A program made the translations under genes and the position numbers. From positions 32,001-96,000 of the IMG/VR virus record IMGVR_UViG_3300028886_000004: DNA of 64,000 nt; one strand, 5' to 3'. The stretch's first letter is position 1. The number at the start of each line of letters is the position of its first letter. Source of the DNA: a virus. Taxonomy: Duplodnaviria > Caudoviricetes. The notes beneath the pieces are model-generated. The model worked only from the letters and a program-made list of their open reading frames with translations, did no database searches and had not been told where the DNA came from. This document shows, in pieces, positions 1 to 64,000 of the stretch.

Positions 1-10
1 GGATGATTCC

Positions 11-2797
11 TTGTATAGCACCTATTGGAAAGAATTTCTGTCCGCGAAAGTGAACGCGGGCCCGACTCCTCCCGGTCCGAAGGTGAAGCCGATGTATTTG
101 CGCCTCGAGCAGGTGCCGCCGGAAACCACCCTTGTGGACCAGTATGCAAATTTCATACCGGAGCTTCCGCTCGTAACCATCGAGATGGATGGCGAGCGCA
201 TCAACGTGACCGATCGTATCACGGCGAATACGCCCAATACGGAGGTTCCAGGGCTGTTTCGTATCGATTACCGCATAAATCTATCCCACGAGTTTTCATC
301 GCCTATTTGGGCCGTTTATGTCTCAATACAACAGCGTCCGATTTTGCGAAAGGCCGCCGCGGGCTGGGTGCGCGATAGCTATGTGATTCAAACGCTCAAC
401 CGCCTTGTGATGGAACCGCAGTTCTTGGAAGCACTCCACGCCGCGGGCGAACCGCTTTACGGCTTTATGGAGGCCAACCAGCATCCGTCCGTAAGGGCCT
501 CGAATCTCTACAAATATGAAGGGCTGGAAGCGTGGGGAGCTGGCGGCGCGTTTAACGACCACTCCAACGGCATCTTCATCACCGGGCTGAAACTTCCGCA
601 AGGCTCCATCGTCATCTATCAAAGACGGATGCTCCAGCTTCGCGAGCCCGTTTGGCCGGATCCGGTCGGCGCCTTCCATCATATGGATCCGCTGACCCAC
701 GAGCGCACCCCGGATGCCTATTCCAAGGGTAGCGTCGTGCGCGATGGAGATTCCTGCTACATTTGTATCAACGAGGCCAATTCCGGTATTCCGATGAGCA
801 ACGCGGACTACTGGCGCAAAGGCTATCTCTACAAATTCAATGTCCTTAACGGCGACGATGATTTCAGGTTGCCGCGTGGGCGCCTGCCAGTCGGCAAAGG
901 CGGCGTGGAACATATTTGGATTACGGTGGACAACCAGGGCTATTCGTTTTGGGTGGACATCGCCAACCAAACGTCCATCGGCACATATCGCGGATACTAC
1001 GACCGCAAGCACTACGCCGACTACGGCACCGGGGATATGGTCACCTATATCTCCGAGGATGCCATCAAATTGTTCAAGCGCAAGGCCACGGACATTCAGG
1101 GGCAGGATACCTTGATCTACCCGCCGGGACATCATCTCAACCCCGCTTGGGATGAGGTCTTCGCCAAATTCCCCGAGGAGCACCAGCCGCTGTTCTCCGA
1201 TTACTTTATTGTCCCGCATACCAACGCGTCGAACGCTGTTCTTGCAAAAACGTGGACAGTGTCGGAAGAGATGTGCGAGGCCTACGGGAATATGATGGGT
1301 ATTCCTCCGCTGATCGTGAAGGAGTGCGGCGCCAAGTGGTCCGCATTGCTTTTCGCATTGCTGTCCCGCACACGCAACACCTTTGAAGGACTCCGCGTTT
1401 GCTTCCGGGCGGTTGGCTTGGATGTGGAGAATCTCCGCTTGTCCGATCCGTCCCTCAAATACCTGTGCAACCCCGATGGCGACGGGCTGGAAGAGGTTGA
1501 TGACGTTTACACGCAACACGAGAATCTCCGCAGGCTCATTGCGAACATTGATTCGCTGGCGCCTGAGGGCAAAGAAAAGGCGGAAGAGGGTTGCCTCCGC
1601 TATGTTACCGAAAATACAGAAGGCGCCGATTCGAAGGACATCAATGTTGCCATCCAGCAATATTCGGAAGCGGATGGCGGCTGGGTTACGCGCTATCGCT
1701 TTGAAAGGATTGAGCCGGCACAGAATTTCAATAACCGCTACTACAAAGGCGATTTGAATGTGCTGGCACGCCTCGCCGAGGATGCAGTTGCCGATTTGGG
1801 CGATGGACATACTTGGGTGAAGGAGTCCGCTTGGGCAGGCAACCCGTCGGCGCTCGTTGCCGAATGCCTTACCTATGAAATTCCTATCTACATTTTCCTC
1901 CGCCTCAAGATTTGGCTCTATGCGGAAAACCGCATTGAAATGCAGGGCTTCGTTTATTCCGGACTTTGCGATGGTCAACGCGGCGGCGCCAAGAATGTGA
2001 TTGAATTGTTCCCCTCGCGCTACTTCAGCCGCGTTGCCCACAACTTCGTTGATGTGGAAACCGGGGTGTTCATTAAGGAGAATGACGGCTGGACCGAAGT
2101 GCAGCCTACGCGCTACAATGAGGAACGCGGTTCCAAAATCTATGAATTCAATGGAATGGTGAATCCGCTCCGCATTATGGCGGTGGACCCGGACAATGTA
2201 TCGTTTGTCCGCTATTGGCAATCGACCCACACGTTCGGCCTGCTCGGGCTGGCGGATTCCACATCGACCGTTAACGAAGTCCCCTTCTTCAACGATGCGC
2301 ACTTCCATAACGTGACCGACCCGGACATTACGGACGAAACCGAATTGATGCTTATGAATGGCTATGTCGGGGTCACGGCATTGTATCGCCCGAAGGAATT
2401 GCACGCGCTCGCATCCGCCCGCCGCTGGATGTATGTTCTCGGCGAGGAGGACTCCGAGGAGAAGTGGGAATTGAGCAACGACGTTGCCTTCGCGGACTTT
2501 GCCGATATCGAGTCCACGGCCATCTATCCGTTTGAAGGGGATGCGGCTTCCTTGAAGGCTGCTCTCAACTACGTCACGGACGGGGAAGGCAATCGCCTTG
2601 ACTTTGAATGGGATGGCGATGAATTGGTCTTCCACGACATCTTCCCGGATGCCATCTACCTGAGGGACAGCGACGGGGTTATCCTTGGCGCCTACGCCTT
2701 GGTGGCCGGACAATACACATTGACGCAGACCGATTACGACCACTACCGCACGGAAACTCCCTGCACATCTGTCCGCATTGGTTTTTCCTACGAGTAG
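11..2797 (+). CDS. Large virion structural protein, probably baseplate wedge/tail-associated; may begin before the window
   Basis: 928-aa ORF with short CBM5/12-like motifs (AYSKGSVVRDGDSCYIC, DYGTGDMVTY), upstream of a tail-fibre-like gene. Confidence 0.5.
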   Translation: MYSTYWKEFLSAKVNAGPTPPGPKVKPMYLRLEQVPPETTLVDQYANFIPELPLVTIEMDGERINVTDRITANTPNTEVPGLFRIDYRINLSHEFSSPIWAVYVSIQQRPILRKAAAGWVRDSYVIQTLNRLVMEPQFLEALHAAGEPLYGFMEANQHPSVRASNLYKYEGLEAWGAGGAFNDHSNGIFITGLKLPQGSIVIYQRRMLQLREPVWPDPVGAFHHMDPLTHERTPDAYSKGSVVRDGDSCYICINEANSGIPMSNADYWRKGYLYKFNVLNGDDDFRLPRGRLPVGKGGVEHIWITVDNQGYSFWVDIANQTSIGTYRGYYDRKHYADYGTGDMVTYISEDAIKLFKRKATDIQGQDTLIYPPGHHLNPAWDEVFAKFPEEHQPLFSDYFIVPHTNASNAVLAKTWTVSEEMCEAYGNMMGIPPLIVKECGAKWSALLFALLSRTRNTFEGLRVCFRAVGLDVENLRLSDPSLKYLCNPDGDGLEEVDDVYTQHENLRRLIANIDSLAPEGKEKAEEGCLRYVTENTEGADSKDINVAIQQYSEADGGWVTRYRFERIEPAQNFNNRYYKGDLNVLARLAEDAVADLGDGHTWVKESAWAGNPSALVAECLTYEIPIYIFLRLKIWLYAENRIEMQGFVYSGLCDGQRGGAKNVIELFPSRYFSRVAHNFVDVETGVFIKENDGWTEVQPTRYNEERGSKIYEFNGMVNPLRIMAVDPDNVSFVRYWQSTHTFGLLGLADSTSTVNEVPFFNDAHFHNVTDPDITDETELMLMNGYVGVTALYRPKELHALASARRWMYVLGEEDSEEKWELSNDVAFADFADIESTAIYPFEGDAASLKAALNYVTDGEGNRLDFEWDGDELVFHDIFPDAIYLRDSDGVILGAYALVAGQYTLTQTDYDHYRTETPCTSVRIGFSYE

Positions 2798-2851
2798 TGC
2801 GCCTGCTTCTTCTGTTTATGTATATTTGAAGATGGATTAAATGGTAGAGCT

Positions 2852-3088
2852 ATGGGCATCAAACTTATAAAGAAAAAAACCGAGGCAAGCACTTCCGTAG
2901 GCGAGTTTCAGGCAATTCTTGATTCGCTGGCGGGGCTGTATGCCAATGACGTTCAATTCAAGTATGACGGCGACCAAAAGGTGGTGGCGGTAACTAAAGG
3001 GGACAAGACCATTGGAACTGTCCGTGCCGAAGGTGCCCTTCACACAATCATTTGGGCGACGCTGAGCCTTGCGGAGAAAGAAGCGTGA
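2852..3088 (+). CDS. Small protein with N-terminal MGIKLIKKKTE tag (putative internal head protein)
   Basis: N-terminus shared with the ORFs at 4529, 5803 and 6158; TATATTTG box upstream at 2821. Confidence 0.7.
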   Translation: MGIKLIKKKTEASTSVGEFQAILDSLAGLYANDVQFKYDGDQKVVAVTKGDKTIGTVRAEGALHTIIWATLSLAEKEA

Positions 3089-3939
3089 TAGCGATTATGA
3101 CAAATCAAGGCGCCCTTGAAGTCGGCCGCTCCCTTTCCGGGGGCAGTCGTTTTCTTGCTTGGGAAGCCGCTCTCCTCAAAGAGAACTTCGATGGCGAATC
3201 CGTCGATCAGGTGGCAAATATCACCTCCGACGATATAAGCCTCGGCGCCGGATTGATTCACGGCAAACAAATTGTCCATACATTTGAATGCACCGGTTCC
3301 CTGCCGGTTCAGGTCTCCTCCGAGGATGGCGGGACCGAAGTGAAGGCGATGGCGGTTGATTTCGATTTCAACGGCCAAGTCCCTATCGAAGAGGGATCCA
3401 GCTCCAGCAGCGGCAGCGGCGCCGGGAACACCTCCCTGGAATACTCCGCCGTTGTGGCTCTTGCCCGCCGCTACTCCAAATATCAAACGGTTGCCCCGGG
3501 GAGGACCTATAACGTAGGCGACCACGTTTGGCTTCCCTATGAAGCCGACCCCCAGCGCACGAAGGCGTATGTCTGCCTTACGGACGGATTCGTATACGCC
3601 GGCGTCCTGCCTAGCGAGGACACGGAGCATTGGATGGAAACATCCACTGAAACGTTGATTAACTATCCCGGCGAGCCCGACTTCTATTGCGACCCGAACA
3701 GCGACATCATTCCCTTCTTCGTTACCTCCTACGACGACCCCGTCACGATGGCAAATGGTATGGAATGGGAATACAAGGTCCGCGTCTTCTTGGACAATGT
3801 GGTTACGACCAAATTGTCCGAGCTCAAGTATTTCTCAAAAGGCGGGCTGGAAGTTAACGGCAGCCTGATGCTCACATTCCTTGCGAACACCGCCGAGATG
3901 TTCCGTGCCATCCGAGAAAAAGTTTCAACCGCTTCCTAG
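3085..3939 (+). CDS. Tail collar/fibre-like protein
   Basis: GTG start overlapping the previous stop (alternative ATG at 3097); IMTNQG N-terminus resembles tail-collar proteins; CBM-like motif TYNVGDHVW...AYVCL. Confidence 0.45.
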   Translation: MIAIMTNQGALEVGRSLSGGSRFLAWEAALLKENFDGESVDQVANITSDDISLGAGLIHGKQIVHTFECTGSLPVQVSSEDGGTEVKAMAVDFDFNGQVPIEEGSSSSSGSGAGNTSLEYSAVVALARRYSKYQTVAPGRTYNVGDHVWLPYEADPQRTKAYVCLTDGFVYAGVLPSEDTEHWMETSTETLINYPGEPDFYCDPNSDIIPFFVTSYDDPVTMANGMEWEYKVRVFLDNVVTTKLSELKYFSKGGLEVNGSLMLTFLANTAEMFRAIREKVSTAS

Positions 3940-3951
3940 CGAGGTTCTTTT

Positions 3952-4515
3952 ATGCCGAAAATCAAAATGCTTGAAAAGCTGTCCCCCTATAAGGTAACCT
4001 ACTTGGCGGACAGACCGGGCGAGATTGGCGCCAAGCTCTATGCGAAAAAAGTTTTTGCCGGCAACGACCGGGATGCCGTTATCACTTTCAACAACTGGTT
4101 TGATACCTGCAAGTCCTTCCCCGAAGGTTCCTCTTGCGACATTCAAAAGGTCGAATTGATTCAAGGCGAAAGCGCCAACAAGTCCTACACATTTACTTGG
4201 TGGGACAACGAGCCCACCGCCGACCGCCGCCCCACCACGAGGGCGGATTTGAAAAATTGCCTGCACAAGGAAATTTTCCTTGCCGTCGATGATGCGGAAG
4301 CGCTGAAGCTGGCGATGGAATATCTTTGCGATTACACCGGCGATGACCCCGAGGATGTTGCCGACACGCCGGAAAAGATTTGGGACCACTTCAACAGCGA
4401 TTGGGGCTCCGGCGATCCTATTCCGATGGTCCTCAAGCAGCGCAGCCGCGTTGTCAAGGATTCCGGCTTCAATCCAAATCGCGAAGACGACGAATCCAAG
4501 CACACCAAAAAGTAA
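3952..4515 (+). CDS. Hypothetical protein (MPKIKMLE start, possibly a tag variant)
   Basis: ORF with GAGG RBS, inside the tagged-gene cluster. Confidence 0.6.
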   Translation: MPKIKMLEKLSPYKVTYLADRPGEIGAKLYAKKVFAGNDRDAVITFNNWFDTCKSFPEGSSCDIQKVELIQGESANKSYTFTWWDNEPTADRRPTTRADLKNCLHKEIFLAVDDAEALKLAMEYLCDYTGDDPEDVADTPEKIWDHFNSDWGSGDPIPMVLKQRSRVVKDSGFNPNREDDESKHTKK

Positions 4516-4528
4516 AGGACAGCATATT

Positions 4529-5794
4529 ATGGGAATCAAACTTATCAAGAAAACAAACGAGTCCTTTGAATCGGACTTGGAAAACATTGCGCAGACCAGC
4601 GGCGAAATCGAATACGATGACGCCTGGAAATTGAATCGCTCCGCCGCCAAGGATCCGGAACTCCGTAAAAAGGTCCGCAACCTGATTGGCGATTGGCGCA
4701 GCGCCGCCGAGGACGAGGACAACGATGAAATGACAAAGGCCGCCAAGGCGCTCAAGGCATTGGCGGATTCCCTGCCTAAGCAGGAGGCGCGTATGCACCT
4801 CGGCCGCTGCGTAAACTGCCACGGCGGATGGACCAAGACCAATTACGTCGATGAACTGGAACCGGACGTTCGCAAATACTTCAAGGGAATAGGCTTCGCG
4901 GATAACGACGACGTTTGCCCCAAGTGTGTTGCGGCGGTGAAAAAGCATCTCGCGCAGGGCAAGGCCGAAGGCGCCACCTATGACGAATATGTGGACGCGG
5001 TTGCAGCCAGCCTTGAAGATGACTTTGAATACAGCCCGATTACGGCGCTTGAATTTGCCCGCGATGATTTCAAGGACATCACAAAGGCCTTCTACAGCGC
5101 TACCAAGACCCCGAAAGAAGCCGCAAAGGAAATTGACGCCAAGTATATGGGCGAAGGCCGCAAAAAGGCCGAAGGTCACGAAGGCTGGGACGATTGGGAA
5201 GAAGTCGAAGGGCTGGAAGAATCCATTGAAGGAATTGAAAACCTCGCCTACGAATTGCGCCACTGCATTCGCGGCGCCAAGACCCATTGCAAGGATTGGA
5301 AGTCCCTCGCCCTTTACATCAAGGGACTTGCATCCAACCTTGACGATGCCGCCGAATTGATGGCATACAAAACGGACAGCGATGACGATGATGAATCCGC
5401 AAATGAATCGGACAATCCCGTAGGCGAACTCTTTGATGCCTTGAAGCAGGCGCTTGCCGGAAAGGGCTACAAGGTTTCGCAGTTCACCTCGGACAAGGAA
5501 TTTGTCGGACAGAAGAAGGCTTTCGACGGCATAAGCATCGAAAGTGAGGACCCCGACGCGTACCACAAAAATCCGTACCGCATTGTCCTTGATACGGATG
5601 ACAACCTCTTCCGCATCTTCTTCCCCGGGGTTCGCCGCAAATCCGTAACCGGACAGCCCGGCAGCATTTCGGGCATTGTCAAATTCATCTTGCGCGACCT
5701 CAATTTGGATGAATCCAAGAAGAAGAAAAACCCGAGCAAGGATTTTTCGTCCACTGTTGAAGAGGACGAAGATGGCAGAAAGAAATCTCACTAG
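4529..5794 (+). CDS. Putative internal head polyprotein (MGIKLIKKTNE tag; CxxC..CxxC module)
   Basis: True start is the ATG at 4529 after AAGGA; shared tag; acidic; recurring K/A-x-E sites. Confidence 0.75.
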   Translation: MGIKLIKKTNESFESDLENIAQTSGEIEYDDAWKLNRSAAKDPELRKKVRNLIGDWRSAAEDEDNDEMTKAAKALKALADSLPKQEARMHLGRCVNCHGGWTKTNYVDELEPDVRKYFKGIGFADNDDVCPKCVAAVKKHLAQGKAEGATYDEYVDAVAASLEDDFEYSPITALEFARDDFKDITKAFYSATKTPKEAAKEIDAKYMGEGRKKAEGHEGWDDWEEVEGLEESIEGIENLAYELRHCIRGAKTHCKDWKSLALYIKGLASNLDDAAELMAYKTDSDDDDESANESDNPVGELFDALKQALAGKGYKVSQFTSDKEFVGQKKAFDGISIESEDPDAYHKNPYRIVLDTDDNLFRIFFPGVRRKSVTGQPGSISGIVKFILRDLNLDESKKKKNPSKDFSSTVEEDEDGRKKSH

Positions 5795-5802
5795 GAGTTT
5801 TT

Positions 5803-6141
5803 ATGCACATCAAACTTATTAAGAAAACAAGTGAAGCCGCCCGAGACCTGGAAGCAATTCGTGCCAAGTTTTGCGACAATCCGGATCTCGCCAAAATAGG
5901 GTGCCTCACCGAGCCTTATGAAGGCAACGCCATTTTTGGAACACAGACTTGGAGCGATGGCGTCCCGATTACAAAACACTGGCATCGGGATAACAAAAGC
6001 CAATGGGTGTCCCTTAAAAAGGGAACGCGCTGCATCGCATTGCTTGATCAGGACGGCGGGGAAGTTGAGGCCGTTTGGATTCCATACCGCAACGGATGGC
6101 TCCGTGTGGATGGCAGCGACATCGAAGTAAATTTTAACTAA
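5803..6141 (+). CDS. Putative internal head protein (MHIKLIKKTSE tag)
   Basis: Shared tag; AGGAG RBS. Confidence 0.75.
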   Translation: MHIKLIKKTSEAARDLEAIRAKFCDNPDLAKIGCLTEPYEGNAIFGTQTWSDGVPITKHWHRDNKSQWVSLKKGTRCIALLDQDGGEVEAVWIPYRNGWLRVDGSDIEVNFN

Positions 6142-6157
6142 AACACCGAGGACTATT

Positions 6158-7693
6158 ATGGGAATCAAACTTATCAAGAAAACAAACGAGGCTGCCTACA
6201 CGGCGGTCAAGAATCCGAAGCAGGCCGCTTTCATCATTGATTGCGGTTCCCCGGAAAAGGCAAAGGAATTGAACGATGCCTTCTCGGTCTTAGCCGAAAA
6301 GGTGTTGGACCGCGATGACAAGGAAGCGGGAGACGCAATCGGGCGAAACGTTATTATGTTTTATGATGTCGGCCCCTTCTTCACCGCCTGCGTCGATCCT
6401 TGTGACAAGGCAGCCGCGTGGTGTGAAGAATGGCTCCGCAATTCCGGCGGCGCAGCACCTGCTATTCAGGGCAATTCCGCCGGGCTGGAAAGCAAGGCAA
6501 ACGAGGATGACGTAGGCGCCCGCCTCCGTGACATTCTCAACGGCAATGACGTTTGGTCCGAAGTGAGCGGCGGCGATAACGATTCGCTCGTGGACAACAT
6601 CCTTGACGGCGATTGGATTGGCTTGATGTGCGGACCGAACAGTGACGACGCTGCCGATTGGGATGCCTACATCAAGGACACCTTCGGTTCCTTCAAGCAG
6701 TATGTTGAAGCCGAATGGTTCTCCCCGGATGAAAATGACCCGAACTTCAAAACTGTCCACATCAAGTTCAAGCCGCGTTTCGCCCTTGGCGATAAGGAAA
6801 CGCAGACCAGCGTTCTCAGCCAGCTCGGCGACAAGATCGCGGATGGCTACTTCGCTATGGCGGAAAAGCGCCACGAGGCGCTGTCCCCGAAAATGCAGAA
6901 GCGTCTTAAATTGAAGGCGTGGCAGGACAACTCTGTGAAAATGAAAGGCTTCGATGAAGCCGGTTACTCGTTCCTCGATTTGTATGAGGACGGCAAGTGC
7001 GACACAATCGCCGTCCCTACCAAGGGCTATCAAACCGAAAAGGAAGCGCTCGACGCCGCAAAGAAAATCTTTGACGACTTTGACGAATACTTCGAAGTGA
7101 CCGCCCACTTCGATGAAGAAGGCGGACCGGATGGCGAAGCCGTGTGGTTCCCTGCCTACGGATTGAAGAAGACCTTTGTGGACCTCCCGGAAGGCGAAGG
7201 GCTGGAAGTTCTCTCGGAACTCTCCGATGTCCTCTATCGCCTGTATACAAAGGGCGAGTCCGCAAGCGAAGACCGCCGTGGCACGGACCGCTACGGACAC
7301 CACGTCAAGCGCTTCACTACAAAGGACCTGAAGGGCTTGGATGGCGATGGCGACGCGGCTGGCGACAATGGTGGCAACGGCGCCGATGCGGGAACGGGAG
7401 CGGATGACAAGTTTGGTCTTGCCTATATGGACACGACTTCGATTTCCGCGTTCTCCAACAACTTCAGCACCAGCGAGCGCGACAACTTCCTGCACGACCT
7501 CGCCCAAATGCCGGTGTCCAAGAAATCGATTGAGGACCTGCTCCGCAAGCACAAGCTCCACAAATACGGGCGTGAGGTTGGAGTCCGCGACTTCTTCCCG
7601 GACAACGGAATCGCCTACCTCGGAACATATGGCGATGACGGCCTCCCGTATAAGTCGCTGTACCTCAAGTGGGGTCCGGCGCTGAAGAAATAA
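6158..7693 (+). CDS. Putative internal head polyprotein (MGIKLIKKTNE tag)
   Basis: Shared tag; GAGGA RBS; acidic and modular. Confidence 0.75.
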   Translation: MGIKLIKKTNEAAYTAVKNPKQAAFIIDCGSPEKAKELNDAFSVLAEKVLDRDDKEAGDAIGRNVIMFYDVGPFFTACVDPCDKAAAWCEEWLRNSGGAAPAIQGNSAGLESKANEDDVGARLRDILNGNDVWSEVSGGDNDSLVDNILDGDWIGLMCGPNSDDAADWDAYIKDTFGSFKQYVEAEWFSPDENDPNFKTVHIKFKPRFALGDKETQTSVLSQLGDKIADGYFAMAEKRHEALSPKMQKRLKLKAWQDNSVKMKGFDEAGYSFLDLYEDGKCDTIAVPTKGYQTEKEALDAAKKIFDDFDEYFEVTAHFDEEGGPDGEAVWFPAYGLKKTFVDLPEGEGLEVLSELSDVLYRLYTKGESASEDRRGTDRYGHHVKRFTTKDLKGLDGDGDAAGDNGGNGADAGTGADDKFGLAYMDTTSISAFSNNFSTSERDNFLHDLAQMPVSKKSIEDLLRKHKLHKYGREVGVRDFFPDNGIAYLGTYGDDGLPYKSLYLKWGPALKK

Positions 7694-7717
7694 AAGTTCC
7701 TATCACTCAAATGGAGT

Positions 7718-7748
7718 AGGGCTCGCCAGCAATGGCGGGCCCTTTTTG
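7718..7748 (+). terminator. Rho-independent terminator
   Basis: AGGGCTCGCCA-GCAA-TGGCGGGCCC followed by a T run. Confidence 0.8.
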
Positions 7749-7837
7749 TAAATGGCGCATAAATGCGTTTTACGGCGCTAAAATATGAAAGGCAGGTATT
7801 TGCCTGCCTTTTTATTTTCATGCGCTTATAGGCGCGT

Positions 7838-9862
7838 TTACGGCGCAGGGATTGCTATACCAGCCAGGGCGAGGTAGCGCTTCGCATTTGTACGGGCGTT
7901 CAATTCCTGCTCCGCTATCTTTCGCATAGCCGCACCATCTTCCGGCTTATACTTTAACAATTCCGCAACAAGCGCCCGAACAGTGTTGATTGGCGGGAGA
8001 CCACGCCCCGTAAAATTCGCGCGTGCGCAAGTATGCCAATTCTCGGCGGTGATATAGCCGCATCCGGTATACGGATTCAATTTGCGATTGTCCCAAGATA
8101 TACACGCTCTCCCGCACGCCATACCATCGTAAAGGGAGCGCCCGATTCCTACAACAATGTCCGCATCGTTTATCAAGTCTTCAACGTGCCACACGCGCTG
8201 CCCCACTTCTTTGGGGACGCTTTTGAAGGTCCAGCCTAATTCCTTGCAGGCGGCCTTCAACATAGAATCATCGCCTTGACAGATGGACAATACTCGCGGG
8301 CAAAGGGCTGCCGGGCGAGCAGGCCCACGCAGTGGGGACTTAGAGGCATAGCGCTCCAAATCTTCGCCGTTGCGCATAAGGATCGTTTCATAACCGCGTG
8401 CTTTCAAAAAGTCCTGAATCTCTTCGGATATGGACACATACGCCTTGGCGCCTTTAATTGGAAATTCTAGTGAGGTCCACTTGCTGTGGCAAGTTTGAAC
8501 AACGGGGCATTTACCGATGAATTCTTTTCCGGATTGCTGGTTCGCAAAGCAGGCCGCAAGCGGGGTGCCCCACTTGTACGGCTGAGCGCCTATTTCCTTG
8601 AGATACTTTTCGGTCACGCCGTTCCCGTCCATATCCGGCGCGTAGTAATAAACGGTATACCCTAAATCGATAAATGCCTTGCTCATTGCCCAATTAAAGG
8701 TATCGGTCCCGCCAATAAATTTATATGTCCCATTCGCAACACAAATATTGCGGCAATTAGGATCGTGAATGATTTGATGCCCTTTAACAATGGCAGCGGG
8801 ACCTTTGCAATATTCTGCATACATTGCCGGGTATATCTTATAAAGGTCGGAATACATCCCGACGGAATTGGTGCTGACATCCCCTAGCGCTGCTATTTTA
8901 CTCTTATCAAATAACATAGTCAGCATCCCTTCAACCATATAACGCATACTTTCGGTTTTATTGCGGGCGCTGGCTAATTTCAAATCAATGGCTGCCTTGC
9001 GCGATAAAAGGGCGCTCCCCTTATACGCTTGGAACGAGCCGGAGGCGTGATACGGGTGGACATTCCATCCAAGTCGGCGTGTCCAGTCCGGGTTTGCGTG
9101 GAGCAACCCGCATACCGCTGGCTTCGCTTCTGTTGGGGCAATAGTGAACAGTGCCCTATACATCAAATAGGACCAAAACGTTATTCCCTTAAAATTCCCG
9201 TAATCATAAAATACAGAAGACTTATTGCGCGTGCTTCCCGGCTTATGGCTGGTCCCTTTGAAATGCAAATAATACATGTCCGCGTCCGCCTTGGCGGCGC
9301 CTAGAAATTCATTGTAGGTGCCCCACTCCCAAGTATCGGAATTGACAACCCCTTTGATGTCCAGCCTTGCTTTCCCGCGACCAAGCGCCGTCTTCAATGC
9401 GTTGGACACATATGCAGGCACCTTGCCGTCGCCTGCTACGCGGATGTGAATTTCATCAAAGAAGTCCGCCGCGTCAAATGCCCACAGCATATTGAGGTGG
9501 AAAATTTCGATCGGCTGGAGTTCTCCGCCGCATGTCATCCAATGGATAAACGCAATGCGTTTGCCTTTCCAATGGGGCGCACATACATTTGATTTTGCAT
9601 AAACGGGGACGCCCCAAAGTTGAAGCAGGCTCTGTGTCTCCGCCGACGGCGTGTTGGCTTTTTCCGCCAAGTCCTTACGCTTAGACAGGGACTTGTCCAC
9701 CTTGTATTCAACGCCCGGTATTCCCGCAAGCCTGCCGTGGACAAAGCCTTCGGAGTGAAGGACAACTACCTTCTCCTTCTTCGCAAGCGCCCGCATTATC
9801 TTCGCCTGATTGAGCTGGATAACCGTTTCCGGCTCATACGCGTGGTCTACAATCTTAACCAT
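7838..9862 (-). CDS. Multi-domain glycosyltransferase (C-terminal GT-B/GT4-like domain)
   Basis: GGTDTFNWAMSKAF and DIVVGIGRSLYDGMACGRACISW motifs; middle domain with YYLHFKG. Confidence 0.75.
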   Translation of the reverse strand: MVKIVDHAYEPETVIQLNQAKIMRALAKKEKVVVLHSEGFVHGRLAGIPGVEYKVDKSLSKRKDLAEKANTPSAETQSLLQLWGVPVYAKSNVCAPHWKGKRIAFIHWMTCGGELQPIEIFHLNMLWAFDAADFFDEIHIRVAGDGKVPAYVSNALKTALGRGKARLDIKGVVNSDTWEWGTYNEFLGAAKADADMYYLHFKGTSHKPGSTRNKSSVFYDYGNFKGITFWSYLMYRALFTIAPTEAKPAVCGLLHANPDWTRRLGWNVHPYHASGSFQAYKGSALLSRKAAIDLKLASARNKTESMRYMVEGMLTMLFDKSKIAALGDVSTNSVGMYSDLYKIYPAMYAEYCKGPAAIVKGHQIIHDPNCRNICVANGTYKFIGGTDTFNWAMSKAFIDLGYTVYYYAPDMDGNGVTEKYLKEIGAQPYKWGTPLAACFANQQSGKEFIGKCPVVQTCHSKWTSLEFPIKGAKAYVSISEEIQDFLKARGYETILMRNGEDLERYASKSPLRGPARPAALCPRVLSICQGDDSMLKAACKELGWTFKSVPKEVGQRVWHVEDLINDADIVVGIGRSLYDGMACGRACISWDNRKLNPYTGCGYITAENWHTCARANFTGRGLPPINTVRALVAELLKYKPEDGAAMRKIAEQELNARTNAKRYLALAGIAIPAP

Positions 9863-10046
9863 TCAAATGTTTCCTGAAAATTTGAAGAAGCGCCCTTACC
9901 GGGTGCTTCCACTTGGTTTCCTCTATAAGCCGCCGCGTCATCTCACGCCGCCTGCCTGCCTTGAAATGGGATGGATGCATCGGATGACCCTCCCATTTCG
10001 CAATATCAAAATACTGCGGCCACAGCCCTTTGGGCACGCCTATCAT
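9855..10046 (-). CDS. Hypothetical protein
   Basis: ATGA coupling with upstream gene, overlaps the glycosyltransferase start. Confidence 0.55.
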   Translation of the reverse strand: MIGVPKGLWPQYFDIAKWEGHPMHPSHFKAGRRREMTRRLIEETKWKHPVRALLQIFRKHLNG

Positions 10047-10183
10047 TCGTCCCACTCCACCTTGCTAAGGTCAAAGCGGCGCTCCCGCTTGATCGCTTCC
10101 AGCTTCTTCTTCCCGTATGCCTGCTTCGCAAATGCCTTCGCAGCCTTGCCCCAGTCCTTTTTCTCAAATTCCTTTGTGTCCAT
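10043..10183 (-). CDS. Small hypothetical protein (MDTKEFEKKDWGK..., 46 aa)
   Basis: Read manually; GAGG RBS; fills the gap in the operon. Confidence 0.55.
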   Translation of the reverse strand: MDTKEFEKKDWGKAAKAFAKQAYGKKKLEAIKRERRFDLSKVEWDE

Positions 10184-10185
10184 CT

Positions 10186-10407
10186 TTATACCTCATAGTC
10201 GTAGCGGACATTGTATTCCGGGTGCGCCGCCTGATACTTCTCCTTCATGCGGCATAAGCCCAAGCGCGAAAGCAGCCACACAAAAGGCGCAAACAGCCCG
10301 GTCTCAATTTCAACCGTTATCTTCGGCTTCGGTATCGCCGCCAGCTTTTCGTCCAGCGCCTTTTTCTCGGCCTCGCTCAATTCCGAATATGTCCGTTTCT
10401 TGCCCAT
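10186..10407 (-). CDS. Hypothetical protein
   Basis: AGGAG RBS before the ATG at 10407. Confidence 0.6.
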   Translation of the reverse strand: MGKKRTYSELSEAEKKALDEKLAAIPKPKITVEIETGLFAPFVWLLSRLGLCRMKEKYQAAHPEYNVRYDYEV

Positions 10408-10455
10408 TTGCCTGCTCCTAAAAATTTCGCGCATAAACGCACCTCTAAGGCGATT

Positions 10456-11244
10456 TTAACACCCGCCTTCACATTTACACTCCGTTTCATTTAAATCGCC
10501 TTTAAGCGCCGTTTCTTGCGCAGCATTCGCCTTCTCCGCCTGCTTCTTCTCCTCAAAGGTCAAAATCGCCTTCGATATCATCACAGCCGCATCCCAATCC
10601 GTGTCCGGGATGGCGCCGGGACCGAACTTCGCTATCGCGTCCACAAATGCCCTGTACTCAAAATTCGTGTCGCTAGGATCCGGGCAGTGGACACTCCTTA
10701 TGAGCAGGCGCCCAAAGTCCAAAACGTCCTCGTTCCGCTCATATTCGATTTTGGCTGCCTTGACCTCGTCCAATAAGCGGACCTGCTCCGCCAGCGCCTT
10801 CTTCAGGTCCTTCACCATCGCCGCGTAAACATTGAAGCGCTCCTTCTTCGAAACCATCTCCAATGCCGCCGGGTTGCTGCATACCTTCTCCACCCCATCT
10901 ATGAGCGCCGCAGTGTATGCCCATATCGCGTTACGGACAACCTCGAAGCCTTCCCCGTTCTTGAATGCAACACAGCGCAAAAACAACGCCGACCGCATCC
11001 AGTCCTGAGTAAACAGTCCCTTCCGCTGATTCAACTCGTGGAGACCTACACGGATCTCGTTTACCGCCTCCGTTAAGTTGTCCCCGTCCTTGTAGATTAA
11101 AGGTCCTTTGATTTTTCGCGGCTTCTCAATGCCCCAAGCCTTCAGGAATCCCCGCTGGAGATTGAAGTCAATGTATGCACGCTCCGCCGTGGTAGGCGGC
11201 TTGACATAAAAGGGATTAACCTTCCGTTTCTTTCTTCTTGTCAC
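10456..11244 (-). CDS. Hypothetical protein
   Basis: 262-aa ORF in the minus-strand operon. Confidence 0.65.
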   Translation of the reverse strand: MTRRKKRKVNPFYVKPPTTAERAYIDFNLQRGFLKAWGIEKPRKIKGPLIYKDGDNLTEAVNEIRVGLHELNQRKGLFTQDWMRSALFLRCVAFKNGEGFEVVRNAIWAYTAALIDGVEKVCSNPAALEMVSKKERFNVYAAMVKDLKKALAEQVRLLDEVKAAKIEYERNEDVLDFGRLLIRSVHCPDPSDTNFEYRAFVDAIAKFGPGAIPDTDWDAAVMISKAILTFEEKKQAEKANAAQETALKGDLNETECKCEGGC

Positions 11245-11605
11245 GGCGCAAAACCTCGTCCCTTAAAGCATCAGCCTTCTCTTCATCATATATCGGCGTC
11301 GAGTCCGCCTGAACCGGCACCTTCGAGATATTCACATCGTAGCCACTTAATGTTCTCAAAAAGTCCTGGCGCATCCGGAAACTGTCCCGGAGAAATGCAG
11401 TATACGCCATCAGCTCGTTGCGCGTCATTTTCGATGGATCAAACATCTTGTCCATCGCCAGCTCCACCTCGTCCAGCCTCTTGGACATGCGGTCCATAGA
11501 TTGAACGGTGCGGTCAATCATATTCACCATCGTCGTATTGACGCGCTGGCGCACCTCTTCCAATCCATCTTGCGTATACAGCAGCACTGGTTTACTTTCA
11601 CTCAT
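11216..11605 (-). CDS. Helical hypothetical protein
   Basis: ORF preceded by a CGTATATT box on the minus strand. Confidence 0.6.
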   Translation of the reverse strand: MSESKPVLLYTQDGLEEVRQRVNTTMVNMIDRTVQSMDRMSKRLDEVELAMDKMFDPSKMTRNELMAYTAFLRDSFRMRQDFLRTLSGYDVNISKVPVQADSTPIYDEEKADALRDEVLRRDKKKETEG

Positions 11606-11635
11606 ATACCATAATATACGTTCTTTTTCCCTTTC

Positions 11636-11990
11636 GGACAACTTGTTACCTGTCCGTTATACGCAAGGTAGCGGTCCTCCGTCCATATAAAGTATTCGTC
11701 CGCCATACCCTACAAAGTAATATGTCCATCGTGCCAAAGTTGTCCGACGGACAGTCTCCTAATACATAGACTTGGTCCATCGGTATATTGGTATGGAGTA
11801 ATACGGAGTGGACAAAAACGGACATTTTGCTTCAGAAAAATTTGCGTTTTTTGTTAAATTTCAAAGATTTTGGGGGACAAGGGACAGTCTCCTAATTAAA
11901 GGGACAGATGGACCGGTTTTTTGCGTAAAACGGACAACTTGGTAGAAAAATGGACCGGTCCCTTCTTTTGCGGAACCGGTCCATTTGTCT
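11636..11990. repeat. Iteron-like repeat region, candidate replication origin
   Basis: Non-coding; GGACAGTCTCCTAAT twice, CGGACAACTT three times (one inverted), TGGACCGGT three times (one inverted), central AT-rich tract. Confidence 0.6.
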
Positions 11991-12006
11991 AGGCGTCAGG
12001 CGAAGA

Positions 12007-13128
12007 TCACTGCCCAAACTCCTTCCGTTTTCGATAGTAGTAAGGCTTCGAAATTGCGCCTGCCTCCCATAGCCTCTCCAGGTCGGTCAATGTCTCTATG
12101 ACCATTTTCGGCTTGCGCCCCGGCTTGTTCTTCCGTCCCCGTAGAAGCTGCTTCATCCGCCGCCGTTCCTTCGCGGTCTCATTGTGGCGGACATATATTT
12201 CCTTCTTCCGGGAACTGGTCAGCCCATCCCAATACGCCGGCCCCACCTTCCCCGTGCGGGGCGAGTATGCCACCAACGGCGGCGCCTTGAATCTGCTGTA
12301 GGCCGCATATAGATTCCCCCGGATAACCTCCGTCACCTCCTCCATCGGGACGCCTAATCGCATTATCTCCCTTTCTACCGCACGGACACAATCCTTGAAT
12401 TCAAATCGATTCGAGTTTAGTCCCCATCGTGTTTCCGTTGTCGTTTCGAAGAAGTTATACCACGCAAATGCGGCGGGGATGATTTTCTTCCAAATGAAGG
12501 CATAGCGTTCGCCTTTGTCAATTTTCCCCTTCCAAAAGTATTCGGCGGATGGCAGCATAACCTTCGTGTCTATCCCAAACAATTCCTTGGCGTCATAGCG
12601 GGATAGCGGCATCGGAATACGCATAGGGCCTAGTCCCTCTATATCCACCTTGCGATATGAGCCGGACATTCCCGGATCCGGGCGCCCGAAGGTCATTTGC
12701 CTTGGGGAGTCCATACAATGATCGTAGGCGATGGCGCCTAGCCCCGCCTCGATGGAGAATTGCATGAATGCGTTGCCGTATGCCTGCGCATACTCCCCAT
12801 AGGAGTATTCCTTTGAAAGGTTGTAGAAAATCTTTCTCCGGTTTTCCTTTCCGGGGACGGACAATACCGCCGATGGACTTTTTGCCACAAATGCATTGTC
12901 CGCACTATATTGGTCCAGCTTTGCGGCGTCCTCGGCGGACAATTCATCCAAATCAAAAACGACGGCATCGATAGGGGAATCGGGCATAAGGCGGAATGAT
13001 ACCCCGGACACATAGAGGTCGTATAGGGCCTTGGCGCCTTTCAATTCGACCGTGCCGGAACCGCGCCGATGCAGAATCGCCGCGTTCGCCTTGCCTCTAA
13101 ATCTGTATGGAAAAATTTCAAGTCTCAT
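12007..13128 (-). CDS. Putative replication initiator / primase-polymerase-like protein
   Basis: VVFDLD, KSPS..RKIFY and YD..MDS..QMTF resemble AEP/PrimPol motifs; basic C-terminus; next to the repeat region; ATG at 13128 follows a CGTATATTT box. Confidence 0.45.
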   Translation of the reverse strand: MRLEIFPYRFRGKANAAILHRRGSGTVELKGAKALYDLYVSGVSFRLMPDSPIDAVVFDLDELSAEDAAKLDQYSADNAFVAKSPSAVLSVPGKENRRKIFYNLSKEYSYGEYAQAYGNAFMQFSIEAGLGAIAYDHCMDSPRQMTFGRPDPGMSGSYRKVDIEGLGPMRIPMPLSRYDAKELFGIDTKVMLPSAEYFWKGKIDKGERYAFIWKKIIPAAFAWYNFFETTTETRWGLNSNRFEFKDCVRAVEREIMRLGVPMEEVTEVIRGNLYAAYSRFKAPPLVAYSPRTGKVGPAYWDGLTSSRKKEIYVRHNETAKERRRMKQLLRGRKNKPGRKPKMVIETLTDLERLWEAGAISKPYYYRKRKEFGQ

Positions 13129-13221
13129 TTCTAAGCGACCAAAAATATACGGATGGACAAAAGTTAAAGATGTCCCGTATAAGATAGTATCATTCACCTG
13201 TAATATGGCATAGGTAACAAA

Positions 13222-13464
13222 ATGAGAATAGAAGACGCGATGAAGCAGGACTTCGGCAAGATGACGCCGCAGCAACGTTCCCATTTAAGGAAGCGCATTC
13301 TTGCCGCCGGGCTCCCGGTGCCCCCGGAACTGGACCTGAAAAGGGGACAATCCGTAATTCCGGCAGTCGACTCAAAACCGGACAATAAGCCTTGGAAGTG
13401 CACGGTGGTGGCGGATGGCAGGGAAACTGTTTACACGATCGGAGGCGACAATGTTGAGGCCTAG
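13222..13464 (+). CDS. Hypothetical protein
   Basis: First ORF of the plus-strand small-gene run. Confidence 0.6.
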   Translation: MRIEDAMKQDFGKMTPQQRSHLRKRILAAGLPVPPELDLKRGQSVIPAVDSKPDNKPWKCTVVADGRETVYTIGGDNVEA

Positions 13465-13816
13465 CAGGAAGCGCCCGCCCCGCAAGACGAAGATGTATGC
13501 GGAGGCAATAAGCATGAAGGAAAATATGAAGGGGACAGCGATCCTCGTAAACGGCAGGCGCATCAAGGCGGTTGACGGGGTATGGTATTTGGAAGGTCAT
13601 TGGATGATTGTGTGGGACGCGAACAGGGAACCCTACCTGAGGAAAGTGGTCTGCGTCCTCCCCAAGAACCTCGAAGTGATGTTCCCGGTATATGCGTTTA
13701 ACGAAACAGGTTCGTCGGCACATTGCTGCTGGCTTCACGCCGGCGAGATTCCGAAGGGACTGGATGTCAGCGGAATCGACGGGTGGTATGAAATGAAAAA
13801 GGATTTGAAACTATGA
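13451..13816 (+). CDS. Hypothetical protein
   Basis: GGAGG RBS; coupled to the next gene. Confidence 0.6.
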   Translation: MLRPSRKRPPRKTKMYAEAISMKENMKGTAILVNGRRIKAVDGVWYLEGHWMIVWDANREPYLRKVVCVLPKNLEVMFPVYAFNETGSSAHCCWLHAGEIPKGLDVSGIDGWYEMKKDLKL

Positions 13817-14175
13817 AGCTCGAAATCAAATATGGCGAATTGGAACTCGCATGCGGAATGGAATTGCAGGCCCACCCCAAGGGAACGCTTGTCCGCCGCT
13901 TTCATGTGGAATCGCACGATCCTGCCAGCCCGGAGGTTGGCTATTCGATCGGGGTCGGCGTTTACTTCCATCCGGACGGCAAGCGCTTTTTCCTTTTGCT
14001 GGAGGATGGGCTTGCGGACCGAATGCTGTGCTTCTCGTCGATGGCGCTGACGTTGATTGCGGGCTTCACCAAGTGGCTTTCGGACCACAAGGAAAAGGTC
14101 TATCCCACGCGGGAAGATTGGCTGCGCAAGCCGGAAACGTTCCCTAATTTTTTGGAGGCATCTAAAAATGCGTAA
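13813..14175 (+). CDS. Hypothetical protein
   Basis: ATGA overlap. Confidence 0.65.
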   Translation: MKLEIKYGELELACGMELQAHPKGTLVRRFHVESHDPASPEVGYSIGVGVYFHPDGKRFFLLLEDGLADRMLCFSSMALTLIAGFTKWLSDHKEKVYPTREDWLRKPETFPNFLEASKNA

Positions 14176-14323
14176 GATTGTTGATTTCATTCAGTGGGCC
14201 GGTTTGGCCATCGTCAATGTCATTTCGTGGCCTATTGAAAAGGCCGCCGACATTTTAAGCCGTTGGCTGCTGGAGGACGAGGAAGAGGATGACGGGGACA
14301 ACTGGCCGTTTGGAGGATACTAA

Positions 14324-14569
14324 ATGGCGGAGTATCATGTCGGTTGCGGCTTGGCCGGAATTTATGCCGGAACGATATTGAAGCCCGGGGTATGGAAGAG
14401 CAAGAGCCCGGTGACCGAGGAGGCGCTCCGTGCGGCTGCCGAATATATGATGGGCAAGATCGAGAAGGACCACGAGGCCTATGAAATCAGCTGGACCAAC
14501 CGGACAACGGGAAAGAAGATTGTGCTCACCTGCCAGGTCATCGAACCGCCCAAGAAGGAGGCAAAATGA
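14324..14569 (+). CDS. Conserved-looking phage hypothetical protein
   Basis: YHVGCGLAGIYAG..W..KS.VT.EA pattern; GGAGG RBS. Confidence 0.7.
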   Translation: MAEYHVGCGLAGIYAGTILKPGVWKSKSPVTEEALRAAAEYMMGKIEKDHEAYEISWTNRTTGKKIVLTCQVIEPPKKEAK

Positions 14570-14741
14570 ATTGCCACAAGCTCGAACGTAAGGCATTCCG
14601 CGATGAGTGCCGGGACATCGAACGCCGCATTCGGGAAGCAACCGGTCCGCTGAAGGACCATTTGAAAAAGCACTTGGCCGCGTTCAAGCGTTATCGCGGC
14701 CGCATCCCCGTCTCGATGGACGGATTCGTAGGAGGCTAGTT

Positions 14742-15140
14742 ATGGGGCTCTTTGATGGCATCTTCTCCCGGAACCAATACAAGCAGGATCTTGCGCAGTG
14801 GATTGTGGACCACAACAATCGTGCCTACCTTGGCATAGGTCCGTTGTCCACCCATAGCGTGGACTACTACTATTTTGATTGCACCGTGGGGGAGCTGGAA
14901 GGAAAGAAAGATCATATGGAGGAGATGCACCGGAAGTATGAATACGACAAGGCGCATCCGGAACCGAAGATCGGGGACACCTACACCGTTTACATTTGCG
15001 GCCGCCAGGTGGACACCTTGAGAAATGTCACCAACGTTTCGTATAATGATAGAGGTGTCTTTTTCACTATAACGTCGAAGGAAGGGAAAGTGTCCCTGAA
15101 GGAATACTTCGGCGGGAACATTAACTGGAGGAAAGGCTAG
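14742..15140 (+). CDS. Hypothetical protein
   Basis: GGAGG RBS. Confidence 0.65.
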   Translation: MGLFDGIFSRNQYKQDLAQWIVDHNNRAYLGIGPLSTHSVDYYYFDCTVGELEGKKDHMEEMHRKYEYDKAHPEPKIGDTYTVYICGRQVDTLRNVTNVSYNDRGVFFTITSKEGKVSLKEYFGGNINWRKG

Positions 15141-15141
15141 T

Positions 15142-15498
15142 ATGAGCGACATCACTGGATTTGCAAAGTTGAAGCCCGGCGCCTTCAAGGACAAATTGAA
15201 TGACCTGATGGCAAAAGGCAAGAAGAAGGACCTCCGCAAAATTGTCCTCAAGCTGAAGGAGGAGGTTCTCGACTACGTCACGACCAATGCGAAGCGCATG
15301 AGTGAAAAGTCCGTGGAATTTCGCATTGAAGGCGGGCAGGTAATGCCGCAGTATCGCGGCGAGACCCACGGGGTCAATCCCATATGCGGGGTTGACGTTT
15401 TGCCGGACATCAAGGAGAAATTCAAGGCTGAAGGGTTTACGCTGGAATGGGCGTATGACCGAGGCGAGTTGAACGGCAAGCTGATTTTCAGGTGGTAG
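15142..15498 (+). CDS. Hypothetical protein
   Basis: Tightly packed ORF. Confidence 0.65.
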   Translation: MSDITGFAKLKPGAFKDKLNDLMAKGKKKDLRKIVLKLKEEVLDYVTTNAKRMSEKSVEFRIEGGQVMPQYRGETHGVNPICGVDVLPDIKEKFKAEGFTLEWAYDRGELNGKLIFRW

Positions 15499-15502
15499 CG
15501 CG

Positions 15503-15925
15503 ATGACGACCAACTGGAAGAACAAGAAATTGCTGGAAGAAGGGAAACTTCCCCCGCTCCCCAAGAAGGCAAGTCCGGCGCCTCCCCCGCGAAAGGACTA
15601 TCCGCTGTTTACGCATGCGGATCACGCTCATCCTTATGCGCTGGCGGCAAAGCGGATCCACGAGCTGGAAGCGGCCAACAAAGAAAAGGACGCGGTGATC
15701 GCCCAATTGGAACGCGATGCGGTTGCCGCCGGGCGCTTGAACTTGTCCCTCCGCCTGCTGGCGATTCACGGACTCATCTATCGCCTGGACAGTTTGATCA
15801 AGGAGGAGATGGCGCAGCAGCATCCCAACGCAGGCAGGATACAGAGGTGGTCCGCCGAGGTCGGGCGCTTCCGCAGCAGCTATGAAACCCTCAAGGAAAG
15901 CAAGCTCAAAGGAGGCAAGGGATGA
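15503..15925 (+). CDS. Hypothetical protein
   Basis: Tightly packed ORF. Confidence 0.6.
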   Translation: MTTNWKNKKLLEEGKLPPLPKKASPAPPPRKDYPLFTHADHAHPYALAAKRIHELEAANKEKDAVIAQLERDAVAAGRLNLSLRLLAIHGLIYRLDSLIKEEMAQQHPNAGRIQRWSAEVGRFRSSYETLKESKLKGGKG

Positions 15926-16203
15926 GGGAATTTACCGGAACCGAGAAATACTATGTCCTTATGCTAATTCCGTACGGCAGCAAGGACCACGGGTACGAGC
16001 CTCGCTATTGGGCGAAGGAAAAGGATTTCACATTGAAGGACCTTACGCATGCGACCCGGTTCGATTCCATTACGGCCGCGAAGGCCGTAATGACGAAGGC
16101 AAGAAAGAAATACCGGGAATGTCCCTGGTTTGGCATCACGGACAATGATGAAATGATCGTTGCGGAAGTCAACACAAAGGTCCCCGTAAAGGAGGTTGAA
16201 TAA
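15922..16203 (+). CDS. Hypothetical protein, paralog of 24555..24848
   Basis: Shared YW..DL..AT.F...AA and EV....VKEV pattern. Confidence 0.65.
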   Translation: MREFTGTEKYYVLMLIPYGSKDHGYEPRYWAKEKDFTLKDLTHATRFDSITAAKAVMTKARKKYRECPWFGITDNDEMIVAEVNTKVPVKEVE

Positions 16204-16475
16204 TGAAATTCGAGCGCGTGGAGGATTTGAAGGAATACCTCACCCAGCAGTGTTTTACGGACACCGTGGTTTTGGAAGGTCCGGACTATATAAGCGCCGT
16301 TATCGGAATAAGCACGGACGGCCAGCTCATTTACAGCCGTAACCTTATGGTAAAGCATTTGTGCGAGCAGGACGGAATGACCGAGTAGGAAGCGAATGAG
16401 TTTATTGATTTCAATACGGTGGGCGCTTTGCCTAATATGGGAGAGAAGGCGCCTATCATAATGGAGGATTTATGA
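16203..16475 (+). pseudogene. Phage hypothetical gene interrupted by an in-frame TAG at 16386-16388
   Basis: Frame continues DGMTE*EANEFIDFNTVGALPNMGEKAPIIMEDL to a TGA overlapping the next ATG. Confidence 0.75.
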
Positions 16476-16795
16476 TGTGCACGTTTGGTGAATTTTGGTG
16501 GATCTTTTTATTTGTAGCCGTCATAGCCGTATTCGTCATTATCTTGGCGCCTACGGAGGCAACAAAGGTGGGACTGATTTCGGGTGCAACATGCCTAGTG
16601 TGTATTGTGCTGCTGGTTATAGCAGGCGGCGCCAAGAATAATGTCCACTGCAAAGAATTGAAATATCAGTCCGTGGTCAATCAACGCGCTGAACTTGTCC
16701 GGGAATGTCCCGATAGGGAGAAACCTAGTTGTCAGGTTCAATGGATAAAATATCAGCAGGACTCGTTGTCCAAGTATCTTCGGGTGCTGCAATAA
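16472..16795 (+). CDS. Membrane protein (two TM helices)
   Basis: Two hydrophobic N-terminal segments. Confidence 0.65.
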   Translation: MMCTFGEFWWIFLFVAVIAVFVIILAPTEATKVGLISGATCLVCIVLLVIAGGAKNNVHCKELKYQSVVNQRAELVRECPDREKPSCQVQWIKYQQDSLSKYLRVLQ

Positions 16796-16810
16796 TTCAA
16801 GGAGATCTAA

Positions 16811-17104
16811 ATGGATATTCAAAAGAACGATTGGCATCCTTACAAGGGATGCGGCGATGCGCCCAATGTGCAGGAATATCAAAAGGAAACCTACCTTTGT
16901 ATGGTCCAGCGCTATGCGAAGGAAACTGGCGAGGAAGTAGGCGCCGTGAGTTATCAGGTCCTGCTTTGCGATGACAACGGAATGTTTTGGGGACTGAAGA
17001 GCGATTCTTTGGTGGACTACAAGGTTATCGCGTGGAAGGAGATCACTGGGCGTGACTTTGAAGAAACTGCTTTGGCCTACCAGCGGCAGGGAACGGTGAA
17101 ATAA
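16811..17104 (+). CDS. Hypothetical protein (DUF551-like)
   Basis: N-terminal WHP and C-terminal VIAW. Confidence 0.6.
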   Translation: MDIQKNDWHPYKGCGDAPNVQEYQKETYLCMVQRYAKETGEEVGAVSYQVLLCDDNGMFWGLKSDSLVDYKVIAWKEITGRDFEETALAYQRQGTVK

Positions 17105-17117
17105 TCATATCGTATAT

Positions 17118-17459
17118 TTGGATATCATGAAAAACAGAAAAGAACGCAGACACGCCGTCAAGCAGGCGAACACGCTTGAAACATCCAAAAAAGCTTTACA
17201 GAAGGCGCTCATGGGCGCCCTTCATACCGGCGGATTCCTTTTCAGCAATAACGGAAAAGGCGTCATCACCCCGGTGGTCATCAATGCCACGATTCAACAG
17301 ATTATTGTGGCGATCCTTGCCTTTATTTTCTCCCGCACGAAGACGGCAGGAGAAACCACGGAACTTTACGACTACGTCATTTCGACGGCGGATCGTCTTT
17401 GCAAGATGCGCTTGAAGGATGTGCCGGCGCCGGATACGAGTTCCGAAGGAAAGAAATGA
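17118..17459 (+). CDS. Hypothetical protein
   Basis: ORF after a CGTATATTTG box; the real start may be the downstream ATG (MKNRK). Confidence 0.6.
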   Translation: MDIMKNRKERRHAVKQANTLETSKKALQKALMGALHTGGFLFSNNGKGVITPVVINATIQQIIVAILAFIFSRTKTAGETTELYDYVISTADRLCKMRLKDVPAPDTSSEGKK

Positions 17460-17600
17460 AAAAATTCCTGAGGCGCCTGCATAACATTTGGCTATGGTTC
17501 GTGGCAATCGTTTTCACGGTTGCCGGATTTGCTGCCTTCTGTGTTGTAGTGGGCCTCATTGTAATTGGCATTCGTAAACTTGTAACCGGAGCTTAACCTC

Positions 17601-18371
17601 ATGTTGGAATTGACAACCTACACCGAGCTGGAGATCGCGCACCGCCTGCTGACCTCCTATGCGCAGAAATGCCGCCATCTCCACGGACATCGCTATGAAG
17701 TCGAAATCACCGTGGCGTCCCCTCGCGGCTTGAATAAGGACGGAATGATCGTGGACTTCAAGCAGTTGAAGGAAGTGGTCAAGGAAGTCCTCGACGATAA
17801 GTGGGACCACGGCGCCTGCTTCAATAAGGCGGACCGCATTTCTGAATTCATGTTGAAGGACGCGGAACGTGAACGCCTCCATCTCATCGACGACAACCCG
17901 ACCCTGGAATGGATGGTTGGCAGGTGGGTGGAAGACCTGAACGCCGCCTTCCGTGCAAAGGACATTGACTTGGTTGTCACCAAGCTGAAGGCAAGCGAAA
18001 CCGCCAAGAACACCGTTACTTGGACGCTTGATGAAAAGGTCCGTGTGTTTGCGGACAAGCCTGCACTTGAAGTTGCGGGCCTGCCGTCGCAGCGCGTGGA
18101 TGACACGAAGAAGCGCCTCGATGCCGCGTTGCGCCCCGCACCCACGCATGATTGGGCATCCCCGGATGCCAGTGTGAAAGTGGAAGAAGTCGATCCGGAC
18201 GCTGTCCCGTATTTGGTTTCCTTCTACAACAACCACACTATCGGCAGCACAGTTGTCCACTCTTCTTTGAAGGCTCAGGCGCTGTATGATTTTTGCACCG
18301 GTGCCGTTCAGCCGCTGGACAAGAACGAAGAAGCTGTTGTAGTTATTGGAATCAATCGTTTGCCGGGATAG
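17601..18371 (+). CDS. queD: 6-carboxy-5,6,7,8-tetrahydropterin synthase with C-terminal extension
   Basis: AHRL, C..LHGHRY, GMIVDF, WDH, NPT.E and ET..N motifs of QueD/PTPS. Confidence 0.9.
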   Translation: MLELTTYTELEIAHRLLTSYAQKCRHLHGHRYEVEITVASPRGLNKDGMIVDFKQLKEVVKEVLDDKWDHGACFNKADRISEFMLKDAERERLHLIDDNPTLEWMVGRWVEDLNAAFRAKDIDLVVTKLKASETAKNTVTWTLDEKVRVFADKPALEVAGLPSQRVDDTKKRLDAALRPAPTHDWASPDASVKVEEVDPDAVPYLVSFYNNHTIGSTVVHSSLKAQALYDFCTGAVQPLDKNEEAVVVIGINRLPG

Positions 18372-18374
18372 GGT

Positions 18375-18671
18375 ATGTTACTTGAATCCTTCAAGGCAAG
18401 CAGCGATGCGGGATATGTAATTGTCCCGGGGATTGAGTCCCATACGGGGTATATATCCTATAACTACGCCGGGATGACGCCAGCCGAGGCGTCCGCCTGG
18501 AAAAATGTAATCACCATTCCTGAAGTGCGCAGGGCACGCCCCACAACCGGGGAAGACTATATGCGAGTGCTTCAGCAACTAGGCATACGATGTGCGGAAG
18601 CAGGCACGGAAGCCTGCCACGTGCTTCGCGCCGAATACCATTCAACCCCGTTATACCGGAGGATAAAATGA
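18375..18671 (+). CDS. Hypothetical protein
   Basis: Packed ORF. Confidence 0.55.
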   Translation: MLLESFKASSDAGYVIVPGIESHTGYISYNYAGMTPAEASAWKNVITIPEVRRARPTTGEDYMRVLQQLGIRCAEAGTEACHVLRAEYHSTPLYRRIK

Positions 18672-18818
18672 GCAAAGATCCAAAGATGGCCGAACTTGGA
18701 AAGGCCGCTGACTATATGCGCAAGGCTGCCGACATCATCGATAAGATTTCGGGTGCCAAGGCAAGCGAAGGCGACGAAAACAAGCAGCCGAAGAAACGCC
18801 GCATCTGTGATTAAATCG

Positions 18819-18903
18819 TTTGGCACCGGGGAAGATTGTTAGGGTTCATCGTCTGGCGAAAAGCTCCCTTCAGTAGCCCACGCCTAACCGCCCCGGAGCC
18901 AAA
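18819..18903 (+). ncRNA. Candidate rod-shaped small RNA
   Basis: Nested stems TTTGGC/GCCAAA, CCGGGG/CCCCGG, GTTAGG/CCTAAC in a non-coding gap. Confidence 0.45.
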
Positions 18904-19015
18904 TGCTGTGTTTAAGAACAGGACAGTCATTCTTACGATTTCATAAAAGTCCTCAGAAAAAAGCATTGAAATCGCCCCCAATGGTTGGATGTTCTGTAAT
19001 GAGGCTCGCGTAAGT

Positions 19016-19221
19016 GCGCCAAGGGGAGAACACCCGCGGAGAGTTCCACGCCGAAGACGAAAGGTGGCGACGCGGGGTCCGAAATACCCGACGAGAGCCT
19101 GCCATCGCGCCAAGGCAGGATAGCTAACGAGAGGTGCGCAATCTCAAGGGCGCTGCGAGGATGGTTGACCGGGTGCGGGCCCCAAAGCCCAAGGAAAGCT
19201 CGAGGCCTCCCCTTGCGGCGC
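19016..19221 (+). ncRNA. Candidate ~205-nt structured RNA
   Basis: Ends pair (GCGCCAAGGGGAG / CTCCCCTTGCGGCGC); several internal hairpins; no credible ORF. Confidence 0.5.
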
Positions 19222-19248
19222 CCATACTAGTTTATAGGAGATTCCATT

Positions 19249-19590
19249 ATGGCAAAAGGATTGAGGCTGTCTTTTCTCGGCCAGCATCTAAACAAGGACG
19301 AACTGATTATGATGTCGTCCTGCCTCGGCTTCAATACATACCCGCATTTCAGCGGATGGGGCGGACCAAGCCATCGAAACTATCTCGCCTTTGATTCCGG
19401 GAAGTCATACGACGTTTGCATGTGCCTAGTCCAGCGCGGGCTGATGACTTGCGAAAAGGCATCAATCAATAATCATTTTACATATTTCCACGTGACCGAT
19501 ATCGGGAAGCGGATCTTCGATCTGTTCCGCCGACACCACAAGCACCCGCGTTTGGCACTTTGGAACGATCACCGGAGGAATAAGAAATGA
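19249..19590 (+). CDS. Hypothetical protein (winged-helix-like)
   Basis: HRNY..LV.RGLM..FHVTD.G pattern; AGGAG RBS. Confidence 0.65.
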   Translation: MAKGLRLSFLGQHLNKDELIMMSSCLGFNTYPHFSGWGGPSHRNYLAFDSGKSYDVCMCLVQRGLMTCEKASINNHFTYFHVTDIGKRIFDLFRRHHKHPRLALWNDHRRNKK

Positions 19591-19732
19591 ATTCAATTTT
19601 AGAAACGCTTAAAGCTGCAAGCGCAGCTATTCGTAAACACCGTTCTCTTCCGATTATTGGCGGCCCTCGCTTGGCTGCCTTTATGGAAAAGAATTGGGGG
19701 TATCGTGTAATTGATATGACGAGGAGCGGCAA

Positions 19733-19966
19733 ATGAATGCGTTGATTTTACTGGCATTCTTGGCGCTCTTTCTTTTTGCCGGAAAGAAGCTTTTTAATGT
19801 CCGCGATTGGGGCAAGCATCCAGCAAGGACCGGGCAAGCACCGGGCGAGCAGCCTCAATACAAGGGAAATCGTCCCGGCGGCATTGATATGAGCAGCACC
19901 ATCAAAATCTGTGAACGCATAATTGAAAAACTGCGGAGGACCAATGATTGCAACAAAGAAAGTTGA
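19733..19966 (+). CDS. Hypothetical membrane-anchored protein
   Basis: Hydrophobic N-terminus. Confidence 0.55.
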   Translation: MNALILLAFLALFLFAGKKLFNVRDWGKHPARTGQAPGEQPQYKGNRPGGIDMSSTIKICERIIEKLRRTNDCNKES

Positions 19967-20156
19967 ATGCCCCGGATGCGATATTGACATTGATGTCGAA
20001 ATCGAGGTGGACATCGACGTTAAAACAGCCGCCCACGAATTGATTTCCTATTACAAGGGAAAGGACGTGAGCGCGGGAGACGCAAATAAACTCGAGGATG
20101 CCATCCGGAAATGCCTGGTGGACGAATTGGGTGTATCAATCAGCAAGGTGGAATAA
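19944..20156 (+). CDS. Hypothetical protein
   Basis: GGAGG RBS; CPGC motif. Confidence 0.6.
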   Translation: MIATKKVECPGCDIDIDVEIEVDIDVKTAAHELISYYKGKDVSAGDANKLEDAIRKCLVDELGVSISKVE

Positions 20157-20157
20157 T

Positions 20158-20427
20158 ATGGCAGTACAAAAGAAAACTTGGGAAGAATTCCGCAATACCG
20201 GACTCTTCCATTTTGTCAACGCATTCCTGCATATCTTTGGATGGGTGATCGTTCTCGCCCTCAAGGATAACGGGGAGGTGGAAGAGGTGTATCCTGCCCG
20301 CACCGATTGGCGGGGATTCACCGAGGAAAGCAACACGAAGGCGTACAACAATGTAACCGCCTTTATGCAAAAGGAATTTGGGCTGGCAGTCCCGAAGGAG
20401 ATTAAAGATGAGCACAAGGATTCTTGA
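20158..20427 (+). CDS. Conserved-looking phage hypothetical protein
   Basis: WEEFR.TGL..FVN.FLH.FGW..VYPAR..RGF.E pattern. Confidence 0.7.
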   Translation: MAVQKKTWEEFRNTGLFHFVNAFLHIFGWVIVLALKDNGEVEEVYPARTDWRGFTEESNTKAYNNVTAFMQKEFGLAVPKEIKDEHKDS

Positions 20428-21007
20428 CGCCTATCTGTATGACAAGCCGGAAGAAGAATTGATGAAGGAACTCAATTCTATCCGCGACGCCTTCCACGAA
20501 TACTTGAAGGCGGACATCAAGAAGGACCCCAACAAGTGGATGCGATGGGGAAAGAGCATCGTGGACAAAGGGAAGGAAACCGGCGACGATTCCCTCACCC
20601 GTGCCATCCGCTACATCAAGGCTGGACTAGAAACGGTGGAGGTAGGAAACCCGCTCGATGTTGCCGCCAACTGCGTCGTGGTAAAGCATCGGAAGAAAAT
20701 CGTCCTTTGGTTCTTCCCCGGAATGAATTTCAAAATGTTCGCCAAGGAGAATGAAGTTCTCAAGCGCATCCACAAGAATGAATACTGGTGGCTGGATTCA
20801 GGGGACTGCGAATGGGATTCCAAGGAAGAGGAAAAAGCCTACAACAAGCGTGGCAAGTTTTGGGCATCCGCATTCGAGCACTTCCAAACATATGTGCCTT
20901 CGCGTATGGGGCTCTCGTATGAATTTTTCTCACGTGAAGACATTTTCCGCATGGGCGATTTTCTTCATATGGAATATGAATCCTATTTGAAAAGAGGTGG
21001 CAAATGA
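20408..21007 (+). CDS. Hypothetical protein
   Basis: AAGGAG RBS. Confidence 0.7.
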   Translation: MSTRILDAYLYDKPEEELMKELNSIRDAFHEYLKADIKKDPNKWMRWGKSIVDKGKETGDDSLTRAIRYIKAGLETVEVGNPLDVAANCVVVKHRKKIVLWFFPGMNFKMFAKENEVLKRIHKNEYWWLDSGDCEWDSKEEEKAYNKRGKFWASAFEHFQTYVPSRMGLSYEFFSREDIFRMGDFLHMEYESYLKRGGK

Positions 21008-21705
21008 ACAAGCCGAATCCTGAATTACTGAAAAAGGTCCGTGATGGGCTGGCACGCTACAACGAAGCGCGTAAGGTCACGCATAGCGATTGGGGCAAGG
21101 AAGCCAAGATCGTTGACGAACTCAACCACACCTTGTGGAAAGCAATCCTCCCGGATGCCGTCAAGCATTTGGAGGATATGGTCGGCCACAAGATCCAGCA
21201 CGTCGAAAAGGACGGCGATGTTATCCTTTTGAGCGTCACGTCCCTCAAGTTTGAAAAGTGGGAAGTCAATCTTGTCGGTGAAGGCGTCCGCTATACCGAC
21301 CGCCACTCCTCCCCGCTTTCGAAATTGTCCTATGTGACCATCAAGTATGATTCCTTGAATGAAGTGCTTGGTATGATTAAGATCGCCGATACTGCCACGG
21401 TTGAAGATTTGGTCGCGCATGTTGAAAAGATGCGTGCGGCACAGCTGGAAGCGGCAACCAAGCAAATCAATGACAAGTATGATGGCGTGATCGCATCCAT
21501 CCGCAATATGAAGGAACCGAAGGAGGTGGTAAGCCTTGCCGACCGCTTCCATCCGGATCCGCTCCACGAAATTACGTATTTCCGCTGGAGTGACCTCGTC
21601 CGCGAGTTCGGCACCGAGGAAGACAAGAAGGCGCTTGAACCTGCCCCGGTTGATGTGGTGGAAGAAGACAACGATCCGGCGACGGCAGCAACATTGGAGG
21701 CATAA
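21004..21705 (+). CDS. Hypothetical protein
   Basis: ATGA coupling. Confidence 0.7.
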   Translation: MNKPNPELLKKVRDGLARYNEARKVTHSDWGKEAKIVDELNHTLWKAILPDAVKHLEDMVGHKIQHVEKDGDVILLSVTSLKFEKWEVNLVGEGVRYTDRHSSPLSKLSYVTIKYDSLNEVLGMIKIADTATVEDLVAHVEKMRAAQLEAATKQINDKYDGVIASIRNMKEPKEVVSLADRFHPDPLHEITYFRWSDLVREFGTEEDKKALEPAPVDVVEEDNDPATAATLEA

Positions 21706-22157
21706 TGAGACAATACGCCATAGTCGATATTGACGGCACGATTTCCGATGCCAATGCCCGCGCAAAAACATACCTAGAAGGCGATAATCCGGATTGGGAT
21801 GGCTTCTATGCGGCGTGTGGCGAAGACGCGCCTATAACGCCGGTTATTCGCGTTATAGAGGCGCTTGCCGTGAGCTACAACATTGTGTTCTGTACCGGGC
21901 GCCGTGAATCGTGCGAAATCGCCACCCGCGAATGGCTGAACCGCCACGCGCCTGCCCTTGCCCATTGGCCTATCCTTTTCCGCAAGGATGGCGACGATCG
22001 CCACGATGTGATTGCGAAACCGGAAATGCTGGAAGCCTATGTGCATGCGCACCACAACATCAAGCCGTCGGTGATTTTTGAGGACCGCAATTCAATGGTC
22101 GAAAAGTGGCGCGAGCTCGGCTACACCGTGTTCCAGCCTGCCAACGGGGAATTTTAG
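21705..22157 (+). CDS. HAD-family 3'-phosphatase (PseT/PNKP C-terminal-domain-like)
   Basis: DIDGT, TGR, R..GD.RHD..K and FEDR..VEKWR..G motifs. Confidence 0.85.
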   Translation: MRQYAIVDIDGTISDANARAKTYLEGDNPDWDGFYAACGEDAPITPVIRVIEALAVSYNIVFCTGRRESCEIATREWLNRHAPALAHWPILFRKDGDDRHDVIAKPEMLEAYVHAHHNIKPSVIFEDRNSMVEKWRELGYTVFQPANGEF

Positions 22158-22165
22158 GAGGAACT

Positions 22166-22459
22166 ATGAAACAGCATGTTGGACTCGAAATGCCGATGGT
22201 GGGACTTGTTCTCAAGAACGGGAAGACGATTTGTGGCGTGCCTTGCGGGTTTGAATCCGAACACGTCGCTATGGACGATCCTTCAAAGAATGAGTACATC
22301 CAATATATTGTATTCCCGTGGACGAAGGTTTCCTGCAATGACATTGATGAGGTGCTTACCTATGACGAAGGCGGGGAACCGCATCGTTTAAAGGTGGATG
22401 CTGCGATTTCGGCGCACATCCACATTTGGTTCCTCAACAAGGAATTCAAGAAGGCGTAG
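22166..22459 (+). CDS. Hypothetical protein
   Basis: AGGAGG RBS. Confidence 0.6.
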   Translation: MKQHVGLEMPMVGLVLKNGKTICGVPCGFESEHVAMDDPSKNEYIQYIVFPWTKVSCNDIDEVLTYDEGGEPHRLKVDAAISAHIHIWFLNKEFKKA

Positions 22460-22703
22460 CGGAACCTCGTATATAAAGACATCCGGAGGCACGCGTTGTT
22501 CTTGGTGCCTTAAAAGATGGAGCAAGAAGGAAAGTCGCTGCCTTGCGGCCCGTCGCGCGGGAACTGGCACGATGATTACGAAGGATGTGAGAGAGAAGGC
22601 GGGGCAAGTGCCCCAACGCCGGAATCCGGTGAGGGCGAAAGCTAACAAAGGGCCAATCCAACGCAGACGTGTAGAGGGTTGGCCCCTTTCGTATATTAAG
22701 GAC

Positions 22704-22819
22704 AGCTGGCAGGTCCATCCAAAAAGAGCCATCTAGCGAAGCAACCCAACGGTTGTCGCCTCATTGCTTCAAGGCGCTTCCCGCGGGGCTATTTGGCTGA
22801 TTTTGGGTGGACCACAGCT
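22704..22819 (+). ncRNA. Candidate rod-shaped RNA upstream of tmRNA
   Basis: AGCTG/CAGCT, GGTCCATCCAAAA/TTTTGGGTGGACC, AGCCA/TGGCT stems; CGTATATT box just upstream. Confidence 0.55.
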
Positions 22820-22830
22820 TCCAGTTCCTT

Positions 22831-23185
22831 GGGGATGCTTGGTATCGACAGGGATGCTGATGCATGAGTTGCACGTCGAGGTCTCAGCCGTGGGCACTCG
22901 TTAAAAAGGTTGAAAAAGAATAAATGCTGCACCTGTAGCAATGGCTGCCTAATTTTAGGGTAACCCTTGGATCCGCCTCCATTCCCGGAGGGGTGGCATC
23001 CGAGTCGCAAACCGGGATAGGGTTGAATCTTGGCAACGAGGAGAAGACCTGAAATTTGTCGTTGCTGGCCGAAGCATCGCCGCTTCCCTTTGGGCGTGGC
23101 AAGGCAAGAACAAATACAGGGAATAAGCGTGTAGTAGCAAATGAGTAGGTGTTTTTGGACGCGGGTTCGACTCCCGCCATCTCCA
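22831..23185 (+). ncRNA. ssrA: tmRNA; tag (A)AAPVAMAA at 22926-22952
   Basis: GGGGATG..TCGAC 5' end, GGACGCGGGTTCGACTCCCGCCATCTCCA 3' end, G3:U70 pair, tag ending in AA-stop after ATAAAT. Confidence 0.93.
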
Positions 23186-23192
23186 CGAATAG

Positions 23193-23282
23193 ATACGTGC
23201 CCGTTGGCCCAATAGGCTGGCGGACACCCGGGAAGGTCCGTTGGAATTGCTCCGACTAGGGGCCGGGGAAACGGGCACGTAT
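23193..23282 (+). ncRNA. Candidate multibranch small RNA
   Basis: Perfect 13-bp closing stem ATACGTGCCCGTT/AACGGGCACGTAT with internal hairpins. Confidence 0.5.
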
Positions 23283-23295
23283 TATTGAATTTTCC

Positions 23296-23390
23296 GGCCT
23301 GCTGCCGGTAGTACCGCCCTTCAGCACGGGGTAGAGCGCACGGATGGGGTTCGAGTGTTTTCCGGCGATGCGCAAAGGCAGCAGCCACTA
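23296..23390 (+). ncRNA. Candidate multibranch small RNA ending like the phage tRNAs
   Basis: CTGCTGCC/GGCAGCAG closing stem; ends in A-CTA; followed by a terminator. Confidence 0.45.
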
Positions 23391-23415
23391 GGGTTCCAAA
23401 AGGAACCCTTTTTTG
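23390..23415 (+). terminator. Rho-independent terminator
   Basis: AGGGTTCC-AAAA-GGAACCCT followed by T run. Confidence 0.85.
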
Positions 23416-23451
23416 TTGAAAAGCAAGAAAATTATTTTTTTTTCTAGAAAG

Positions 23452-23529
23452 GGGTGTCTTTTTCAAATCAAGTAGTTATATTTAGGGTATGAGGCGCCGG
23501 GTAGGCGTCCAGCCAAGGAAAGACATATG
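23452..23529 (+). promoter_or_regulatory. Promoter-hairpin-RBS cassette, copy 1
   Basis: GTGTCTTTTTCA-N11-TATATT, stem-loop with RGGTW loop, CCAAGGAAAG, ATG. Confidence 0.85.
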
Positions 23530-23862
23530 AAGAAGACTCGCGGAAACCTCTATTGGAATTTTCAATTCACCGGCCTTTTTGATGGCGCCGAAGATTGCTA
23601 CGCCAACGAAGAAGCCAACATCTCTGTGAGCAGCCACGATTTCGCCACGGCCTACGCTCAGGCTGAAGCAATGTATAACGCGCTGCTCAAACTTCATCCG
23701 GATCGTGTTTATTGTGCGCAGGTGTATCTCCGTGATGATGACACTGTCAAACCGAGCGCAAACCACCACATTTACGTCACCCACTATATCGATTCCGATA
23801 AGATCAATGCCTTCTTCGCTGTAGGCGCCGATAGATGCCTGCGCTTGACTTGGCGTGCCTAG
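23527..23862 (+). CDS. Hypothetical protein (cassette-driven, probably early)
   Basis: Directly follows cassette copy 1. Confidence 0.7.
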   Translation: MKKTRGNLYWNFQFTGLFDGAEDCYANEEANISVSSHDFATAYAQAEAMYNALLKLHPDRVYCAQVYLRDDDTVKPSANHHIYVTHYIDSDKINAFFAVGADRCLRLTWRA

Positions 23863-23872
23863 GAGGTGCCTT

Positions 23873-24328
23873 ATGGAAGATAAAACGCGCTTGAAGTCCG
23901 AAACAGCATACTTTATGATGTTGCAGGAGGGCGAAGAAGCTAGGGTATATCTCAAGGACGATGTGGATGCCGTCCTCGCTGCGAAGGACGCCGAGATCGC
24001 CCGCTTGAAGGAACGCAAGTCCCCGGATATTGACGATGCGGTTGCCTTGGGCGTTTATTCCGGTAAATCTTTGCCGGATGAGCTGGTGTATCGTAAGGCC
24101 GCTGTGGATGCCCTGCTTTTAAAGCGTGGGATTATAGAGCGCCCTATCCCTGGCCCTGCCGTTGCGGAGTTGAAGGACCCTTACTTTACAACTTGCGTTA
24201 TTTGTAATAAGCCGTGGGGCGCTGGTGAATTGCACGCGATGCATAGTGTCTCCTTCCACGGCAGGCTTGTTACCAATCTTTTTGTTTGCTGCGATTGCAA
24301 TGCGAAAATTCGTCGCGGGGAGATTTAA
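23873..24328 (+). CDS. Hypothetical protein with C-terminal CxxC..CxxC
   Basis: AGGAGG RBS; VY.K..VDA repeats. Confidence 0.65.
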   Translation: MEDKTRLKSETAYFMMLQEGEEARVYLKDDVDAVLAAKDAEIARLKERKSPDIDDAVALGVYSGKSLPDELVYRKAAVDALLLKRGIIERPIPGPAVAELKDPYFTTCVICNKPWGAGELHAMHSVSFHGRLVTNLFVCCDCNAKIRRGEI

Positions 24329-24342
24329 AAAGGAGGCGTAGT

Positions 24343-24558
24343 ATGAATGATTTGATTTTATATGTGGTCAGCGGCATTGCGGTAGTTTGTCTTTTCGTTA
24401 TGCTCTACTTTGAATTGAAGGCAGGCTACACGCTCCGCAAGGCTCTCAAGAACACCCTCGGTTTTGGGGCACGCCGCATCCTTCTCGGATTTGGGATTGC
24501 GCTTTTCCTTATTGCCTTGTATAAGCTGGTCGATTGGCTTTGGGAGGCGCTGCTATGA
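24343..24558 (+). CDS. Small membrane protein
   Basis: Two hydrophobic segments; AGGAGG RBS. Confidence 0.65.
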   Translation: MNDLILYVVSGIAVVCLFVMLYFELKAGYTLRKALKNTLGFGARRILLGFGIALFLIALYKLVDWLWEALL

Positions 24559-24848
24559 GTTTTGAAAGCAAAGAACATTACTGGGTTATCGTTTTCGAGC
24601 CTAGCGAAGGGAATCGCAATTACAGCAGCGATACCCGCTTGTATTGGGGCTCCAAGAAAGGGCGTGCCGACTGGACCGAGGATTTGGCGCAAGCAACCCA
24701 TTTCAAAACGCCGGGTGCGGCCCGCAGCAAGATGGCTGACCGGAATACCAAGTATCGTCCTCCGGTATGGCATTATGTGGCCCCGAATGATAAGGTATAT
24801 GTTGGCGAGGTTGAAACCGTTGCCACTGTTAAGGAGGTAGTCAAATGA
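24555..24848 (+). CDS. Hypothetical protein, paralog of 15922..16203
   Basis: Shared motif pattern. Confidence 0.65.
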   Translation: MSFESKEHYWVIVFEPSEGNRNYSSDTRLYWGSKKGRADWTEDLAQATHFKTPGAARSKMADRNTKYRPPVWHYVAPNDKVYVGEVETVATVKEVVK

Positions 24849-25285
24849 ATGATCAGTTTGCCCAGTCCAATTTCTTGGCGCAGACAATTGCCGCCAAGCA
24901 GGAACAGTCAACCGCCCTTCTTATGGAGATAGCGGATATGCGCCATCGCTATATTCGGCAGGTCATTTCCGATGCCGCTGTCTTGGTAGGGAAGTGGATT
25001 GAATTGCCGGATGGCAACGGCCGCATCATCGTTCACGCACTGGGTTTTTCTCCCCGCCTGCTTATCCCGGAAAATGGCGACCGCGACTACAACATTAGTC
25101 TTGGCTCCGTTGACATAGAGTATGACTGCTGGATCGTGGTTTGCCGGGGCTACGTGAATGTTTGGGAGCGCCCCGAAAAGCATACTACCGGAATCAAGCC
25201 CGAGATTTTGCGTGGTGCCAAAGTTTTGCCGGATAGCGAAGCGGAGGCCCTGCTTTCCCGCGTGGTGCCGAAGGAGGTGGTATGA
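24845..25285 (+). CDS. Hypothetical protein
   Basis: ATGA coupling. Confidence 0.65.
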   Translation: MNDQFAQSNFLAQTIAAKQEQSTALLMEIADMRHRYIRQVISDAAVLVGKWIELPDGNGRIIVHALGFSPRLLIPENGDRDYNISLGSVDIEYDCWIVVCRGYVNVWERPEKHTTGIKPEILRGAKVLPDSEAEALLSRVVPKEVV

Positions 25286-25566
25286 AGAAGGCAATAAAGA
25301 TCCCCGCGTTCTATAAGGCGCTCGGTAAGGAGGCGTGCAACGCCTATCTCCGCCGCATCGAACGTAAGCGCTCCACCGCACACTGGCATTTGGATTTTGG
25401 CGGAATCCGCTTTTGGTTTTGGCGTATATGGGAAGACGAAAGCGGGCGCAAGTTTGATTCTAAGCTACGTGTTGCTGCACTTCTCCGCCTTGGCAAGGAA
25501 GACAATAACATCTCCCGCCACAATTTATGGTATCACTCTTTCAATAAGCCCGAGGCTGCCAAATGA
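25282..25566 (+). CDS. Hypothetical protein
   Basis: ATGA coupling. Confidence 0.6.
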   Translation: MKKAIKIPAFYKALGKEACNAYLRRIERKRSTAHWHLDFGGIRFWFWRIWEDESGRKFDSKLRVAALLRLGKEDNNISRHNLWYHSFNKPEAAK

Positions 25567-25832
25567 GAACCGAATTCGTTGAACTTCTGCAAAACAAGTT
25601 AGAGGATTTCGTTGGCGAAATTCTTAACGACAAGCAAAAGCGAGGCGATGACGATGTTATTGGGTTTGAAAACGTCCAGCTTAAATACCTAAAAGGATTC
25701 CTAGATGGAATGTGCACGGCGCTTAATTGCAATTACCAAAAAGAAGGAGATTATTGGGTGATCCGTGACGGCAGGAAAAAAGTTATTGTGCGCGAAAAAG
25801 AAGCGTATGATGATGAGGAGGCAACCAAATGA
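25563..25832 (+). CDS. Hypothetical protein
   Basis: ATGA coupling. Confidence 0.65.
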   Translation: MRTEFVELLQNKLEDFVGEILNDKQKRGDDDVIGFENVQLKYLKGFLDGMCTALNCNYQKEGDYWVIRDGRKKVIVREKEAYDDEEATK

Positions 25833-26944
25833 ACGAGAATTTGAAAAGACATAGACCCGATATTAAGGTGCTAGGCGCAGGGAAGGCTATTGCCTTCATG
25901 CCGGAAGATCCGATGGGCGTGTGGGTTCATATTCAGGAAGTGCGCGACCTGCTTGACGTGAAGGACCGCACAATCCGCGATTACGAGGACAACTACCTTC
26001 CCCGCCCGAAGACTATGGCGTTGCAGACCTGGATGATTGGCAGCCCGGAGACCGGCGAACGGTGGGTGTGTGATTCCGAAGACGTTGATAAGGTCATTGC
26101 GGAAAAGAATAAAGAAATTGAGGACCAGCGCAAAAGATTGGAAGAATTTGAAAATGGGGCCCTTTTTAATAGGGAGAACCCCGTGTCATTTGATGAATTT
26201 GCCAAAATTTGCGGCTTTCCCCTGGATTCCTTGGAGAATTGTCAAAAAGAAATTGAGGAGTTGAAAGCGAAGGCTGCCTCGTGCGAGGCGAAGGACAAGG
26301 AAATTGAGGACCTGAAAAAGAAGCTGGCGGAGTATGAAGACTGTGCCGCCAATGCCTGCGCCGAACGCGATGACAACCAAACCGCGATCGATGAACTCAA
26401 TGCCGAAAATGCGGCCTATGAAAAGAAGGTTAAATTCTTGGACGAGCAGGTAGCGACACGCGACAAAATTATTAAGGACCTCACCGACGAAAGAAGCACC
26501 CTTCGCAAGATCGCGTATGACCGAAAAGAGAATTATTTGGAAATGCAAACCAAGGCGGACCGCCTGGAAAGCAAGTGCCTCGCAAAGGATGGTACTATTG
26601 AGGAATTGAAAGCCTCCAATAGCAGGCTCGCAAAGCTGGTTGGCAAGCGTTCAAATGCAATGCTCTCGTTCCGCAAGGCTATGTGGAAGGCAATCGCTAA
26701 TTGGGCAAAGCTGGAAGCATTGCGTTGGCTGGAGCGTGAAAAGGCCTGCCCGCTTGGCAGCGACCGCGAAAGATTTTGTATGAAGCGCCGCCACCTGTGG
26801 GAGCGCGTTGGAGACAAAGGCGCCTACGAAGTTGCAGATTATGAAGCCCTGCGGGATCACCTGCTTACTAAGTATGCGGACGCCATCGCCTCCGGCAAAG
26901 GGATTGTGACCGCCGAACAACCAATGAGGATTATTGGAAAATGA
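25829..26944 (+). CDS. Coiled-coil protein
   Basis: Heptad-rich; shares MW.AIANWA domain with the next gene. Confidence 0.7.
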   Translation: MNENLKRHRPDIKVLGAGKAIAFMPEDPMGVWVHIQEVRDLLDVKDRTIRDYEDNYLPRPKTMALQTWMIGSPETGERWVCDSEDVDKVIAEKNKEIEDQRKRLEEFENGALFNRENPVSFDEFAKICGFPLDSLENCQKEIEELKAKAASCEAKDKEIEDLKKKLAEYEDCAANACAERDDNQTAIDELNAENAAYEKKVKFLDEQVATRDKIIKDLTDERSTLRKIAYDRKENYLEMQTKADRLESKCLAKDGTIEELKASNSRLAKLVGKRSNAMLSFRKAMWKAIANWAKLEALRWLEREKACPLGSDRERFCMKRRHLWERVGDKGAYEVADYEALRDHLLTKYADAIASGKGIVTAEQPMRIIGK

Positions 26945-27492
26945 AAAGCGAAGAACTCCTAGAAAAACTCCGTGCCGCCCAAATTGAATCCGAGATCGCC
27001 GGGCAGCCGATGCGCTGCGACGTGAAGATTCAGGACCTGCTGGATGCCTTCGCCGAGAAGGATGCGAAGATCGCCTCATTGAATGGCGAGATCGCCAAGA
27101 TGCAGCACAAGATGTGCGAGGATGTGTTTGAGGGCATTATGCCGTCGGAACACATTGTATGCCGCCCGCTCCAGCAGGCAGCCCAGCGCATCGCCGAACT
27201 CAAGCAGTCCGTTGCTTGTGATGCAAGCGTGACGAACTACCGCAAGAATTTGATAAAGGAGCTGGAATTCAAGGTTGACAGATTGACCGAAGAAAACCGG
27301 CGCCTTATCGATTGCAATGAAGGGATGAAGGTGTATATTCGTCGCCTGCTTCGCGGAATGTGGCACGCGATCGCGAATTGGGCCCGCGCCGAGCGCAAGC
27401 TGCTGGAAAACTGGGGCTATTGCGAAGAAGCGCAGAAGTGGCTGAATGTGGAGCGTAAAGGCCGTAAAAGGGTCAAGCAGTGCCGGGGGTAG
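26941..27492 (+). CDS. Coiled-coil protein, paralog of the previous gene
   Basis: MWHAIANWA domain. Confidence 0.7.
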   Translation: MKSEELLEKLRAAQIESEIAGQPMRCDVKIQDLLDAFAEKDAKIASLNGEIAKMQHKMCEDVFEGIMPSEHIVCRPLQQAAQRIAELKQSVACDASVTNYRKNLIKELEFKVDRLTEENRRLIDCNEGMKVYIRRLLRGMWHAIANWARAERKLLENWGYCEEAQKWLNVERKGRKRVKQCRG

Positions 27493-27663
27493 TATGACTT
27501 TGCGAAAGAAAACTAAACGCGTGTCTCTTTCAGTTCCTAAAAACGTATGTATAGAATGTGGCAAGCCGGTCACGCCCGGAACAATGCAGGATGGGCATAT
27601 GTGTATGACCTGCTATGAAAAGCGGTGGTCGTTTTGCCGGTAAGTTAACAAAGGAGCATCCAT

Positions 27664-27903
27664 ATGAAAGTTAAAGATTTGAAGAAGCGTCTTGAAAACG
27701 TTGATGACGAACTGGATGTTGTCGGCTATCAGCACGGAATGGAACAGTCCGGTCTTTTGCCGGTGAGTGCTGGCAGTATGCGTGTTGTTGCCGGTGAAAT
27801 GGTCGAGCGCGAAACATGGGATCGCTTCGACGGGACCGATTATAAGTATAACGTTTTCGAAGAGAAAGAAGGCGGCAGCATTAAGGTATTCCAACTTTAT
27901 TAA
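27664..27903 (+). CDS. Hypothetical protein
   Basis: MKVKDL..L...D N-terminus; AAGGAG RBS. Confidence 0.7.
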   Translation: MKVKDLKKRLENVDDELDVVGYQHGMEQSGLLPVSAGSMRVVAGEMVERETWDRFDGTDYKYNVFEEKEGGSIKVFQLY

Positions 27904-28087
27904 AAAGGAGCATCAAAATGATTGTTTGCGATATTTGCAAAAAGAATCCCCGCCGTGAAATCAACGTCAAGGATATGCTTTACGACAAGCCTCGGAGCAA
28001 GGGCCAACGCTTTGACCTGTGCGAAAAGTGCTTCAAGGCAGTTTTCAAGGAAGTCCTTGAGAAGAAACAACAGCAGGCCGCTATCAA

Positions 28088-28306
28088 ATGATTGAAAGCA
28101 CCAAGCTCAACTACAAGCCGCATCGAATCCGCGTTGAGGTTCCTGACAAATGCACGCGTCCCATTAAGGCAGGCATTTGCGGATCCACGCGCTTTCTAGT
28201 GTATGATGAACCGGTCCGACTTCGGGGCGTGGTCTGCCGCCACTACCGCTGCCAAGAATGCAAGGCGGACTATTACGTTGCGGATCTATCCGCTATTCAT
28301 TTGTAA
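28088..28306 (+). CDS. Small Zn-ribbon-like protein
   Basis: C..CGS and YRCQEC. Confidence 0.55.
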   Translation: MIESTKLNYKPHRIRVEVPDKCTRPIKAGICGSTRFLVYDEPVRLRGVVCRHYRCQECKADYYVADLSAIHL

Positions 28307-28557
28307 TGCGCAAGTTCAGCTGGTATACCATCCCGGTCAAGCTCACCGACCTATCCACCGTGTATAAATATGCGGTGGACCGTTTTATTCCGCTTGAGGT
28401 GGACCGCCACGGGTTCGGCAGCTACATCCACGTAAAGGCTGGAACCTTTGTTACACACCACGACGGCGGATGGCAGCGCTACAAGCCCAATATGAAAGGC
28501 GGCCATCGCCATAACTGCCTCAAAAATGCCCTCAAACGGAAGATACCTAAGAAATAG
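28306..28557 (+). CDS. Hypothetical protein
   Basis: TAATG coupling. Confidence 0.55.
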   Translation: MRKFSWYTIPVKLTDLSTVYKYAVDRFIPLEVDRHGFGSYIHVKAGTFVTHHDGGWQRYKPNMKGGHRHNCLKNALKRKIPKK

Positions 28558-28635
28558 GGTGTCTTTTTCAGTATACGAATGTATATTTAAGGTATACGGC
28601 GCCGGGTTGGCGCCTAACCAAGGAAAGGCAATATG
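28557..28635 (+). promoter_or_regulatory. Promoter-hairpin-RBS cassette, copy 2
   Basis: Same architecture as copy 1. Confidence 0.85.
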
Positions 28636-29070
28636 GCAGCAAAAATCAAAACCGAACCGGAACTCACCAAGCTGTTCAATGCCATCAGCGTGATTGAATT
28701 GATCGCGACCTGTATGGCGAAGAAGGCATTGTCCTACCATCTCTCCCGCGAGAAGTTTGCGGAGCTGGCGTTCGACACTACGCTCACCTCCAACGCGCAT
28801 CATTTCATTACGGTGCGCCTGACAACGAAATTCAAGTTCGAGGACAACCCCGGTCCTTGCAACTGGACTTTCGAATTTTCGTTCCTCACCAACGTGGTCA
28901 AGGCCGATGGCACAATCCGCGTATACCGCTCGGTTGGTCCCGACTTCCCGCCTGCTAACAACCTCACGACTGGCGGCTTCGTGGAAGGCCGTTGCAAATT
29001 TTCTCAGGAAAAGCTGGACGCCCTTGTTCGCTCATTGGCCGGGGATTCCCCGCTTGAGGCCGGTATGTAG
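28633..29070 (+). CDS. Hypothetical protein (cassette-driven)
   Basis: Follows cassette copy 2. Confidence 0.7.
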   Translation: MAAKIKTEPELTKLFNAISVIELIATCMAKKALSYHLSREKFAELAFDTTLTSNAHHFITVRLTTKFKFEDNPGPCNWTFEFSFLTNVVKADGTIRVYRSVGPDFPPANNLTTGGFVEGRCKFSQEKLDALVRSLAGDSPLEAGM

Positions 29071-29079
29071 GAGGCACAA

Positions 29080-29481
29080 ATGTCAACGCATGATGATTTA
29101 CGGGCGCCAACGCATGATGATTTGATGGCCGCTGCCAACCGCCACCGCTGCCAGCGCTGCGGTAAACCGGGCGCTGTTTGGGCGGCTTGGTATGGCGCCT
29201 CCCTTTGTCCCGATTGCCGCCACGCTTATAGCATTTATCACGGCAAGAATCGGAAATTGGCGGAGGAGCTGGAACCGGGCGTGTGGCGCCAATTCAATCA
29301 GGTCCGCCCCAATAGGGCATCCGAATTCGGCTACTTGGTTGTCCTCCCGGAAACGCGCCAGCCGGTGCTCGCCCAATTCGACGAGGAATCCAAACGCTTT
29401 ATGGTGTTCTGTCCTCAAATAGGGAAGTCTATTCAGGTCCCCGTTACCAAGTGGTTTGCCATACCGGACCCAAATAAATAG
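29080..29481 (+). CDS. Hypothetical protein (CxxC..CxxC; DUF551-like C-terminus)
   Basis: CQRC..CPDC; VTKW; N-terminal THDDL duplication. Confidence 0.65.
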   Translation: MSTHDDLRAPTHDDLMAAANRHRCQRCGKPGAVWAAWYGASLCPDCRHAYSIYHGKNRKLAEELEPGVWRQFNQVRPNRASEFGYLVVLPETRQPVLAQFDEESKRFMVFCPQIGKSIQVPVTKWFAIPDPNK

Positions 29482-29567
29482 GACCCGGTTTATTTACGCA
29501 AAAACGGCGCTTTAAGGCGCCGTTTTGTTTTATCCGTGTAATTGCCTAGGCAGGCGTAAATCGCGCT

Positions 29568-30059
29568 TTAAACGCCGCGTCTACGCGCCCATTCGGCGAT
29601 GAGGATGGCATCCGCATCCCCGTGCTTCTTGATCATTTCCGCGTGCATCGGGAACATGCGCAGGCCGATTTCCTTGCTGGCCTTTTTGAGGTTCGGGGCG
29701 CCTTTGACTCCCGCCGGGAGGAGCACCTTCTGCCAGTGGCCGGAATCGACATATTCGTAGCCGAAGCGCAAGGATTCCAATACGATGAGCGTGGCTTCCA
29801 GGGAACGGGCCGCCGAGATGGATGCTTGGAAGCGCATCACATTGATCATCGGTCTCTCTATCACCACGCGGGTCGTAAGTGGGTTATATTGTTCAAGCAG
29901 TTTTTTCAAGGCAGGCACATCAATGCGGTTGATGTGGCGCACCTTGGACTTTTGGTATCCGAGGGTTTCGAATACCGGGGTTTCAACGAAGATGGAGGTG
30001 TCGCCATCAAGGATTCCGATGGTCCCGGTGACTCCGTTGTCGATGCCGATGTAGGTCAT
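29568..30059 (-). CDS. RuvC-like Holliday junction resolvase
   Basis: YIGIDNG, VVIERP, W.K and DADAILIA motifs. Confidence 0.85.
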   Translation of the reverse strand: MTYIGIDNGVTGTIGILDGDTSIFVETPVFETLGYQKSKVRHINRIDVPALKKLLEQYNPLTTRVVIERPMINVMRFQASISAARSLEATLIVLESLRFGYEYVDSGHWQKVLLPAGVKGAPNLKKASKEIGLRMFPMHAEMIKKHGDADAILIAEWARRRGV

Positions 30060-30071
30060 GTTGTTTGTTCC

Positions 30072-31064
30072 TTATCTAAAGATCCAATCGATTTGCCCGG
30101 GCAGCGCCTTTGCAATTTCGGTCAGCGTGCGAGCCATCCCGACTTTCTTGAGACATTTCCCGTAGTCATCCAAGAAACCGGGAATTTTTGCATTCGCGCG
30201 AATGATGTTCTGCGACGGAATATCCGGCAAATTCATATACTCGATTTGATGAAGGCGTGCCGCTTCCCTTGCGGCTGCCGTCATAGAGATTTCGCGGACA
30301 ACATCCTCGGTCAACTCTTCCGGGGACATTTGCTTCGGGGTTTTTACCGGAGGGACCGGCTTGTCAACCATCTTGATTCCTTTGAAGGCATCCGGCGAGG
30401 CAAACGGAAGGGTAGGCGCCCCGGTTAAAGGCTGCCCTTCCACATCCTCAATTGATTTCTCCGCGTCCTCCTTGGTAATGGCGTGCTCCGTCAATTTAAC
30501 GGGCGGGATTTCCGTGGAGGTGTCAATCACTGGCGGGAGGTTGTCTTCCTCGGCAGCCTTCTTTTCTTCCTCGGTTAGGAGCTCGGGGATATCGGCGGTT
30601 CCTTGGTCAATGTTGTCCGGATCGTTGCCATTGTCATCCATCCAGTCATCGGTGGCAGGCTGGACTTCAACCGGAACGTTGACCTCGTGAACTTCGTTTT
30701 TGGGCTGGACATCAATTTGAACTTGGTGTTCAACCGCCCCGGCGACGGCATCCACGATATCGTTGTGATTGTTTGTGTCGGCTGAGGGCAGGTCCTCAAC
30801 GTGAATGCAGCCGCCAAGATGGAAGCCGCTATCGTCCATAAGCGCCGAAAGGAATTCTTCCGCTTCGTAGTTGGAAAGGGGAGTAACATTCCCATCGTAT
30901 TCGAAGTAAACGAGCTCGTTTCCGCGTTCAATGTACTTGAATTTGCCGATTTGGCGGATTTTTCCTTCGGGTCCGCCCGTATATTTCTTGACGCAGGGCT
31001 GGTTGTAATCAACAGTCCCGCAAATATAGCGTAAACGCTTTGATTGTTGTTTTGTGATAATCAT
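30072..31064 (-). CDS. Acidic hypothetical protein
   Basis: ATG at 31064 downstream of a CGTATATTT box. Confidence 0.65.
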   Translation of the reverse strand: MIITKQQSKRLRYICGTVDYNQPCVKKYTGGPEGKIRQIGKFKYIERGNELVYFEYDGNVTPLSNYEAEEFLSALMDDSGFHLGGCIHVEDLPSADTNNHNDIVDAVAGAVEHQVQIDVQPKNEVHEVNVPVEVQPATDDWMDDNGNDPDNIDQGTADIPELLTEEEKKAAEEDNLPPVIDTSTEIPPVKLTEHAITKEDAEKSIEDVEGQPLTGAPTLPFASPDAFKGIKMVDKPVPPVKTPKQMSPEELTEDVVREISMTAAAREAARLHQIEYMNLPDIPSQNIIRANAKIPGFLDDYGKCLKKVGMARTLTEIAKALPGQIDWIFR

Positions 31065-31087
31065 AGCATAAATATACGAGGTCAACG

Positions 31088-31357
31088 ATGGCAAAGGACA
31101 AAAAGGAATATAACCGCGAATACTATGCTGCTCATCCCGAGATTTGGCAAAAGAACTATGCGGAGAATGCCGATGCCCGGCGCGAGCGAGCCCGCACATA
31201 CGCCAATGAGCGGTGGGAGAATGACCCCGAATACCGGGCTGCCCACGCCAAAAGCACCATTGAACGCACTAGGCTGAACCGCCGGGTGCGGTCCTTGGCG
31301 ACCGTTGCCGAAAAAATCTGCAATGTTTTTCAAAAAATTTCCGAAAAATTCGAATAA
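31088..31357 (+). CDS. Hypothetical protein
   Basis: KEYNREYY repeat-type N-terminus; GAGG RBS. Confidence 0.6.
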   Translation: MAKDKKEYNREYYAAHPEIWQKNYAENADARRERARTYANERWENDPEYRAAHAKSTIERTRLNRRVRSLATVAEKICNVFQKISEKFE

Positions 31358-31360
31358 TCC

Positions 31361-31440
31361 TAGTGTCTTTTTCAAACGACGATACTATATTTAAGGTATA
31401 CCGGCGCAGGTAGCGCCGAAACCCAAGGAAAGAAAATATG
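31361..31440 (+). promoter_or_regulatory. Promoter-hairpin-RBS cassette, copy 3
   Basis: Same architecture as copy 1. Confidence 0.85.
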
Positions 31441-32121
31441 GTAACGGACTTACACCCAACTTCCGATCTTTATCGGGAAGATTATGAGAAATACAATGCC
31501 GCATTGGCGGCCGTCACCCCGGAAGTTTGGGCTCGCTGGGAAGCAAACAAGGAAGCATACTACAAGAAGTGCCAAAAGGTCATTGACTACGCCGTTTATT
31601 ATTATGGCTCGCGCTCTCCGATGGGCGCCGATGAAATTCGCGCACGCGCCAATTTGATTTTCTGCATTGCCTGCCTCCGCTGGGATCCGGAAGGCGATGC
31701 AGCGCTCCCCACCTACGTTGCCAAGCAGTTGATGCGTTTGAGCGGAACCGATATCCGCGTTGAATCCAAGCACAAAAATAATTTCTCCCAAGGCGCCTCC
31801 GCCGATGGCGAAGGCAAGGTTGATATCCTTACGCTTATCGGCAGGCCGGACGACCGCGACACTCTCCGCGAATATGTTGAAAAGGCTGGCAAAGATGCGG
31901 TCGCCCTCTATGACGCCTGCATCAGCGGCTGGTATGACCGCAAGTCCAACACCGGCGCCCGCCGCCCGATCACCCCGCGTGGTCTTTTCCTCGCCCGCGC
32001 ATTGCCGTGGACCTGCAAGGAAAGATATGCGAGCGCCCTGGAAGCAATCAAGGCAGCCGCAAACGCTTGGCGCACCGGTTCCGATTTCAAGGGTTATGCA
32101 ATTTTGAACAAGGCGGTGTAA
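31438..32121 (+). CDS. Sigma70 region-2-like protein
   Basis: DEIRARANLIFCIACLRWDPEGDAALPTYV resembles sigma regions 2.2-2.3. Confidence 0.5.
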   Translation: MVTDLHPTSDLYREDYEKYNAALAAVTPEVWARWEANKEAYYKKCQKVIDYAVYYYGSRSPMGADEIRARANLIFCIACLRWDPEGDAALPTYVAKQLMRLSGTDIRVESKHKNNFSQGASADGEGKVDILTLIGRPDDRDTLREYVEKAGKDAVALYDACISGWYDRKSNTGARRPITPRGLFLARALPWTCKERYASALEAIKAAANAWRTGSDFKGYAILNKAV

Positions 32122-32123
32122 AT

Positions 32124-32276
32124 ATGGTTCATGTCCGTTTCAAATACCGCGATGAATTTTGCCGCGATGGCAAGTTCCGGGAGCAGGAATGTCACGTCCG
32201 CTCCGTAGATGAATGTAAGAAAATTTATGGGCTCGATCAGTGCGAGCACGAAATCCTTGAAGTAAAAGAGGTATAA
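32124..32276 (+). CDS. Small hypothetical protein
   Basis: FKYRD..REQEC..EC.KIYGL pattern. Confidence 0.6.
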   Translation: MVHVRFKYRDEFCRDGKFREQECHVRSVDECKKIYGLDQCEHEILEVKEV

Positions 32277-32278
32277 CT

Positions 32279-33595
32279 ATGAATTCAACAATTGAAGTGT
32301 TCGCGCAGGTCCGTCAGGCTGCCACCCTTTCCGAGAAGATCTCCCTTCTCAAAAACCACCGCAGTGAATTAGTGGATTTGATTGCCGCCGATGCGATGGA
32401 CAAATCGATCACCTATGGCATCACGTCCAAGGGAATTGAAATTCAGAAACAGCGTGAAGATCATTGGTTTGGCAGCTGGTACGATGGCTTCCACCGAATA
32501 CTTGAACGCCTTGCTTCTCGCGAACTTACCGGAAACGCGGCGATTGAACACATTAAGGGTTATTTGGGATATTGGGATGAAGAAATGCAGCGCTTCCTTC
32601 TTCAGGTCCTTGACCGCGATTTGAGCCTCGGCATCGGCTGGGACACTTACCGCTCCGAAGTGCTTGGACTGGATGACCAGTTTGAAGTTGCGCTTGCGCA
32701 GCACCTTGAAAAGGTCAAAGGCGTGAATCCGGTGGATGGCACTTACTTTGCCTCCCGCAAGTGCGATGGCGTCCGCTGCGTTGCCATCGTCAGCGATGGG
32801 GGCGTTGAATTCCGCTCCCGCCAAAACAAGGTATTTGTGACGCTGGATAAGCTCAAGCCTGCCGTCGCCACCTTCTGCCTCGGTCTCTCCGGCCAGTGGG
32901 TTCTTGATGGCGAACTTTGCAAGATTGACAAGAACGGCGACGAAGACTTCCAGTCCGTGATGAAGGAAATCCGTAAGAAGGACTACGCGATTACTTCGTG
33001 CTGCTATCAGGTTTTTGATGTGCTCACCTACGATGAATTCCGCCTTGGCAAAACCCGCAAGACATTCTCCCAGCGCCTTGACCTGCTTTACAAGCTCAAT
33101 GCCGCCTACGAAGAACAGCCCCACGGCGATTGCTGGGTGAAGCCGCTCAAGCAGGAACGTTTGACCTGTCAGGCGGACTTTGACCGCTGGGCTGGCTATG
33201 TGGAAGCAGGCAATTGGGAAGGCTTTATGCTGCGCAAGGACGTGCCCTATCAGTCCGGCCGCACCAAGGACCTTTTGAAGGTTAAGAAGTTCTTCGATGC
33301 CGAATACACTGTTGAAGGCGTCGAGGTCGGCGAAATGTCTACCGCAATGCCGGGTCAGGGCATCGTGAAGTATCAGGGCGTCACCCGCCTTGTGATTGAC
33401 CATAAGGGGAACAAGGTCGGCGTTGGCTCCGGTATGAGCCGCGAACAGCGTATCGCGTGGATGGAAGATCCTTCGCAGATCGTTGGCAAGACCATCACGG
33501 TGAAGTACTTTGAAGAAACAAAGTCTCAGGACGGCAAGTTCAGCCTCCGCTTCCCCACCTTGAAGTACGTTTACGAAAACGGGAGGACCTGCTAA
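32279..33595 (+). CDS. lig: ATP-dependent DNA ligase
   Basis: KCDGVR, LDGEL, VFD, EGFMLR, LLKVK and LRFP motifs. Confidence 0.95.
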   Translation: MNSTIEVFAQVRQAATLSEKISLLKNHRSELVDLIAADAMDKSITYGITSKGIEIQKQREDHWFGSWYDGFHRILERLASRELTGNAAIEHIKGYLGYWDEEMQRFLLQVLDRDLSLGIGWDTYRSEVLGLDDQFEVALAQHLEKVKGVNPVDGTYFASRKCDGVRCVAIVSDGGVEFRSRQNKVFVTLDKLKPAVATFCLGLSGQWVLDGELCKIDKNGDEDFQSVMKEIRKKDYAITSCCYQVFDVLTYDEFRLGKTRKTFSQRLDLLYKLNAAYEEQPHGDCWVKPLKQERLTCQADFDRWAGYVEAGNWEGFMLRKDVPYQSGRTKDLLKVKKFFDAEYTVEGVEVGEMSTAMPGQGIVKYQGVTRLVIDHKGNKVGVGSGMSREQRIAWMEDPSQIVGKTITVKYFEETKSQDGKFSLRFPTLKYVYENGRTC

Positions 33596-34023
33596 TGCGT
33601 AGCACTGCAATTGAAGAAATGAAGGAGCTCACCGCCGAAATTCTCAACAAGCGTGGGTATACCATTGAAAACGGAACTCTCCGCGAAGCAGGTCTCGGCG
33701 ATGCCAACGGCCTTGCTGAGGTGTCCGCGATCGTTGATATGGCTGGCGGAGGCACCTGCACCGTTGGCGACCTCACGGCAGGGCAGTTCCTTGACAAGGA
33801 CATTCGCGGAACCCGTTATGGCTGCGAAGCGATGTTGTGGCTTATGGCGGTCGTGGGCGTCAATCATAGCTCCAAAATCGGCGGCCAGTATGTCCGCGTT
33901 GCCTTTGATAAGGACGGCCACGCCACTTGCATCGGGCATATCGTTAAGAACATTTGGCTGAATTTCAAGATGCTCGCCGCTGGCATTCGTTCGGAAGACG
34001 ATGTAAAAGAGAGGCCCGTATGA
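33595..34023 (+). CDS. Hypothetical protein
   Basis: TAATG coupling. Confidence 0.65.
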   Translation: MRSTAIEEMKELTAEILNKRGYTIENGTLREAGLGDANGLAEVSAIVDMAGGGTCTVGDLTAGQFLDKDIRGTRYGCEAMLWLMAVVGVNHSSKIGGQYVRVAFDKDGHATCIGHIVKNIWLNFKMLAAGIRSEDDVKERPV

Positions 34024-34277
34024 GTAGCGCCGTAGTGCAAGCCCTTAACGGGGTTTTGAAATTGGAGGCCGAGCGGGCTACCCGCCGTGAAAAGGCGCGT
34101 GTCCTTATCGAGAACAATGATATTGATGGCATTGCCGCCCTGGTCCTTGCCAGCGAGCAGCGTGACGCCGCAAAAAAAGGCGAAAGCCGTGCTCTTCGGT
34201 ATGCCCTTAAATTGAAGCGATTTATCGCCACGAAGAACCTTACTTCCGAAATGGTCACGTTTATGGAGGGCAAATGA
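34020..34277 (+). CDS. Hypothetical protein
   Basis: ATGA coupling. Confidence 0.6.
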   Translation: MSSAVVQALNGVLKLEAERATRREKARVLIENNDIDGIAALVLASEQRDAAKKGESRALRYALKLKRFIATKNLTSEMVTFMEGK

Positions 34278-34450
34278 CCGCTATCAATCTTTGCACCGCA
34301 CTCGTAGGTATGCTCGGTGCCGATTTCAACGGCATCATTGAACACGAAACCAATAAGGCAAAGTATCGCGCCGCCGATCGCCAAGCATCCTACCGCGAAA
34401 AAGAGCGCCAGCGCCGGGAAGAATACAACCGCACCCATTTTGGCGGTTAA
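34274..34450 (+). CDS. Small hypothetical protein (58 aa)
   Basis: Read manually; GGAGG RBS; ATGA coupling. Confidence 0.55.
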   Translation: MTAINLCTALVGMLGADFNGIIEHETNKAKYRAADRQASYREKERQRREEYNRTHFGG

Positions 34451-34461
34451 AGGAGGCGCCT

Positions 34462-34725
34462 ATGGCAGGCTATGATCCAAGCGACTCCGAAGAACGGCGG
34501 GTAATGAAGGCCCGCTATTTTCAGAAGTCAATGATTTCTAAAGGGCAGCCGGAAGCGGATGCTCTCCGCATAGCAAGCAACTACTACCACGTCCCGGAGG
34601 AATCCGTAAAGAACTTCTCTTTCCCGGAATCTCCGGATCCGCTGGATGATGATGTTTGGTTTATGCTCGGCGGCCACACCCCAATAGCCGCAAGTGAAAT
34701 GCTCAACGAAGGAGATTTTTTCTAA
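34462..34725 (+). CDS. Hypothetical protein
   Basis: AGGAGG RBS. Confidence 0.65.
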   Translation: MAGYDPSDSEERRVMKARYFQKSMISKGQPEADALRIASNYYHVPEESVKNFSFPESPDPLDDDVWFMLGGHTPIAASEMLNEGDFF

Positions 34726-35114
34726 TGGAAGTTAAAGGCACTCTTCTCAAGATGGATTTTCAATCCAACCGCAACCATCGTCACTATGCGCTCCCCGAAA
34801 AGGCAGTGGCGGAATTTAATTCGCGCCCGCCGGAAAAGCGCGTGGCAACCCTTCGCTGGCCTAAGATGGACCAAAAGAAGGAAGAACTCCAGTGCGGCAC
34901 CATTGATGTTCTTCAGGATACCTGCGGACATGTTGTGGCGAGCGTGGCACTTGACCCCAGCCTGCCGGGCGGCAAGGAATTGAAGGCGCTTGTTGAAGGC
35001 GGCAAGACCCTTGTATGCGGCTTGGGCGGCTACGGGCATTGTGAAGGCGAGGCCGCCGTGATGGATTCGATTGAATATGTTGCCATCAGCGAGCCTCAAG
35101 AGGTTCCCCGCTAG
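34725..35114 (+). CDS. Prohead-protease (gp21)-like paralog apparently lacking catalytic residues
   Basis: NRNHRHY and LPGGKELKALVEGG align with 53823; GH and SSR motifs absent. Confidence 0.6.
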   Translation: MEVKGTLLKMDFQSNRNHRHYALPEKAVAEFNSRPPEKRVATLRWPKMDQKKEELQCGTIDVLQDTCGHVVASVALDPSLPGGKELKALVEGGKTLVCGLGGYGHCEGEAAVMDSIEYVAISEPQEVPR

Positions 35115-35128
35115 CGTATATAGAAGAA

Positions 35129-35464
35129 AGTCACGCATAACTCAATTCGGATGGACACCTACCATTTCAGCCCATCAGGTGGATGCATACACTTGGAGGC
35201 CTACTGGTGGCAAAGACCAAGAAGATAACAGGTGGTTCGGGTAGCTCCCGGGTTACTGAGAGTGCCGGTGTGGATCCGGTGGTTGTGGTGAAAGTCCACT
35301 GCGTGCAAACCTTTATGCAGGGCTGCCCACCTGTGCTTCAAAGAATGGGCTTCCAACGTGCCGGGGTTATTTACCGTAGCGTTGGCGTTCCGCCTACGAA
35401 ATAAGGGCGGGCGGCATCGGTCAGTGCCGCGGGATAAAACCCGGAGGAGTGAAGAACCGTGACT
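35129..35464 (+). ncRNA. Candidate ~335-nt structured ncRNA
   Basis: Own CGTATATA box and terminator; AGTCACG/CGTGACT, AGCCCAT/ATGGGCT, ACAGGTGG/CCACCTGT helices; GTGGTGAAAGTCCAC T-loop-type hairpin. Confidence 0.65.
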
Positions 35465-35466
35465 AG

Positions 35467-35501
35467 TCCGGCGGACCTTCGGGAAGCGCCGGATTTTTTT
35501 T
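35467..35501 (+). terminator. Rho-independent terminator
   Basis: TCCGGCG..CGCCGGA followed by T8. Confidence 0.8.
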
Positions 35502-35564
35502 GCACAAATCTCGTGCCGTATCTCCAGCCCGTATCTATATTATCAATCGTAAAGGAAATTCAAC

Positions 35565-35648
35565 ATGAAAAAGAACTTCGCAAATAATTTCTACTATGAA
35601 GCCGAGGCCAATGCCGAAGCCTATTTTGCGTGTTCTGTGCGGTGTTGA
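35565..35648 (+). CDS. 27-aa leader peptide MKKNFANNFYYEAEANAEAYFACSVRC
   Basis: TATATT box and AAAGGA RBS upstream; rich in N/A/Y/E codons; ends inside the antiterminator arm. Confidence 0.8.
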   Translation: MKKNFANNFYYEAEANAEAYFACSVRC

Positions 35649-35708
35649 TTTCCAAGTGCATTTAACGGTTAATGGAGACGGCACCGGAAACGGTGCCGTT
35701 TTTATTTT
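35640..35708 (+). promoter_or_regulatory. Attenuator: antiterminator (35640-35654 with 35673-35686) versus terminator (35678-35708)
   Basis: CGGTGTTG-A-TT-TCCA pairs with TGGA-GA-CGGCACCG; the alternative is ACGGCACCG-GAAA-CGGTGCCGT plus TTTTATTTT. Confidence 0.8.
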
Positions 35709-35718
35709 CCGCAAATTT

Positions 35719-35791
35719 GGTTCCGTCGTCTAGTGGCCTAGGACATGCGGTTTTCATCCGCACAACTGGGGTTCGAATCCCCCCGGAACTA
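35719..35791 (+). tRNA. tRNA-Glu(TTC)
   Basis: Cloverleaf; TGCGG-TTTTCAT-CCGCA anticodon arm; GGTTCGAATCC. Confidence 0.92.
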
Positions 35792-35796
35792 CTAAT

Positions 35797-35869
35797 GGGA
35801 CGTTAGCTCAGTTGGTAGAGCACCTGCCTTGCAAGCAGGGGGTCATCGGTTCAAGTCCGATACGCTCCA
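35797..35869 (+). tRNA. tRNA-Ala(TGC)
   Basis: Cloverleaf; CCTGC-CTTGCAA-GCAGG; G3:U70. Confidence 0.93.
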
Positions 35870-35877
35870 CGAAACAT

Positions 35878-35951
35878 TGGATTGTAGCTCAATTTGGTAG
35901 AGCGTCCCGCTGTTAACGGGATGGTTGTAGGTTCGAGTCCTACCTTTCCAG
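35878..35951 (+). tRNA. tRNA-Asn(GTT)
   Basis: Cloverleaf; TCCCG-CTGTTAA-CGGGA; two U-U mismatches in the acceptor stem. Confidence 0.9.
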
Positions 35952-35958
35952 CGAATTT

Positions 35959-36042
35959 GGATAGGTATGCAAGATGGTCAAAGCAGGCTGACTGTAAATC
36001 AGCTCCCTTCGGGGTTCGTCGGTTCAAATCCCACCCTATCCA
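35959..36042 (+). tRNA. tRNA-Tyr(GTA)
   Basis: Cloverleaf with variable arm; GCTGA-CTGTAAA-TCAGC. Confidence 0.92.
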
Positions 36043-36137
36043 CTAAGATTGCTGTGCGTTTTAGGCGCGTATAAGCCCGGAAAATAGAAAAGGCGCCCAA
36101 ATACTCGGGGCGCCTTTAAAATCGCCTTAAAAGCGCG

Positions 36138-36662
36138 TTATACGTGAATTACGAGCTCCAGCCTGATCAGCGCCTCATCATCCACAGCCTTGGCATTTGG
36201 GTTGCGCAAAACTGATATTTCTCTTACGAAATATGACAAGTCCATCCCGCCGTAGTTGACATACAATTTGGCATACTGCTCGATATCCCCGGGGCAATAT
36301 TTTTCGATCTTGCTGTTCTTGGGGCGGAACTGCCCTTTGCCAGCTTCCGCGATGTCGGGAGGCAGGCGCTTGAGCGTGTAGGCAATGTTGGAGAAATTCA
36401 CCTCCTGCACATCCCCGTGATCGAACATGTCGGCTTGCGGATCCGTGTAGGCGATACGCGCTTGGAAGTCCGGCTCGTCCGGATAGCGGTATTCGTGGTC
36501 CTTGTTATTGTAGATGGAACCAGTCCTTGTCTTCGGGTCATAGCCGCCTTCGCGCGGGAGGTAGACATCCGTAACGAAGCCCTGGATTTGAACCAAGTGC
36601 TTGAGGGCGATGTATTCCCTGAAATCGGCGTGGCGCGTAATGACATTGTAACTGTGCGGCAT
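36138..36662 (-). CDS. Hypothetical protein (possible head-completion protein)
   Basis: Own GTATATTTG box on the minus strand. Confidence 0.6.
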   Translation of the reverse strand: MPHSYNVITRHADFREYIALKHLVQIQGFVTDVYLPREGGYDPKTRTGSIYNNKDHEYRYPDEPDFQARIAYTDPQADMFDHGDVQEVNFSNIAYTLKRLPPDIAEAGKGQFRPKNSKIEKYCPGDIEQYAKLYVNYGGMDLSYFVREISVLRNPNAKAVDDEALIRLELVIHV

Positions 36663-36770
36663 ACCACAAATATACTTTCAATCGGCGGGGACACGCACGC
36701 AAAAGGGCGCCGCTATGAACGGCGCCCTAAGACATTATGAAAGAAAACGAACCTATGCACTAAATATACG

Positions 36771-37460
36771 TTATCCCTTCCGCATTTCACTGTTGAAGGC
36801 ATCAAGGAGTCTGCGGTCCCACGGATCCTCCGGGTCCAGCTTGTAGGCGAGTTCCTTTGCCGGACAATAAAGCAGGAGCGGATCTTGCATCAATTTTGGA
36901 TTGTTGTAATAGTCCTCCTTGGCGACCTTGAAAGGCGTGTGGACCGGAATCGGCTTTTCGGGCGGGGGATTCAATTCGTCCCACGCAAAGAAGGTTACCG
37001 GCGGCCGTATGGCTGGCATATCCTCGTCGCGCCAAGCAAAGATGATTTCGCAGTTCTTTACCTCCTGCGCCTCTTTGAGCGCCTTGACGGCGGCCGCGTA
37101 GGAATTGAAAATCATATCGGCGCCATAAATGACGACCACGGCGCCTTCTTCCGGAACCGCCCTAAACCAAGCCACCGGGCTGAACTGGCGGGGTTGAACC
37201 GGCGGGGTGCAGGCAACGAGCTTTCCATTCACCGACTTTAAAAATGAGGATAGGTCCGGATTGAGCATCGTAATGCGGCGGACCAAGGGCGCCTCCGAAA
37301 TGTCCATCGCAAGCAGGTAAACTTTCCTCCCCGCCGTGGCTTCCGAAGTCGCCTTGTGAATCATGCAGTCAAGCAGGCTGCGTTCCTTGGGAAGTTCTTC
37401 GGGTTTGCGGAGTCTCCCGTTTTCGAGCGGGAGTGTGTAAAGCGAGTATTTTGCCCACAT
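36771..37460 (-). CDS. Hypothetical protein
   Basis: AAGGAG RBS. Confidence 0.65.
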   Translation of the reverse strand: MWAKYSLYTLPLENGRLRKPEELPKERSLLDCMIHKATSEATAGRKVYLLAMDISEAPLVRRITMLNPDLSSFLKSVNGKLVACTPPVQPRQFSPVAWFRAVPEEGAVVVIYGADMIFNSYAAAVKALKEAQEVKNCEIIFAWRDEDMPAIRPPVTFFAWDELNPPPEKPIPVHTPFKVAKEDYYNNPKLMQDPLLLYCPAKELAYKLDPEDPWDRRLLDAFNSEMRKG

Positions 37461-37472
37461 AGTTAAGCTCCT

Positions 37473-37745
37473 TTATAAAATGCGGTTTAGTTTTTTTAGG
37501 CGGGCGCACATCCGGTCATACGATACGGAATAGATGGTCTTTGTATGGTCCTGATAAACCCATACATCATAGGTTATATCATAGGTCACGCCTCCATCCC
37601 ACCGGCGGTTGATTTCTACGAATACGGCAGGCCGCCCGTCTTTATAACAGATCACCCCGCTGAAAGTGCTTTTGCTGTTGGGAAAGAAAGCACGGCAGGT
37701 GATAAGCGTTTGCTGCTGTAGCAGTACGTTATCCAACTGATTCAT
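37473..37745 (-). CDS. Hypothetical protein
   Basis: AAGGAG RBS. Confidence 0.6.
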   Translation of the reverse strand: MNQLDNVLLQQQTLITCRAFFPNSKSTFSGVICYKDGRPAVFVEINRRWDGGVTYDITYDVWVYQDHTKTIYSVSYDRMCARLKKLNRIL

Positions 37746-38046
37746 GATTGGACTCCTTATAAGGTGCCGGCCACTTGAGCTCGTCCAGCCAATTGTGGCG
37801 GACCCGATCTTCCAGCCGATAAAATTCTTTACGCAGGTAGGTTGCCTCGCATTCCTTGTGGAAGAGGCGGGCTTTCACGGTTTTGTCCTTTTCGTGTACC
37901 CCGCGAATGAAATTGTATTGGGCGAGATTGTAGCTGCTCACGCCTTTTGCGTGGTAGAAACGCGCAAGCAGGTCCAGGTAGTCCTTTTTAGGGACAACCG
38001 GAATCTTGAAAATTTTGAGGAGGATTTTGAAAATGAGGTTCTTCAT
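37729..38046 (-). CDS. Hypothetical protein
   Basis: TAATG coupling. Confidence 0.65.
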   Translation of the reverse strand: MKNLIFKILLKIFKIPVVPKKDYLDLLARFYHAKGVSSYNLAQYNFIRGVHEKDKTVKARLFHKECEATYLRKEFYRLEDRVRHNWLDELKWPAPYKESNHESVG

Positions 38047-38756
38047 TATTGCTTCTCCTTTGCCATCTTTTCCAGCTTGTCAATCATCTTGACGCGCCAT
38101 TTGTTTTTGGCATCCCCGTTGGCGCCATCGCATTCATAGAGGTTCAGGCGGAGCATAAGGGAATCCAGCTTCGGGTCGTGGAGTTCTGTCGCGCGCTTCG
38201 CAACTTCAGCCAAAAGGCTCCCGAAGATTGTGATGATGGAAGGGCTGATCGATTCCGACGCCCTCATATTTGGGATAATGTCCTTGAGAAGATCCGGGGT
38301 ATTCACGGACCACTCAAGGCGTTGCTTTACGAGGATTTTCTTGCTTTCGCCAGCTTGGTTGCCAGCGCCCTCTTCCGGGGCTGGAGTGCCTTGGCGTGAT
38401 TTCTTTCGAGAAGTTTGAGAATTGCTTTGACGGGCATAGGTGCCTCCTTTAACGGTGATTGTGCGGTGAAAGTGTTTTGTGTTGTCGCGGTTACGGATAT
38501 CTAATACAATGTAGCCGTAGCAGCCGTTGCGCCTGAATGCATTGATGAGCGCCTTAGTAAATTGCTTCCAGTCCTCGGTGGACCACGGATCTTGCGTAAC
38601 CCAATCAATCGATGCAACATCGGCGTCGGCGGTGATCGAGTAGTGCTTGGGGCGCATAGTGTCCGGCAATTCGGACACGTTGATCTTGGTAGAATCGAAC
38701 GGCGGGAAGGGTGCTGTGCGCGATGGACGCGGGAGCACTGAAAGTTCTTTCATCAT
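38046..38756 (-). CDS. Hypothetical protein
   Basis: AGGAGG RBS; A.RA.EL.DP.L..LMLRL.LY pattern. Confidence 0.65.
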   Translation of the reverse strand: MMKELSVLPRPSRTAPFPPFDSTKINVSELPDTMRPKHYSITADADVASIDWVTQDPWSTEDWKQFTKALINAFRRNGCYGYIVLDIRNRDNTKHFHRTITVKGGTYARQSNSQTSRKKSRQGTPAPEEGAGNQAGESKKILVKQRLEWSVNTPDLLKDIIPNMRASESISPSIITIFGSLLAEVAKRATELHDPKLDSLMLRLNLYECDGANGDAKNKWRVKMIDKLEKMAKEKQ

Positions 38757-38759
38757 ATA

Positions 38760-38927
38760 TTACCTCCTGATTTCGATATTGTCGCGTCCGTGTTTCTTGA
38801 AGAGTTTTTCAAGATATATCTTGCACCATATTTCAAAGTCCAGTTCAAGCGACTTGTCGAATTGGACAATGCAGTGCTCCTTTTTGTATTTGCCGTATGC
38901 CTTGCGGACTACGCGGATTGTGCTCAT
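38760..38927 (-). CDS. Small hypothetical protein (MSTIRVVRK..., 55 aa; cassette-driven)
   Basis: Read manually; follows cassette copy 4. Confidence 0.65.
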   Translation of the reverse strand: MSTIRVVRKAYGKYKKEHCIVQFDKSLELDFEIWCKIYLEKLFKKHGRDNIEIRR

Positions 38928-39005
38928 ACCGTTCTTTCCTTGGTTCGACCGCTACCTGCGGCCTTATGTCCATAATATAGATACTTCTTTTGAAAAAGAC
39001 ACCCG
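38925..39005 (-). promoter_or_regulatory. Promoter-hairpin-RBS cassette, copy 4
   Basis: Reverse complement has GGGTGTCTTTTTCA-N11-TATATT, GGCCGC-AGGTA-GCGGTC, CCAAGGAAAG. Confidence 0.85.
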
Positions 39006-39125
39006 TTTTCTGCAGATTTCTGCATTTTCTTGAAAAACGGCGAAATTTTCGCGGAATTCCGAAGGGTTGGGACAGTCCGTATATATCAACAAATAACGAA
39101 CAACCCATAACTGGAGGTTATCCAA

Positions 39126-39329
39126 ATGACAGATTTGCAGTTGAAAATTCGCCGCCTTGCCCACCGCGTCTCCGCTTTGAAGAAGAACGGCAAGGACTTC
39201 TCCGCCCCGCTCGCCGAACTTACGCAGCTCCGTGCCCAGCGCAAGACCGAACATGCTGGCGAAAAGAAGGAAAAGGCGGACAAGAAGGCCGAAGCAGCTG
39301 CCCCGGCTGAAGCTCCTGCCAACGCGTAA
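39126..39329 (+). CDS. Small Lys/Ala-rich protein
   Basis: GGAGG RBS; own CGTATATA box. Confidence 0.7.
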   Translation: MTDLQLKIRRLAHRVSALKKNGKDFSAPLAELTQLRAQRKTEHAGEKKEKADKKAEAAAPAEAPANA

Positions 39330-39349
39330 GGACTTTTGTATATTTAATC

Positions 39350-39597
39350 ACCTCCCGATGAGGTTTTGCTAAGGTGACCGTGATAAGCGAAGCGGGCCGA
39401 GGCAAAGCGCCGGAGGCCGCATTGGGCTGAAGGAAATCGGAAAAATACAGCGTGCAGGCCCGCATGGGTTAAACAGTGAGGCTAGGTCCTTCAAGCTGCA
39501 CGCCATGTCGCCTACGTAGTTGTCTTGACAAGCAATGAAGTAGTTTCCCTCGGACCGGTCAATAGGGTTAAGAGATCGGCACCTCTTTCTAGGAGGT
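39350..39597 (+). ncRNA. Candidate ~250-nt structured RNA
   Basis: Starts after GTATATTT; ACCTCC/GGAGGT and CCGAT/ATCGG end pairing; no credible ORF. Confidence 0.45.
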
Positions 39598-39646
39598 CCT
39601 CCCTGAGATGGGCAGGTAGCGCTACGTCAAAAGCGTATAGATTTAC

Positions 39647-39720
39647 TGCGGGATAGAGCAGTTGGTAGCTCGCGTGGCTCATAACCACGAGGTCCCCGTG
39701 TTCGAGTCCGGGTCCCGCTA
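39647..39720 (+). tRNA. tRNA-Met(CAT), initiator-like
   Basis: CGTGG-CTCATAA-CCACG; unpaired 1:72; GAGC/GCTC D arm. Confidence 0.85.
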
Positions 39721-39882
39721 CTAAGGAAATAGGCGGTGCGCAAGCATCGCTGAAAGCGCCGAATGCTAGTTGCGCAACAATGGCTAGTAGGTGGCATTCC
39801 CGCCTTGAGTGCTCCGGGGACGTTAAAATAAATGGGAGCGCAGCCAACTAAGAGGCTGTGAAGATGCAGCCAAAAGAATTTT

Positions 39883-40036
39883 GGGCTTGTGAACGCGCGG
39901 GCTTGCCTCAAACCAACGCAATATGCCGATAGCTCTGAAATAAGGTGCGTGTAAACACTGGGCGGGAAACCGCCACAGCCAATCGGTAGGCAGAAGCGAT
40001 GTTGAGGATGCGCCGGTTCGACTCCGGGCGGGTCCA
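39883..40036 (+). ncRNA. tRNA-like / mini-tmRNA-like RNA
   Basis: GGGCTTG/CGGGTCC-A acceptor with G3:U70; CCGG-TTCGACT-CCGG T arm; CCTCAAAC/GTTGAGG helix enclosing an insert. Confidence 0.6.
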
Positions 40037-40190
40037 CTAAAAATTCAGGTCTTCTAAACGAGCAGGCGCTAATACCGCTTGTGCTTAGGAATCCGGCGGC
40101 GGCAGTATGGTGTAAACATCCCGGCAGGGAAAGATAGCACTCCGCGGGCAATGCAGGTGTAAGTCCTGCCCTGATAGCTTTTTGAGTGTA

Positions 40191-40274
40191 GTCCTTGTGG
40201 TGGAAAAGCATACACTTGGCATCCGTTGGCCGAGGACCGAATCGGCTCTGTAGGTCCGTATCCTACCTTGGGCA
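40191..40274 (+). ncRNA. Degenerate class-II (Leu/Ser-type) tRNA-like element
   Basis: GTGGTGGAAAAGCATACAC D-arm-like; GTAGG-TCCGTAT-CCTAC T-arm-like; 8-nt anticodon-position loop. Confidence 0.45.
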
Positions 40275-40500
40275 TGACTCAAAACGAAGGAGCTCCGGAC
40301 GCCCAGCCCTTGCGAGGGAAGCGTCGCGCCACCGCGCTAGGAGACCTTCAAAGATTTGAAAGAACGCTGGTAAGTCCAAGCTCGAGATTGGGACAGCTGG
40401 CGAGCACGATTGGGACGCCTCCCGTGTGTGCTTCTCCGGTGGCCGTGAGGGCCGGGGGAAACAAGTTACCAGCAGGGGGCACAATTATCCCGCGCGGGAG

Positions 40501-40615
40501 CCGTGAAGGCATAGGTATAGTCCTTTGAAGTTGTGAAATTCAGCTGCTACTTTCACGGACCGGATATGGCCTTGTATAGCCTTTGAGTCTGTGAAATTCA
40601 GCGCGTCATATCCGG
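40501..40615 (+). repeat. Two tandem hairpins each presenting a YT-GTG-AA (His-anticodon-like) loop
   Basis: CCGTGAA/TTCACGG and CCGGATATG/CATATCCGG outer stems; shared core GTATAG..CCTTTGA..YTGTGAAATTCAGC. Confidence 0.8.
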
Positions 40616-40700
40616 ACGATTTTTCTTTCCTGGTGTAGGGGGCGCCTATTATTTAGGCGCCTCCTTTCGTATATTTAGGTATCTTTTCAAAAGGAATACA

Positions 40701-41333
40701 ATGGAACACAAACTCGAAATCGTATACCTCCCGGTAAAGGACATTTACCCCTACAAGAACAACAATAAGACCCACGCCGATAACGTGGATTCCATCGCGA
40801 ACTCCATTGAATGCTTCGGTTTCCAAATTCCTATTGTCGTGAATAAGGAACACGTCGTTATCACCGGCCACGGCCGCTTGATGGCAGCGCAGAAACTTGG
40901 CTTGGACGAAATCCCCTGCATCATCTCCAACCTTGACAAGGAAGCTGAAGATGAATTCCGCATCATCGATAACGTGACGCAGTCCCTCGGTAAGCTGGAC
41001 TTTGCCTCCGTTGCGAAGGAAATTATGGGCGGCCGCGTTCACTCCAAGTATCTCACCGAAATGAAGAATATCATTACGGACATCAAGAACATCCGCCCGC
41101 TGGACCCCAAGATCCTCAAGAAGCGCAACATGTTGCCTCAGGAAGCTGGTATGGCCGCCGAAGTGGTTGGTGAAATCCCCGAAGACAATGCCGCCACGCC
41201 TGCTTCGGCGGTTCCGGATCCTGAAGCGCCTGCCGACGCCGAACCGGTTGAACCGACCGACGCCGAACCGGTTGATACCGGCAGTTCCGAAGGCGCCGAA
41301 GACTTTAACATCATTGGTTGGGATAAGGTTTAA
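40701..41333 (+). CDS. ParB/Srx-like N-terminal domain protein
   Basis: PY.NN..H, SI..FGF..PIVV, GHGRL.AA and RI.DN motifs. Confidence 0.85.
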   Translation: MEHKLEIVYLPVKDIYPYKNNNKTHADNVDSIANSIECFGFQIPIVVNKEHVVITGHGRLMAAQKLGLDEIPCIISNLDKEAEDEFRIIDNVTQSLGKLDFASVAKEIMGGRVHSKYLTEMKNIITDIKNIRPLDPKILKKRNMLPQEAGMAAEVVGEIPEDNAATPASAVPDPEAPADAEPVEPTDAEPVDTGSSEGAEDFNIIGWDKV

Positions 41334-41335
41334 CA

Positions 41336-42100
41336 ATGAAGTATTATGCCGGTCTTGATATCGGAAAGCTTCATGCGACAGTGTCCAAGGAAGCATTCCG
41401 TAAACACAAATTCAAATATGTCCTTGTGTCCTTCTATTATTTGAGCAAGGCATCCCCGGAACGCGTGCAAGAGGCGCTGGATCTTTATTCCGGCCCCGAA
41501 CCCGGTCAGGAGATCCTGCTTGACTCCGGCGCCTTCTCTATGATGATGGCAGCCAAGAAGGGAAAGCTGAAGGGCGAATTCAACCTTGACAAGTATGTGG
41601 AAGCCTACGGCGAGTTCATCAAGAAGTATCGCCGCTATTTCACCCACTTCTTCGAATTGGATATTCAGTCCGTGGTTGGCGAGCAGGAATACGCCCGCCT
41701 CCGCAAGAAGCTGATTGACATTGTCGGCGAGGAACCTACGCTGGTTTGGCACATCTTCGACCCGATTCAAAAGTTTGCCGATTACTGCGAAAAGGTAGGA
41801 CCCGGCGGATTCTTTGCAATCGGTGGCGTGGCAGGCTCCGGCTTGACCAACTGCCACGATGTCGCCCGCCTGATGCGCGAACTCGTTTGGTATGCCCGCG
41901 CCCGCGATGTTCATATCCACGGCCTCGGCATTACGAGCAAGCTGGCGCGTTACATTGACTTTGATTCGGTGGACAGCTTCACCTACATCAAGCCGGTAAC
42001 GAGCGTCCCTGAATTCATACGTGCCTACGGCTACAACCGTGGACATATGATCAGTTGTGCGGTCGCCAAGCTCAACCAGCTGATTTGGGATACGTTCTAG
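41336..42100 (+). CDS. dpdA: DpdA-like (TGT-fold) DNA 7-deazaguanine transglycosylase
   Basis: LLDSGAFS, ELD, VWH, AIGG, IHGLG and SVDS motifs; next to queC. Confidence 0.75.
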   Translation: MKYYAGLDIGKLHATVSKEAFRKHKFKYVLVSFYYLSKASPERVQEALDLYSGPEPGQEILLDSGAFSMMMAAKKGKLKGEFNLDKYVEAYGEFIKKYRRYFTHFFELDIQSVVGEQEYARLRKKLIDIVGEEPTLVWHIFDPIQKFADYCEKVGPGGFFAIGGVAGSGLTNCHDVARLMRELVWYARARDVHIHGLGITSKLARYIDFDSVDSFTYIKPVTSVPEFIRAYGYNRGHMISCAVAKLNQLIWDTF

Positions 42101-42170
42101 CGGTCCGTATAAATAAGGGCTGTTATTGCAACCCTTAACGGAGATGCCAACTATGAAGAAGTAATCCTTT

Positions 42171-42320
42171 TTGTGATCCTTGCGTGGCAGGAGATGGCCA
42201 AAACTGCCGCCCTGATTAGGGTAGGGATAGGACCGGAGGCCGCGTTGAAAAGCGCTATAGTGTTGAAAAGCCGCTCCGGAAACCGTCCACAAAGGTTCAA
42301 ATCCTTTCCGGGGGTCACAA
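42171..42320 (+). ncRNA. tRNA-like RNA with extended acceptor stem and very long variable arm
   Basis: TTGTGATCCTTG/CGGGGGTCACAA, GGCAG/CTGCC D arm, GCCC/GGGT arm, AAAGG-TTCAAAT-CCTTT T arm. Confidence 0.6.
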
Positions 42321-42448
42321 TGTCCTTTCCTTGGTGGGCGCCCTATTATGGGCGCCTTTTTTCGTATATTCGAACAACGCGGCCCCTAAGAGATACAGCG
42401 CTCCCAATTACGCAGGGCTGCCCAATTTAATACCTAAAGAGGTTATCT

Positions 42449-43147
42449 ATGAAGGCTCTCGTTCTTAACTCCGGTGGCGTTGATTCTACTACCTGCGTCG
42501 CCCTCGCAATCGAAAAGTATGGCAAAGAAAATGTGGTGACCGCCACCCTTTACTATGGGCAGCGCCACGACAAGGAACTCGAATGCGCCCGCAAGGTTGC
42601 AGAATACTACGGCGTCCGCCACATCGAGGAAGACATCTCTTGCGTGATGAAGTATGCCGGCGATGTGTGCTCCCTTATGAAGGATTCCAAGACGGAAATC
42701 CCGGACAAGTCCTATTCCGAACAGATCGCCGAAAATGGCGAAGGCCGCGTCGGCACCTATGTTCCGTTCCGTAACGGCTTGCTGCTTTCCATCGCTACCG
42801 CCTATGCGGATTCCTTGTTCCCCGGTGAAGATGCCGTTGTCGTTTACGGGGCACATGCGGATGATGCCGCCGGGCAGGCTTACGCGGATTGTTCCCCCGC
42901 CTTCGCCGATGCAATGGACAACGCCATCTCGATCGGCACCTATGGCAAGATTCATGTGTGGCGCCCACTCATCAACCTGAATAAGGCTGGCGTTGTTGCC
43001 GAAGGCCTCCGTCTCAAGGTGCCTTACGAATTGACGTGGAGCTGCTACAAGGGTGGTGAAAAGGCTTGTGGCACCTGCGGCACCTGCATTGACCGCAAGG
43101 CCGCATTCGAGGCAAACGGAGTAAAGGACCCGATCGAATATGTGTAA
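42449..43147 (+). CDS. queC: 7-cyano-7-deazaguanine (preQ0) synthase
   Basis: SGGVDST, YGQRH, TYVPFRN, Y.DC and TWSCY..CG.C..C..R motifs. Confidence 0.95.
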   Translation: MKALVLNSGGVDSTTCVALAIEKYGKENVVTATLYYGQRHDKELECARKVAEYYGVRHIEEDISCVMKYAGDVCSLMKDSKTEIPDKSYSEQIAENGEGRVGTYVPFRNGLLLSIATAYADSLFPGEDAVVVYGAHADDAAGQAYADCSPAFADAMDNAISIGTYGKIHVWRPLINLNKAGVVAEGLRLKVPYELTWSCYKGGEKACGTCGTCIDRKAAFEANGVKDPIEYV

Positions 43148-43535
43148 TGGACCAAGAACAGTTCAGCGCACTTGGGACGAGGTGAAGGCCGCCGCCATTT
43201 GGGCAGCCTCCAAGATGAAGGTGGACGGCAGGATGCTTAACGGCGTTTACGGGATTCCCCGTGGCGGCGCCTGCCTTGCGGTCCTCTTCTCCCATCTCCT
43301 GAAAATCGAATACCTTGACAAGCCGCGTGAAGGCTGCCTGATTTGCGATGACATCTCGGACACCGGCCAAACGCTGCTTCGTTACGCGAATCTCCCCGGG
43401 GTAACCTTCTACACGGACGTGGCGAAGGAAACCGCCCGGAAGCAGCCGGACTACTACGGGAAATTCATTCCTGAATTGGATGCGGATTCCGCCGCGTGGA
43501 TTGAATTTCCGTGGGAGGAACCTTCCAAGAAGTAA
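43140..43535 (+). CDS. Type I purine phosphoribosyltransferase (Gpt-like)
   Basis: GIPRGG, LICDDISDTGQT (PRPP motif) and WIEFPWE. Confidence 0.85.
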   Translation: MCNGPRTVQRTWDEVKAAAIWAASKMKVDGRMLNGVYGIPRGGACLAVLFSHLLKIEYLDKPREGCLICDDISDTGQTLLRYANLPGVTFYTDVAKETARKQPDYYGKFIPELDADSAAWIEFPWEEPSKK

Positions 43536-43676
43536 AAATGTCCGCCGTAGCGAATACGGCGGCGTTTTTATATATTTATAAGCGCGTATACGGCGATTTC
43601 GCAAAACCCAAGACTAATTCAAACACCTAAACAGAAATCGCCTTATACGCTTGTTATTGCGCAAATAGGAGGCAAT

Positions 43677-44216
43677 ATGCAGTTCGATCTCGGATTACGT
43701 GCATTGCATAAATTTCTTGACCCCCGCCGGTCCTTTTATGTCGGGGAAATCAAGGAAGAAGGCCCGAACTACATTGTCGGCATCAAGTATACCGATGCCA
43801 AAGGAAATGAGACGGAGCTGGAGACCACGGCGCGTCAAATCCTCCCGCTGACCTTCTCATATGAGATTGGCGATAAGGTGGTCATTTCGGTTGATACTTT
43901 CGTTCAATCGTATATCCTCGGCCTTGCGGAGGAGCTGGCGGGGATGGACCTCAGCACGGACTTTTATTTGCGCTTCGGGAAGAACATCTTTACCGGAAAG
44001 AAGGACGGCTCTATGGTCAGCTTCGAAACCGGGGATGGCAACCTGAAAATCTCGCACGATCCGACCGGCACAAAGGTGGAGGCAACCGGCCTTGTCACCG
44101 TGACCGGGGATGTTATCAACGTGGGCAACGCAATCGCCCCCGCCTTGAACGCCTGCACCGTTTGCCCTCTCCAAGGTGTCCACGCCTCAACCGTTCCAAC
44201 AATTTGTATTGGATGA
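43677..44216 (+). CDS. Putative baseplate spike / gpV-like protein
   Basis: OB-fold-like N-terminus, beta-repeat middle, C-terminal CTVCPLQGVH. Confidence 0.5.
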   Translation: MQFDLGLRALHKFLDPRRSFYVGEIKEEGPNYIVGIKYTDAKGNETELETTARQILPLTFSYEIGDKVVISVDTFVQSYILGLAEELAGMDLSTDFYLRFGKNIFTGKKDGSMVSFETGDGNLKISHDPTGTKVEATGLVTVTGDVINVGNAIAPALNACTVCPLQGVHASTVPTICIG

Positions 44217-44234
44217 TTTGCCGTATATTGAAGT

Positions 44235-44543
44235 ATGGCAAAGAACATTACGAAAAAAGATTTAGTGCTTGACATCGCTGACGGGAGCAATCTCTCCCAC
44301 GAAACAATTCAAGGCATTGTTGAGTCCTTTTTGGATTTTGTAAAATTTCATATCTCGAAGGGGCAGACCATCGAGCTCCGCGGGTTTGGAACCTTCTCTC
44401 TCCAGCACCGCAAGCGCCGCCCTGCCCGGAACATTCATACCGGAGAAGTGGTCCCCATCCGAGAACGCTATGTCCCCACCTTGAAGTTCTGCGATGCTTT
44501 CCGCAAGCGCGTGACAATGGTGGAGGTTCTCCCGGAGGACTAA
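44235..44543 (+). CDS. HU/IHF-family DNA-binding protein
   Basis: TKKDL, IELRGFGTF, R.ARNIHTGE and P..KF motifs. Confidence 0.93.
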   Translation: MAKNITKKDLVLDIADGSNLSHETIQGIVESFLDFVKFHISKGQTIELRGFGTFSLQHRKRRPARNIHTGEVVPIRERYVPTLKFCDAFRKRVTMVEVLPED

Positions 44544-45277
44544 TGGCATTCAATCTTCGACAAAAGGTGGCGGACGATCCGGTCACCGTCATTGAGAAGC
44601 GCTTTCCCAATATCATTCGCCAGTCCCAAAGCATCTTCACCAAGACGCATAAGGAAGGGCTGGAATTGATTGACGAGATTGCCACGAATCGCTTTGTCCG
44701 CGATTGGGCGGACCACTGCAAGCCTAGGCGTCCGTTAGTGTGCAACGGGACAGATGACGCCGTGAATATGATTACGACGGCGCTTCAAACCATCACTGAA
44801 AGGCAGAAGGAAGGGTGTTGGTATCCGCCTTTACAGAATGGCGAGCGTATGCGCGTGCCCGTTGCACACTTCCTCATTGCCCCGGTGACCAAGGGACAAG
44901 GCGTATTTAGTCCCTTCCTCCATTTCTTCTTCCAAAAGTCCGAGGCCGCCAGGATCGCGGAGGCTCGTGCGGAATTGATGAATCGTATTTGCGAGCTGGT
45001 GGAGCGCATAGGCGTGAAGGCGCAAATGAAGGCGCCGGCATACTTTTGGCAGGGCGCCGTCAACCTGCTCCACTATTGGCAGGGCATCCCGGAAACCTTT
45101 ATGGACAACGACGCAAAGAAGTTGTTGCTTGGAAAGGCGTCCTCCTTGTTCATCGCCGTGGAAGGCTATCAAAATGAAGGCGGATGGGTTCCGGACGGAT
45201 TCATTTGCCCTGAGTCCCCTGCGTGGGGACGATTCAAGTATTGGGTGGAGGTGAAGAAGCACGTTCGCCTGCCGTAA
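44543..45277 (+). CDS. Hypothetical protein
   Basis: TAATG coupling. Confidence 0.65.
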   Translation: MAFNLRQKVADDPVTVIEKRFPNIIRQSQSIFTKTHKEGLELIDEIATNRFVRDWADHCKPRRPLVCNGTDDAVNMITTALQTITERQKEGCWYPPLQNGERMRVPVAHFLIAPVTKGQGVFSPFLHFFFQKSEAARIAEARAELMNRICELVERIGVKAQMKAPAYFWQGAVNLLHYWQGIPETFMDNDAKKLLLGKASSLFIAVEGYQNEGGWVPDGFICPESPAWGRFKYWVEVKKHVRLP

Positions 45278-45330
45278 GGCCGCATTTTATTCCGGTGCGC
45301 CTATTTACCGGAAAATAGTATATTTAGTGT

Positions 45331-46881
45331 ATGAACATTTTTACTCGCGCAGCTAAATCTTTTCAGCAGACATTTGTGGACTACACCATCATGCGGGCCA
45401 TCGCGTCCCGTATGACTGACGTTGAATACGCCATTGCCACATCGGATGCGGACAAGCAGCGCCTCAAAGAAATCGCGAATGCGCCTACTTCCCAAATGGG
45501 CTTGTGGACGCAGCTGTATGAGCACTTTGTCAATTACCGAAATGACCTGAACAAGTACGAGGTATTGAAGGAACAATACCTCGTCGAGGCTATGGTCAAT
45601 GCCTACGCCTATGATGCCCTCGCGATTGACCCGCAAACCGAAAAGTCCTTTGATTTGACCATTGATAAGCAGTTCCCGTCCTCCAATCGCGCCCAGCGCA
45701 TTGTGGACGATTTCCGCTTCAACATCTCGCTGGACACATTCCTCAACAAGATTGTTTGCGATGCCATCTTCTACGGGCAGTATTGGGTTGAGTATCTCCG
45801 TGATAAGAATCACCATATTGTCGGCTTGAAGGACAGCTACCAGCCCGGTTCCATCTTCACGGTCGGACTTGAAGGCTTGTCGGCACAGCCGCTTTACTAC
45901 TGCATCACCCCGGGGAATGCCACCCGAATTTCTACGCTTGACAGCGACAATATCGCCTGCCTCCAAATGCAAATCGATAGAATGCGCTTCTCCCTCTCCA
46001 AAGAACAGATTATGATTCAGGGCAGGGATTCGATCATCGCGCAGACTTCCACGGTTGGCCGCCACTTCTGCGCGAACATCTACGATAAGGTGTTCTCCCT
46101 CGAAATGCTGGAACAGCTGTATTTGGCAGGCATTGCCGCCGCTATGCAGCGCAATACCTTGATTAGCGTGAAGGCGCCGGATGGCCTTGATCTTCAACAG
46201 ATTAAGTCCTTTAACGCCTATTGGGAAAACCTCATCAACAACAACGATAGTAATGATGCTCCGGCCCCCGGTGCCGATTTGAATTCTATCCGTCTGTTTG
46301 CTGCTTCCGCTTCCAAGATCCGCGTGATTCCGGAACAGACGCAGCGTGGCGGCATCAGTGTTGCCTTGTCCGCCGATCAGGCTGGAGACACCTCCATCCC
46401 GGACAAAATCAACAATCTCCGCAATCTTATTACGGATATCAAGGGTGTTCCCTACTCGTTCCTTTTCAGCGCCGAAGGCCGCACGGCCCAGCCAGCCGGT
46501 CTTGCAATGCGCCAGTACGTGCGATATGCGCGTGCGGTGAAGATGATGCAAAACGGCCTTCGTCGCTTCCTTACCAAGATTATCAAGGATCTTCTCCGGT
46601 CCTATGGCTATTCTGTCCCGGACGAATTCATCCACGTCAGCCAGTATTGCGCCGTGAACGTTGCCGAGCTCGACCGAATGGAATACGCGGATGCGACCAC
46701 CACGGTTATCGAGCATATCTATCAAACCGTCAGCACGCTTACTCAGGACCCGGATGTCCAGCCGTTTGTCAATGGGACGGAAAAGGCGCGTTACATCGAA
46801 TCGCTGCTTGATAGCATGTCCGGCGCCACGCAGATTATCAATGTGCCGGCGGCGCAAGCCGCTGAACAGAAGAGGTCATAA
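45331..46881 (+). CDS. Portal protein (T4 gp20-like)
   Basis: 516 aa; DAIFYGQYW, L.MLE and GVP.SFL..RYAR.VK..Q patterns; morphogenesis context. Confidence 0.6.
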   Translation: MNIFTRAAKSFQQTFVDYTIMRAIASRMTDVEYAIATSDADKQRLKEIANAPTSQMGLWTQLYEHFVNYRNDLNKYEVLKEQYLVEAMVNAYAYDALAIDPQTEKSFDLTIDKQFPSSNRAQRIVDDFRFNISLDTFLNKIVCDAIFYGQYWVEYLRDKNHHIVGLKDSYQPGSIFTVGLEGLSAQPLYYCITPGNATRISTLDSDNIACLQMQIDRMRFSLSKEQIMIQGRDSIIAQTSTVGRHFCANIYDKVFSLEMLEQLYLAGIAAAMQRNTLISVKAPDGLDLQQIKSFNAYWENLINNNDSNDAPAPGADLNSIRLFAASASKIRVIPEQTQRGGISVALSADQAGDTSIPDKINNLRNLITDIKGVPYSFLFSAEGRTAQPAGLAMRQYVRYARAVKMMQNGLRRFLTKIIKDLLRSYGYSVPDEFIHVSQYCAVNVAELDRMEYADATTTVIEHIYQTVSTLTQDPDVQPFVNGTEKARYIESLLDSMSGATQIINVPAAQAAEQKRS

Positions 46882-47135
46882 TGGGTGTTTTACTGAATCA
46901 CGAACCGGACCCGCAGTACAAGGCGCTGCATGATTTCTATCACCGCCCGAATGCTATTTCGGCAGCTAGAACTTCCCGCTCTTGGACGATTACCGGGGTC
47001 AAGCGCCGTAAGGGAATGCTGAAGTGGACCCACTCCTTGGCAGGCCGCCGCTTCTATCGTCAGTTGGCATTGCATAAGGCATTGCACGAACATTTCCACA
47101 TTACCATCGCCCCTAAAAAGCAGGCAAATGACTAA
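46881..47135 (+). CDS. Small basic head-associated hypothetical protein
   Basis: Coupled to the portal; KW..S..GRRF.R.L. Confidence 0.55.
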   Translation: MGVLLNHEPDPQYKALHDFYHRPNAISAARTSRSWTITGVKRRKGMLKWTHSLAGRRFYRQLALHKALHEHFHITIAPKKQAND

Positions 47136-47144
47136 GGGGGACGA

Positions 47145-48257
47145 ATGATTACTTCTGTTGCCGTTCAGGCGTATCTTGCGCGTATCGCCGAGCTGTTTAA
47201 AGAGCAGGGGTTTGACCCCAGTATGAATGTCATTTACGATGCGGAGGAGGCTCAAACCGAGGAATGGATTTCCGACGAATTGGCCGGAAAACATATGCAG
47301 CGTAAAGGGACAACTACAAAAGAGGATGTCCGCAGCAAACCGTTTATGGCATTGTTTTGGACCCGCTCCAGCCTTGAACCGATTATCCGGCGCCCCTATC
47401 GTTTGATAGATTCCCCGGATGAGGGTATCACCGGGCCTGCTGGCAAATCCACGGTCAATGCGAAATTCCGTATTGCGTGCGCGTTTGTGTCCAATAAGGC
47501 GGAAGCGGTGGAAGACTTGGAAGAGGCATTTGCCGCAAGATTCCAAAGCACCTACAATGTCCCGATCTCCTTGGAGTTCATCTATAATTCCGCCGAAAAG
47601 CGTCCGGAAGAAGCGAAGACGAATTTCACAGTGATACAGAATATGGGCGAAGCGGACCTCGTCAATTACAAAGAAGGCAACCTGTTTGCCTATGCGTGGG
47701 GTGCGGAGATTCATATGAACTGCGTGTCCGAATTTGCCTGGTCCCGCGTGTTCCCGGTCGAAAAGGTCGTGGTTGATTTGTATGACCCCAAGGGCATCCC
47801 GCTTGCATCCCTGGACGCCTCCGGAAAAGCGCATACGCATACCTATACGGCTGTGGATGGCACTGAGGTGGAGAATGTGCCGGATGAACCATTAGTCGCC
47901 TTTACAAGCGCAGATCCGCGCGATTATGCGCTATTCTCGATTACCCTGCCGTATTCCGTTCCGTATTCGGAAGGCAAGGAAGCAGCCGGTCAGGAACCTC
48001 CGATTATGCCTAGCGTGTATGGCATTTCGGATGAGGCACATGCATTGATTGAATCCGCCATCAAGGGGATCGGCGGCGAGGTATCGCTGCGCTCCACCAA
48101 GTATATGATGGTGGTGCGGATGCCTTTGGCCTTGAATCATAAGGAAGATGCAACCTATGACGAGGACCTGATGGCAACCGCCGGGGCGGTAGCCACTGCC
48201 GTGCATTCTGCCGCATCGGACGAATATATCGTGACCCCAATGCCACCCGAAGAATGA
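47145..48257 (+). CDS. Probable virion structural (neck/tail-completion) protein
   Basis: Position and size only. Confidence 0.4.
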   Translation: MITSVAVQAYLARIAELFKEQGFDPSMNVIYDAEEAQTEEWISDELAGKHMQRKGTTTKEDVRSKPFMALFWTRSSLEPIIRRPYRLIDSPDEGITGPAGKSTVNAKFRIACAFVSNKAEAVEDLEEAFAARFQSTYNVPISLEFIYNSAEKRPEEAKTNFTVIQNMGEADLVNYKEGNLFAYAWGAEIHMNCVSEFAWSRVFPVEKVVVDLYDPKGIPLASLDASGKAHTHTYTAVDGTEVENVPDEPLVAFTSADPRDYALFSITLPYSVPYSEGKEAAGQEPPIMPSVYGISDEAHALIESAIKGIGGEVSLRSTKYMMVVRMPLALNHKEDATYDEDLMATAGAVATAVHSAASDEYIVTPMPPEE

Positions 48258-48664
48258 CCCAAAAGAAAAAGTATATCTATTTTGCCGGGGACAACCTCCT
48301 CGGCACTAAGTATTATCGCCGGGCGGTGATTGTCGGCGAGACCACAGATCTAATCCATCGACAGCACATGTATACCCCGGGGAAGGGGATGGTTACTCCA
48401 GCCACCGGGGACTTGGTTTCCTACTCCGGATTGAAGAACCTGCCGTGGCCTTTTATGGACTATTTCGAGGCGCCGGCCGGAATGTCGGACAAGGACCTGC
48501 ACGAACTTTTTACGATGGTCCGCCCTTTCAAGGATTTCGTTTACCCGATAAAGGATATGCAAAATATGCACACAAAGGAGGCCTTCGGTTTTTGGGGGAC
48601 CACTTCTTTGGAGGATGCCATCGCGCAATTGAAGCGCCTCCTGCTTGAGCATCTAGGTGGTTAA
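48254..48664 (+). CDS. Hypothetical protein (GIY-YIG/T5orf172-like pattern)
   Basis: YIY..VG.T..R, DK.LH and KE.F. Confidence 0.45.
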   Translation: MTQKKKYIYFAGDNLLGTKYYRRAVIVGETTDLIHRQHMYTPGKGMVTPATGDLVSYSGLKNLPWPFMDYFEAPAGMSDKDLHELFTMVRPFKDFVYPIKDMQNMHTKEAFGFWGTTSLEDAIAQLKRLLLEHLGG

Positions 48665-48700
48665 ACCCTTCCAGTAATGTATATTTTGGAGGAGGTTAAT

Positions 48701-49822
48701 ATGCACATCAATTTTGTTGTCCAGCAAAATGAAGCCTCCGCATTGACCCGCGGCGGGCGCCCTACAAAGCTGTTTGATGTAGTCGATCTTATTTTGAAGA
48801 ACGGCGGTTCTGTCCGTGGAAAGGATTTGAAGCCGCTGTTCCCGCAACTCCCCGCATTGTATTCCTTGCTGAAAAGCGAGCCCGGTCTCGTCCGTGATAC
48901 CACCGGCGCCTTCCCCACCTTGTCCGTTTCGGATGACCTGTATCAGCGCTATGTGGCAGCCTGCAAGGAAATGAATCGTCCTTACTATGACCAAAAGGGC
49001 GCCCAGCAAGGCGCTCCGGCCGGCACGCCTGCCACCCCGGCGCCTGCCCAAGAACCGGCTGCCTCGGAAGAGCCTCCTGCCGAGCCGACCCACTGGTGGA
49101 AGTATACCTTCAAAAATGACAAGTGCGAGTTCAAGTGCAGCCCCACGAAAATCACCATCAAGCAAAAAACGCGCGATGGCTGGAAGACCTCGACCATTAG
49201 AAAGGGAAGCGCCCGCTCGGATCTCTATGATGCCGTGCGCATTTCCGCCTACAGTTACGAGCACGATGATTTGGATAAAAGATTGGGCATTGCCGTGAAG
49301 GTTATGCTGTATGCAGGTTACAGCCGAATCGAATACGAAAACTTCAAGCCGAACCGCGAAAACATCCTTCACCTGACCGAATGCCTTGACGGCGTGTTTG
49401 GTGTCCCCGCCAATTACTGGAAGCCGACCGAAGCAGGCTGCCTCGCGAAGGTCAAGAGCCTGATTAAGAAGCGCGTCGCGGACAACGACTACGGGTCCAT
49501 TGTCCTGAATGATATCACGCTGTCCGGGAAGACATTGAATGTCAATGTGGAATTTTATAAGAAGGCGTATGGCGATGGCTATGACCGCAATTATTATGGC
49601 CGCTGGACGTTTAATGATTTGAGCGAATTTGGATCCCGCCACAGCACGGAATACCCCGAAAATGCGTGGTGGGATGGAACGACCTCCAGGGATACTCCAA
49701 GCGGGGTTGTTCAAAAACTGGTATTCTTCAGCGACGACGCGGATACGAAGGGCGCCACGCCTAACTACTTCGCAATGATCGCGGATGAAATTTGTATCAC
49801 TGAATATTTAAGCGCTGACTAA
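48701..49822 (+). CDS. Putative internal head protein (MHINFVVQQNE tag)
   Basis: ATG at 48701 after GGAGG; first module homologous to an internal module of 50228. Confidence 0.7.
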   Translation: MHINFVVQQNEASALTRGGRPTKLFDVVDLILKNGGSVRGKDLKPLFPQLPALYSLLKSEPGLVRDTTGAFPTLSVSDDLYQRYVAACKEMNRPYYDQKGAQQGAPAGTPATPAPAQEPAASEEPPAEPTHWWKYTFKNDKCEFKCSPTKITIKQKTRDGWKTSTIRKGSARSDLYDAVRISAYSYEHDDLDKRLGIAVKVMLYAGYSRIEYENFKPNRENILHLTECLDGVFGVPANYWKPTEAGCLAKVKSLIKKRVADNDYGSIVLNDITLSGKTLNVNVEFYKKAYGDGYDRNYYGRWTFNDLSEFGSRHSTEYPENAWWDGTTSRDTPSGVVQKLVFFSDDADTKGATPNYFAMIADEICITEYLSAD

Positions 49823-49834
49823 AAGAGGTCAATT

Positions 49835-50224
49835 ATGTATGTAAAAAAGAAGTACGAAGCTAATGAACCGAAGGGGTTTGTCACGTCCATCAATAGTTGC
49901 TATAACGCCTATTGCGAACCTACGCCGGATGGCATCCTGCTTGAAGTGACCCTTATTGGGCGCGATGAGAAAGATGCCGCTACCGCTGCCGTAAACGTGG
50001 CGAAGCCGCTTACCGAAGAAAAGATCTCGGCTGCCCTTCAGTATGCAGCCTTGAAAGGCATTCACGATTACATCGGCAACAACCTTGTGGCGCCTTCCAA
50101 GGATGGCGGCGCCTCAACAAAGAAGGTTGCGGACTATTCCGAATTGTTTACCCAAAAACTTGGTTACGAGCGCCACTTCAACGGTGCCGCCGCCGAGATC
50201 TTCCAGCGCGTTAGCAAGGAGTAA
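49835..50224 (+). CDS. Putative internal head protein (MYVKKKYE tag)
   Basis: N-terminus shared with the next gene. Confidence 0.7.
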   Translation: MYVKKKYEANEPKGFVTSINSCYNAYCEPTPDGILLEVTLIGRDEKDAATAAVNVAKPLTEEKISAALQYAALKGIHDYIGNNLVAPSKDGGASTKKVADYSELFTQKLGYERHFNGAAAEIFQRVSKE

Positions 50225-50227
50225 ACC

Positions 50228-51748
50228 GTGTTTATCAAGAAGAAATACGAGGCATCCAGCCCTTTCAAAATCACGGATGTGAAGTGCGACCAAAAGTGGC
50301 TCGCCGAGGCGGGGAATGACGGCTTGGTTGTTTCCTGCCTGATCAACGGCGTTCCTTGCAAGTTCCCGTTTAAGGGGGCACGCTGGAGCAAGGTGATGGT
50401 GGGCGGCCTTGGCATTGATTGCGAAGATGCCCTCTTCCCTCGCAGCGGATCCTTTTGGCCGGAACATGTTAAAATCGCAACGGAAGGCGGCGGGAATTAT
50501 TACTACCCGCTTTGCATCAATGATGATGTTGTGAAGTCCCAGCCGAAGGAAAATCAAAAGGATTTCCGTTTTACCGGACAGCTGTATTCCACGGCGCCGA
50601 TCGCCAAGGCTTTCAAGACCAAGCTGCTTGAATTGTACAACAAAGGCTATCTCACCCAAAAATTCCTTGAACACGTAGGCGCCGCCGAAGCGACCACGGA
50701 AGCCCGCAAGGATAAGGTGGACTGGAATGATCTCGCCTATTGGGTTTCGAAGGCAAACGAACCCGAATATGGTGATATGCGTATCACCTTGAAGGAAATT
50801 GCCGACCACGCGCATACCACCGTCGATGATGTCAAGGCGCACGCCTATGATATGCTGAAGACAATGCGCGGGATTGATTGTATTGACGATGTCTACTGGC
50901 GTGGCGATACGGACTCTCCCATTACTTTCACCAAGAAGAAAATGTGGTATGAGGATCGCGTCGCCAACGAGGCAACCCTTATGATTCGCGGCGGCAAGGC
51001 AACCGGCCTTCTTGAAGTGGTCGGCCGCATTGCGCAGGCAAAGAATCAGGCGCGTGCTCAGGACTTGCAGGGAATCTTCTCCCACTATATGGCATTGTCC
51101 AATGTTCTTTTGAACACCGATGGCATTACGCGCGAGCAGGTCCCCGGAAAGCCCTATTATGTTTACAGCGTGAATGACTTTCTCCATTCCTACTACAAGG
51201 ATGCCTGCCGTGAATTGGGCCGTGGCTACTACGAACTCGATGGCAAGTATGTACCGGGGAAGAAGGATAGCACGCCGCAAAAGCCGCAAACCCCTCCGGC
51301 TCCAGCCAAGAAGCCCGAAGGCACGGTGCTGCCTTTTGAACAATGCTTCTTTGCCTCTATGATTCTTGACGCCAAGGATTACAGCGGCGGACGCGAATGT
51401 TCTTGGATTGACCCCAAGAATCTCAGTCGCGTGTTGGCTGCCTACGAGGACGATGATGGCACCCCGCTTTCCCGCAAGATGGGCGATCTCAAACAAAAGT
51501 ATGAACGCCTCAAGGAAAAGTGCCTTGCGGATGGAAAGTCCAAGGTTGCCCGCGTCGGCGAGGACTACGGAACCGTTGATTCGGATTGCATCCCGGATAT
51601 CAAGGATTACCTTGAAATGTGGCCGAAGCATAGCCGCGACGGGCGCGTGCAGGAGGCGACCTCCCTTTGGATGTGCGTTGCGCCTTCCAGGGACAAGGTC
51701 AAATTCGATAGCAACGAATGGAATAGCCGCCCGGTCATTGACGTGTAA
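50228..51748 (+). CDS. Putative internal head polyprotein (MFIKKKYE tag)
   Basis: Shared tag; internal xxE-A sites separate modules. Confidence 0.7.
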   Translation: MFIKKKYEASSPFKITDVKCDQKWLAEAGNDGLVVSCLINGVPCKFPFKGARWSKVMVGGLGIDCEDALFPRSGSFWPEHVKIATEGGGNYYYPLCINDDVVKSQPKENQKDFRFTGQLYSTAPIAKAFKTKLLELYNKGYLTQKFLEHVGAAEATTEARKDKVDWNDLAYWVSKANEPEYGDMRITLKEIADHAHTTVDDVKAHAYDMLKTMRGIDCIDDVYWRGDTDSPITFTKKKMWYEDRVANEATLMIRGGKATGLLEVVGRIAQAKNQARAQDLQGIFSHYMALSNVLLNTDGITREQVPGKPYYVYSVNDFLHSYYKDACRELGRGYYELDGKYVPGKKDSTPQKPQTPPAPAKKPEGTVLPFEQCFFASMILDAKDYSGGRECSWIDPKNLSRVLAAYEDDDGTPLSRKMGDLKQKYERLKEKCLADGKSKVARVGEDYGTVDSDCIPDIKDYLEMWPKHSRDGRVQEATSLWMCVAPSRDKVKFDSNEWNSRPVIDV

Positions 51749-51891
51749 TTCCGTATAATAGTTCTATCAGCCGATAAGGAAAGGTATTCCCCAAACGTCC
51801 AAGGACCATTTTTTTGTTTCACCCTTATTGGTTGGTGGAAAGGCGTCGGAGCGATTCGGCGCCTTTCATATTTCACACATAGGAGAATGCA

Positions 51892-52704
51892 ATGCAACAG
51901 TATCTCAATCTACTCAAGGACATCATTGAAAATGGCGTGGACCGCTCCGATCGCACCGGAACCGGAACCCGCTCCGTATTTGGCCGCCAAATCCGTTTTG
52001 ATCTTTCGGCGGGATTCCCGTGCCTCACTACAAAGAAACTTTCTTTGCGCAGCATTATCTACGAGCTGCTTTGGTTCTTGAAAGGCGAAACCAATATCCG
52101 GTATCTTCACGAACATATGGTTTCGATTTGGGACGAATGGGCTGACGAGAACGGCGAATTGGGCCCGGTATATGGCCGCCAGTGGCGCTCGTGGCCGACA
52201 CCGAATGGAGGGCACATTGACCAAATTTCCAACGTGCTGGATTCCCTCAAAAACAACCCGGATTCAAGGCGCCACGTAGTTAGCGCTTGGAACGTGGCCG
52301 ACGTGGACAATATGGCTCTCCCGCCTTGCCATTGCCTCTTCCAGTTCTATGTGGGCGGCGTAGGCGCCAGCGGAAAGCGCCGTTTGAGCTGCCAGCTTTA
52401 TCAGCGTAGCGCCGATGTGTTTTTGGGAGTCCCGTTTAACATTGCCTCGTACTCCCTGCTGACAATGATGATTGCACAGGTATGCGGCTATGAACCGGGA
52501 GAATTTGTCCACACGTTCGGGGACTTGCATTTGTACAGCAACCACTTTGAGCAGGCGAATCTCCAGCTCTCTCGCGACCCTCGCCCCTTGCCTACTATGA
52601 AATTGAATCCGGAAATCACGGACCTGTTTAAATTTGATTTCACGGACTTCACGCTGCTCAACTACAACCCGCATCCTGCCATCAAGGCGCCTATTGCGGT
52701 GTAA
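51892..52704 (+). CDS. thyA: Thymidylate synthase
   Basis: [38 protein letters not shown] and GDLHLY. Confidence 0.98.
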
Positions 52705-52819
52705 ACGTATATTAGGTATACGATCGATCCAGGGAAGAAGGGCGGTCCGTGAAAGCCGGAGTAAATACGAATGATTCCCGAGCCCGCCTCTATTCCCGCT
52801 TTTTACAAGGAGATTTAAA

Positions 52820-53512
52820 TTGGAACGCAAATACACCATCACAGAAGAAACCGTAATCACCAAAAACATCTTCAATAAGGAAGATGAAAAGATGGTGGAG
52901 CACCTTCTCCGCAAGATGCTTGGTATCCCCGAAAACGTGGAACTTGACGATAACCTGAAGGACACGCCGCATCGCTGGTGCAAGCTGTGGACTGAAATGA
53001 CCGAAGGCTATCGCACCAACCCCGCCGATTACCTGAACAAGATGTTCCCGGTAAATAGCGAAAATATGGCGGACGATGCCGAGAAGCGCCACTTTGACGG
53101 CAGCGCCACCAAGCCGATGTACGAACAGGGAATTGTGGTGGTGTCCACCGATGCGTGGTCCAGCTGTTGCCACCATTTGGCTCCGATGCATTGCCGCGTG
53201 GATGTGGCATACATTCCGAAGGACAATGTCGTGGGCCTTTCCAAGATTGTCCGTATGGTGAAAATGTATGGCCGCCGCCTGAATCTTCAGGAGGGCTGGC
53301 AGGCAAACATCGCGGACGCCATTATGGAAAAGCTGGGGGCCTTGGCGGTTGCTGTCCGCATCAGCGGCATTCATTCCTGCGTTTCTATGCGTGGCGCCAG
53401 TGAACAGACCTCGAAAACAACCACAAGTTGCGTGCGTGGAATCTTCACGGAAAATGATGCTGCCCGTGCCGAGGCATTTGCCTTGATGGACAAAAACAAA
53501 AACAAGGACTAG
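52820..53512 (+). CDS. folE: GTP cyclohydrolase I
   Basis: L.DTP.R, S.C.HHL.P, VVGLSKIVR, RR...QE and H.CVSMRG. Confidence 0.95.
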   Translation: MERKYTITEETVITKNIFNKEDEKMVEHLLRKMLGIPENVELDDNLKDTPHRWCKLWTEMTEGYRTNPADYLNKMFPVNSENMADDAEKRHFDGSATKPMYEQGIVVVSTDAWSSCCHHLAPMHCRVDVAYIPKDNVVGLSKIVRMVKMYGRRLNLQEGWQANIADAIMEKLGALAVAVRISGIHSCVSMRGASEQTSKTTTSCVRGIFTENDAARAEAFALMDKNKNKD

Positions 53513-53517
53513 TCCTT

Positions 53518-53727
53518 ATGTTCGACAAGGCGCGGACAAAGTCCAATCTTGAAGATGCCGGATTTGATGAAGATGATCTTGGCAATCTTCTTGAAGGGCT
53601 GGAGACATCCAACGATGGAGCAACCTTTCGTGATTTCATTACGCACCTGTCCTTTACCGGGGACTATTCAGCAGTGTATGATTCGGACGAGCCGTGGTAT
53701 CGTGCGATGGCGTGCATCCATTGGTAA
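53518..53727 (+). CDS. Hypothetical protein
   Basis: AAGGA RBS. Confidence 0.55.
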   Translation: MFDKARTKSNLEDAGFDEDDLGNLLEGLETSNDGATFRDFITHLSFTGDYSAVYDSDEPWYRAMACIHW

Positions 53728-53822
53728 AGTAGTCCCTTACAAAAAAATTTTCCAAATAAATGCGGCCGTGGTGCATCCCCGGCGCATTTTTTCTTATTTT
53801 TAACGCATAAGGAGTTCAATAC

Positions 53823-54854
53823 ATGTCTCAAAGAATTATAGATGCCGTTCCGTTCGAGCATTACACCCTTATCGAAGACAAGGCACAAATTTCCGAATCC
53901 TTCAAGGACGAAGTGAATAATAGCCGTGGCGCTATCCTTGCAATTGTTAAGGGAAAGCACTTCTGCCCCGATGGCACCTCCCGCAACCACCGCTTCTATC
54001 CCAAGGCACTTTGGCTTGGAGTGAAGAACGATGAAAACTTTATGGCACGCCTCAAGCGTAATGGGGTTGTGGGCCGCGTGGGACACGAACCGGAAATCAC
54101 CGATGAAGATATCGGCGAAGGAAATTACTCCCATTTTACCCGCAATATCAATTGGGAAACCGGTGAAGCGGAGTCCGTCATTGTGGACACCCCGATGGGC
54201 CGCAACCTGCTTACCGCCCTTCGCGCCGGAATCCAGCTTTTTGTAAGTTCCCGCGCAACCGGCGATTATTGCGGAAAGAATGATGAAGGGAACGATATTA
54301 TGGACGCCAAGACCTATGCGCTTGAACGTTTTGATTTCGTTCAGGACCCCGGATTTCTTGAAGCTCATCCGACTCTTGTGTCCGAATCCCTTAACAAGGG
54401 CGGAGCCAAGAGTGCGGTTGCTGAAGCGCTTCTCCGCATTGCGCAGAAGATTGGTGCCTCTGTATTTCTCGACGGCCGCCGTTACGTGGTCGAATCCCTT
54501 GATGCTAAGGGGATTCACATGGCTACGGAGGACACCAATCTTCGCGAAACTTATGAAAGCCACGACTTCGAAGATGTCCTCCCCGATCTTGAAAAAGCTA
54601 TTGTGTCCGCTGCTTCAAAGAATGAAGCGCTCGCCAATGATTTGAAGAGCGCCAACAACGATTTGAAGATTGCCCGCTTTGCCAACGACCAGGGACTGGA
54701 CGAAGAACATGTCCGCAAGCGTTTGCAAGAAGGCGCAACGTTGGAAATGATCGCAAAGGAGCATCCGGCGCCGCAACAGACGTATCGCATTGCCGAACAA
54801 CATGTTCCGTCGAAGCCGAAACACGAGTCCGTCCTCAACCGAATTTTTAGATAA
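53823..54854 (+). CDS. Prohead core protease (T4 gp21-like)
   Basis: RNHRFYP, G.VGHEP, SH, DTPMG, VSSRATG and FDFVQDPG. Confidence 0.9.
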   Translation: MSQRIIDAVPFEHYTLIEDKAQISESFKDEVNNSRGAILAIVKGKHFCPDGTSRNHRFYPKALWLGVKNDENFMARLKRNGVVGRVGHEPEITDEDIGEGNYSHFTRNINWETGEAESVIVDTPMGRNLLTALRAGIQLFVSSRATGDYCGKNDEGNDIMDAKTYALERFDFVQDPGFLEAHPTLVSESLNKGGAKSAVAEALLRIAQKIGASVFLDGRRYVVESLDAKGIHMATEDTNLRETYESHDFEDVLPDLEKAIVSAASKNEALANDLKSANNDLKIARFANDQGLDEEHVRKRLQEGATLEMIAKEHPAPQQTYRIAEQHVPSKPKHESVLNRIFR

Positions 54855-54924
54855 CGGGGGGTGTTGCCCTTCATATCAAAATGAGTTATATTACTGTTAA
54901 ACATTCCCTAAGGAGTAAAAACTT

Positions 54925-55425
54925 ATGAGCATCAAAATTTTGAAGAAGTTTACGGGCAAGAAGAGCGAATCGGCCGCATCCGTAGCCGCACGCCTTCGTG
55001 AACGTAACAAAGCCCGTGCTGAAGCTCTCGCTAAGGCCAAGCAGGCTGCTGCTGCAAAGAAGAACGAAGATGAAGGTGGTGAAGGCGATCAGGTTGATGA
55101 CATCAACATGGACGCTGAAACTGCTGAAGTCCTGTTCTCCACCAAGGACGTCAACTATGATGGTCCGATGCAGGTTCTCGTTGGCGAAGATCCGGTTGAC
55201 GGCGGCATTGTTGTAGCTGTTGCCACCGCAGAAAAGGACAACGTGGAAGAAGAAGAAGTCCTCGCCTCCATCACGGTCGGCGAAGGCGACGCCCCTGCTG
55301 CCGGAAACGGCGAAGCCGGAAACGGTGAAGAAACTGAAGAATCCAAGAAGGCTGCTGCGGACGCTGCAAAGGCTAAGGCCGTTGAAGAAGCTCGCACTGC
55401 CATCAAGGCCCGCCTCAAAAAGTAA
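54925..55425 (+). CDS. Prohead core / scaffolding protein
   Basis: Between protease and capsid; MSIKILKK..KSE N-terminus; acidic and helical. Confidence 0.6.
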   Translation: MSIKILKKFTGKKSESAASVAARLRERNKARAEALAKAKQAAAAKKNEDEGGEGDQVDDINMDAETAEVLFSTKDVNYDGPMQVLVGEDPVDGGIVVAVATAEKDNVEEEEVLASITVGEGDAPAAGNGEAGNGEETEESKKAAADAAKAKAVEEARTAIKARLKK

Positions 55426-55443
55426 TTACAAGGAGATCACATT

Positions 55444-57144
55444 ATGGCCCAGCCCGTAAATGAAAAGAATGTCGACGAAGATTTGCTCGTTGCCAAGCAC
55501 CAGCGCCAGCTCGAATCTTACGATCGCAAGTATGCCGAACAGTTCGAAGCCCTCGCCAAGTCCGAAACCTATAAGGGCGGCCTTGATGACAACGCTCGTT
55601 TTGTCCTCGGCTCCAACCTCGACGCCTACAAGCGTTATGAAGCCGACCTCGTGTCCGGTGGCTCTTCCGCCAGCTCCCTTGGCAAGCTCCCGACCATCGC
55701 AGTTGACCTCATCAGCGCAACCTACGGCCTCACTGTTGCCCCGCAGCTCGCCTCGATGCAGAACATCGAAGAAGACCAGGGCATCGTTTACTTCAAGAAG
55801 GTGTTTACCCACGGTTATCCGTTCACCGCTACGAAGGGTCTTCCGGCTCTTCCGAACGATGGCTGGATGGACGCCGATGGTAACGAACCGGGCTCCTTGC
55901 TGAACGGCAAGTGGAAGACCTGGCACGACCACCGTGGCGCCCCGACCGGTTCCGAAGGTGCTTCTTCCGCAGGCAAGCTCCCGTCCGAAGACATCTCCGC
56001 CAAGAACTTTGACGCCATCACGTTTGACGCTCTCAAGGGCTGGCAGTCCTCTCCGACCGCCTACATGTCCGAACGTCAGGTTGCTAAGGTCTCCAACGGC
56101 CAGTGCACCCTTCCGAACGTGATCGGTAACACCCGCTGGAACGTCCCGATGGATGTCCGCCTTGTCAACGAAGATGGCAAGTATGTGGACCTCAAGGGTA
56201 TGTGCGATGGTCCGGGTATGCTTCCGACCTTCTGGGGCAACGGCGTGACTGTTGAAGTCGAAGCCAGCGGCAACGACCTCATCCTCATCTTTGACGGCAA
56301 GATCGCCGGCAAGGACATCATCGGCGGTGCCGTCGCTTATGATGTGGACTTCGAAAAGGCTCCGGATGTGCCGACGATTGAATTCGCCACCACGTCCACC
56401 TTCGTCAACGCCCACATCTTCGGCGTGAAGGAACTCACTGGTGACTTCAAGTCCTTCCAGTTCAAGAAGCGCTTTGGCCGTGCTGCCGAAGACGAAGTGG
56501 TTATGGACCTCTCCGGCCACCTCGCTCAGGCTGAATCCGAAAAGGTGATTGGCGCCCTCAAGCGTGCTGCAAATGCCAACGGCAAGCCGCTCACTTGGAA
56601 CGTCAACTGCCCGGTCGCCATTGCTGAAGCCCAGCACCGTAAGAGCTTGCTCTTCACGATCAACGCTGGTAGCTCCATCATCGGTACCCGTTGCGGTCGC
56701 GGCCGCATCAACCGCATCGTGGCTGGTTACACGGCTTGCGAATACCTCGCATCCCTCGACGGCTTCCGTCAGGCTCCTGCACAGAACGGCATTGGCCCGC
56801 ACGTGTTCGGTACCCTCGAAAACGAAGGCATCACGATTATCCGTTCCAGCACGGTTGTTGCTACGAACGAAATCATCGGTTGCTACATCAACCCGAACTC
56901 CCCGTGGGAAGCTGCCGTGGTTGACGCAACCTACATGCCGGCGTTCCTCACGGACACCATCAAGGTTGCCCACAACCCGTTCCAAAACATGCGTGCTATC
57001 GCTGCTTGGAAGGCAATCGAAACGGTTGTCCCGCAGTTCGTGGTCCGCATCGTTTTGACCAAGGCTCCGATCGTCACCCCGGATGCAACTGTTGCACTGG
57101 TCAATCCGACCTCCGGTAACAGCTCCGCTGGCTCTCAGGGCTAA
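55444..57144 (+). CDS. Major capsid protein (T4 gp23-like)
   Basis: 566 aa; DLI..Y..VAPQLASMQ..GIVYF, N.IV, VFGTL and DATYMP patterns; strong codon bias; terminator follows. Confidence 0.85.
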   Translation: MAQPVNEKNVDEDLLVAKHQRQLESYDRKYAEQFEALAKSETYKGGLDDNARFVLGSNLDAYKRYEADLVSGGSSASSLGKLPTIAVDLISATYGLTVAPQLASMQNIEEDQGIVYFKKVFTHGYPFTATKGLPALPNDGWMDADGNEPGSLLNGKWKTWHDHRGAPTGSEGASSAGKLPSEDISAKNFDAITFDALKGWQSSPTAYMSERQVAKVSNGQCTLPNVIGNTRWNVPMDVRLVNEDGKYVDLKGMCDGPGMLPTFWGNGVTVEVEASGNDLILIFDGKIAGKDIIGGAVAYDVDFEKAPDVPTIEFATTSTFVNAHIFGVKELTGDFKSFQFKKRFGRAAEDEVVMDLSGHLAQAESEKVIGALKRAANANGKPLTWNVNCPVAIAEAQHRKSLLFTINAGSSIIGTRCGRGRINRIVAGYTACEYLASLDGFRQAPAQNGIGPHVFGTLENEGITIIRSSTVVATNEIIGCYINPNSPWEAAVVDATYMPAFLTDTIKVAHNPFQNMRAIAAWKAIETVVPQFVVRIVLTKAPIVTPDATVALVNPTSGNSSAGSQG

Positions 57145-57167
57145 TCAAGGTTTCTTTCCTTGAGTAA

Positions 57168-57195
57168 AGGCTCCCGCTCACGCGGGAGCTTTTCT
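57168..57195 (+). terminator. Rho-independent terminator
   Basis: GGCTCCCGC-TCAC-GCGGGAGCT followed by T run. Confidence 0.85.
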
Positions 57196-57244
57196 TGTCC
57201 TTCCGTATATTTGAAAAAGTCACATTATACAAAGGAGTAAACCA

Positions 57245-57451
57245 ATGACTCAAAAAGAGATAATCGCGAAGGTCCACGATGAGACGACCGGTCGCGTTCC
57301 CCTCACTGAAATTGTCCATCGAATTGCCGATGTGATTGTGCAGGCTGGCGAGACAAGCCTCCCCGCCGTGCTTGCCCGCCTGGAACCTGCTTCCATTGCA
57401 TATGCGCACGCATATCCCGATGACATTTCGGATGGTCCGTGGGATATCTAG
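57245..57451 (+). CDS. Hypothetical protein
   Basis: Own CGTATATTTG box and AAGGAG RBS. Confidence 0.65.
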   Translation: MTQKEIIAKVHDETTGRVPLTEIVHRIADVIVQAGETSLPAVLARLEPASIAYAHAYPDDISDGPWDI

Positions 57452-57615
57452 TTAATTGCGCATAATGCGCTTATAGGCGCTTCAAATATCTTAATCAGGT
57501 ATTTGGGCGCCTTTTTATTTTATGAGGCTATAAGCGCGTTTATTTGCAAGGTATGTGCCCCTGCACGGAATATGTTATTATTTTTCTACTAGAAAACCCT
57601 ATAGGAGATCTAATC

Positions 57616-58725
57616 ATGACTAAAACACAAAGCGAGGCCGGGCGCTCTACCGGCACTGTCAAGCGTAAGGGCTCCCTTGCGAAGATGACAAATTTCGGTT
57701 ACTACCTTGACGATGACAAGGCATTCCTCGCACGCTGCGAAGAAGCGCTCGCCACTACTCAGGTTTCCGAGGATTTGGCCGAAAAAATCAAGGTCGCCAA
57801 GGAAGCGCTCGAGAAGGAAATGGAGATTGAACCTACCGATATGCGTAGCGCCCTCAATCGTCTCCACAGCCCCCTCGCTAAGGACGATGCGGAAAAGGAA
57901 AAGATTTTCAAGGATTCCCGCAGCGCCGTGTTCCTTGTTCGTAAGGCTATTTACGACGAAAAGCTCAATGGTATGGTCAATACCCTTACTTCCAAGTATG
58001 CCACCAACGCAAAGCGCGTTTTGGAAGAAGGCGCCCACACCATTGAAGTGACCAAGACTGAAATGGAAAAGCTGGGCATTACGGGCGATGACGTTACCGC
58101 CGGCCTCTATTCCGCAACGACCTTGACCAAGTCGCAGAAGAGCAAGGCGGTCGCGGAATTCATCGTGAAGATGCGCCCGCAGCTGGAAAAGGCTATTGAC
58201 GCCGTCAAGGCGGCCGATGCCATCCTTTCCTCCGACTTGAACGCAATCCTCCTCGAAATGAAGGATATGTTTGATGAAGCACAGAAGGACGCCGAATCTA
58301 TCAAGACCACGGTGAAGACCACTGTTGCCGCCGCCGATAAGGGCGACATCGAAGCCATCCCGCTTCCGGATACCCTTGGCGAAGCCGTACAGAACGAAGG
58401 TATCTTCTCCAAGCTGGCAGGCTGGTTCTCCAAGGTTGCCGGAAAGATCCGCTCCTTTGTGGACCGCGTCCTTGGCCTCACCAATGAAGCTGACGACGAA
58501 ATCGACCACCTTATGAGCGTGCTCGAAGGCGCCGAAGAATCCAAGCAGGATGATTGGACCGATGATGACTCCGAAGCAGTTGCCGAAGGCATTGATCCGA
58601 GCTTGACGCTCGAAGACATCCAGGGCATCTTGAAGGAAGAAGCATTCTTCGTCCAGCATTCCGACAAGGTTGAAGCGGTAGCACAGAAGATCTTTGCTTC
58701 CGTTCAGGCACGTGCAAAGAACTAA
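57616..58725 (+). CDS. Helical putative head/core protein
   Basis: ATG at 57616 after AGGAG; QSE-A, QNE-G and EE-S sites. Confidence 0.6.
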   Translation: MTKTQSEAGRSTGTVKRKGSLAKMTNFGYYLDDDKAFLARCEEALATTQVSEDLAEKIKVAKEALEKEMEIEPTDMRSALNRLHSPLAKDDAEKEKIFKDSRSAVFLVRKAIYDEKLNGMVNTLTSKYATNAKRVLEEGAHTIEVTKTEMEKLGITGDDVTAGLYSATTLTKSQKSKAVAEFIVKMRPQLEKAIDAVKAADAILSSDLNAILLEMKDMFDEAQKDAESIKTTVKTTVAAADKGDIEAIPLPDTLGEAVQNEGIFSKLAGWFSKVAGKIRSFVDRVLGLTNEADDEIDHLMSVLEGAEESKQDDWTDDDSEAVAEGIDPSLTLEDIQGILKEEAFFVQHSDKVEAVAQKIFASVQARAKN

Positions 58726-58739
58726 GGAGGGCATTCAAA

Positions 58740-59477
58740 ATGACTGAAAACGCAATTCGTCATTATTTCAAGGACTTCCCCACTTGGTGTGCAATCAAGA
58801 ACATCACCGAACCTAAACACGATGATGTGATTGATTGGGCTGCCGAACTGGTGGCGGACAACTTTATTTCCGAAGAAGAAGCTGCCGAATTGGCCGCTGC
58901 TGCCAAGGAAAACAAGGACCTTTACGCGGTTCCTTCCCTCTCCGGCAATGCCACTGTTGCCGCGGGCGGCGAAGATCCTGAAAAGGGCAAGGGCAAGAAG
59001 AAGGATTCCGAATCCGCTTCCACCTTGGGAGTGTCCCCGATGCCGGGGCTCAAGAAGTCCATTGAAGCGTTCGCCGACAAGGCAAGTGCAGCTGTCAAGA
59101 GCGTCTATGATTCCAACTCCGTGATGATGGAAGATTGCGAACAGGACATTCTTGATCTCAACAACGCTATTGCTACGATGCGCCGCTGCGCCGAAAAGGC
59201 TAGCGGGGCGTTGGAATCTATGGGCAAGGCGATGTCCTACCAAAAGAACGAGGATACGATGAAGGCTATTTCTTTGCTCGGCGATGCCATCAAGGAATTG
59301 GCTGGAAGCGAAGGTGAAGGTGGCGAGGAGGAAGCAGGCGCCCCTGCGGACTCCCTGAGCTCCGAGGTGTCCGCCATTTACAATGACGAACCCACCGCCC
59401 CGAATGACTTGCCGAATCCGGCCGGAGGAGAAGGCGGAGAAAATCCGAACGAACTCCCCAACCCGGCGGAAGCATAA
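58740..59477 (+). CDS. Acidic putative head/core protein
   Basis: AGGAGG RBS; DSE-S and KNE-D sites. Confidence 0.6.
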   Translation: MTENAIRHYFKDFPTWCAIKNITEPKHDDVIDWAAELVADNFISEEEAAELAAAAKENKDLYAVPSLSGNATVAAGGEDPEKGKGKKKDSESASTLGVSPMPGLKKSIEAFADKASAAVKSVYDSNSVMMEDCEQDILDLNNAIATMRRCAEKASGALESMGKAMSYQKNEDTMKAISLLGDAIKELAGSEGEGGEEEAGAPADSLSSEVSAIYNDEPTAPNDLPNPAGGEGGENPNELPNPAEA

Positions 59478-59559
59478 CCTCTACTTTTGCAAATCCCCGA
59501 GGTGTTCTCCTTGGGGATTTTTTCTTATATTTCCATATAGATAATTTTAGGAGATCACT

Positions 59560-60648
59560 ATGACCCGCACCATTATGAGTCAGAAAATCTGCGAAGCAAT
59601 TTCCGCCGTATTTGGCAGAACCACGCAGAACCCCGAAAATTGGCTTTACGAGCAGGATTATGTTCGCGGCCACGTGTCCTTCACCGAAAGTGCTGCAAGC
59701 TCCCGTTGCGCAACTGCCTTGTGCATCCGCCTCGAAGAAATGCTCGGCCCCGGTGTGAAGGTTTCGTCCACGACCCGTGCTGCTGACGCCTACACTTTCA
59801 CGATTGATTTTGAAGGCGCCAAGAACGAAGACAAGAACGGCGGCAAGAACGAAAGCAAGTATACGGACGGCAAGACGACGCTCTCCACCATCGAACAAGG
59901 CGGCAAAACCGTCATTACCGATGGCACGCCCGAAGGTACCCTTGCAGTCAACGACCCCGATAAGTTTGTCGATGGCCTTAACAAGGTGACCGGCTCCCAC
60001 TTCCGCAAGGCTGAAGAACTTTTGGATGAACGCACAGAGCAGGCTAACCTCGCCCTCGATGGCACCGGTTATGCAATCAAGCGCGAAGACAATTGCCTCC
60101 GCGTTACCGGCCCGAAGCCGGAAGCACTTGCTCCTCTTTGCAACTTCATCCCGGAAGGCGATGAATACTACGGCTCCGGCATTGAAACGTGCCCGGATGG
60201 CAGCGAATGTGTCGTGCTTGTCATTCCTCCGGAAATCTTTGGCGTGGAAGAATTGCTCGCCTTTATCGACAAGGCTGCTGGCTCCTTGATGGATTCCGCC
60301 GAACAGCCGGAACCGATGACAGACGCCGAATGGAGCGATGCCATCAATGCCGCCGAACCGGACCCCGCTATGGCACGCCGCTTCAACTTCCTGAAGAACG
60401 TCGATGGCCTTTCGCTGGCACTTTCGGATGAAAAGTTTGCTCAGGCGGTTGCTTCCGTACGCGACGTTTTCGGCAATGCTAAGGCAGAAGCAGTTTTGAC
60501 TCTCCGTCTTGGCGCCCGTATGGCACGCGCTATTGTGGAACGCCTCGGTGCTCCTAAGAAGTCCGAATCCTTTGCCGGATCCCACGGCGGAAAGGCTAGT
60601 CCCGGTGTGAGCGCAATCATCGCCGGCCACATGGTCACCCGCAAGTAA
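59560..60648 (+). CDS. Putative virion protein
   Basis: AGGAG RBS; KNE-D, KNE-S and KSE-S sites. Confidence 0.6.
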   Translation: MTRTIMSQKICEAISAVFGRTTQNPENWLYEQDYVRGHVSFTESAASSRCATALCIRLEEMLGPGVKVSSTTRAADAYTFTIDFEGAKNEDKNGGKNESKYTDGKTTLSTIEQGGKTVITDGTPEGTLAVNDPDKFVDGLNKVTGSHFRKAEELLDERTEQANLALDGTGYAIKREDNCLRVTGPKPEALAPLCNFIPEGDEYYGSGIETCPDGSECVVLVIPPEIFGVEELLAFIDKAAGSLMDSAEQPEPMTDAEWSDAINAAEPDPAMARRFNFLKNVDGLSLALSDEKFAQAVASVRDVFGNAKAEAVLTLRLGARMARAIVERLGAPKKSESFAGSHGGKASPGVSAIIAGHMVTRK

Positions 60649-60682
60649 ACCTTCAACCTGTTCAGTTTTATGAGGTAATAAG

Positions 60683-62926
60683 ATGGTCAATGATTCCGCC
60701 GGAACTGACGTAATCCTCGTTGACAAGTCGCAGCGCCCTGCCGGAGCGGCGGGGTTCAAGGCTGCTGTTGCCATCGAGGCGGAACGCGGACTTTGCAATA
60801 AGCCCGTTTTCATCACCAGCACCGATGATTTTGTAAAGGTCTTTGGTAATCCGAGTTTTGACAAGTATGGGCAGGCAAACCTTGAAGCCTACTTCCTCGC
60901 ACAGAATAATGTGCCGCTCGTCATTACGCGTGCCAAGAACCCCAGCCTCGAACCTACTGATCCGGCCTTTGGCTGTATGAAAATCAAGGTTCAGGACAAG
61001 GACCCCGAAACCGGGGTTGGTTCTCTGTTCATTGATCCGAATGCTAGCGCGAATGCAATCGCCACGCCTGCTGACGCTGATACCTGCTTGCTCTTCTTTA
61101 AGGGCGAAGGTAAGTATCCGTGTAAGGTGCTTGGCACCGATGGCTCCGATCGCTCGAACATCGTGATTCGTTTCAGCAAGCCTACTACCCAATCCGCCTA
61201 TGCAAATGTCAAGCGCACCTTCCAACTTCAGGTGTTCGACTTTGCCGGTGCCCGCCATATTGACAAGGATACCGAAGGCATTTTGGGAATCACCCCGAAT
61301 CTTGAACAGGTCTTGGATAATCCGTCCTCCGGTGAAGGCGAAGACAAGCTTTCGCTCCCCGGTTACGAGTTATCGTTTGATTCCGGTTCTTCGGGCGGCG
61401 ATTCCGGTAAGAAGAACCTTGTGACGGTGTTTGTGAATGGCCGTAAGGGCACTGCGCTTTACGATGGCGGCTCTGTGTATGATGCCATTGAAGCGGCTGT
61501 TAAGGATGCAAAGGACGCGCAGGGCAACCCGGTCCTCACTTCTTTCGAATCCGTCGGCGATGGCACTTTCAAGGTCGCTGCAGGCGCATTCAATTGCTTT
61601 GACCTTTCGATCTCTATTTCGATCTCCGCAAGCGCACAGGGTGTGCCTCTTGAAGGTCCCGCCCGTACCGCTTACTTCAATTACGGTTGTGGTTCTGTTT
61701 CCGTCACGCCGGATAATGACGGCGAAATGGCAACGGTTGACTTTGCCATCTCCACCGGCTTGTATCTCGAAAACCGCAAGGACTACATGTATATGGGTCC
61801 GGAGAATGCAGCGTGGGCTTCTTACTACGGCGCATATATCAAGGAATCGTATGTCACCAGCTTCAGCTACGAGGATTACGATCCGTCCTATGTGTCTATG
61901 CAAATTGACGCCGTCCTTGCCGGTTCGAATTACTTGGTCGCCAAGACCAGTGATCAGTTCTCCAACTACGAAATTCTGTTCGCGGAAGACGTGGAAGATG
62001 ATGAAGATCAGGAACCGAGCGGCATTGTTAAGAACCTCCAGTACTTCGATGCCTTCGGATCTATCGTCAGCAACCTGATTGAAGCCGGTCAGCGTTCTTA
62101 CGCCTATGCCTTGGCACTTCGCCAAATCATGGGCAACAACCTGACGATTTGGCGTTGCGTGGTTACGGCAAACTTGGGCGACGTGATGAACACCCCGGAC
62201 TTCCAGGGCGTTATCGAAGCCGCTGCCGAATCCACCTTGGGCGTGACGAACATTGGTAAGGCTGCTTCCCTGGATGCCTTCGGCAACTTGGGCGGCCGCC
62301 ACGGAATGCGCTTTATTGCGGACTTCCCGCAGTATGGCCGCCGCAATGTTGCTGGTCGCCGCATGTGGCTCACGATGGCAGCCCTTGTCACCTTGACGCT
62401 CAACAACAACTACAAGAACGGCAACGAAGCTCGTCCGCCGATGGGTCTGTCCTACGGCAAGATCCAGTGTGATGCCCTTTCCGAAGACTTCACCGGACCG
62501 CAGCGTAAGATGTTGGCGGAGACCTTCAAGCTCAATCCGGCAATCGATGAAAACGGCTTCTATCTGTGGGAAGAAACCACTTCCCAGCAGGCTGATTCCG
62601 CTCTCTCGGATACGCACGTTATCCTTTCGTATTGCTGGATGAAGTATATGATTTACGAATCGATGCGTCCGTTTGTCGCGGAATACAACGATACGCCGAC
62701 CATCAATGAAGGCGTGCGTGTTTTGAAGACTCTTAACCGAACCTTCATTTCCCGCAACTACATTGAAGAAGGCAAGCCGAACGCCGACAAGAACGTTCTC
62801 GGGGACAAGGTGATGCGCTTTGACTTCCCGGTCCGCTTCAAGGGTGTTGGCCGCTATGTGGACGTTTACGTTACCGCATATCCGCAGACGCAGTCGCTTG
62901 AAATTAGCTTGTCCGAGGAGGCATAA
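60683..62926 (+). CDS. Contractile tail sheath protein
   Basis: RG...KPVFITS..DF..VFG.P N-terminus; PP.G, LNP, LW...T, SALS and F..EYND C-terminus. Confidence 0.85.
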   Translation: MVNDSAGTDVILVDKSQRPAGAAGFKAAVAIEAERGLCNKPVFITSTDDFVKVFGNPSFDKYGQANLEAYFLAQNNVPLVITRAKNPSLEPTDPAFGCMKIKVQDKDPETGVGSLFIDPNASANAIATPADADTCLLFFKGEGKYPCKVLGTDGSDRSNIVIRFSKPTTQSAYANVKRTFQLQVFDFAGARHIDKDTEGILGITPNLEQVLDNPSSGEGEDKLSLPGYELSFDSGSSGGDSGKKNLVTVFVNGRKGTALYDGGSVYDAIEAAVKDAKDAQGNPVLTSFESVGDGTFKVAAGAFNCFDLSISISISASAQGVPLEGPARTAYFNYGCGSVSVTPDNDGEMATVDFAISTGLYLENRKDYMYMGPENAAWASYYGAYIKESYVTSFSYEDYDPSYVSMQIDAVLAGSNYLVAKTSDQFSNYEILFAEDVEDDEDQEPSGIVKNLQYFDAFGSIVSNLIEAGQRSYAYALALRQIMGNNLTIWRCVVTANLGDVMNTPDFQGVIEAAAESTLGVTNIGKAASLDAFGNLGGRHGMRFIADFPQYGRRNVAGRRMWLTMAALVTLTLNNNYKNGNEARPPMGLSYGKIQCDALSEDFTGPQRKMLAETFKLNPAIDENGFYLWEETTSQQADSALSDTHVILSYCWMKYMIYESMRPFVAEYNDTPTINEGVRVLKTLNRTFISRNYIEEGKPNADKNVLGDKVMRFDFPVRFKGVGRYVDVYVTAYPQTQSLEISLSEEA

Positions 62927-62929
62927 CGT

Positions 62930-63505
62930 ATGGCTGAACTCCAAAACGTAAAATTCGATGATTTGCTCGGTAAGAACTTCAGCGAAAAGGACTACGCTGT
63001 AAGTTCCAACTGGCGCATCAATTTCGAGGTGTGTAAGGAATTTGTGGATCTTGTGGGCAACGGCGATGTGGTCAAACATATGAGCTACGCCTGCACGAGC
63101 GACTATGATTTCGAAGCCACCACGGAATTTGCCAACGCCAATATCAAGGGTATTCCCGTTAGTCAGGCGGTGTGGCAGCATCGTGAATTTGATGGCGTCA
63201 ACATTACGATCCTCGAACCGATGGACCGCTCTGTTGAAAATGCCCTCATCAAGGCGATGAACAAGTCCACCGGTTACTACGATAGCCGCGATATTGCCGA
63301 AAAGAAGACCTACACCTTCTCCGGCATCCAGCTCATCGAACTTGGCAACGACGGCAAGACCTTGACGGACAATATCATTATCCTCGATGGCGTTCAAATC
63401 CAAGGCGTCAAGCCCGGAACCTTCACTTCCGGCGACAGCGCAAGCATCGTCAATACCACCTTGACCATCAAGGGTCACGGCTGGCATAAACCGTTCGAGG
63501 CATAA
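62930..63505 (+). CDS. Tail tube protein
   Basis: 191 aa directly after the sheath; beta-rich pattern. Confidence 0.65.
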   Translation: MAELQNVKFDDLLGKNFSEKDYAVSSNWRINFEVCKEFVDLVGNGDVVKHMSYACTSDYDFEATTEFANANIKGIPVSQAVWQHREFDGVNITILEPMDRSVENALIKAMNKSTGYYDSRDIAEKKTYTFSGIQLIELGNDGKTLTDNIIILDGVQIQGVKPGTFTSGDSASIVNTTLTIKGHGWHKPFEA

Positions 63506-63508
63506 TGA

Positions 63509-63973
63509 ATGGCAGTAAGCATCCTGGAATCTGTAATCGAGAACCAGTATCTCGATAATGGAAACTTTGATGTTTTCATAAAACTCCCGGACTCCTTTGA
63601 TGGGGGCCCGGGCTCCTTGTTAGTTTCCGGTATTCAAGGCGCCAACGCTTTCCTTGTCGGCGACAACGGAATGAAGACCCCCGAAGTCACTATCACCGCC
63701 CACGTCACGAAAAAGCAGGATTCGCTTTTGAGACATTTGTATGTGGCAACGGTCCACCCCGGTTATATTGACCAGCGCTACCCGATCAAGGTGGAATGGG
63801 GTGATGTGTCCAAGATGCCTTTTGCAAAGCCTGCTTCCGATGCCGATGGACTTTTGAATGACGCCGGCGTGGATGCGCACGACTTCTATTTGGCCTCATA
63901 TACCCCGCCTGAATCGGTGAATTTCGCGCAAGGTGAGATGCTTCCCGTATCTATGGTATTGAGGTTAATTTAA
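63509..63973 (+). CDS. Probable tail/baseplate tube-like protein
   Basis: Position after the tube gene. Confidence 0.45.
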   Translation: MAVSILESVIENQYLDNGNFDVFIKLPDSFDGGPGSLLVSGIQGANAFLVGDNGMKTPEVTITAHVTKKQDSLLRHLYVATVHPGYIDQRYPIKVEWGDVSKMPFAKPASDADGLLNDAGVDAHDFYLASYTPPESVNFAQGEMLPVSMVLRLI

Positions 63974-64000
63974 TGATTTACATTCCTATCAACGAACTTC

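Follow-up and report, generated by a model that had tools for sequence, protein, structure and literature searches.

In the 134,991-bp genome of an uncultured phage (~135 kb), we found a short N-terminal leader shared by ten open reading frames (ORFs) and by a scaffold-like gene, and two of the leader-bearing ORFs encode long chains of modules whose joints resemble the end of the leader itself. Positions refer to the window, i.e., the whole 64,000-nucleotide stretch that was analyzed, unless genome coordinates are indicated (Table 1). On balance, we lean toward a model in which the leader, M-x-IKLIKK-(2-8 residues)-E or its variant MPKIKM(L/I)E, acts as a prohead-targeting propeptide. It would draw unrelated proteins into the scaffolding core, whose scaffold protein begins with the same motif, and would then be clipped after Glu by a prohead protease of the gp21 family. 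The two long genes would encode small, independently folding modules arranged as beads on a string, each joint being the same kind of site (P1 is Glu, P1′ is A, S or G, P2 varies and P3 is often K, T or A), and some of the modules, at the least, are probably cut apart by the protease within the head. The pieces would then remain with the DNA and probably be ejected into the host, and the repertoire would turn over fast through recombination at the leader DNA and at short repeats coding for the sites. Targeting, cleavage, retention, ejection and an effector role are steps that we infer from the evidence below.

Table 1. Features of the window considered in this study (↓, predicted cleavage position).
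Feature	Position	Strand	Length	Start or other detail	Basis
Leader cargo gene	2852..3088	+	78 aa	MGIKLIKKKTE↓AS	Sequence and orthologues
Variant-leader cargo gene	3952..4515	+	187 aa	MPKIKMLE; two modules joined at IQGE↓S, tail DDE↓SKHTKK	
Cargo chain P0002	4529..5794	+	421 aa	MGIKLIKKTNE↓SF	Mosaic map, breakpoints, AlphaFold
Cargo gene P0003	5803..6141	+	112 aa	MHIKLIKKTSE↓AA	
Cargo chain P0004	6158..7693	+	511 aa	MGIKLIKKTNE↓AA	Breakpoints, AlphaFold, structural aligner
Leader DNA copy 1	4525..4561	+	37 nt	Identical to copy 2	
Leader DNA copy 2	6154..6190	+	37 nt	Identical to copy 1	
Prohead protease, T4 gp21 family	53823..54854	+	343 aa		phrog_207, E 6e-17
Scaffold-like protein	54925..55425	+	166 aa	MSIKILKKFTGKKSE↓S	Gene flanked by those of the protease and major capsid protein
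Major capsid protein, weakly gp23-like	55444..57144	+			Pfam Gp23, E 2.5e-4; phrog_138, E 1e-5; tblastn

The shared N-terminal leader

The initial annotation had reported the leader on four ORFs, at 2852, 4529, 5803 and 6158, and a similar start on the scaffold-like gene. All were present as described and the family is real, but the count of four was too low. Genome-wide, the pattern M-x-I(K/R)(L/M)I(K/H)K...E↓A/S begins eight ORFs, four of them within 2852-7693 and the others outside the window, at genome positions 21517, 21853, 25392 and 101394, and MPKIKM(L/I)E begins two more (window 3952 and genome 26162); a regular expression for the leader, run over the whole genome, returned ten ORFs, all on the + strand. 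This recurrence is not due to chance, since, of the N-terminal pentamers of all 1564 candidate ORFs (≥ 50 aa, Met start) in the genome, only three were repeated (GIKLI five times, PKIKM and SYACT twice each). With the first 12 residues removed, no pair of cargo bodies matched at E ≤ 0.05. In every T1-type leader the Glu is residue 10-16 and is followed by A, S or G, and a Shine-Dalgarno-like purine run is visible 5′ of several of the ten ORFs. The two 37-nt copies of leader DNA are identical at 37/37 positions, exactly as had been claimed, including the 4 nt 5′ of the ATG. In relatives L004 and L007, the two orthologous leaders differ, which suggests that the copies were homogenized inside the studied genome. 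In orthologues of the 78-aa protein, the leader has drifted and still ends in its Glu site, reading MGIKLVKRKTE↓A in L004 and MSIRLVHKKAE↓A in G001, a complete relative, and the scaffold orthologue in G001 begins MSIKIIKQFSGKKNE↓A. The leader also occurs internally in some homologues (P0036), so the leader does not always have a free N-terminus. The region had no DNA similarity to known phages, and searches returned no family name for the genes adjoining the leader loci.

A comparable family was found in YerA41, a cultured, distant relative. Its protease and capsid protein are distantly related to those described here. Six YerA41 proteins begin with MS(R/K)IS..N.KFE↓A/S (e.g., MSRISxLNKKFE↓A/S; one ends KSE↓S), and their small bodies are almost entirely unrelated to each other. 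YerA41 differs in having another leader sequence and single-module proteins instead of chains; its scaffold-like protein 201c is rich in K-x-E↓S/G sites. By length and order, the six proteins (GenBank YerA41_205c-211c) were assigned to genes 003-006, 008 and 009, which are late genes whose products were detected in purified particles by LC-MS/MS, according to Table S2 of the published study (PMC7354516). The leader family of YerA41 is newly noticed here, and the accessible portion of that publication makes no mention of it. The earlier proposal that the tag loads cargo gains indirect support from the particle association of this analogous leader family (6/6 in that table). In Escherichia coli phage IME392, whose protease is related, a 50-kb structural region showed no shared N-terminal leaders, so the feature is not universal in the protease clade. 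Should the model prove right, the leader could be put to use as a packaging tag in this phage group. Through YerA41, the idea can be examined in culture by methods already available.

Could the leader be unrelated to the capsid, and instead be a shared translation-start context, a tag for another enzyme or only a recombination handle? Its codons are unusually uniform (CTT 18/23, ATC 19/23) and its DNA is A-rich, as in efficient starts. We nonetheless regard this explanation as very improbable: amino-acid changes among orthologues spare the hydrophobic/basic pattern and the Glu (IKLIKK to IRLVHK), the leader is also present on the scaffold protein, and the YerA41 analogues are listed among virion proteins. 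A tag linked to a radical-SAM enzyme was considered and dropped, as the sole gene of this type (genome 111385) adjoins no leader gene, lying ~10 kb from the nearest one (101394) and > 70 kb from the clusters at 21-39 kb. Capsid targeting is the reading we retain. The anatomy of the leader (11-16 residues, common to unrelated proteins and the scaffold, with Glu and then a small residue) supports its likeness to a T4-type capsid targeting sequence (CTS), and by analogy this reading is well supported.

Protease, scaffold and capsid genes

A gp21-like protease had been proposed at 53823, and our comparisons bear this out. T4 gp21 matches the same family, phrog_207 (E 8e-76), and the two proteins share 26% identity over 155 aa by BLAST. 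His88 and Ser142 (VSSR) of the phage protein align with His85 and Ser140 (VSSR) of gp21, which we take to be the catalytic residues. It also shows 26.6% identity to the YerA41 protease (E 2e-10); Pfam searches gave no match to Peptidase_S77, the model of the gp21 family (MEROPS S77), even at E ≤ 10, and there was no match among PDB sequences. All characterized members of the gp21 family cut after Glu (PMC5694885, PMC9026906). If the sites proposed here are its substrates, the specificity of the protease must differ from that of gp21, since P3 at leaders and joints is mostly K, T, A or D (L was seen twice, in LSE and LDE) rather than the L/I of T4, and the T4 motif L/I-x-E is not the one followed. 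As P3 is K/T/A, and neither L/I as in T4 nor S/A/G as in phiKZ, we infer the cleavage specificity.

The scaffold-like protein is rich in Ala, Lys and Glu and acidic (pI 4.8), and its gene occupies the position of T4 gp22. The major capsid gene gave tblastn matches to annotated major capsid proteins, and reading of the protein sequence alone provides the candidate maturation sites QFE35↓A, KSE41↓T and RYE66↓A.

Module chains and their joints

Two of the cargo proteins, P0002 and P0004, had been described as strings of unrelated segments separated by one kind of site. This description stands: the proposed internal sites all exist (E86, E147, E215, E293 and E395 in the 421-aa protein; E116, E240 and E367 in the 511-aa protein), and the segments behave as independent modules joined at them. 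P0002 comprises the leader (1-11), modules at 12-86, 87-147 (Zn-ribbon-like, CxxC..CxxC), 148-215, 216-289 and 294-395, and a tail (396-421). Its longest frame begins at 4343; all homologues begin at the leader Met, which is preceded by a Shine-Dalgarno-like AAAGGA. P0004 comprises the leader (1-11), modules at 12-116, 117-240, 241-367 and 416-511, and a Gly/Asp-rich linker (368-415). AlphaFold placed low-confidence linkers at nearly all predicted sites of both chains, with pLDDT < 50 at 1-9, 144-148, 208-219, 280-294 and 397-421 of P0002 (and a dip at 81-90) and at 1-13, 99-116, 367-376 and 385-415 of P0004. The pTM values of the chains were low (0.27 and 0.42), and a structural aligner split P0004 into separate domains at 10-101, 117-236 and 243-369. 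As had been anticipated, predicted domain boundaries fall at the sites and predicted folds do not span them; E240 of P0004 lies at a predicted helix-break-helix, not in a long loop.

The same boundaries emerge from comparison with ~90 metagenomic homologues of the two long proteins, in which segments may stand alone, be missing, change their order or be fused across genes. For instance, P0021 and P0026 combine the N-module of the 187-aa protein with modules from the 421-aa protein, and the C-module of the former protein lies directly behind a leader in P0025 and inside P0043. In L004, a leaderless P0003 body is fused after the first 295 residues of a P0002 homologue via ...ESKRNE↓DKRDLEAIR. 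For P0002, 38/73 distinct breakpoints fall ≤5 residues from the five predicted sites (13.8% expected; p 1e-14), and for P0004 the figure is 18/42 for three sites (6.8% expected; p 6e-11); the sites had been predicted prior to viewing any homologue. Homologues are thus not collinear with the chains; they are mosaics with breaks at the sites.

Leaders are often joined straight onto an internal site, e.g., MGIKLIKKNE↓ARMHLG and MSIKTYKNNE↓ALSPK. Module 87-147 of P0002 follows the first of these in P0017, MTKIKMIEKATRMHLG in P0028 and MAKIKLIKNE↓GAKRTHLG in G001; module 148-215 appears as ...GKAE↓GASYDE after MARIKMVK in P0022 and as MPCIRTAAKAFHE↓GATYDD in P0043; and at the start of module 241-367 of P0004, LSPK comes directly after leaders that end in KQE↓G, CGE↓A, NNE↓A or TNE↓A. 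To judge from these junctions, different leaders are interchangeable before one and the same module, and the leader Glu and internal Glu hold the same position relative to it. A role of the DNA repeat as a recombination point had also been suggested, and both leader DNA and site-coding DNA show signs of such use.

Glu occupies P1 in 14/17, 26/31, 23/25, 16/19 and 13/16 distinct joint contexts, with P2 and P3 variable. It is conserved at most of the proposed sites; the exception is KGE↓S at E367, conserved in 2/8, where the Glu of the adjoining SE↓D (E371) is conserved instead. The motif [KTA][NASHQTG]E[ASG] occurs nine times in cargo vs. 1.8 expected from composition (~five-fold), and 40 times in the other proteins vs. 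41.5 expected. Independent carriers are a 506-aa protein and the C-terminal extension of the protease, which carries SKNE268↓A and PKHE335↓S; the strict motif has no occurrence in the major capsid protein.

Mosaicism alone does not imply cleavage, because recombination is naturally expected at the domain boundaries of any multidomain protein, and the conserved joint Glu could belong to each module rather than be a cleavage determinant. An alternative is that targeting to the head and removal of the leader do occur, with the joints being plain flexible linkers and the chains packaged and delivered whole, like the polyvalent proteins of phages and plasmids. Virions commonly deliver multidomain proteins (PMC5512222), linkers can be points of mosaicism without any protease, E367 is not conserved and E240 has a helical context. 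We consider this explanation unlikely, given that most joints retain Glu plus a small residue next to neighbors that vary, that the joint Glu takes the leader Glu position when a leader replaces the upstream module, and that the site motif exceeds expectation in cargo only. Cutting at internal joints by the protease, as predicted by our model, is plausible.

Possible functions of the modules

Searches of all cargo proteins against Pfam and PHROGs gave nothing, and Pfam searches of 84 homologues returned only DUF7678 (two members) and MbeD_MobD (one member). Foldseek gave no match at E ≤ 0.001 in PDB or BFVD, a wide VIA-align search gave only generic alpha/beta matches (residues 10-101, Z ≤ 7), and the ESM Atlas provided no usable match for modules 241-367 and 416-511. 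Since no module matched a known fold or family, an anti-defense role is without computational support and is speculation. If the model is true, the combination of a leader common to several proteins, joints with Glu and a protease of the gp21 type would provide a simple sequence rule for finding injected proteins carried by phages, a class otherwise nearly invisible to annotation, whose T4 members include anti-restriction factors. It would also mean that dsDNA phages deliver several small proteins in fixed proportion through polyprotein processing, and dozens of small, fast-shuffling modules of unknown fold would become candidates for early host takeover or counter-defense. More tentatively, and short of calling it probable, we suggest that this lineage, and possibly many phages with gp21-type proteases, may follow a polyprotein cargo strategy. 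One tag would load a chain of small, independent effectors and the protease would split it at joints doubling as recombination sites. Effectors could then be gained, lost or transferred from gene to gene with no need for additional targeting or regulatory signals, giving a combinatorial, fast-evolving injected arsenal of almost all unknown folds.

Comparison with known systems

Polyvalent proteins of phages and conjugative elements (Iyer, Burroughs, Anand, de Souza and Aravind, 2017; PMC5512222) likewise carry many unrelated domains per polypeptide, are predicted to enter the host with DNA and are shuffled between elements. They differ in having several recognizable enzymatic or conflict domains and in that processing, where proposed, is by an embedded metallopeptidase, which is often present. 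In contrast, the chains studied here consist of small modules with almost no Pfam match in 84 members (P0002 and P0004 themselves belong to no Pfam family), and processing is proposed to fall to the prohead protease. In the giant phages phiKZ, 201phi2-1 and SPN3US, each substrate is cut after Glu at several sites by a protease related to gp21 (Thomas et al., 2010, 2012; PMC5694885, PMC10052503), and the SPN3US paralogues gp53 and gp54 have an identical 15-residue N-terminus that the authors likened to a CTS (PMC5694885, PMC10052503). However, the extra sites in such phages lie inside long (> 100 aa) propeptides that are cleared, the motif is A/S/G-x-E, and neither PMC5694885 nor PMC10052503 describes folded modules being exchanged combinatorially from gene to gene at such sites.

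The tagged cargo chains are, in our reading, a variation on the capsid-targeting and internal-protein system of T4, in which a CTS on IPI, IPII, IPIII and Alt is removed by gp21 (Mullaney and Black, 1996; PMC9026906, PMC3012670). In both, an N-terminal propeptide of 10-19 aa, ending in a Glu site that the protease cuts in T4 and would cut in the studied phage, is found on unrelated, poorly conserved proteins, the protease is of the gp21 family, and the cargo repertoire varies among related phages; the T4 gp22 scaffold also begins with a leader, ending ...IAE↓A. The proposed packaging and cutting of the module chains would resemble T4 injected-protein loading extended to swappable, multi-part chains.

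T4 also offers another precedent, whereby the cargo would be accessory core or scaffold proteins, like gp67, gp68 and gp22, that fill the prohead, are cut at many Glu residues and are expelled before DNA entry, not injected. The multiply cleaved substrates of T4 are core proteins, and its virion components lose only propeptides (PMC9026906). The cargo studied here is acidic, as are scaffold and core proteins, and its leader is common to cargo and scaffold. Even so, we find this precedent quite improbable as an explanation. The small YerA41 leader proteins are present in mature particles, according to Table S2, and the modules are predicted folded domains of 60-130 residues, too big for the capsid pores, unlike peptides. 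Moreover, two phages that are 74% identical in nucleotide sequence across half of the genome carry almost wholly different cargo repertoires. Structural scaffolds do not behave in this way, and the genuine scaffold is indeed conserved. Injected cargo remains the favored reading, with several departures from T4. The leader sequence is unrelated, P3 is K/T/A instead of L/I, the ~10 cargo genes are scattered over three places, and two of the cargos string together 4-6 modules, with sites of this one kind between them. The phage itself is far from Straboviridae, its capsid protein matching Gp23 only weakly, and its modules are mostly acidic (pI 4.3-5.4), whereas T4 IPII and IPIII are basic.

Results

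The window covers bases 32001-96000 of one phage record of 134,991 bp, which carries direct terminal repeats and is complete by CheckV estimate. The four ORFs to which the initial annotation had assigned a common leader, a shared N-terminal start ending in Glu, are all present, and scanning all six frames of the complete genome added the further ones given in the table. All leader ORFs lie on the + strand, several with a Shine-Dalgarno-like purine run visible upstream. The scaffold-like ORF between the protease and capsid genes has the similar start claimed for it, MSIKILKKFTGKKSE↓S (↓, proposed cut). Among the 1564 Met-started ORF candidates of the genome only three N-terminal pentamers recur, and with the N-terminal 12 residues trimmed off, no pair of cargo bodies is similar.

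Features of the phage and of its two long cargo chains, P0002 and P0004
Feature	Position	Strand	Description
Leader ORF	window 2852	+	78 aa, MGIKLIKKKTE↓AS
Leader ORF (P0002)	window 4529	+	421 aa, MGIKLIKKTNE↓SF
Leader ORF	window 5803	+	112 aa, MHIKLIKKTSE↓AA
Leader ORF (P0004)	window 6158	+	511 aa, MGIKLIKKTNE↓AA
Leader ORF	genome 21517	+	110 aa, six-frame scan
Leader ORF	genome 21853	+	140 aa, six-frame scan
Leader ORF	genome 25392	+	107 aa, six-frame scan
Leader ORF	genome 101394	+	158 aa, MAIRMIHKNE↓A, six-frame scan
Variant-start ORF	window 3952-4515	+	187 aa, MPKIKM(L/I)E
Variant-start ORF	genome 26162-26797 (L001 12162-12797)	+	211 aa, MPKIKM(L/I)E
P0002 modules	residues 12-86, 87-147, 148-215, 216-289, 294-395		BLAST mapping
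P0002 tail	residues 396-421		BLAST mapping; stays C-terminal even without 294-395
P0004 modules	residues 12-116, 117-240, 241-367, 416-511		BLAST mapping
260-aa protein	genome 20715-21497 (L001 6715-7497)		start MSERIIKTGL
506-aa protein	window 50228-51748		family unassigned
Thymidylate synthase	window 51892-52704		phrog_160, E 1e-118
GTP cyclohydrolase	window 52820-53512		phrog_2197, E 1e-50
Prohead protease	window 53823		343 aa, phrog_207, E 6e-17
Radical-SAM gene	genome 111385

Homologues of P0002 (n = 53, word-seeded search) and P0004 (n = 40, exhaustive profile search) cover 17 to 100% of these chains, with high identity within the covered parts. Rather than being collinear over their full length, they carry single modules alone behind a leader, deleted, or joined across genes. 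For example, the metagenomic homologue P0057 joins P0002 module 2 to P0004 103-511; P0028 has a variant leader and then P0002 87-295 and P0004 241-511; and in P0021, P0002 147-421 stands behind the 187-aa protein's N-module. The IMG/VR relative L004 carries the 112-aa protein body, leaderless, attached behind residues 1-295 of the P0002 homologue, the junction reading ...SKRNE↓DKRDLEAIR. Cut sites had been predicted from the sequence alone, ahead of any homologue; 38 of 73 distinct breakpoints in P0002 (13.8% expected; binomial p 1e-14) and 18/42 in P0004 (6.8% expected; p 6e-11) lie within 5 residues of them, the p-values being rough because events are partly dependent and HSP ends fuzzy. This clustering bears out the view of the long proteins as strings of segments divided at these sites. 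No fold spans the sites in the predicted structures. The P0002 model (mean pLDDT 68, pTM 0.27) has low pLDDT or a dip at every joint (<50 at 1-9, 144-148, 208-219, 280-294 and 397-421; dip at 81-90), and in the P0004 model (mean 79, pTM 0.42) pLDDT is <50 at 1-13, 99-116, 367-376 and 385-415, while E240 falls at a break between two helices. Most modules are acidic, and structural and sequence searches gave no significant match between any module and a relative of known function.

Where a leader replaces upstream modules, its Glu falls at the position of the former internal Glu. Thus MGIKLIKKNE↓ARMHLG, MGIKLIKKTKQE↓ARMH and MAKIKLIKNE↓GAKRTHLG correspond to internal ...LPKQE↓ARMHLG; MPCIRTAAKAFHE↓GATYDD and ...RAQGKAE↓GASYDE to ...GKAE↓GATYDE; and MSLKIKMIHKKQE↓GLSPK, MKITVKEMKCGE↓ALSPKM, MSIKTYKNNE↓ALSPK and MSKTKIKLVTNE↓AALSDK to ...KRHE↓ALSPKM. 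Counted over separate joint contexts, Glu occupies P1 in 14/17 (site 86), 26/31 (215) and 23/25 (289) for P0002, and in 16/19 (site 240) and 13/16 (start of module A) for P0004; P2 and P3 vary, and P1' is A, S or G. One site listed in the initial annotation, E367 of P0004, fared less well, its Glu being kept in only 2/8 contexts, whereas SE↓D at 371 occurs in 8/8. Cutting at the internal joints is a serious possibility to which we give slightly less than an even chance; its rival is delivery of whole, uncut chains.

The assignment of a gp21-like protease is supported: T4 gp21 (E 8e-76) and the phage protein match phrog_207 along one shared stretch of the profile, and a direct BLAST alignment of the two, 26% identical across 155 residues, brings their GH and VSSR into register; Pfam's own family model does not match the 343-aa protein. 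Characterised members of the family all cut after Glu, with the motifs L/I-x-E in T4, S/A/G-x-E in phiKZ and A-x-E in SPN3US, and for several of them self-trimming at the C-terminus is also described (PMC5694885, PMC9026906). In cargo the motif [KTA][NASHQTG]E[ASG] is found 9 times where 1.8 would be expected from the composition of the individual proteins, an enrichment that is partly circular since the motif was built from cargo sites; in the remaining proteins it is found 40 times, with 41.5 expected. Independent carriers are the protease C-terminal extension (SKNE268↓A, PKHE335↓S) and the 506-aa protein. The latter has four site-type motifs (0.4 expected by composition) and, judged by these, may be a further protease substrate, perhaps a portal or other head protein.

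A leader DNA pattern retrieved about 25 tagged ORFs, new cargos among them, on a dozen IMG/VR contigs. The complete relative G001 (131.7 kb; 74% nucleotide identity over 48% of the genome) has the leaders MAKIKLxKKNE↓A/G (four copies), MSRIKLIKNE↓A, MPHIRLLSKNE↓A and, on the orthologue of the 78-aa protein, MSIRLVHKKAE↓A; just four cargo units are common to it and the present phage, and scaffold and scaffold leader are both conserved. This variation leaves a core of I-(K/R)-hydrophobic-hydrophobic near the N-terminus, then basic residues and x-x-E↓small. Two further unrelated proteins here begin with the MPKIKM type, a variant of the same signal. In relatives this type is exchanged with the MGIKLIKK type ahead of the same modules, and in L016 it is fused straight to the C-terminal module (MPKIKMVE↓ATALNRITM; ...ERKSE↓AVLNRITM in the present genome).

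Leader codons are unusually uniform. The reported 37-nt identity was recovered (window 4525-4561 and 6154-6190), and since the counterparts in L004 are two different leaders, it points to gene conversion. P0002 module 294-395 is flanked on both sides by the 9-nt direct repeat GATGAATCC (D-E-S), relatives lacking this module read ...DE↓SKKK, and the two KAE↓G sites have 11 nt in common. The idea that repeated DNA serves as a recombination point is therefore supported and extends to the joints.

Discussion

The most economical model is a capsid-targeting system of the T4 type, extended to multi-module chains and differing from that of T4 in its leader, its P3 preference and the presence of chains in which the leader's site recurs at the joints. 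We consider targeting with leader removal fairly likely; a putative anti-defence role of the modules is rated below both this and joint cutting. The cultured Yersinia phage YerA41, whose protease and capsid protein are distantly homologous to those of the present phage, offers a test system for the leader idea. Beside its head genes lie six small genes (205c, 206c, 208c-211c; MW570730; L036 39741-44298), five starting MS(R/K)IS..N.KFE↓A/S or ...LKKFE↓S and one ...KSKSE↓S, with almost entirely unrelated bodies (a weak 205c-210c similarity is the sole match). Length and order identify these six as genes 003-006, 008 and 009 in the published Table S2; all are late, and LC-MS/MS detected their products in purified particles. 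In the sections consulted, that paper makes no mention of a shared leader (PMC7354516). The particle data show that such a leader-sharing family, with putative leader cleavage, occurs in virions within this broad clade. YerA41 also has a scaffold-like protein, 201c, packed with K-x-E↓S/G sites. Rivals to the T4-type model, besides whole-chain delivery, are that the proteins are core proteins, later expelled, or that the leader has no relation to the capsid.

T-even capsid-targeting sequences with variable internal proteins, giant-phage head proteins cut at several sites, and polyvalent proteins are already published. In the literature searched we found no description of cargo chains with modules exchanged between genes at protease-type joints, nor of the present leader family.

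Several minor features were also noted. The charged tail DE↓SKKKKNPSKDFSSTVEEDEDGRKKSH (P0002 residues 395-421, window 5711-5791) ends many chains independently of the preceding modules and could be a second functional signal; the 187-aa protein ends in a short version, DDE↓SKHTKK (window 4489-4512). The last P0004 module (window 7403-7690) is the sole one found also as an untagged stand-alone protein, in leaderless homologues of 112-134 aa (P0092, P0097-P0099) starting ..FGW..ID... The 260-aa protein, directly upstream of the leader ORF at genome 21517, starts similarly to the protease (MSQRII). In about 10 metagenomic homologues (e.g., P0036, P0035) the reading frame continues from this protein into an internal leader, ..CKMGIKFIKKNE↓S.., and then P0002-type modules, so a leader need not be N-terminal. 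MSYACT, the sole recurring N-terminal pentamer besides the leader types, begins two ORF candidates (genome 15967, window 63080), a recurrence that may be chance because one of them begins at a Met inside a longer ORF. Finally, the thymidylate synthase and GTP cyclohydrolase genes lie directly upstream of the protease and, in view of these and the radical-SAM gene, the phage may have modified DNA.

Follow-up and report, generated by a model that had tools for sequence, protein, structure and literature searches.

A predicted leader-peptide attenuator upstream of the tRNA array of a myovirus-like phage

The tRNA unit and its relatives

The window analysed here is a 64,000-nucleotide stretch of the DNA of a rumen phage; it spans bases 32001-96000 of an IMG/VR record that is a complete genome of 134,991 bp with terminal repeats. 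Genes for a major head protein, a tail sheath, and a DNA ligase make the phage look like a myovirus. Its RNA genes, searched genome-wide, are a tmRNA, a tRNA-Met, and four further tRNAs that lie in tandem on the plus strand of the window: tRNA-Glu (anticodon UUC; 35719-35792), tRNA-Ala (UGC; 35797-35870), tRNA-Asn (GUU; 35878-35952), and tRNA-Tyr (GUA; 35959-36043), all detected by ARAGORN and Rfam. Apart from the single tRNA-Met gene, these four are the only tRNAs of the genome.

The array belongs to a unit that extends from 35531 to 36117. The unit opens on the plus strand with a promoter-like box, GTAT..TATATTAT (35531-35543), whose predicted -10-like element TATATT lies at 35536-35541. The box is followed by a Shine-Dalgarno (SD) sequence, AAAGGAAA (35551-35558), and, about 25 nt downstream of the box, by a leader ORF of 27 codons (35565-35648; stop codon TGA at 35646-35648) that encodes the peptide MKKNFANNFYYEAEANAEAYFACSVRC. 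Codons 4-22 of this ORF (35574-35630) consist solely of Asn, Ala, Tyr, Glu, and Phe codons and are referred to below as the control-codon zone. Next comes a strong intrinsic terminator: its arms (35678-35686 and 35691-35699) enclose a GAAA loop, and its U-tract (35700-35708) ends 10 nt before tRNA-Glu. The unit is closed by a hairpin (36092-36117) that it shares with a convergent gene on the minus strand (36138-36662); the hairpin was read from the sequence, and a terminator-like site is predicted on the minus strand. An earlier note on this DNA had listed the TATATT box, the ribosome-binding site, the 27-codon ORF, the terminator, and the four tRNAs, and each was found in its place by ARAGORN, Rfam, or the sequence itself.

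An independent promoter between the terminator and tRNA-Glu had been named in that note as an observation that would speak against attenuation. A motif search revealed no promoter-like motif in this gap, which at 10 nt is too short to hold a promoter. Motifs resembling GTATAT[TA]A are present upstream of the tmRNA, an upstream structured RNA, and the tRNA-Met region, and a similar box directly precedes leaderless tRNAs in two relatives (L009 and L012). Because like boxes precede all these genes, the GTAT-A-T-[TA]-A box is probably the promoter of this lineage for RNA genes. A sigma-70-like match within the leader (35560-35588; 9/12 positions) was rejected because it was at chance level and its -35 element was not conserved. 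An ORF in the +1 frame from 35596 was also rejected: it has no SD sequence, its length varies among variants, and its ATG is lost in L015. When the genome was searched by nhmmer with the leader alignment as query, no second copy of the leader was found; one weak match in the window (43481-43576) consisted of a gene end and terminator only.

Relatives were gathered with a degenerate leader pattern and by look-ups of the neighbouring 174-aa gene. The related contigs came mostly from metagenome assemblies, including ruminant-gut samples. The comparison set comprised six distinct versions of the unit, all from a single phage lineage. The window (variant A), L007 (C), and L015 (F) have the array Glu-Ala-Asn-Tyr. 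L002 (B) has Glu-Ala-Tyr-Asn-Ser-Ser, L010 (D) has Phe-Glu-Ala-Asn-Tyr with tRNA-Phe (GAA) at its head, and L011 (E) has Glu, an inserted ORF, and Asn-Tyr. The TATATTAT box, the SD sequence AAAGGAAA 6-11 nt 5′ of an ATG, an ORF of exactly 27 codons, and a strong hairpin with a U-tract before the tRNAs were common to all six variants; in variant B the length of 27 codons is kept notwithstanding indels of +2 and -2. The distance from the U-tract to the first tRNA is 10-25 nt in the relatives. Further searches of IMG/VR, JGI metagenomes, and GTDB genomes with degenerate leader patterns gave only the same lineage or chance matches, and nothing in cultured phages matched the leader. Five distant homologues of the 174-aa gene (L008, L014, L021, L022, and L024) had no tRNAs nearby.

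Alternative pairings in the leader RNA

The segment 35540-35720 folded more stably than shuffled versions of itself (z = -6.1). In the minimum free energy (MFE) fold of the free leader, a long 1:2 hairpin is followed by the 3:4 terminator. In the 1:2 hairpin, codons 3-7 and the SD/start region lie opposite the end of the ORF (codons 21-27 and the stop codon) and the UUUCC(A) that follows it. The 5′ strand of this hairpin is region 1 (35554-35584, including SD/start, AGAAC, and CGCAAA) and its 3′ strand is region 2 (35625-35654). Over the six variants, 94% of cells of this hairpin were paired and two pairs had changed on both sides; with six sequences this covariation is limited, and 19 of 500 shuffles scored as high. 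The 3′ part of region 2 (35640-35654), which holds the last codons, the stop codon, and UUUCCA, can alternatively pair with region 3 (35673-35686), composed of UGGAGA and the terminator 5′ arm. Region 4 (35691-35708), which like the others lies on the plus strand and was assigned by folding, comprises the terminator 3′ arm (35691-35699) and the U-tract (35700-35708).

The nascent RNA was folded without region 4, and a ribosome was simulated by masking. When the masked ribosome was placed at codons 12-20, all six variants were predicted to form an antiterminator (-13.4 to -21 kcal/mol) that joins the last codons, the stop codon, and UUUCCA to the GGA-purine stretch and the terminator 5′ arm. 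When it was placed at the stop codon, the remaining structure was unrelated and amounted to only -3 to -5 kcal/mol. The pairing of the terminator 5′ arm with the ORF end and stop codon, which the earlier note had proposed as an alternative, is thus the MFE fold of the nascent RNA when the ribosome is masked upstream. The check suggested there, namely folding of 35540-35720 with and without a ribosome footprint, gave the antiterminator only for a ribosome stalled upstream and not for one at the stop codon.

The raw MFE of the nascent RNA was not a discriminating measure (-19.8 for the leader; mean -17.1, sd 4.1, for 66 loosely defined hairpins), and the gain from upstream pairing of the 5′ arm, compared with compact terminators, was adopted in its place. 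This gain was -11.5 to -16 in the leaders. Among 23 compact terminators from the genome, it had a mean of -5.0 (sd 3.1), with that of the leader as the most extreme. Region 2 of L010 paired with its own region 3 at -13.3 and that of L002 at -14.8, whereas cross pairs gave -6.4 to -8.7 and -7.0 to -12.3, respectively. As judged from these predicted energies, region 2 co-varies with region 3 in the variants where region 2 differs (D and B). Five different terminator stem sequences occur among the six variants, each with perfect pairing, and in all six the stop codon lies within the segment able to pair with the terminator 5′ arm. In silico, the 1:2, 2:3, and 3:4 pairings persist through these sequence changes.

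At equilibrium, the terminator (-22 to -26 kcal/mol) is equal to or favoured over the antiterminator (-14 to -23 kcal/mol). Read-through must therefore rest on the kinetic order of folding. In the trp attenuator, the choice between terminator and antiterminator is likewise kinetic.

Codon content and conservation of the leader ORF

The codon count given by the earlier note was the same on recount: codons 4-22 of the window leader comprise four Asn, six Ala, three Tyr, and three Glu codons, and the other three are Phe. Amino acids of the array thus account for 16 of 19 codons, with a binomial P of 4e-8 against the phage's own amino-acid frequencies. The genome, read in all six frames, has 766 ORFs that start with ATG and are 20-40 codons long; in a ranking by fraction of Glu, Ala, Asn, and Tyr codons, the leader ORF (16/26) came first. 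These findings demonstrated that the match of the leader codons to the array exceeds chance.

Two caveats had been attached to this match. The first, that four Ala codons are GCC while the tRNA has anticodon UGC, was confirmed: the Ala codons of the window leader are GCA, four GCC, and GCG, so that four of six are a non-standard match for UGC. The second, that Phe codons have no matching tRNA, holds for the window array. It is softened by the array of L010, which opens with tRNA-Phe, and by the location of the three window Phe codons, which fall within or next to paired stretches of the leader hairpin. Every variant has Phe codons, and tRNA-Phe is absent from five of the six. In the window, the F5 codon lies in an internal loop of the hairpin, and the F9 and F21 codons pair with GAA and AAA of Glu and Ala/Asn codons. 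Because F9 and F21 are paired in the predicted hairpin, RNA structure may also favour Phe codons in the window leader.

Amino-acid replacements in codons 4-20 were counted by eye, by parsimony. Eleven events were found: E14A, N16Y, A19E, Y10F, Y11F, Y10N, N4Y, N16S, A17S, Y20S, and F5I. Ten of the 11 stay within Phe, Glu, Ala, Asn, Tyr, and Ser, as against an expectation of 24% for random non-synonymous single-base changes (P about 5e-6). Because the replacements keep within this set, the alignment indicates selection on composition, that is, on an alphabet of codons, and not on peptide sequence. Certain substitutions (N4Y in L002, for instance) also re-establish base pairs of the leader hairpin, and in these cases structure and codon choice are confounded.

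The earlier note had suggested that related phages be compared for co-variation of leader codons with the tRNA set. Read from the six variants, the outcome was mixed: one case favours such a link, and one or two others are neutral or speak against it. Only variant B carries a pair of tRNA-Ser genes (UGA and GCU), and no other variant has Ser codons in the control-codon zone (AGU, UCC, and UCA at positions 16, 17, and 20 of B), as the note would have it. In variant E, the inserted ORF (227 aa) leaves only the last ~12 nt of tRNA-Ala, and the leader keeps its six Ala codons; no group I intron that could be the cause of the interrupted tRNA-Ala was found there. In variant F, two Tyr codons have changed to Phe, yet there is no tRNA-Phe. 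Variant D, a neutral case, has tRNA-Phe and fewer Phe codons than the other variants.

An attenuator that senses general translation capacity (the availability of ribosomes, shut-off of the host, or slower elongation overall) would accommodate the cases that do not fit. Its alphabet would then reflect some other constraint, for example A/U-rich hairpin codons. The masked folding, the pairing gain of the 5′ arm, and the co-variation of regions 2 and 3 apply equally to such a sensor. It would also be consistent with abundant Phe codons in five variants without tRNA-Phe, with the Ala codons that persist in L011 after loss of tRNA-Ala, and with the location of several control codons in paired segments. 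However, a general sensor would need no particular alphabet, whereas that of the leader is limited to the amino acids of the array plus Phe, ranks first of 766 ORFs, and is kept through in-set replacements; moreover, Ser codons appear only in the variant with tRNA-Ser genes. We consider general sensing unlikely.

Codons 1-20 were the best-conserved segment of the unit in every between-group comparison (75-93% identity, vs. 38-68% in the flanks). Between the window and L007, the ORF has only four differences, all synonymous and at third positions, while the flanks are merely 56-68% identical. In the alignment of the six variants, read by eye, all third-position changes in two-fold codons are transitions that preserve the amino acid, and transversions are confined to four-fold Ala codons. 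No stop codon has arisen within the leader ORF in any of the six variants. Conservation is highest at codons 8-20, in the apical portion of the hairpin, where there is least structure. From these patterns, the leader ORF looks translated.

Conservation of the ORF, its SD sequence, and its length, together with the purely synonymous changes between the window and L007, would also be expected of an ordinary small-protein gene. In this case, the 27-residue peptide would be functional, the very strong and thermodynamically favoured terminator would be the gene's own, the tRNAs would arise from constitutive leak-through or upstream transcripts, and the match to the array would reflect coincidence or shared codon bias. 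Against this, first, second, and third codon positions have about equal shares of the variable columns, counted by eye, and between groups the peptide is therefore not conserved as a sequence; composition alone is kept. The final third of the variant B ORF has conserved nucleotides but uses another frame, and two compensating indels restore the 27 codons. The stop codon, moreover, always lies inside a segment that is complementary to, and co-varies with, the terminator 5′ arm, which would be needless for a free-standing gene. A small-protein gene is thus a rather improbable reading.

An untranslated structured RNA with an incidental ORF, either an sRNA (long hairpin plus terminator) or a 5′ processing or stability element of the tRNA precursor, would suit the long hairpin (z = -6; 94% paired over the variants), the part of its 3′ half conserved as nucleotides across the frame change, and the known existence of attenuator-derived sRNAs (PMC6614838), but it is very unlikely in view of the intact ORF in every variant, the synonymous third-position differences between the window and L007, the amino-acid-preserving transitions in two-fold codons, the kept alphabet, the strongest conservation in the least structured codons (8-20), and the lack of any Rfam match. 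A terminated leader could in addition act in trans, and in this respect a structured RNA and an attenuator are compatible.

A model of demand-driven tRNA supply and comparison with known systems

We conclude that the tRNA operon of the phage is probably controlled by this unit, acting as a ribosome-mediated (leader-peptide) transcription attenuator. The earlier note had read the locus in this way, and its reading is supported in silico by the conserved leader, the restricted alphabet that matches the array, the terminator abutting the tRNAs, and the persistent 1:2, 2:3, and 3:4 pairings. Translation of the leader, kinetic competition between the folds, and the signal are what we infer from these features.

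In the proposed mechanism, transcription would begin at the conserved promoter-like box. A ribosome would load on the SD sequence as the RNA emerges and translate the 27-codon leader, nearly all of whose codons are for Asn, Tyr, Glu, Ala, or Phe. If decoding is fast, the ribosome would reach the UGA and cover region 2, the 3:4 terminator would fold, and polymerase would stop 10 nt short of tRNA-Glu. A delay of the ribosome at any point within codons 1-20 would hold region 1 apart and leave region 2 free to pair with the emerging terminator 5′ arm (2:3); the terminator would then not form, and the four tRNAs would be transcribed. If no ribosome loads, the 1:2 hairpin, in which the SD sequence is buried, and the 3:4 terminator would both form, so that the default state would be off. 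Since the test codons are decoded by the very tRNAs being made, the circuit would be one of negative feedback: tRNA output would be set by decoding demand and would fall once the tRNAs accumulate. The model presupposes coupling of transcription and translation in the host. The trigger could be anticodon-nuclease attack or starvation, as had been suggested from the sequence alone.

A broader proposal is that phage tRNA supply is demand-driven and self-limiting. A leader "test strip" composed of codons that the array decodes would report a decoding shortfall, whether from codon-usage mismatch, host tRNA decay, or an anticodon-nuclease defence, and only then open the terminator. The unit would be a member of a widespread, undescribed class that has arisen repeatedly in unrelated phages, with phage phiCbK (see below) as a culturable example. 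We regard this proposal as somewhat better than an even chance.

The purpose of phage tRNAs is a fifty-year-old question. If the proposal is true, the phage measures a decoding shortfall and answers it with tRNA. This would bear directly on the codon-compensation and counter-defence hypotheses and render both testable, by asking what depletion the switch responds to. Expression of tRNA genes is generally regarded as constitutive or controlled by growth rate, and textbook attenuation would be extended to these genes as a new class of target. The unit would also constitute a compact, portable sensor of the availability of specific tRNAs. Bench tests are feasible, since comparable arrangements seem to exist in unrelated phages, among them the culturable phiCbK.

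Full-text literature searches found no paper on attenuation of tRNA genes, phage or cellular. Phage tRNAs are seen as a means of codon compensation or of counter-defence, replacing or supplementing host tRNAs, and tRNA-Tyr is among those named (PMC10264068, PMC11555353); these papers appear to concern the function of the tRNAs and not transcriptional control of their genes.

The closest parallels in mechanism are the leader-peptide attenuators of amino-acid operons, trpL, hisL, pheL, and leuL, and the multivalent thrL and ilvL (PMC1183508, PMC3082878). The phage unit resembles them in its short promoter-proximal ORF packed with regulatory codons, its terminator before the regulated genes, and its mutually exclusive 1:2, 2:3, and 3:4 pairings. 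A terminating ribosome at the stop codon would likewise block the antiterminator, and the untranslated leader would be off by default. As in the thr and ilv attenuators, several amino acids would be sensed together. Unlike the amino-acid operon attenuators, the phage unit would regulate tRNAs and not enzymes, giving direct feedback on the supply of tRNA instead of amino acid. It also differs from them in being phage-encoded, in sampling four to six amino acids, and in including the SD sequence and start codon in region 1, and its sequence resembles no known leader. In a search of the window unit against Rfam leaders and riboswitches (Trp, His, Phe, Thr, and Leu leaders and T-box), only the tRNAs reached the gathering score, and matches at E values up to 10 were at chance level.

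The pheST attenuator of E. coli, with its pheM leader, controls a decoding component for the amino acid whose codons fill the leader. Unlike the phage unit, it is a cellular element, its target is a synthetase gene, and a single amino acid is sensed. A supposed attenuator at the E. coli tRNA-Phe gene pheV was discarded as a precedent; the sequence there has a promoter abutting the tRNA and no leader. T-box riboswitches act on genes for synthetases, biosynthesis, and transport, and they bind uncharged tRNA themselves, with no translation involved. They are similar to the phage unit in that a choice between terminator and antiterminator reads the state of a specific tRNA pool. In the phage unit, unlike the T-box, the proposed sensor is the translating ribosome.

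A similar layout is present in phiCbK (JX100813). An annotated terminator precedes a Phe-Val-Ile-Ile-Val-Gln-Gln tRNA block and is itself preceded by a 32-codon ORF rich in Phe, Val, Ile, and Gln codons. This ORF contains an 8-nt copy of the terminator 3′ arm, and an antiterminator is predicted to fold in silico only with a ribosome masked in mid-ORF. In the same genome, a 45-codon ORF rich in Ser, Leu, Pro, and Lys precedes Pro...Lys...Leu...Ser blocks. The phiCbK element and the phage unit share the arrangement of a mini-ORF of array amino acids, a terminator, and a tRNA block, and they are not homologous in sequence. The phiCbK array is the larger of the two; the window array has only four tRNAs, and its codon match is therefore sharper. 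Elements of this kind thus seem to recur, and phiCbK seems to offer a model that can be cultured.

Promoter-like boxes, with and without the leader

A predicted GTAT-type promoter-like box recurs before RNA genes of this lineage. Leaderless tRNAs, Glu(CUC) and Tyr, were found on two contigs of relatives (L009, ~5287-5340, minus strand; L012, ~1356-1400, minus strand), and the box that precedes the leader unit recurs immediately 5′ of these tRNAs. Because the box stands directly before tRNAs that have no leader, the putative leader control is specific to the Glu-Ala-Asn-Tyr array and does not extend to all tRNAs of the lineage.

The window also encodes a phage tmRNA (22831-23188; Rfam, 144 bits) with tag peptide AAPVAMAA, and a GTATATTA box is present at 22691, 140 nt 5′ of this gene. 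Immediately 5′ of the leader lies a stretch of ~370 nt (35114-35501) with its own GTATATAG box at 35114 and its own terminator at 35467-35500. No convincing ORF was found in this stretch, and a comparison with Rfam gave no match. The part inspected (~35390-35500) is strongly conserved in the window (variant A) and in the related metagenomic phages of variants C, D, E and F, and is missing from variant B.

Rearrangement of the array in relatives

In variant E (L011 2684-3494, minus strand), a 227-aa ORF occupies the place of tRNA-Ala, of which only the final ~12 nt remain, before tRNA-Asn. Pfam gave no hit to the ORF above cut-off, nor was a signal of a group I intron found; the tRNA array appears to have taken up a mobile insertion here. 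Three relatives of variant B (L017, L018 and L019) have lost the leader together with tRNA-Glu, tRNA-Ala and tRNA-Tyr through a deletion (~3160-3425 in L017) by which an ORF lying upstream became fused to the 3′ half of tRNA-Asn; tRNA-Ser (CGA) and tRNA-Ser (GCU) are left without a leader. In the record of variant B (L032), ARAGORN reported two tRNA-like genes beside a tRNA-Met (293-366 and 601-676); their anticodon loops, 'gtca' and 'tt', are abnormal.

A conserved 174-aa gene, not assigned to a family by PHROGs or by Pfam, adjoins the array (window 36138-36662, minus strand; variant B, L002 4001-4510, plus strand). In the window this gene and the tRNAs converge, whereas in variant B the two are co-directional; this opposite orientation indicates a local inversion.

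Comparison with phiCbK

In the culturable phage phiCbK (JX100813, 47000-53000), annotated terminators are located immediately 5′ of tRNA blocks, and small ORFs precede the terminators. No clear enrichment was found in the 20-codon ORF ahead of Glu-Asp. A 32-codon ORF ahead of the Phe-Val-Ile-Ile-Val-Gln-Gln block is rich in F/V/I/Q, and gp083 (45 codons), ahead of Pro, Lys, Leu and Ser blocks, is rich in S/L/P/K.
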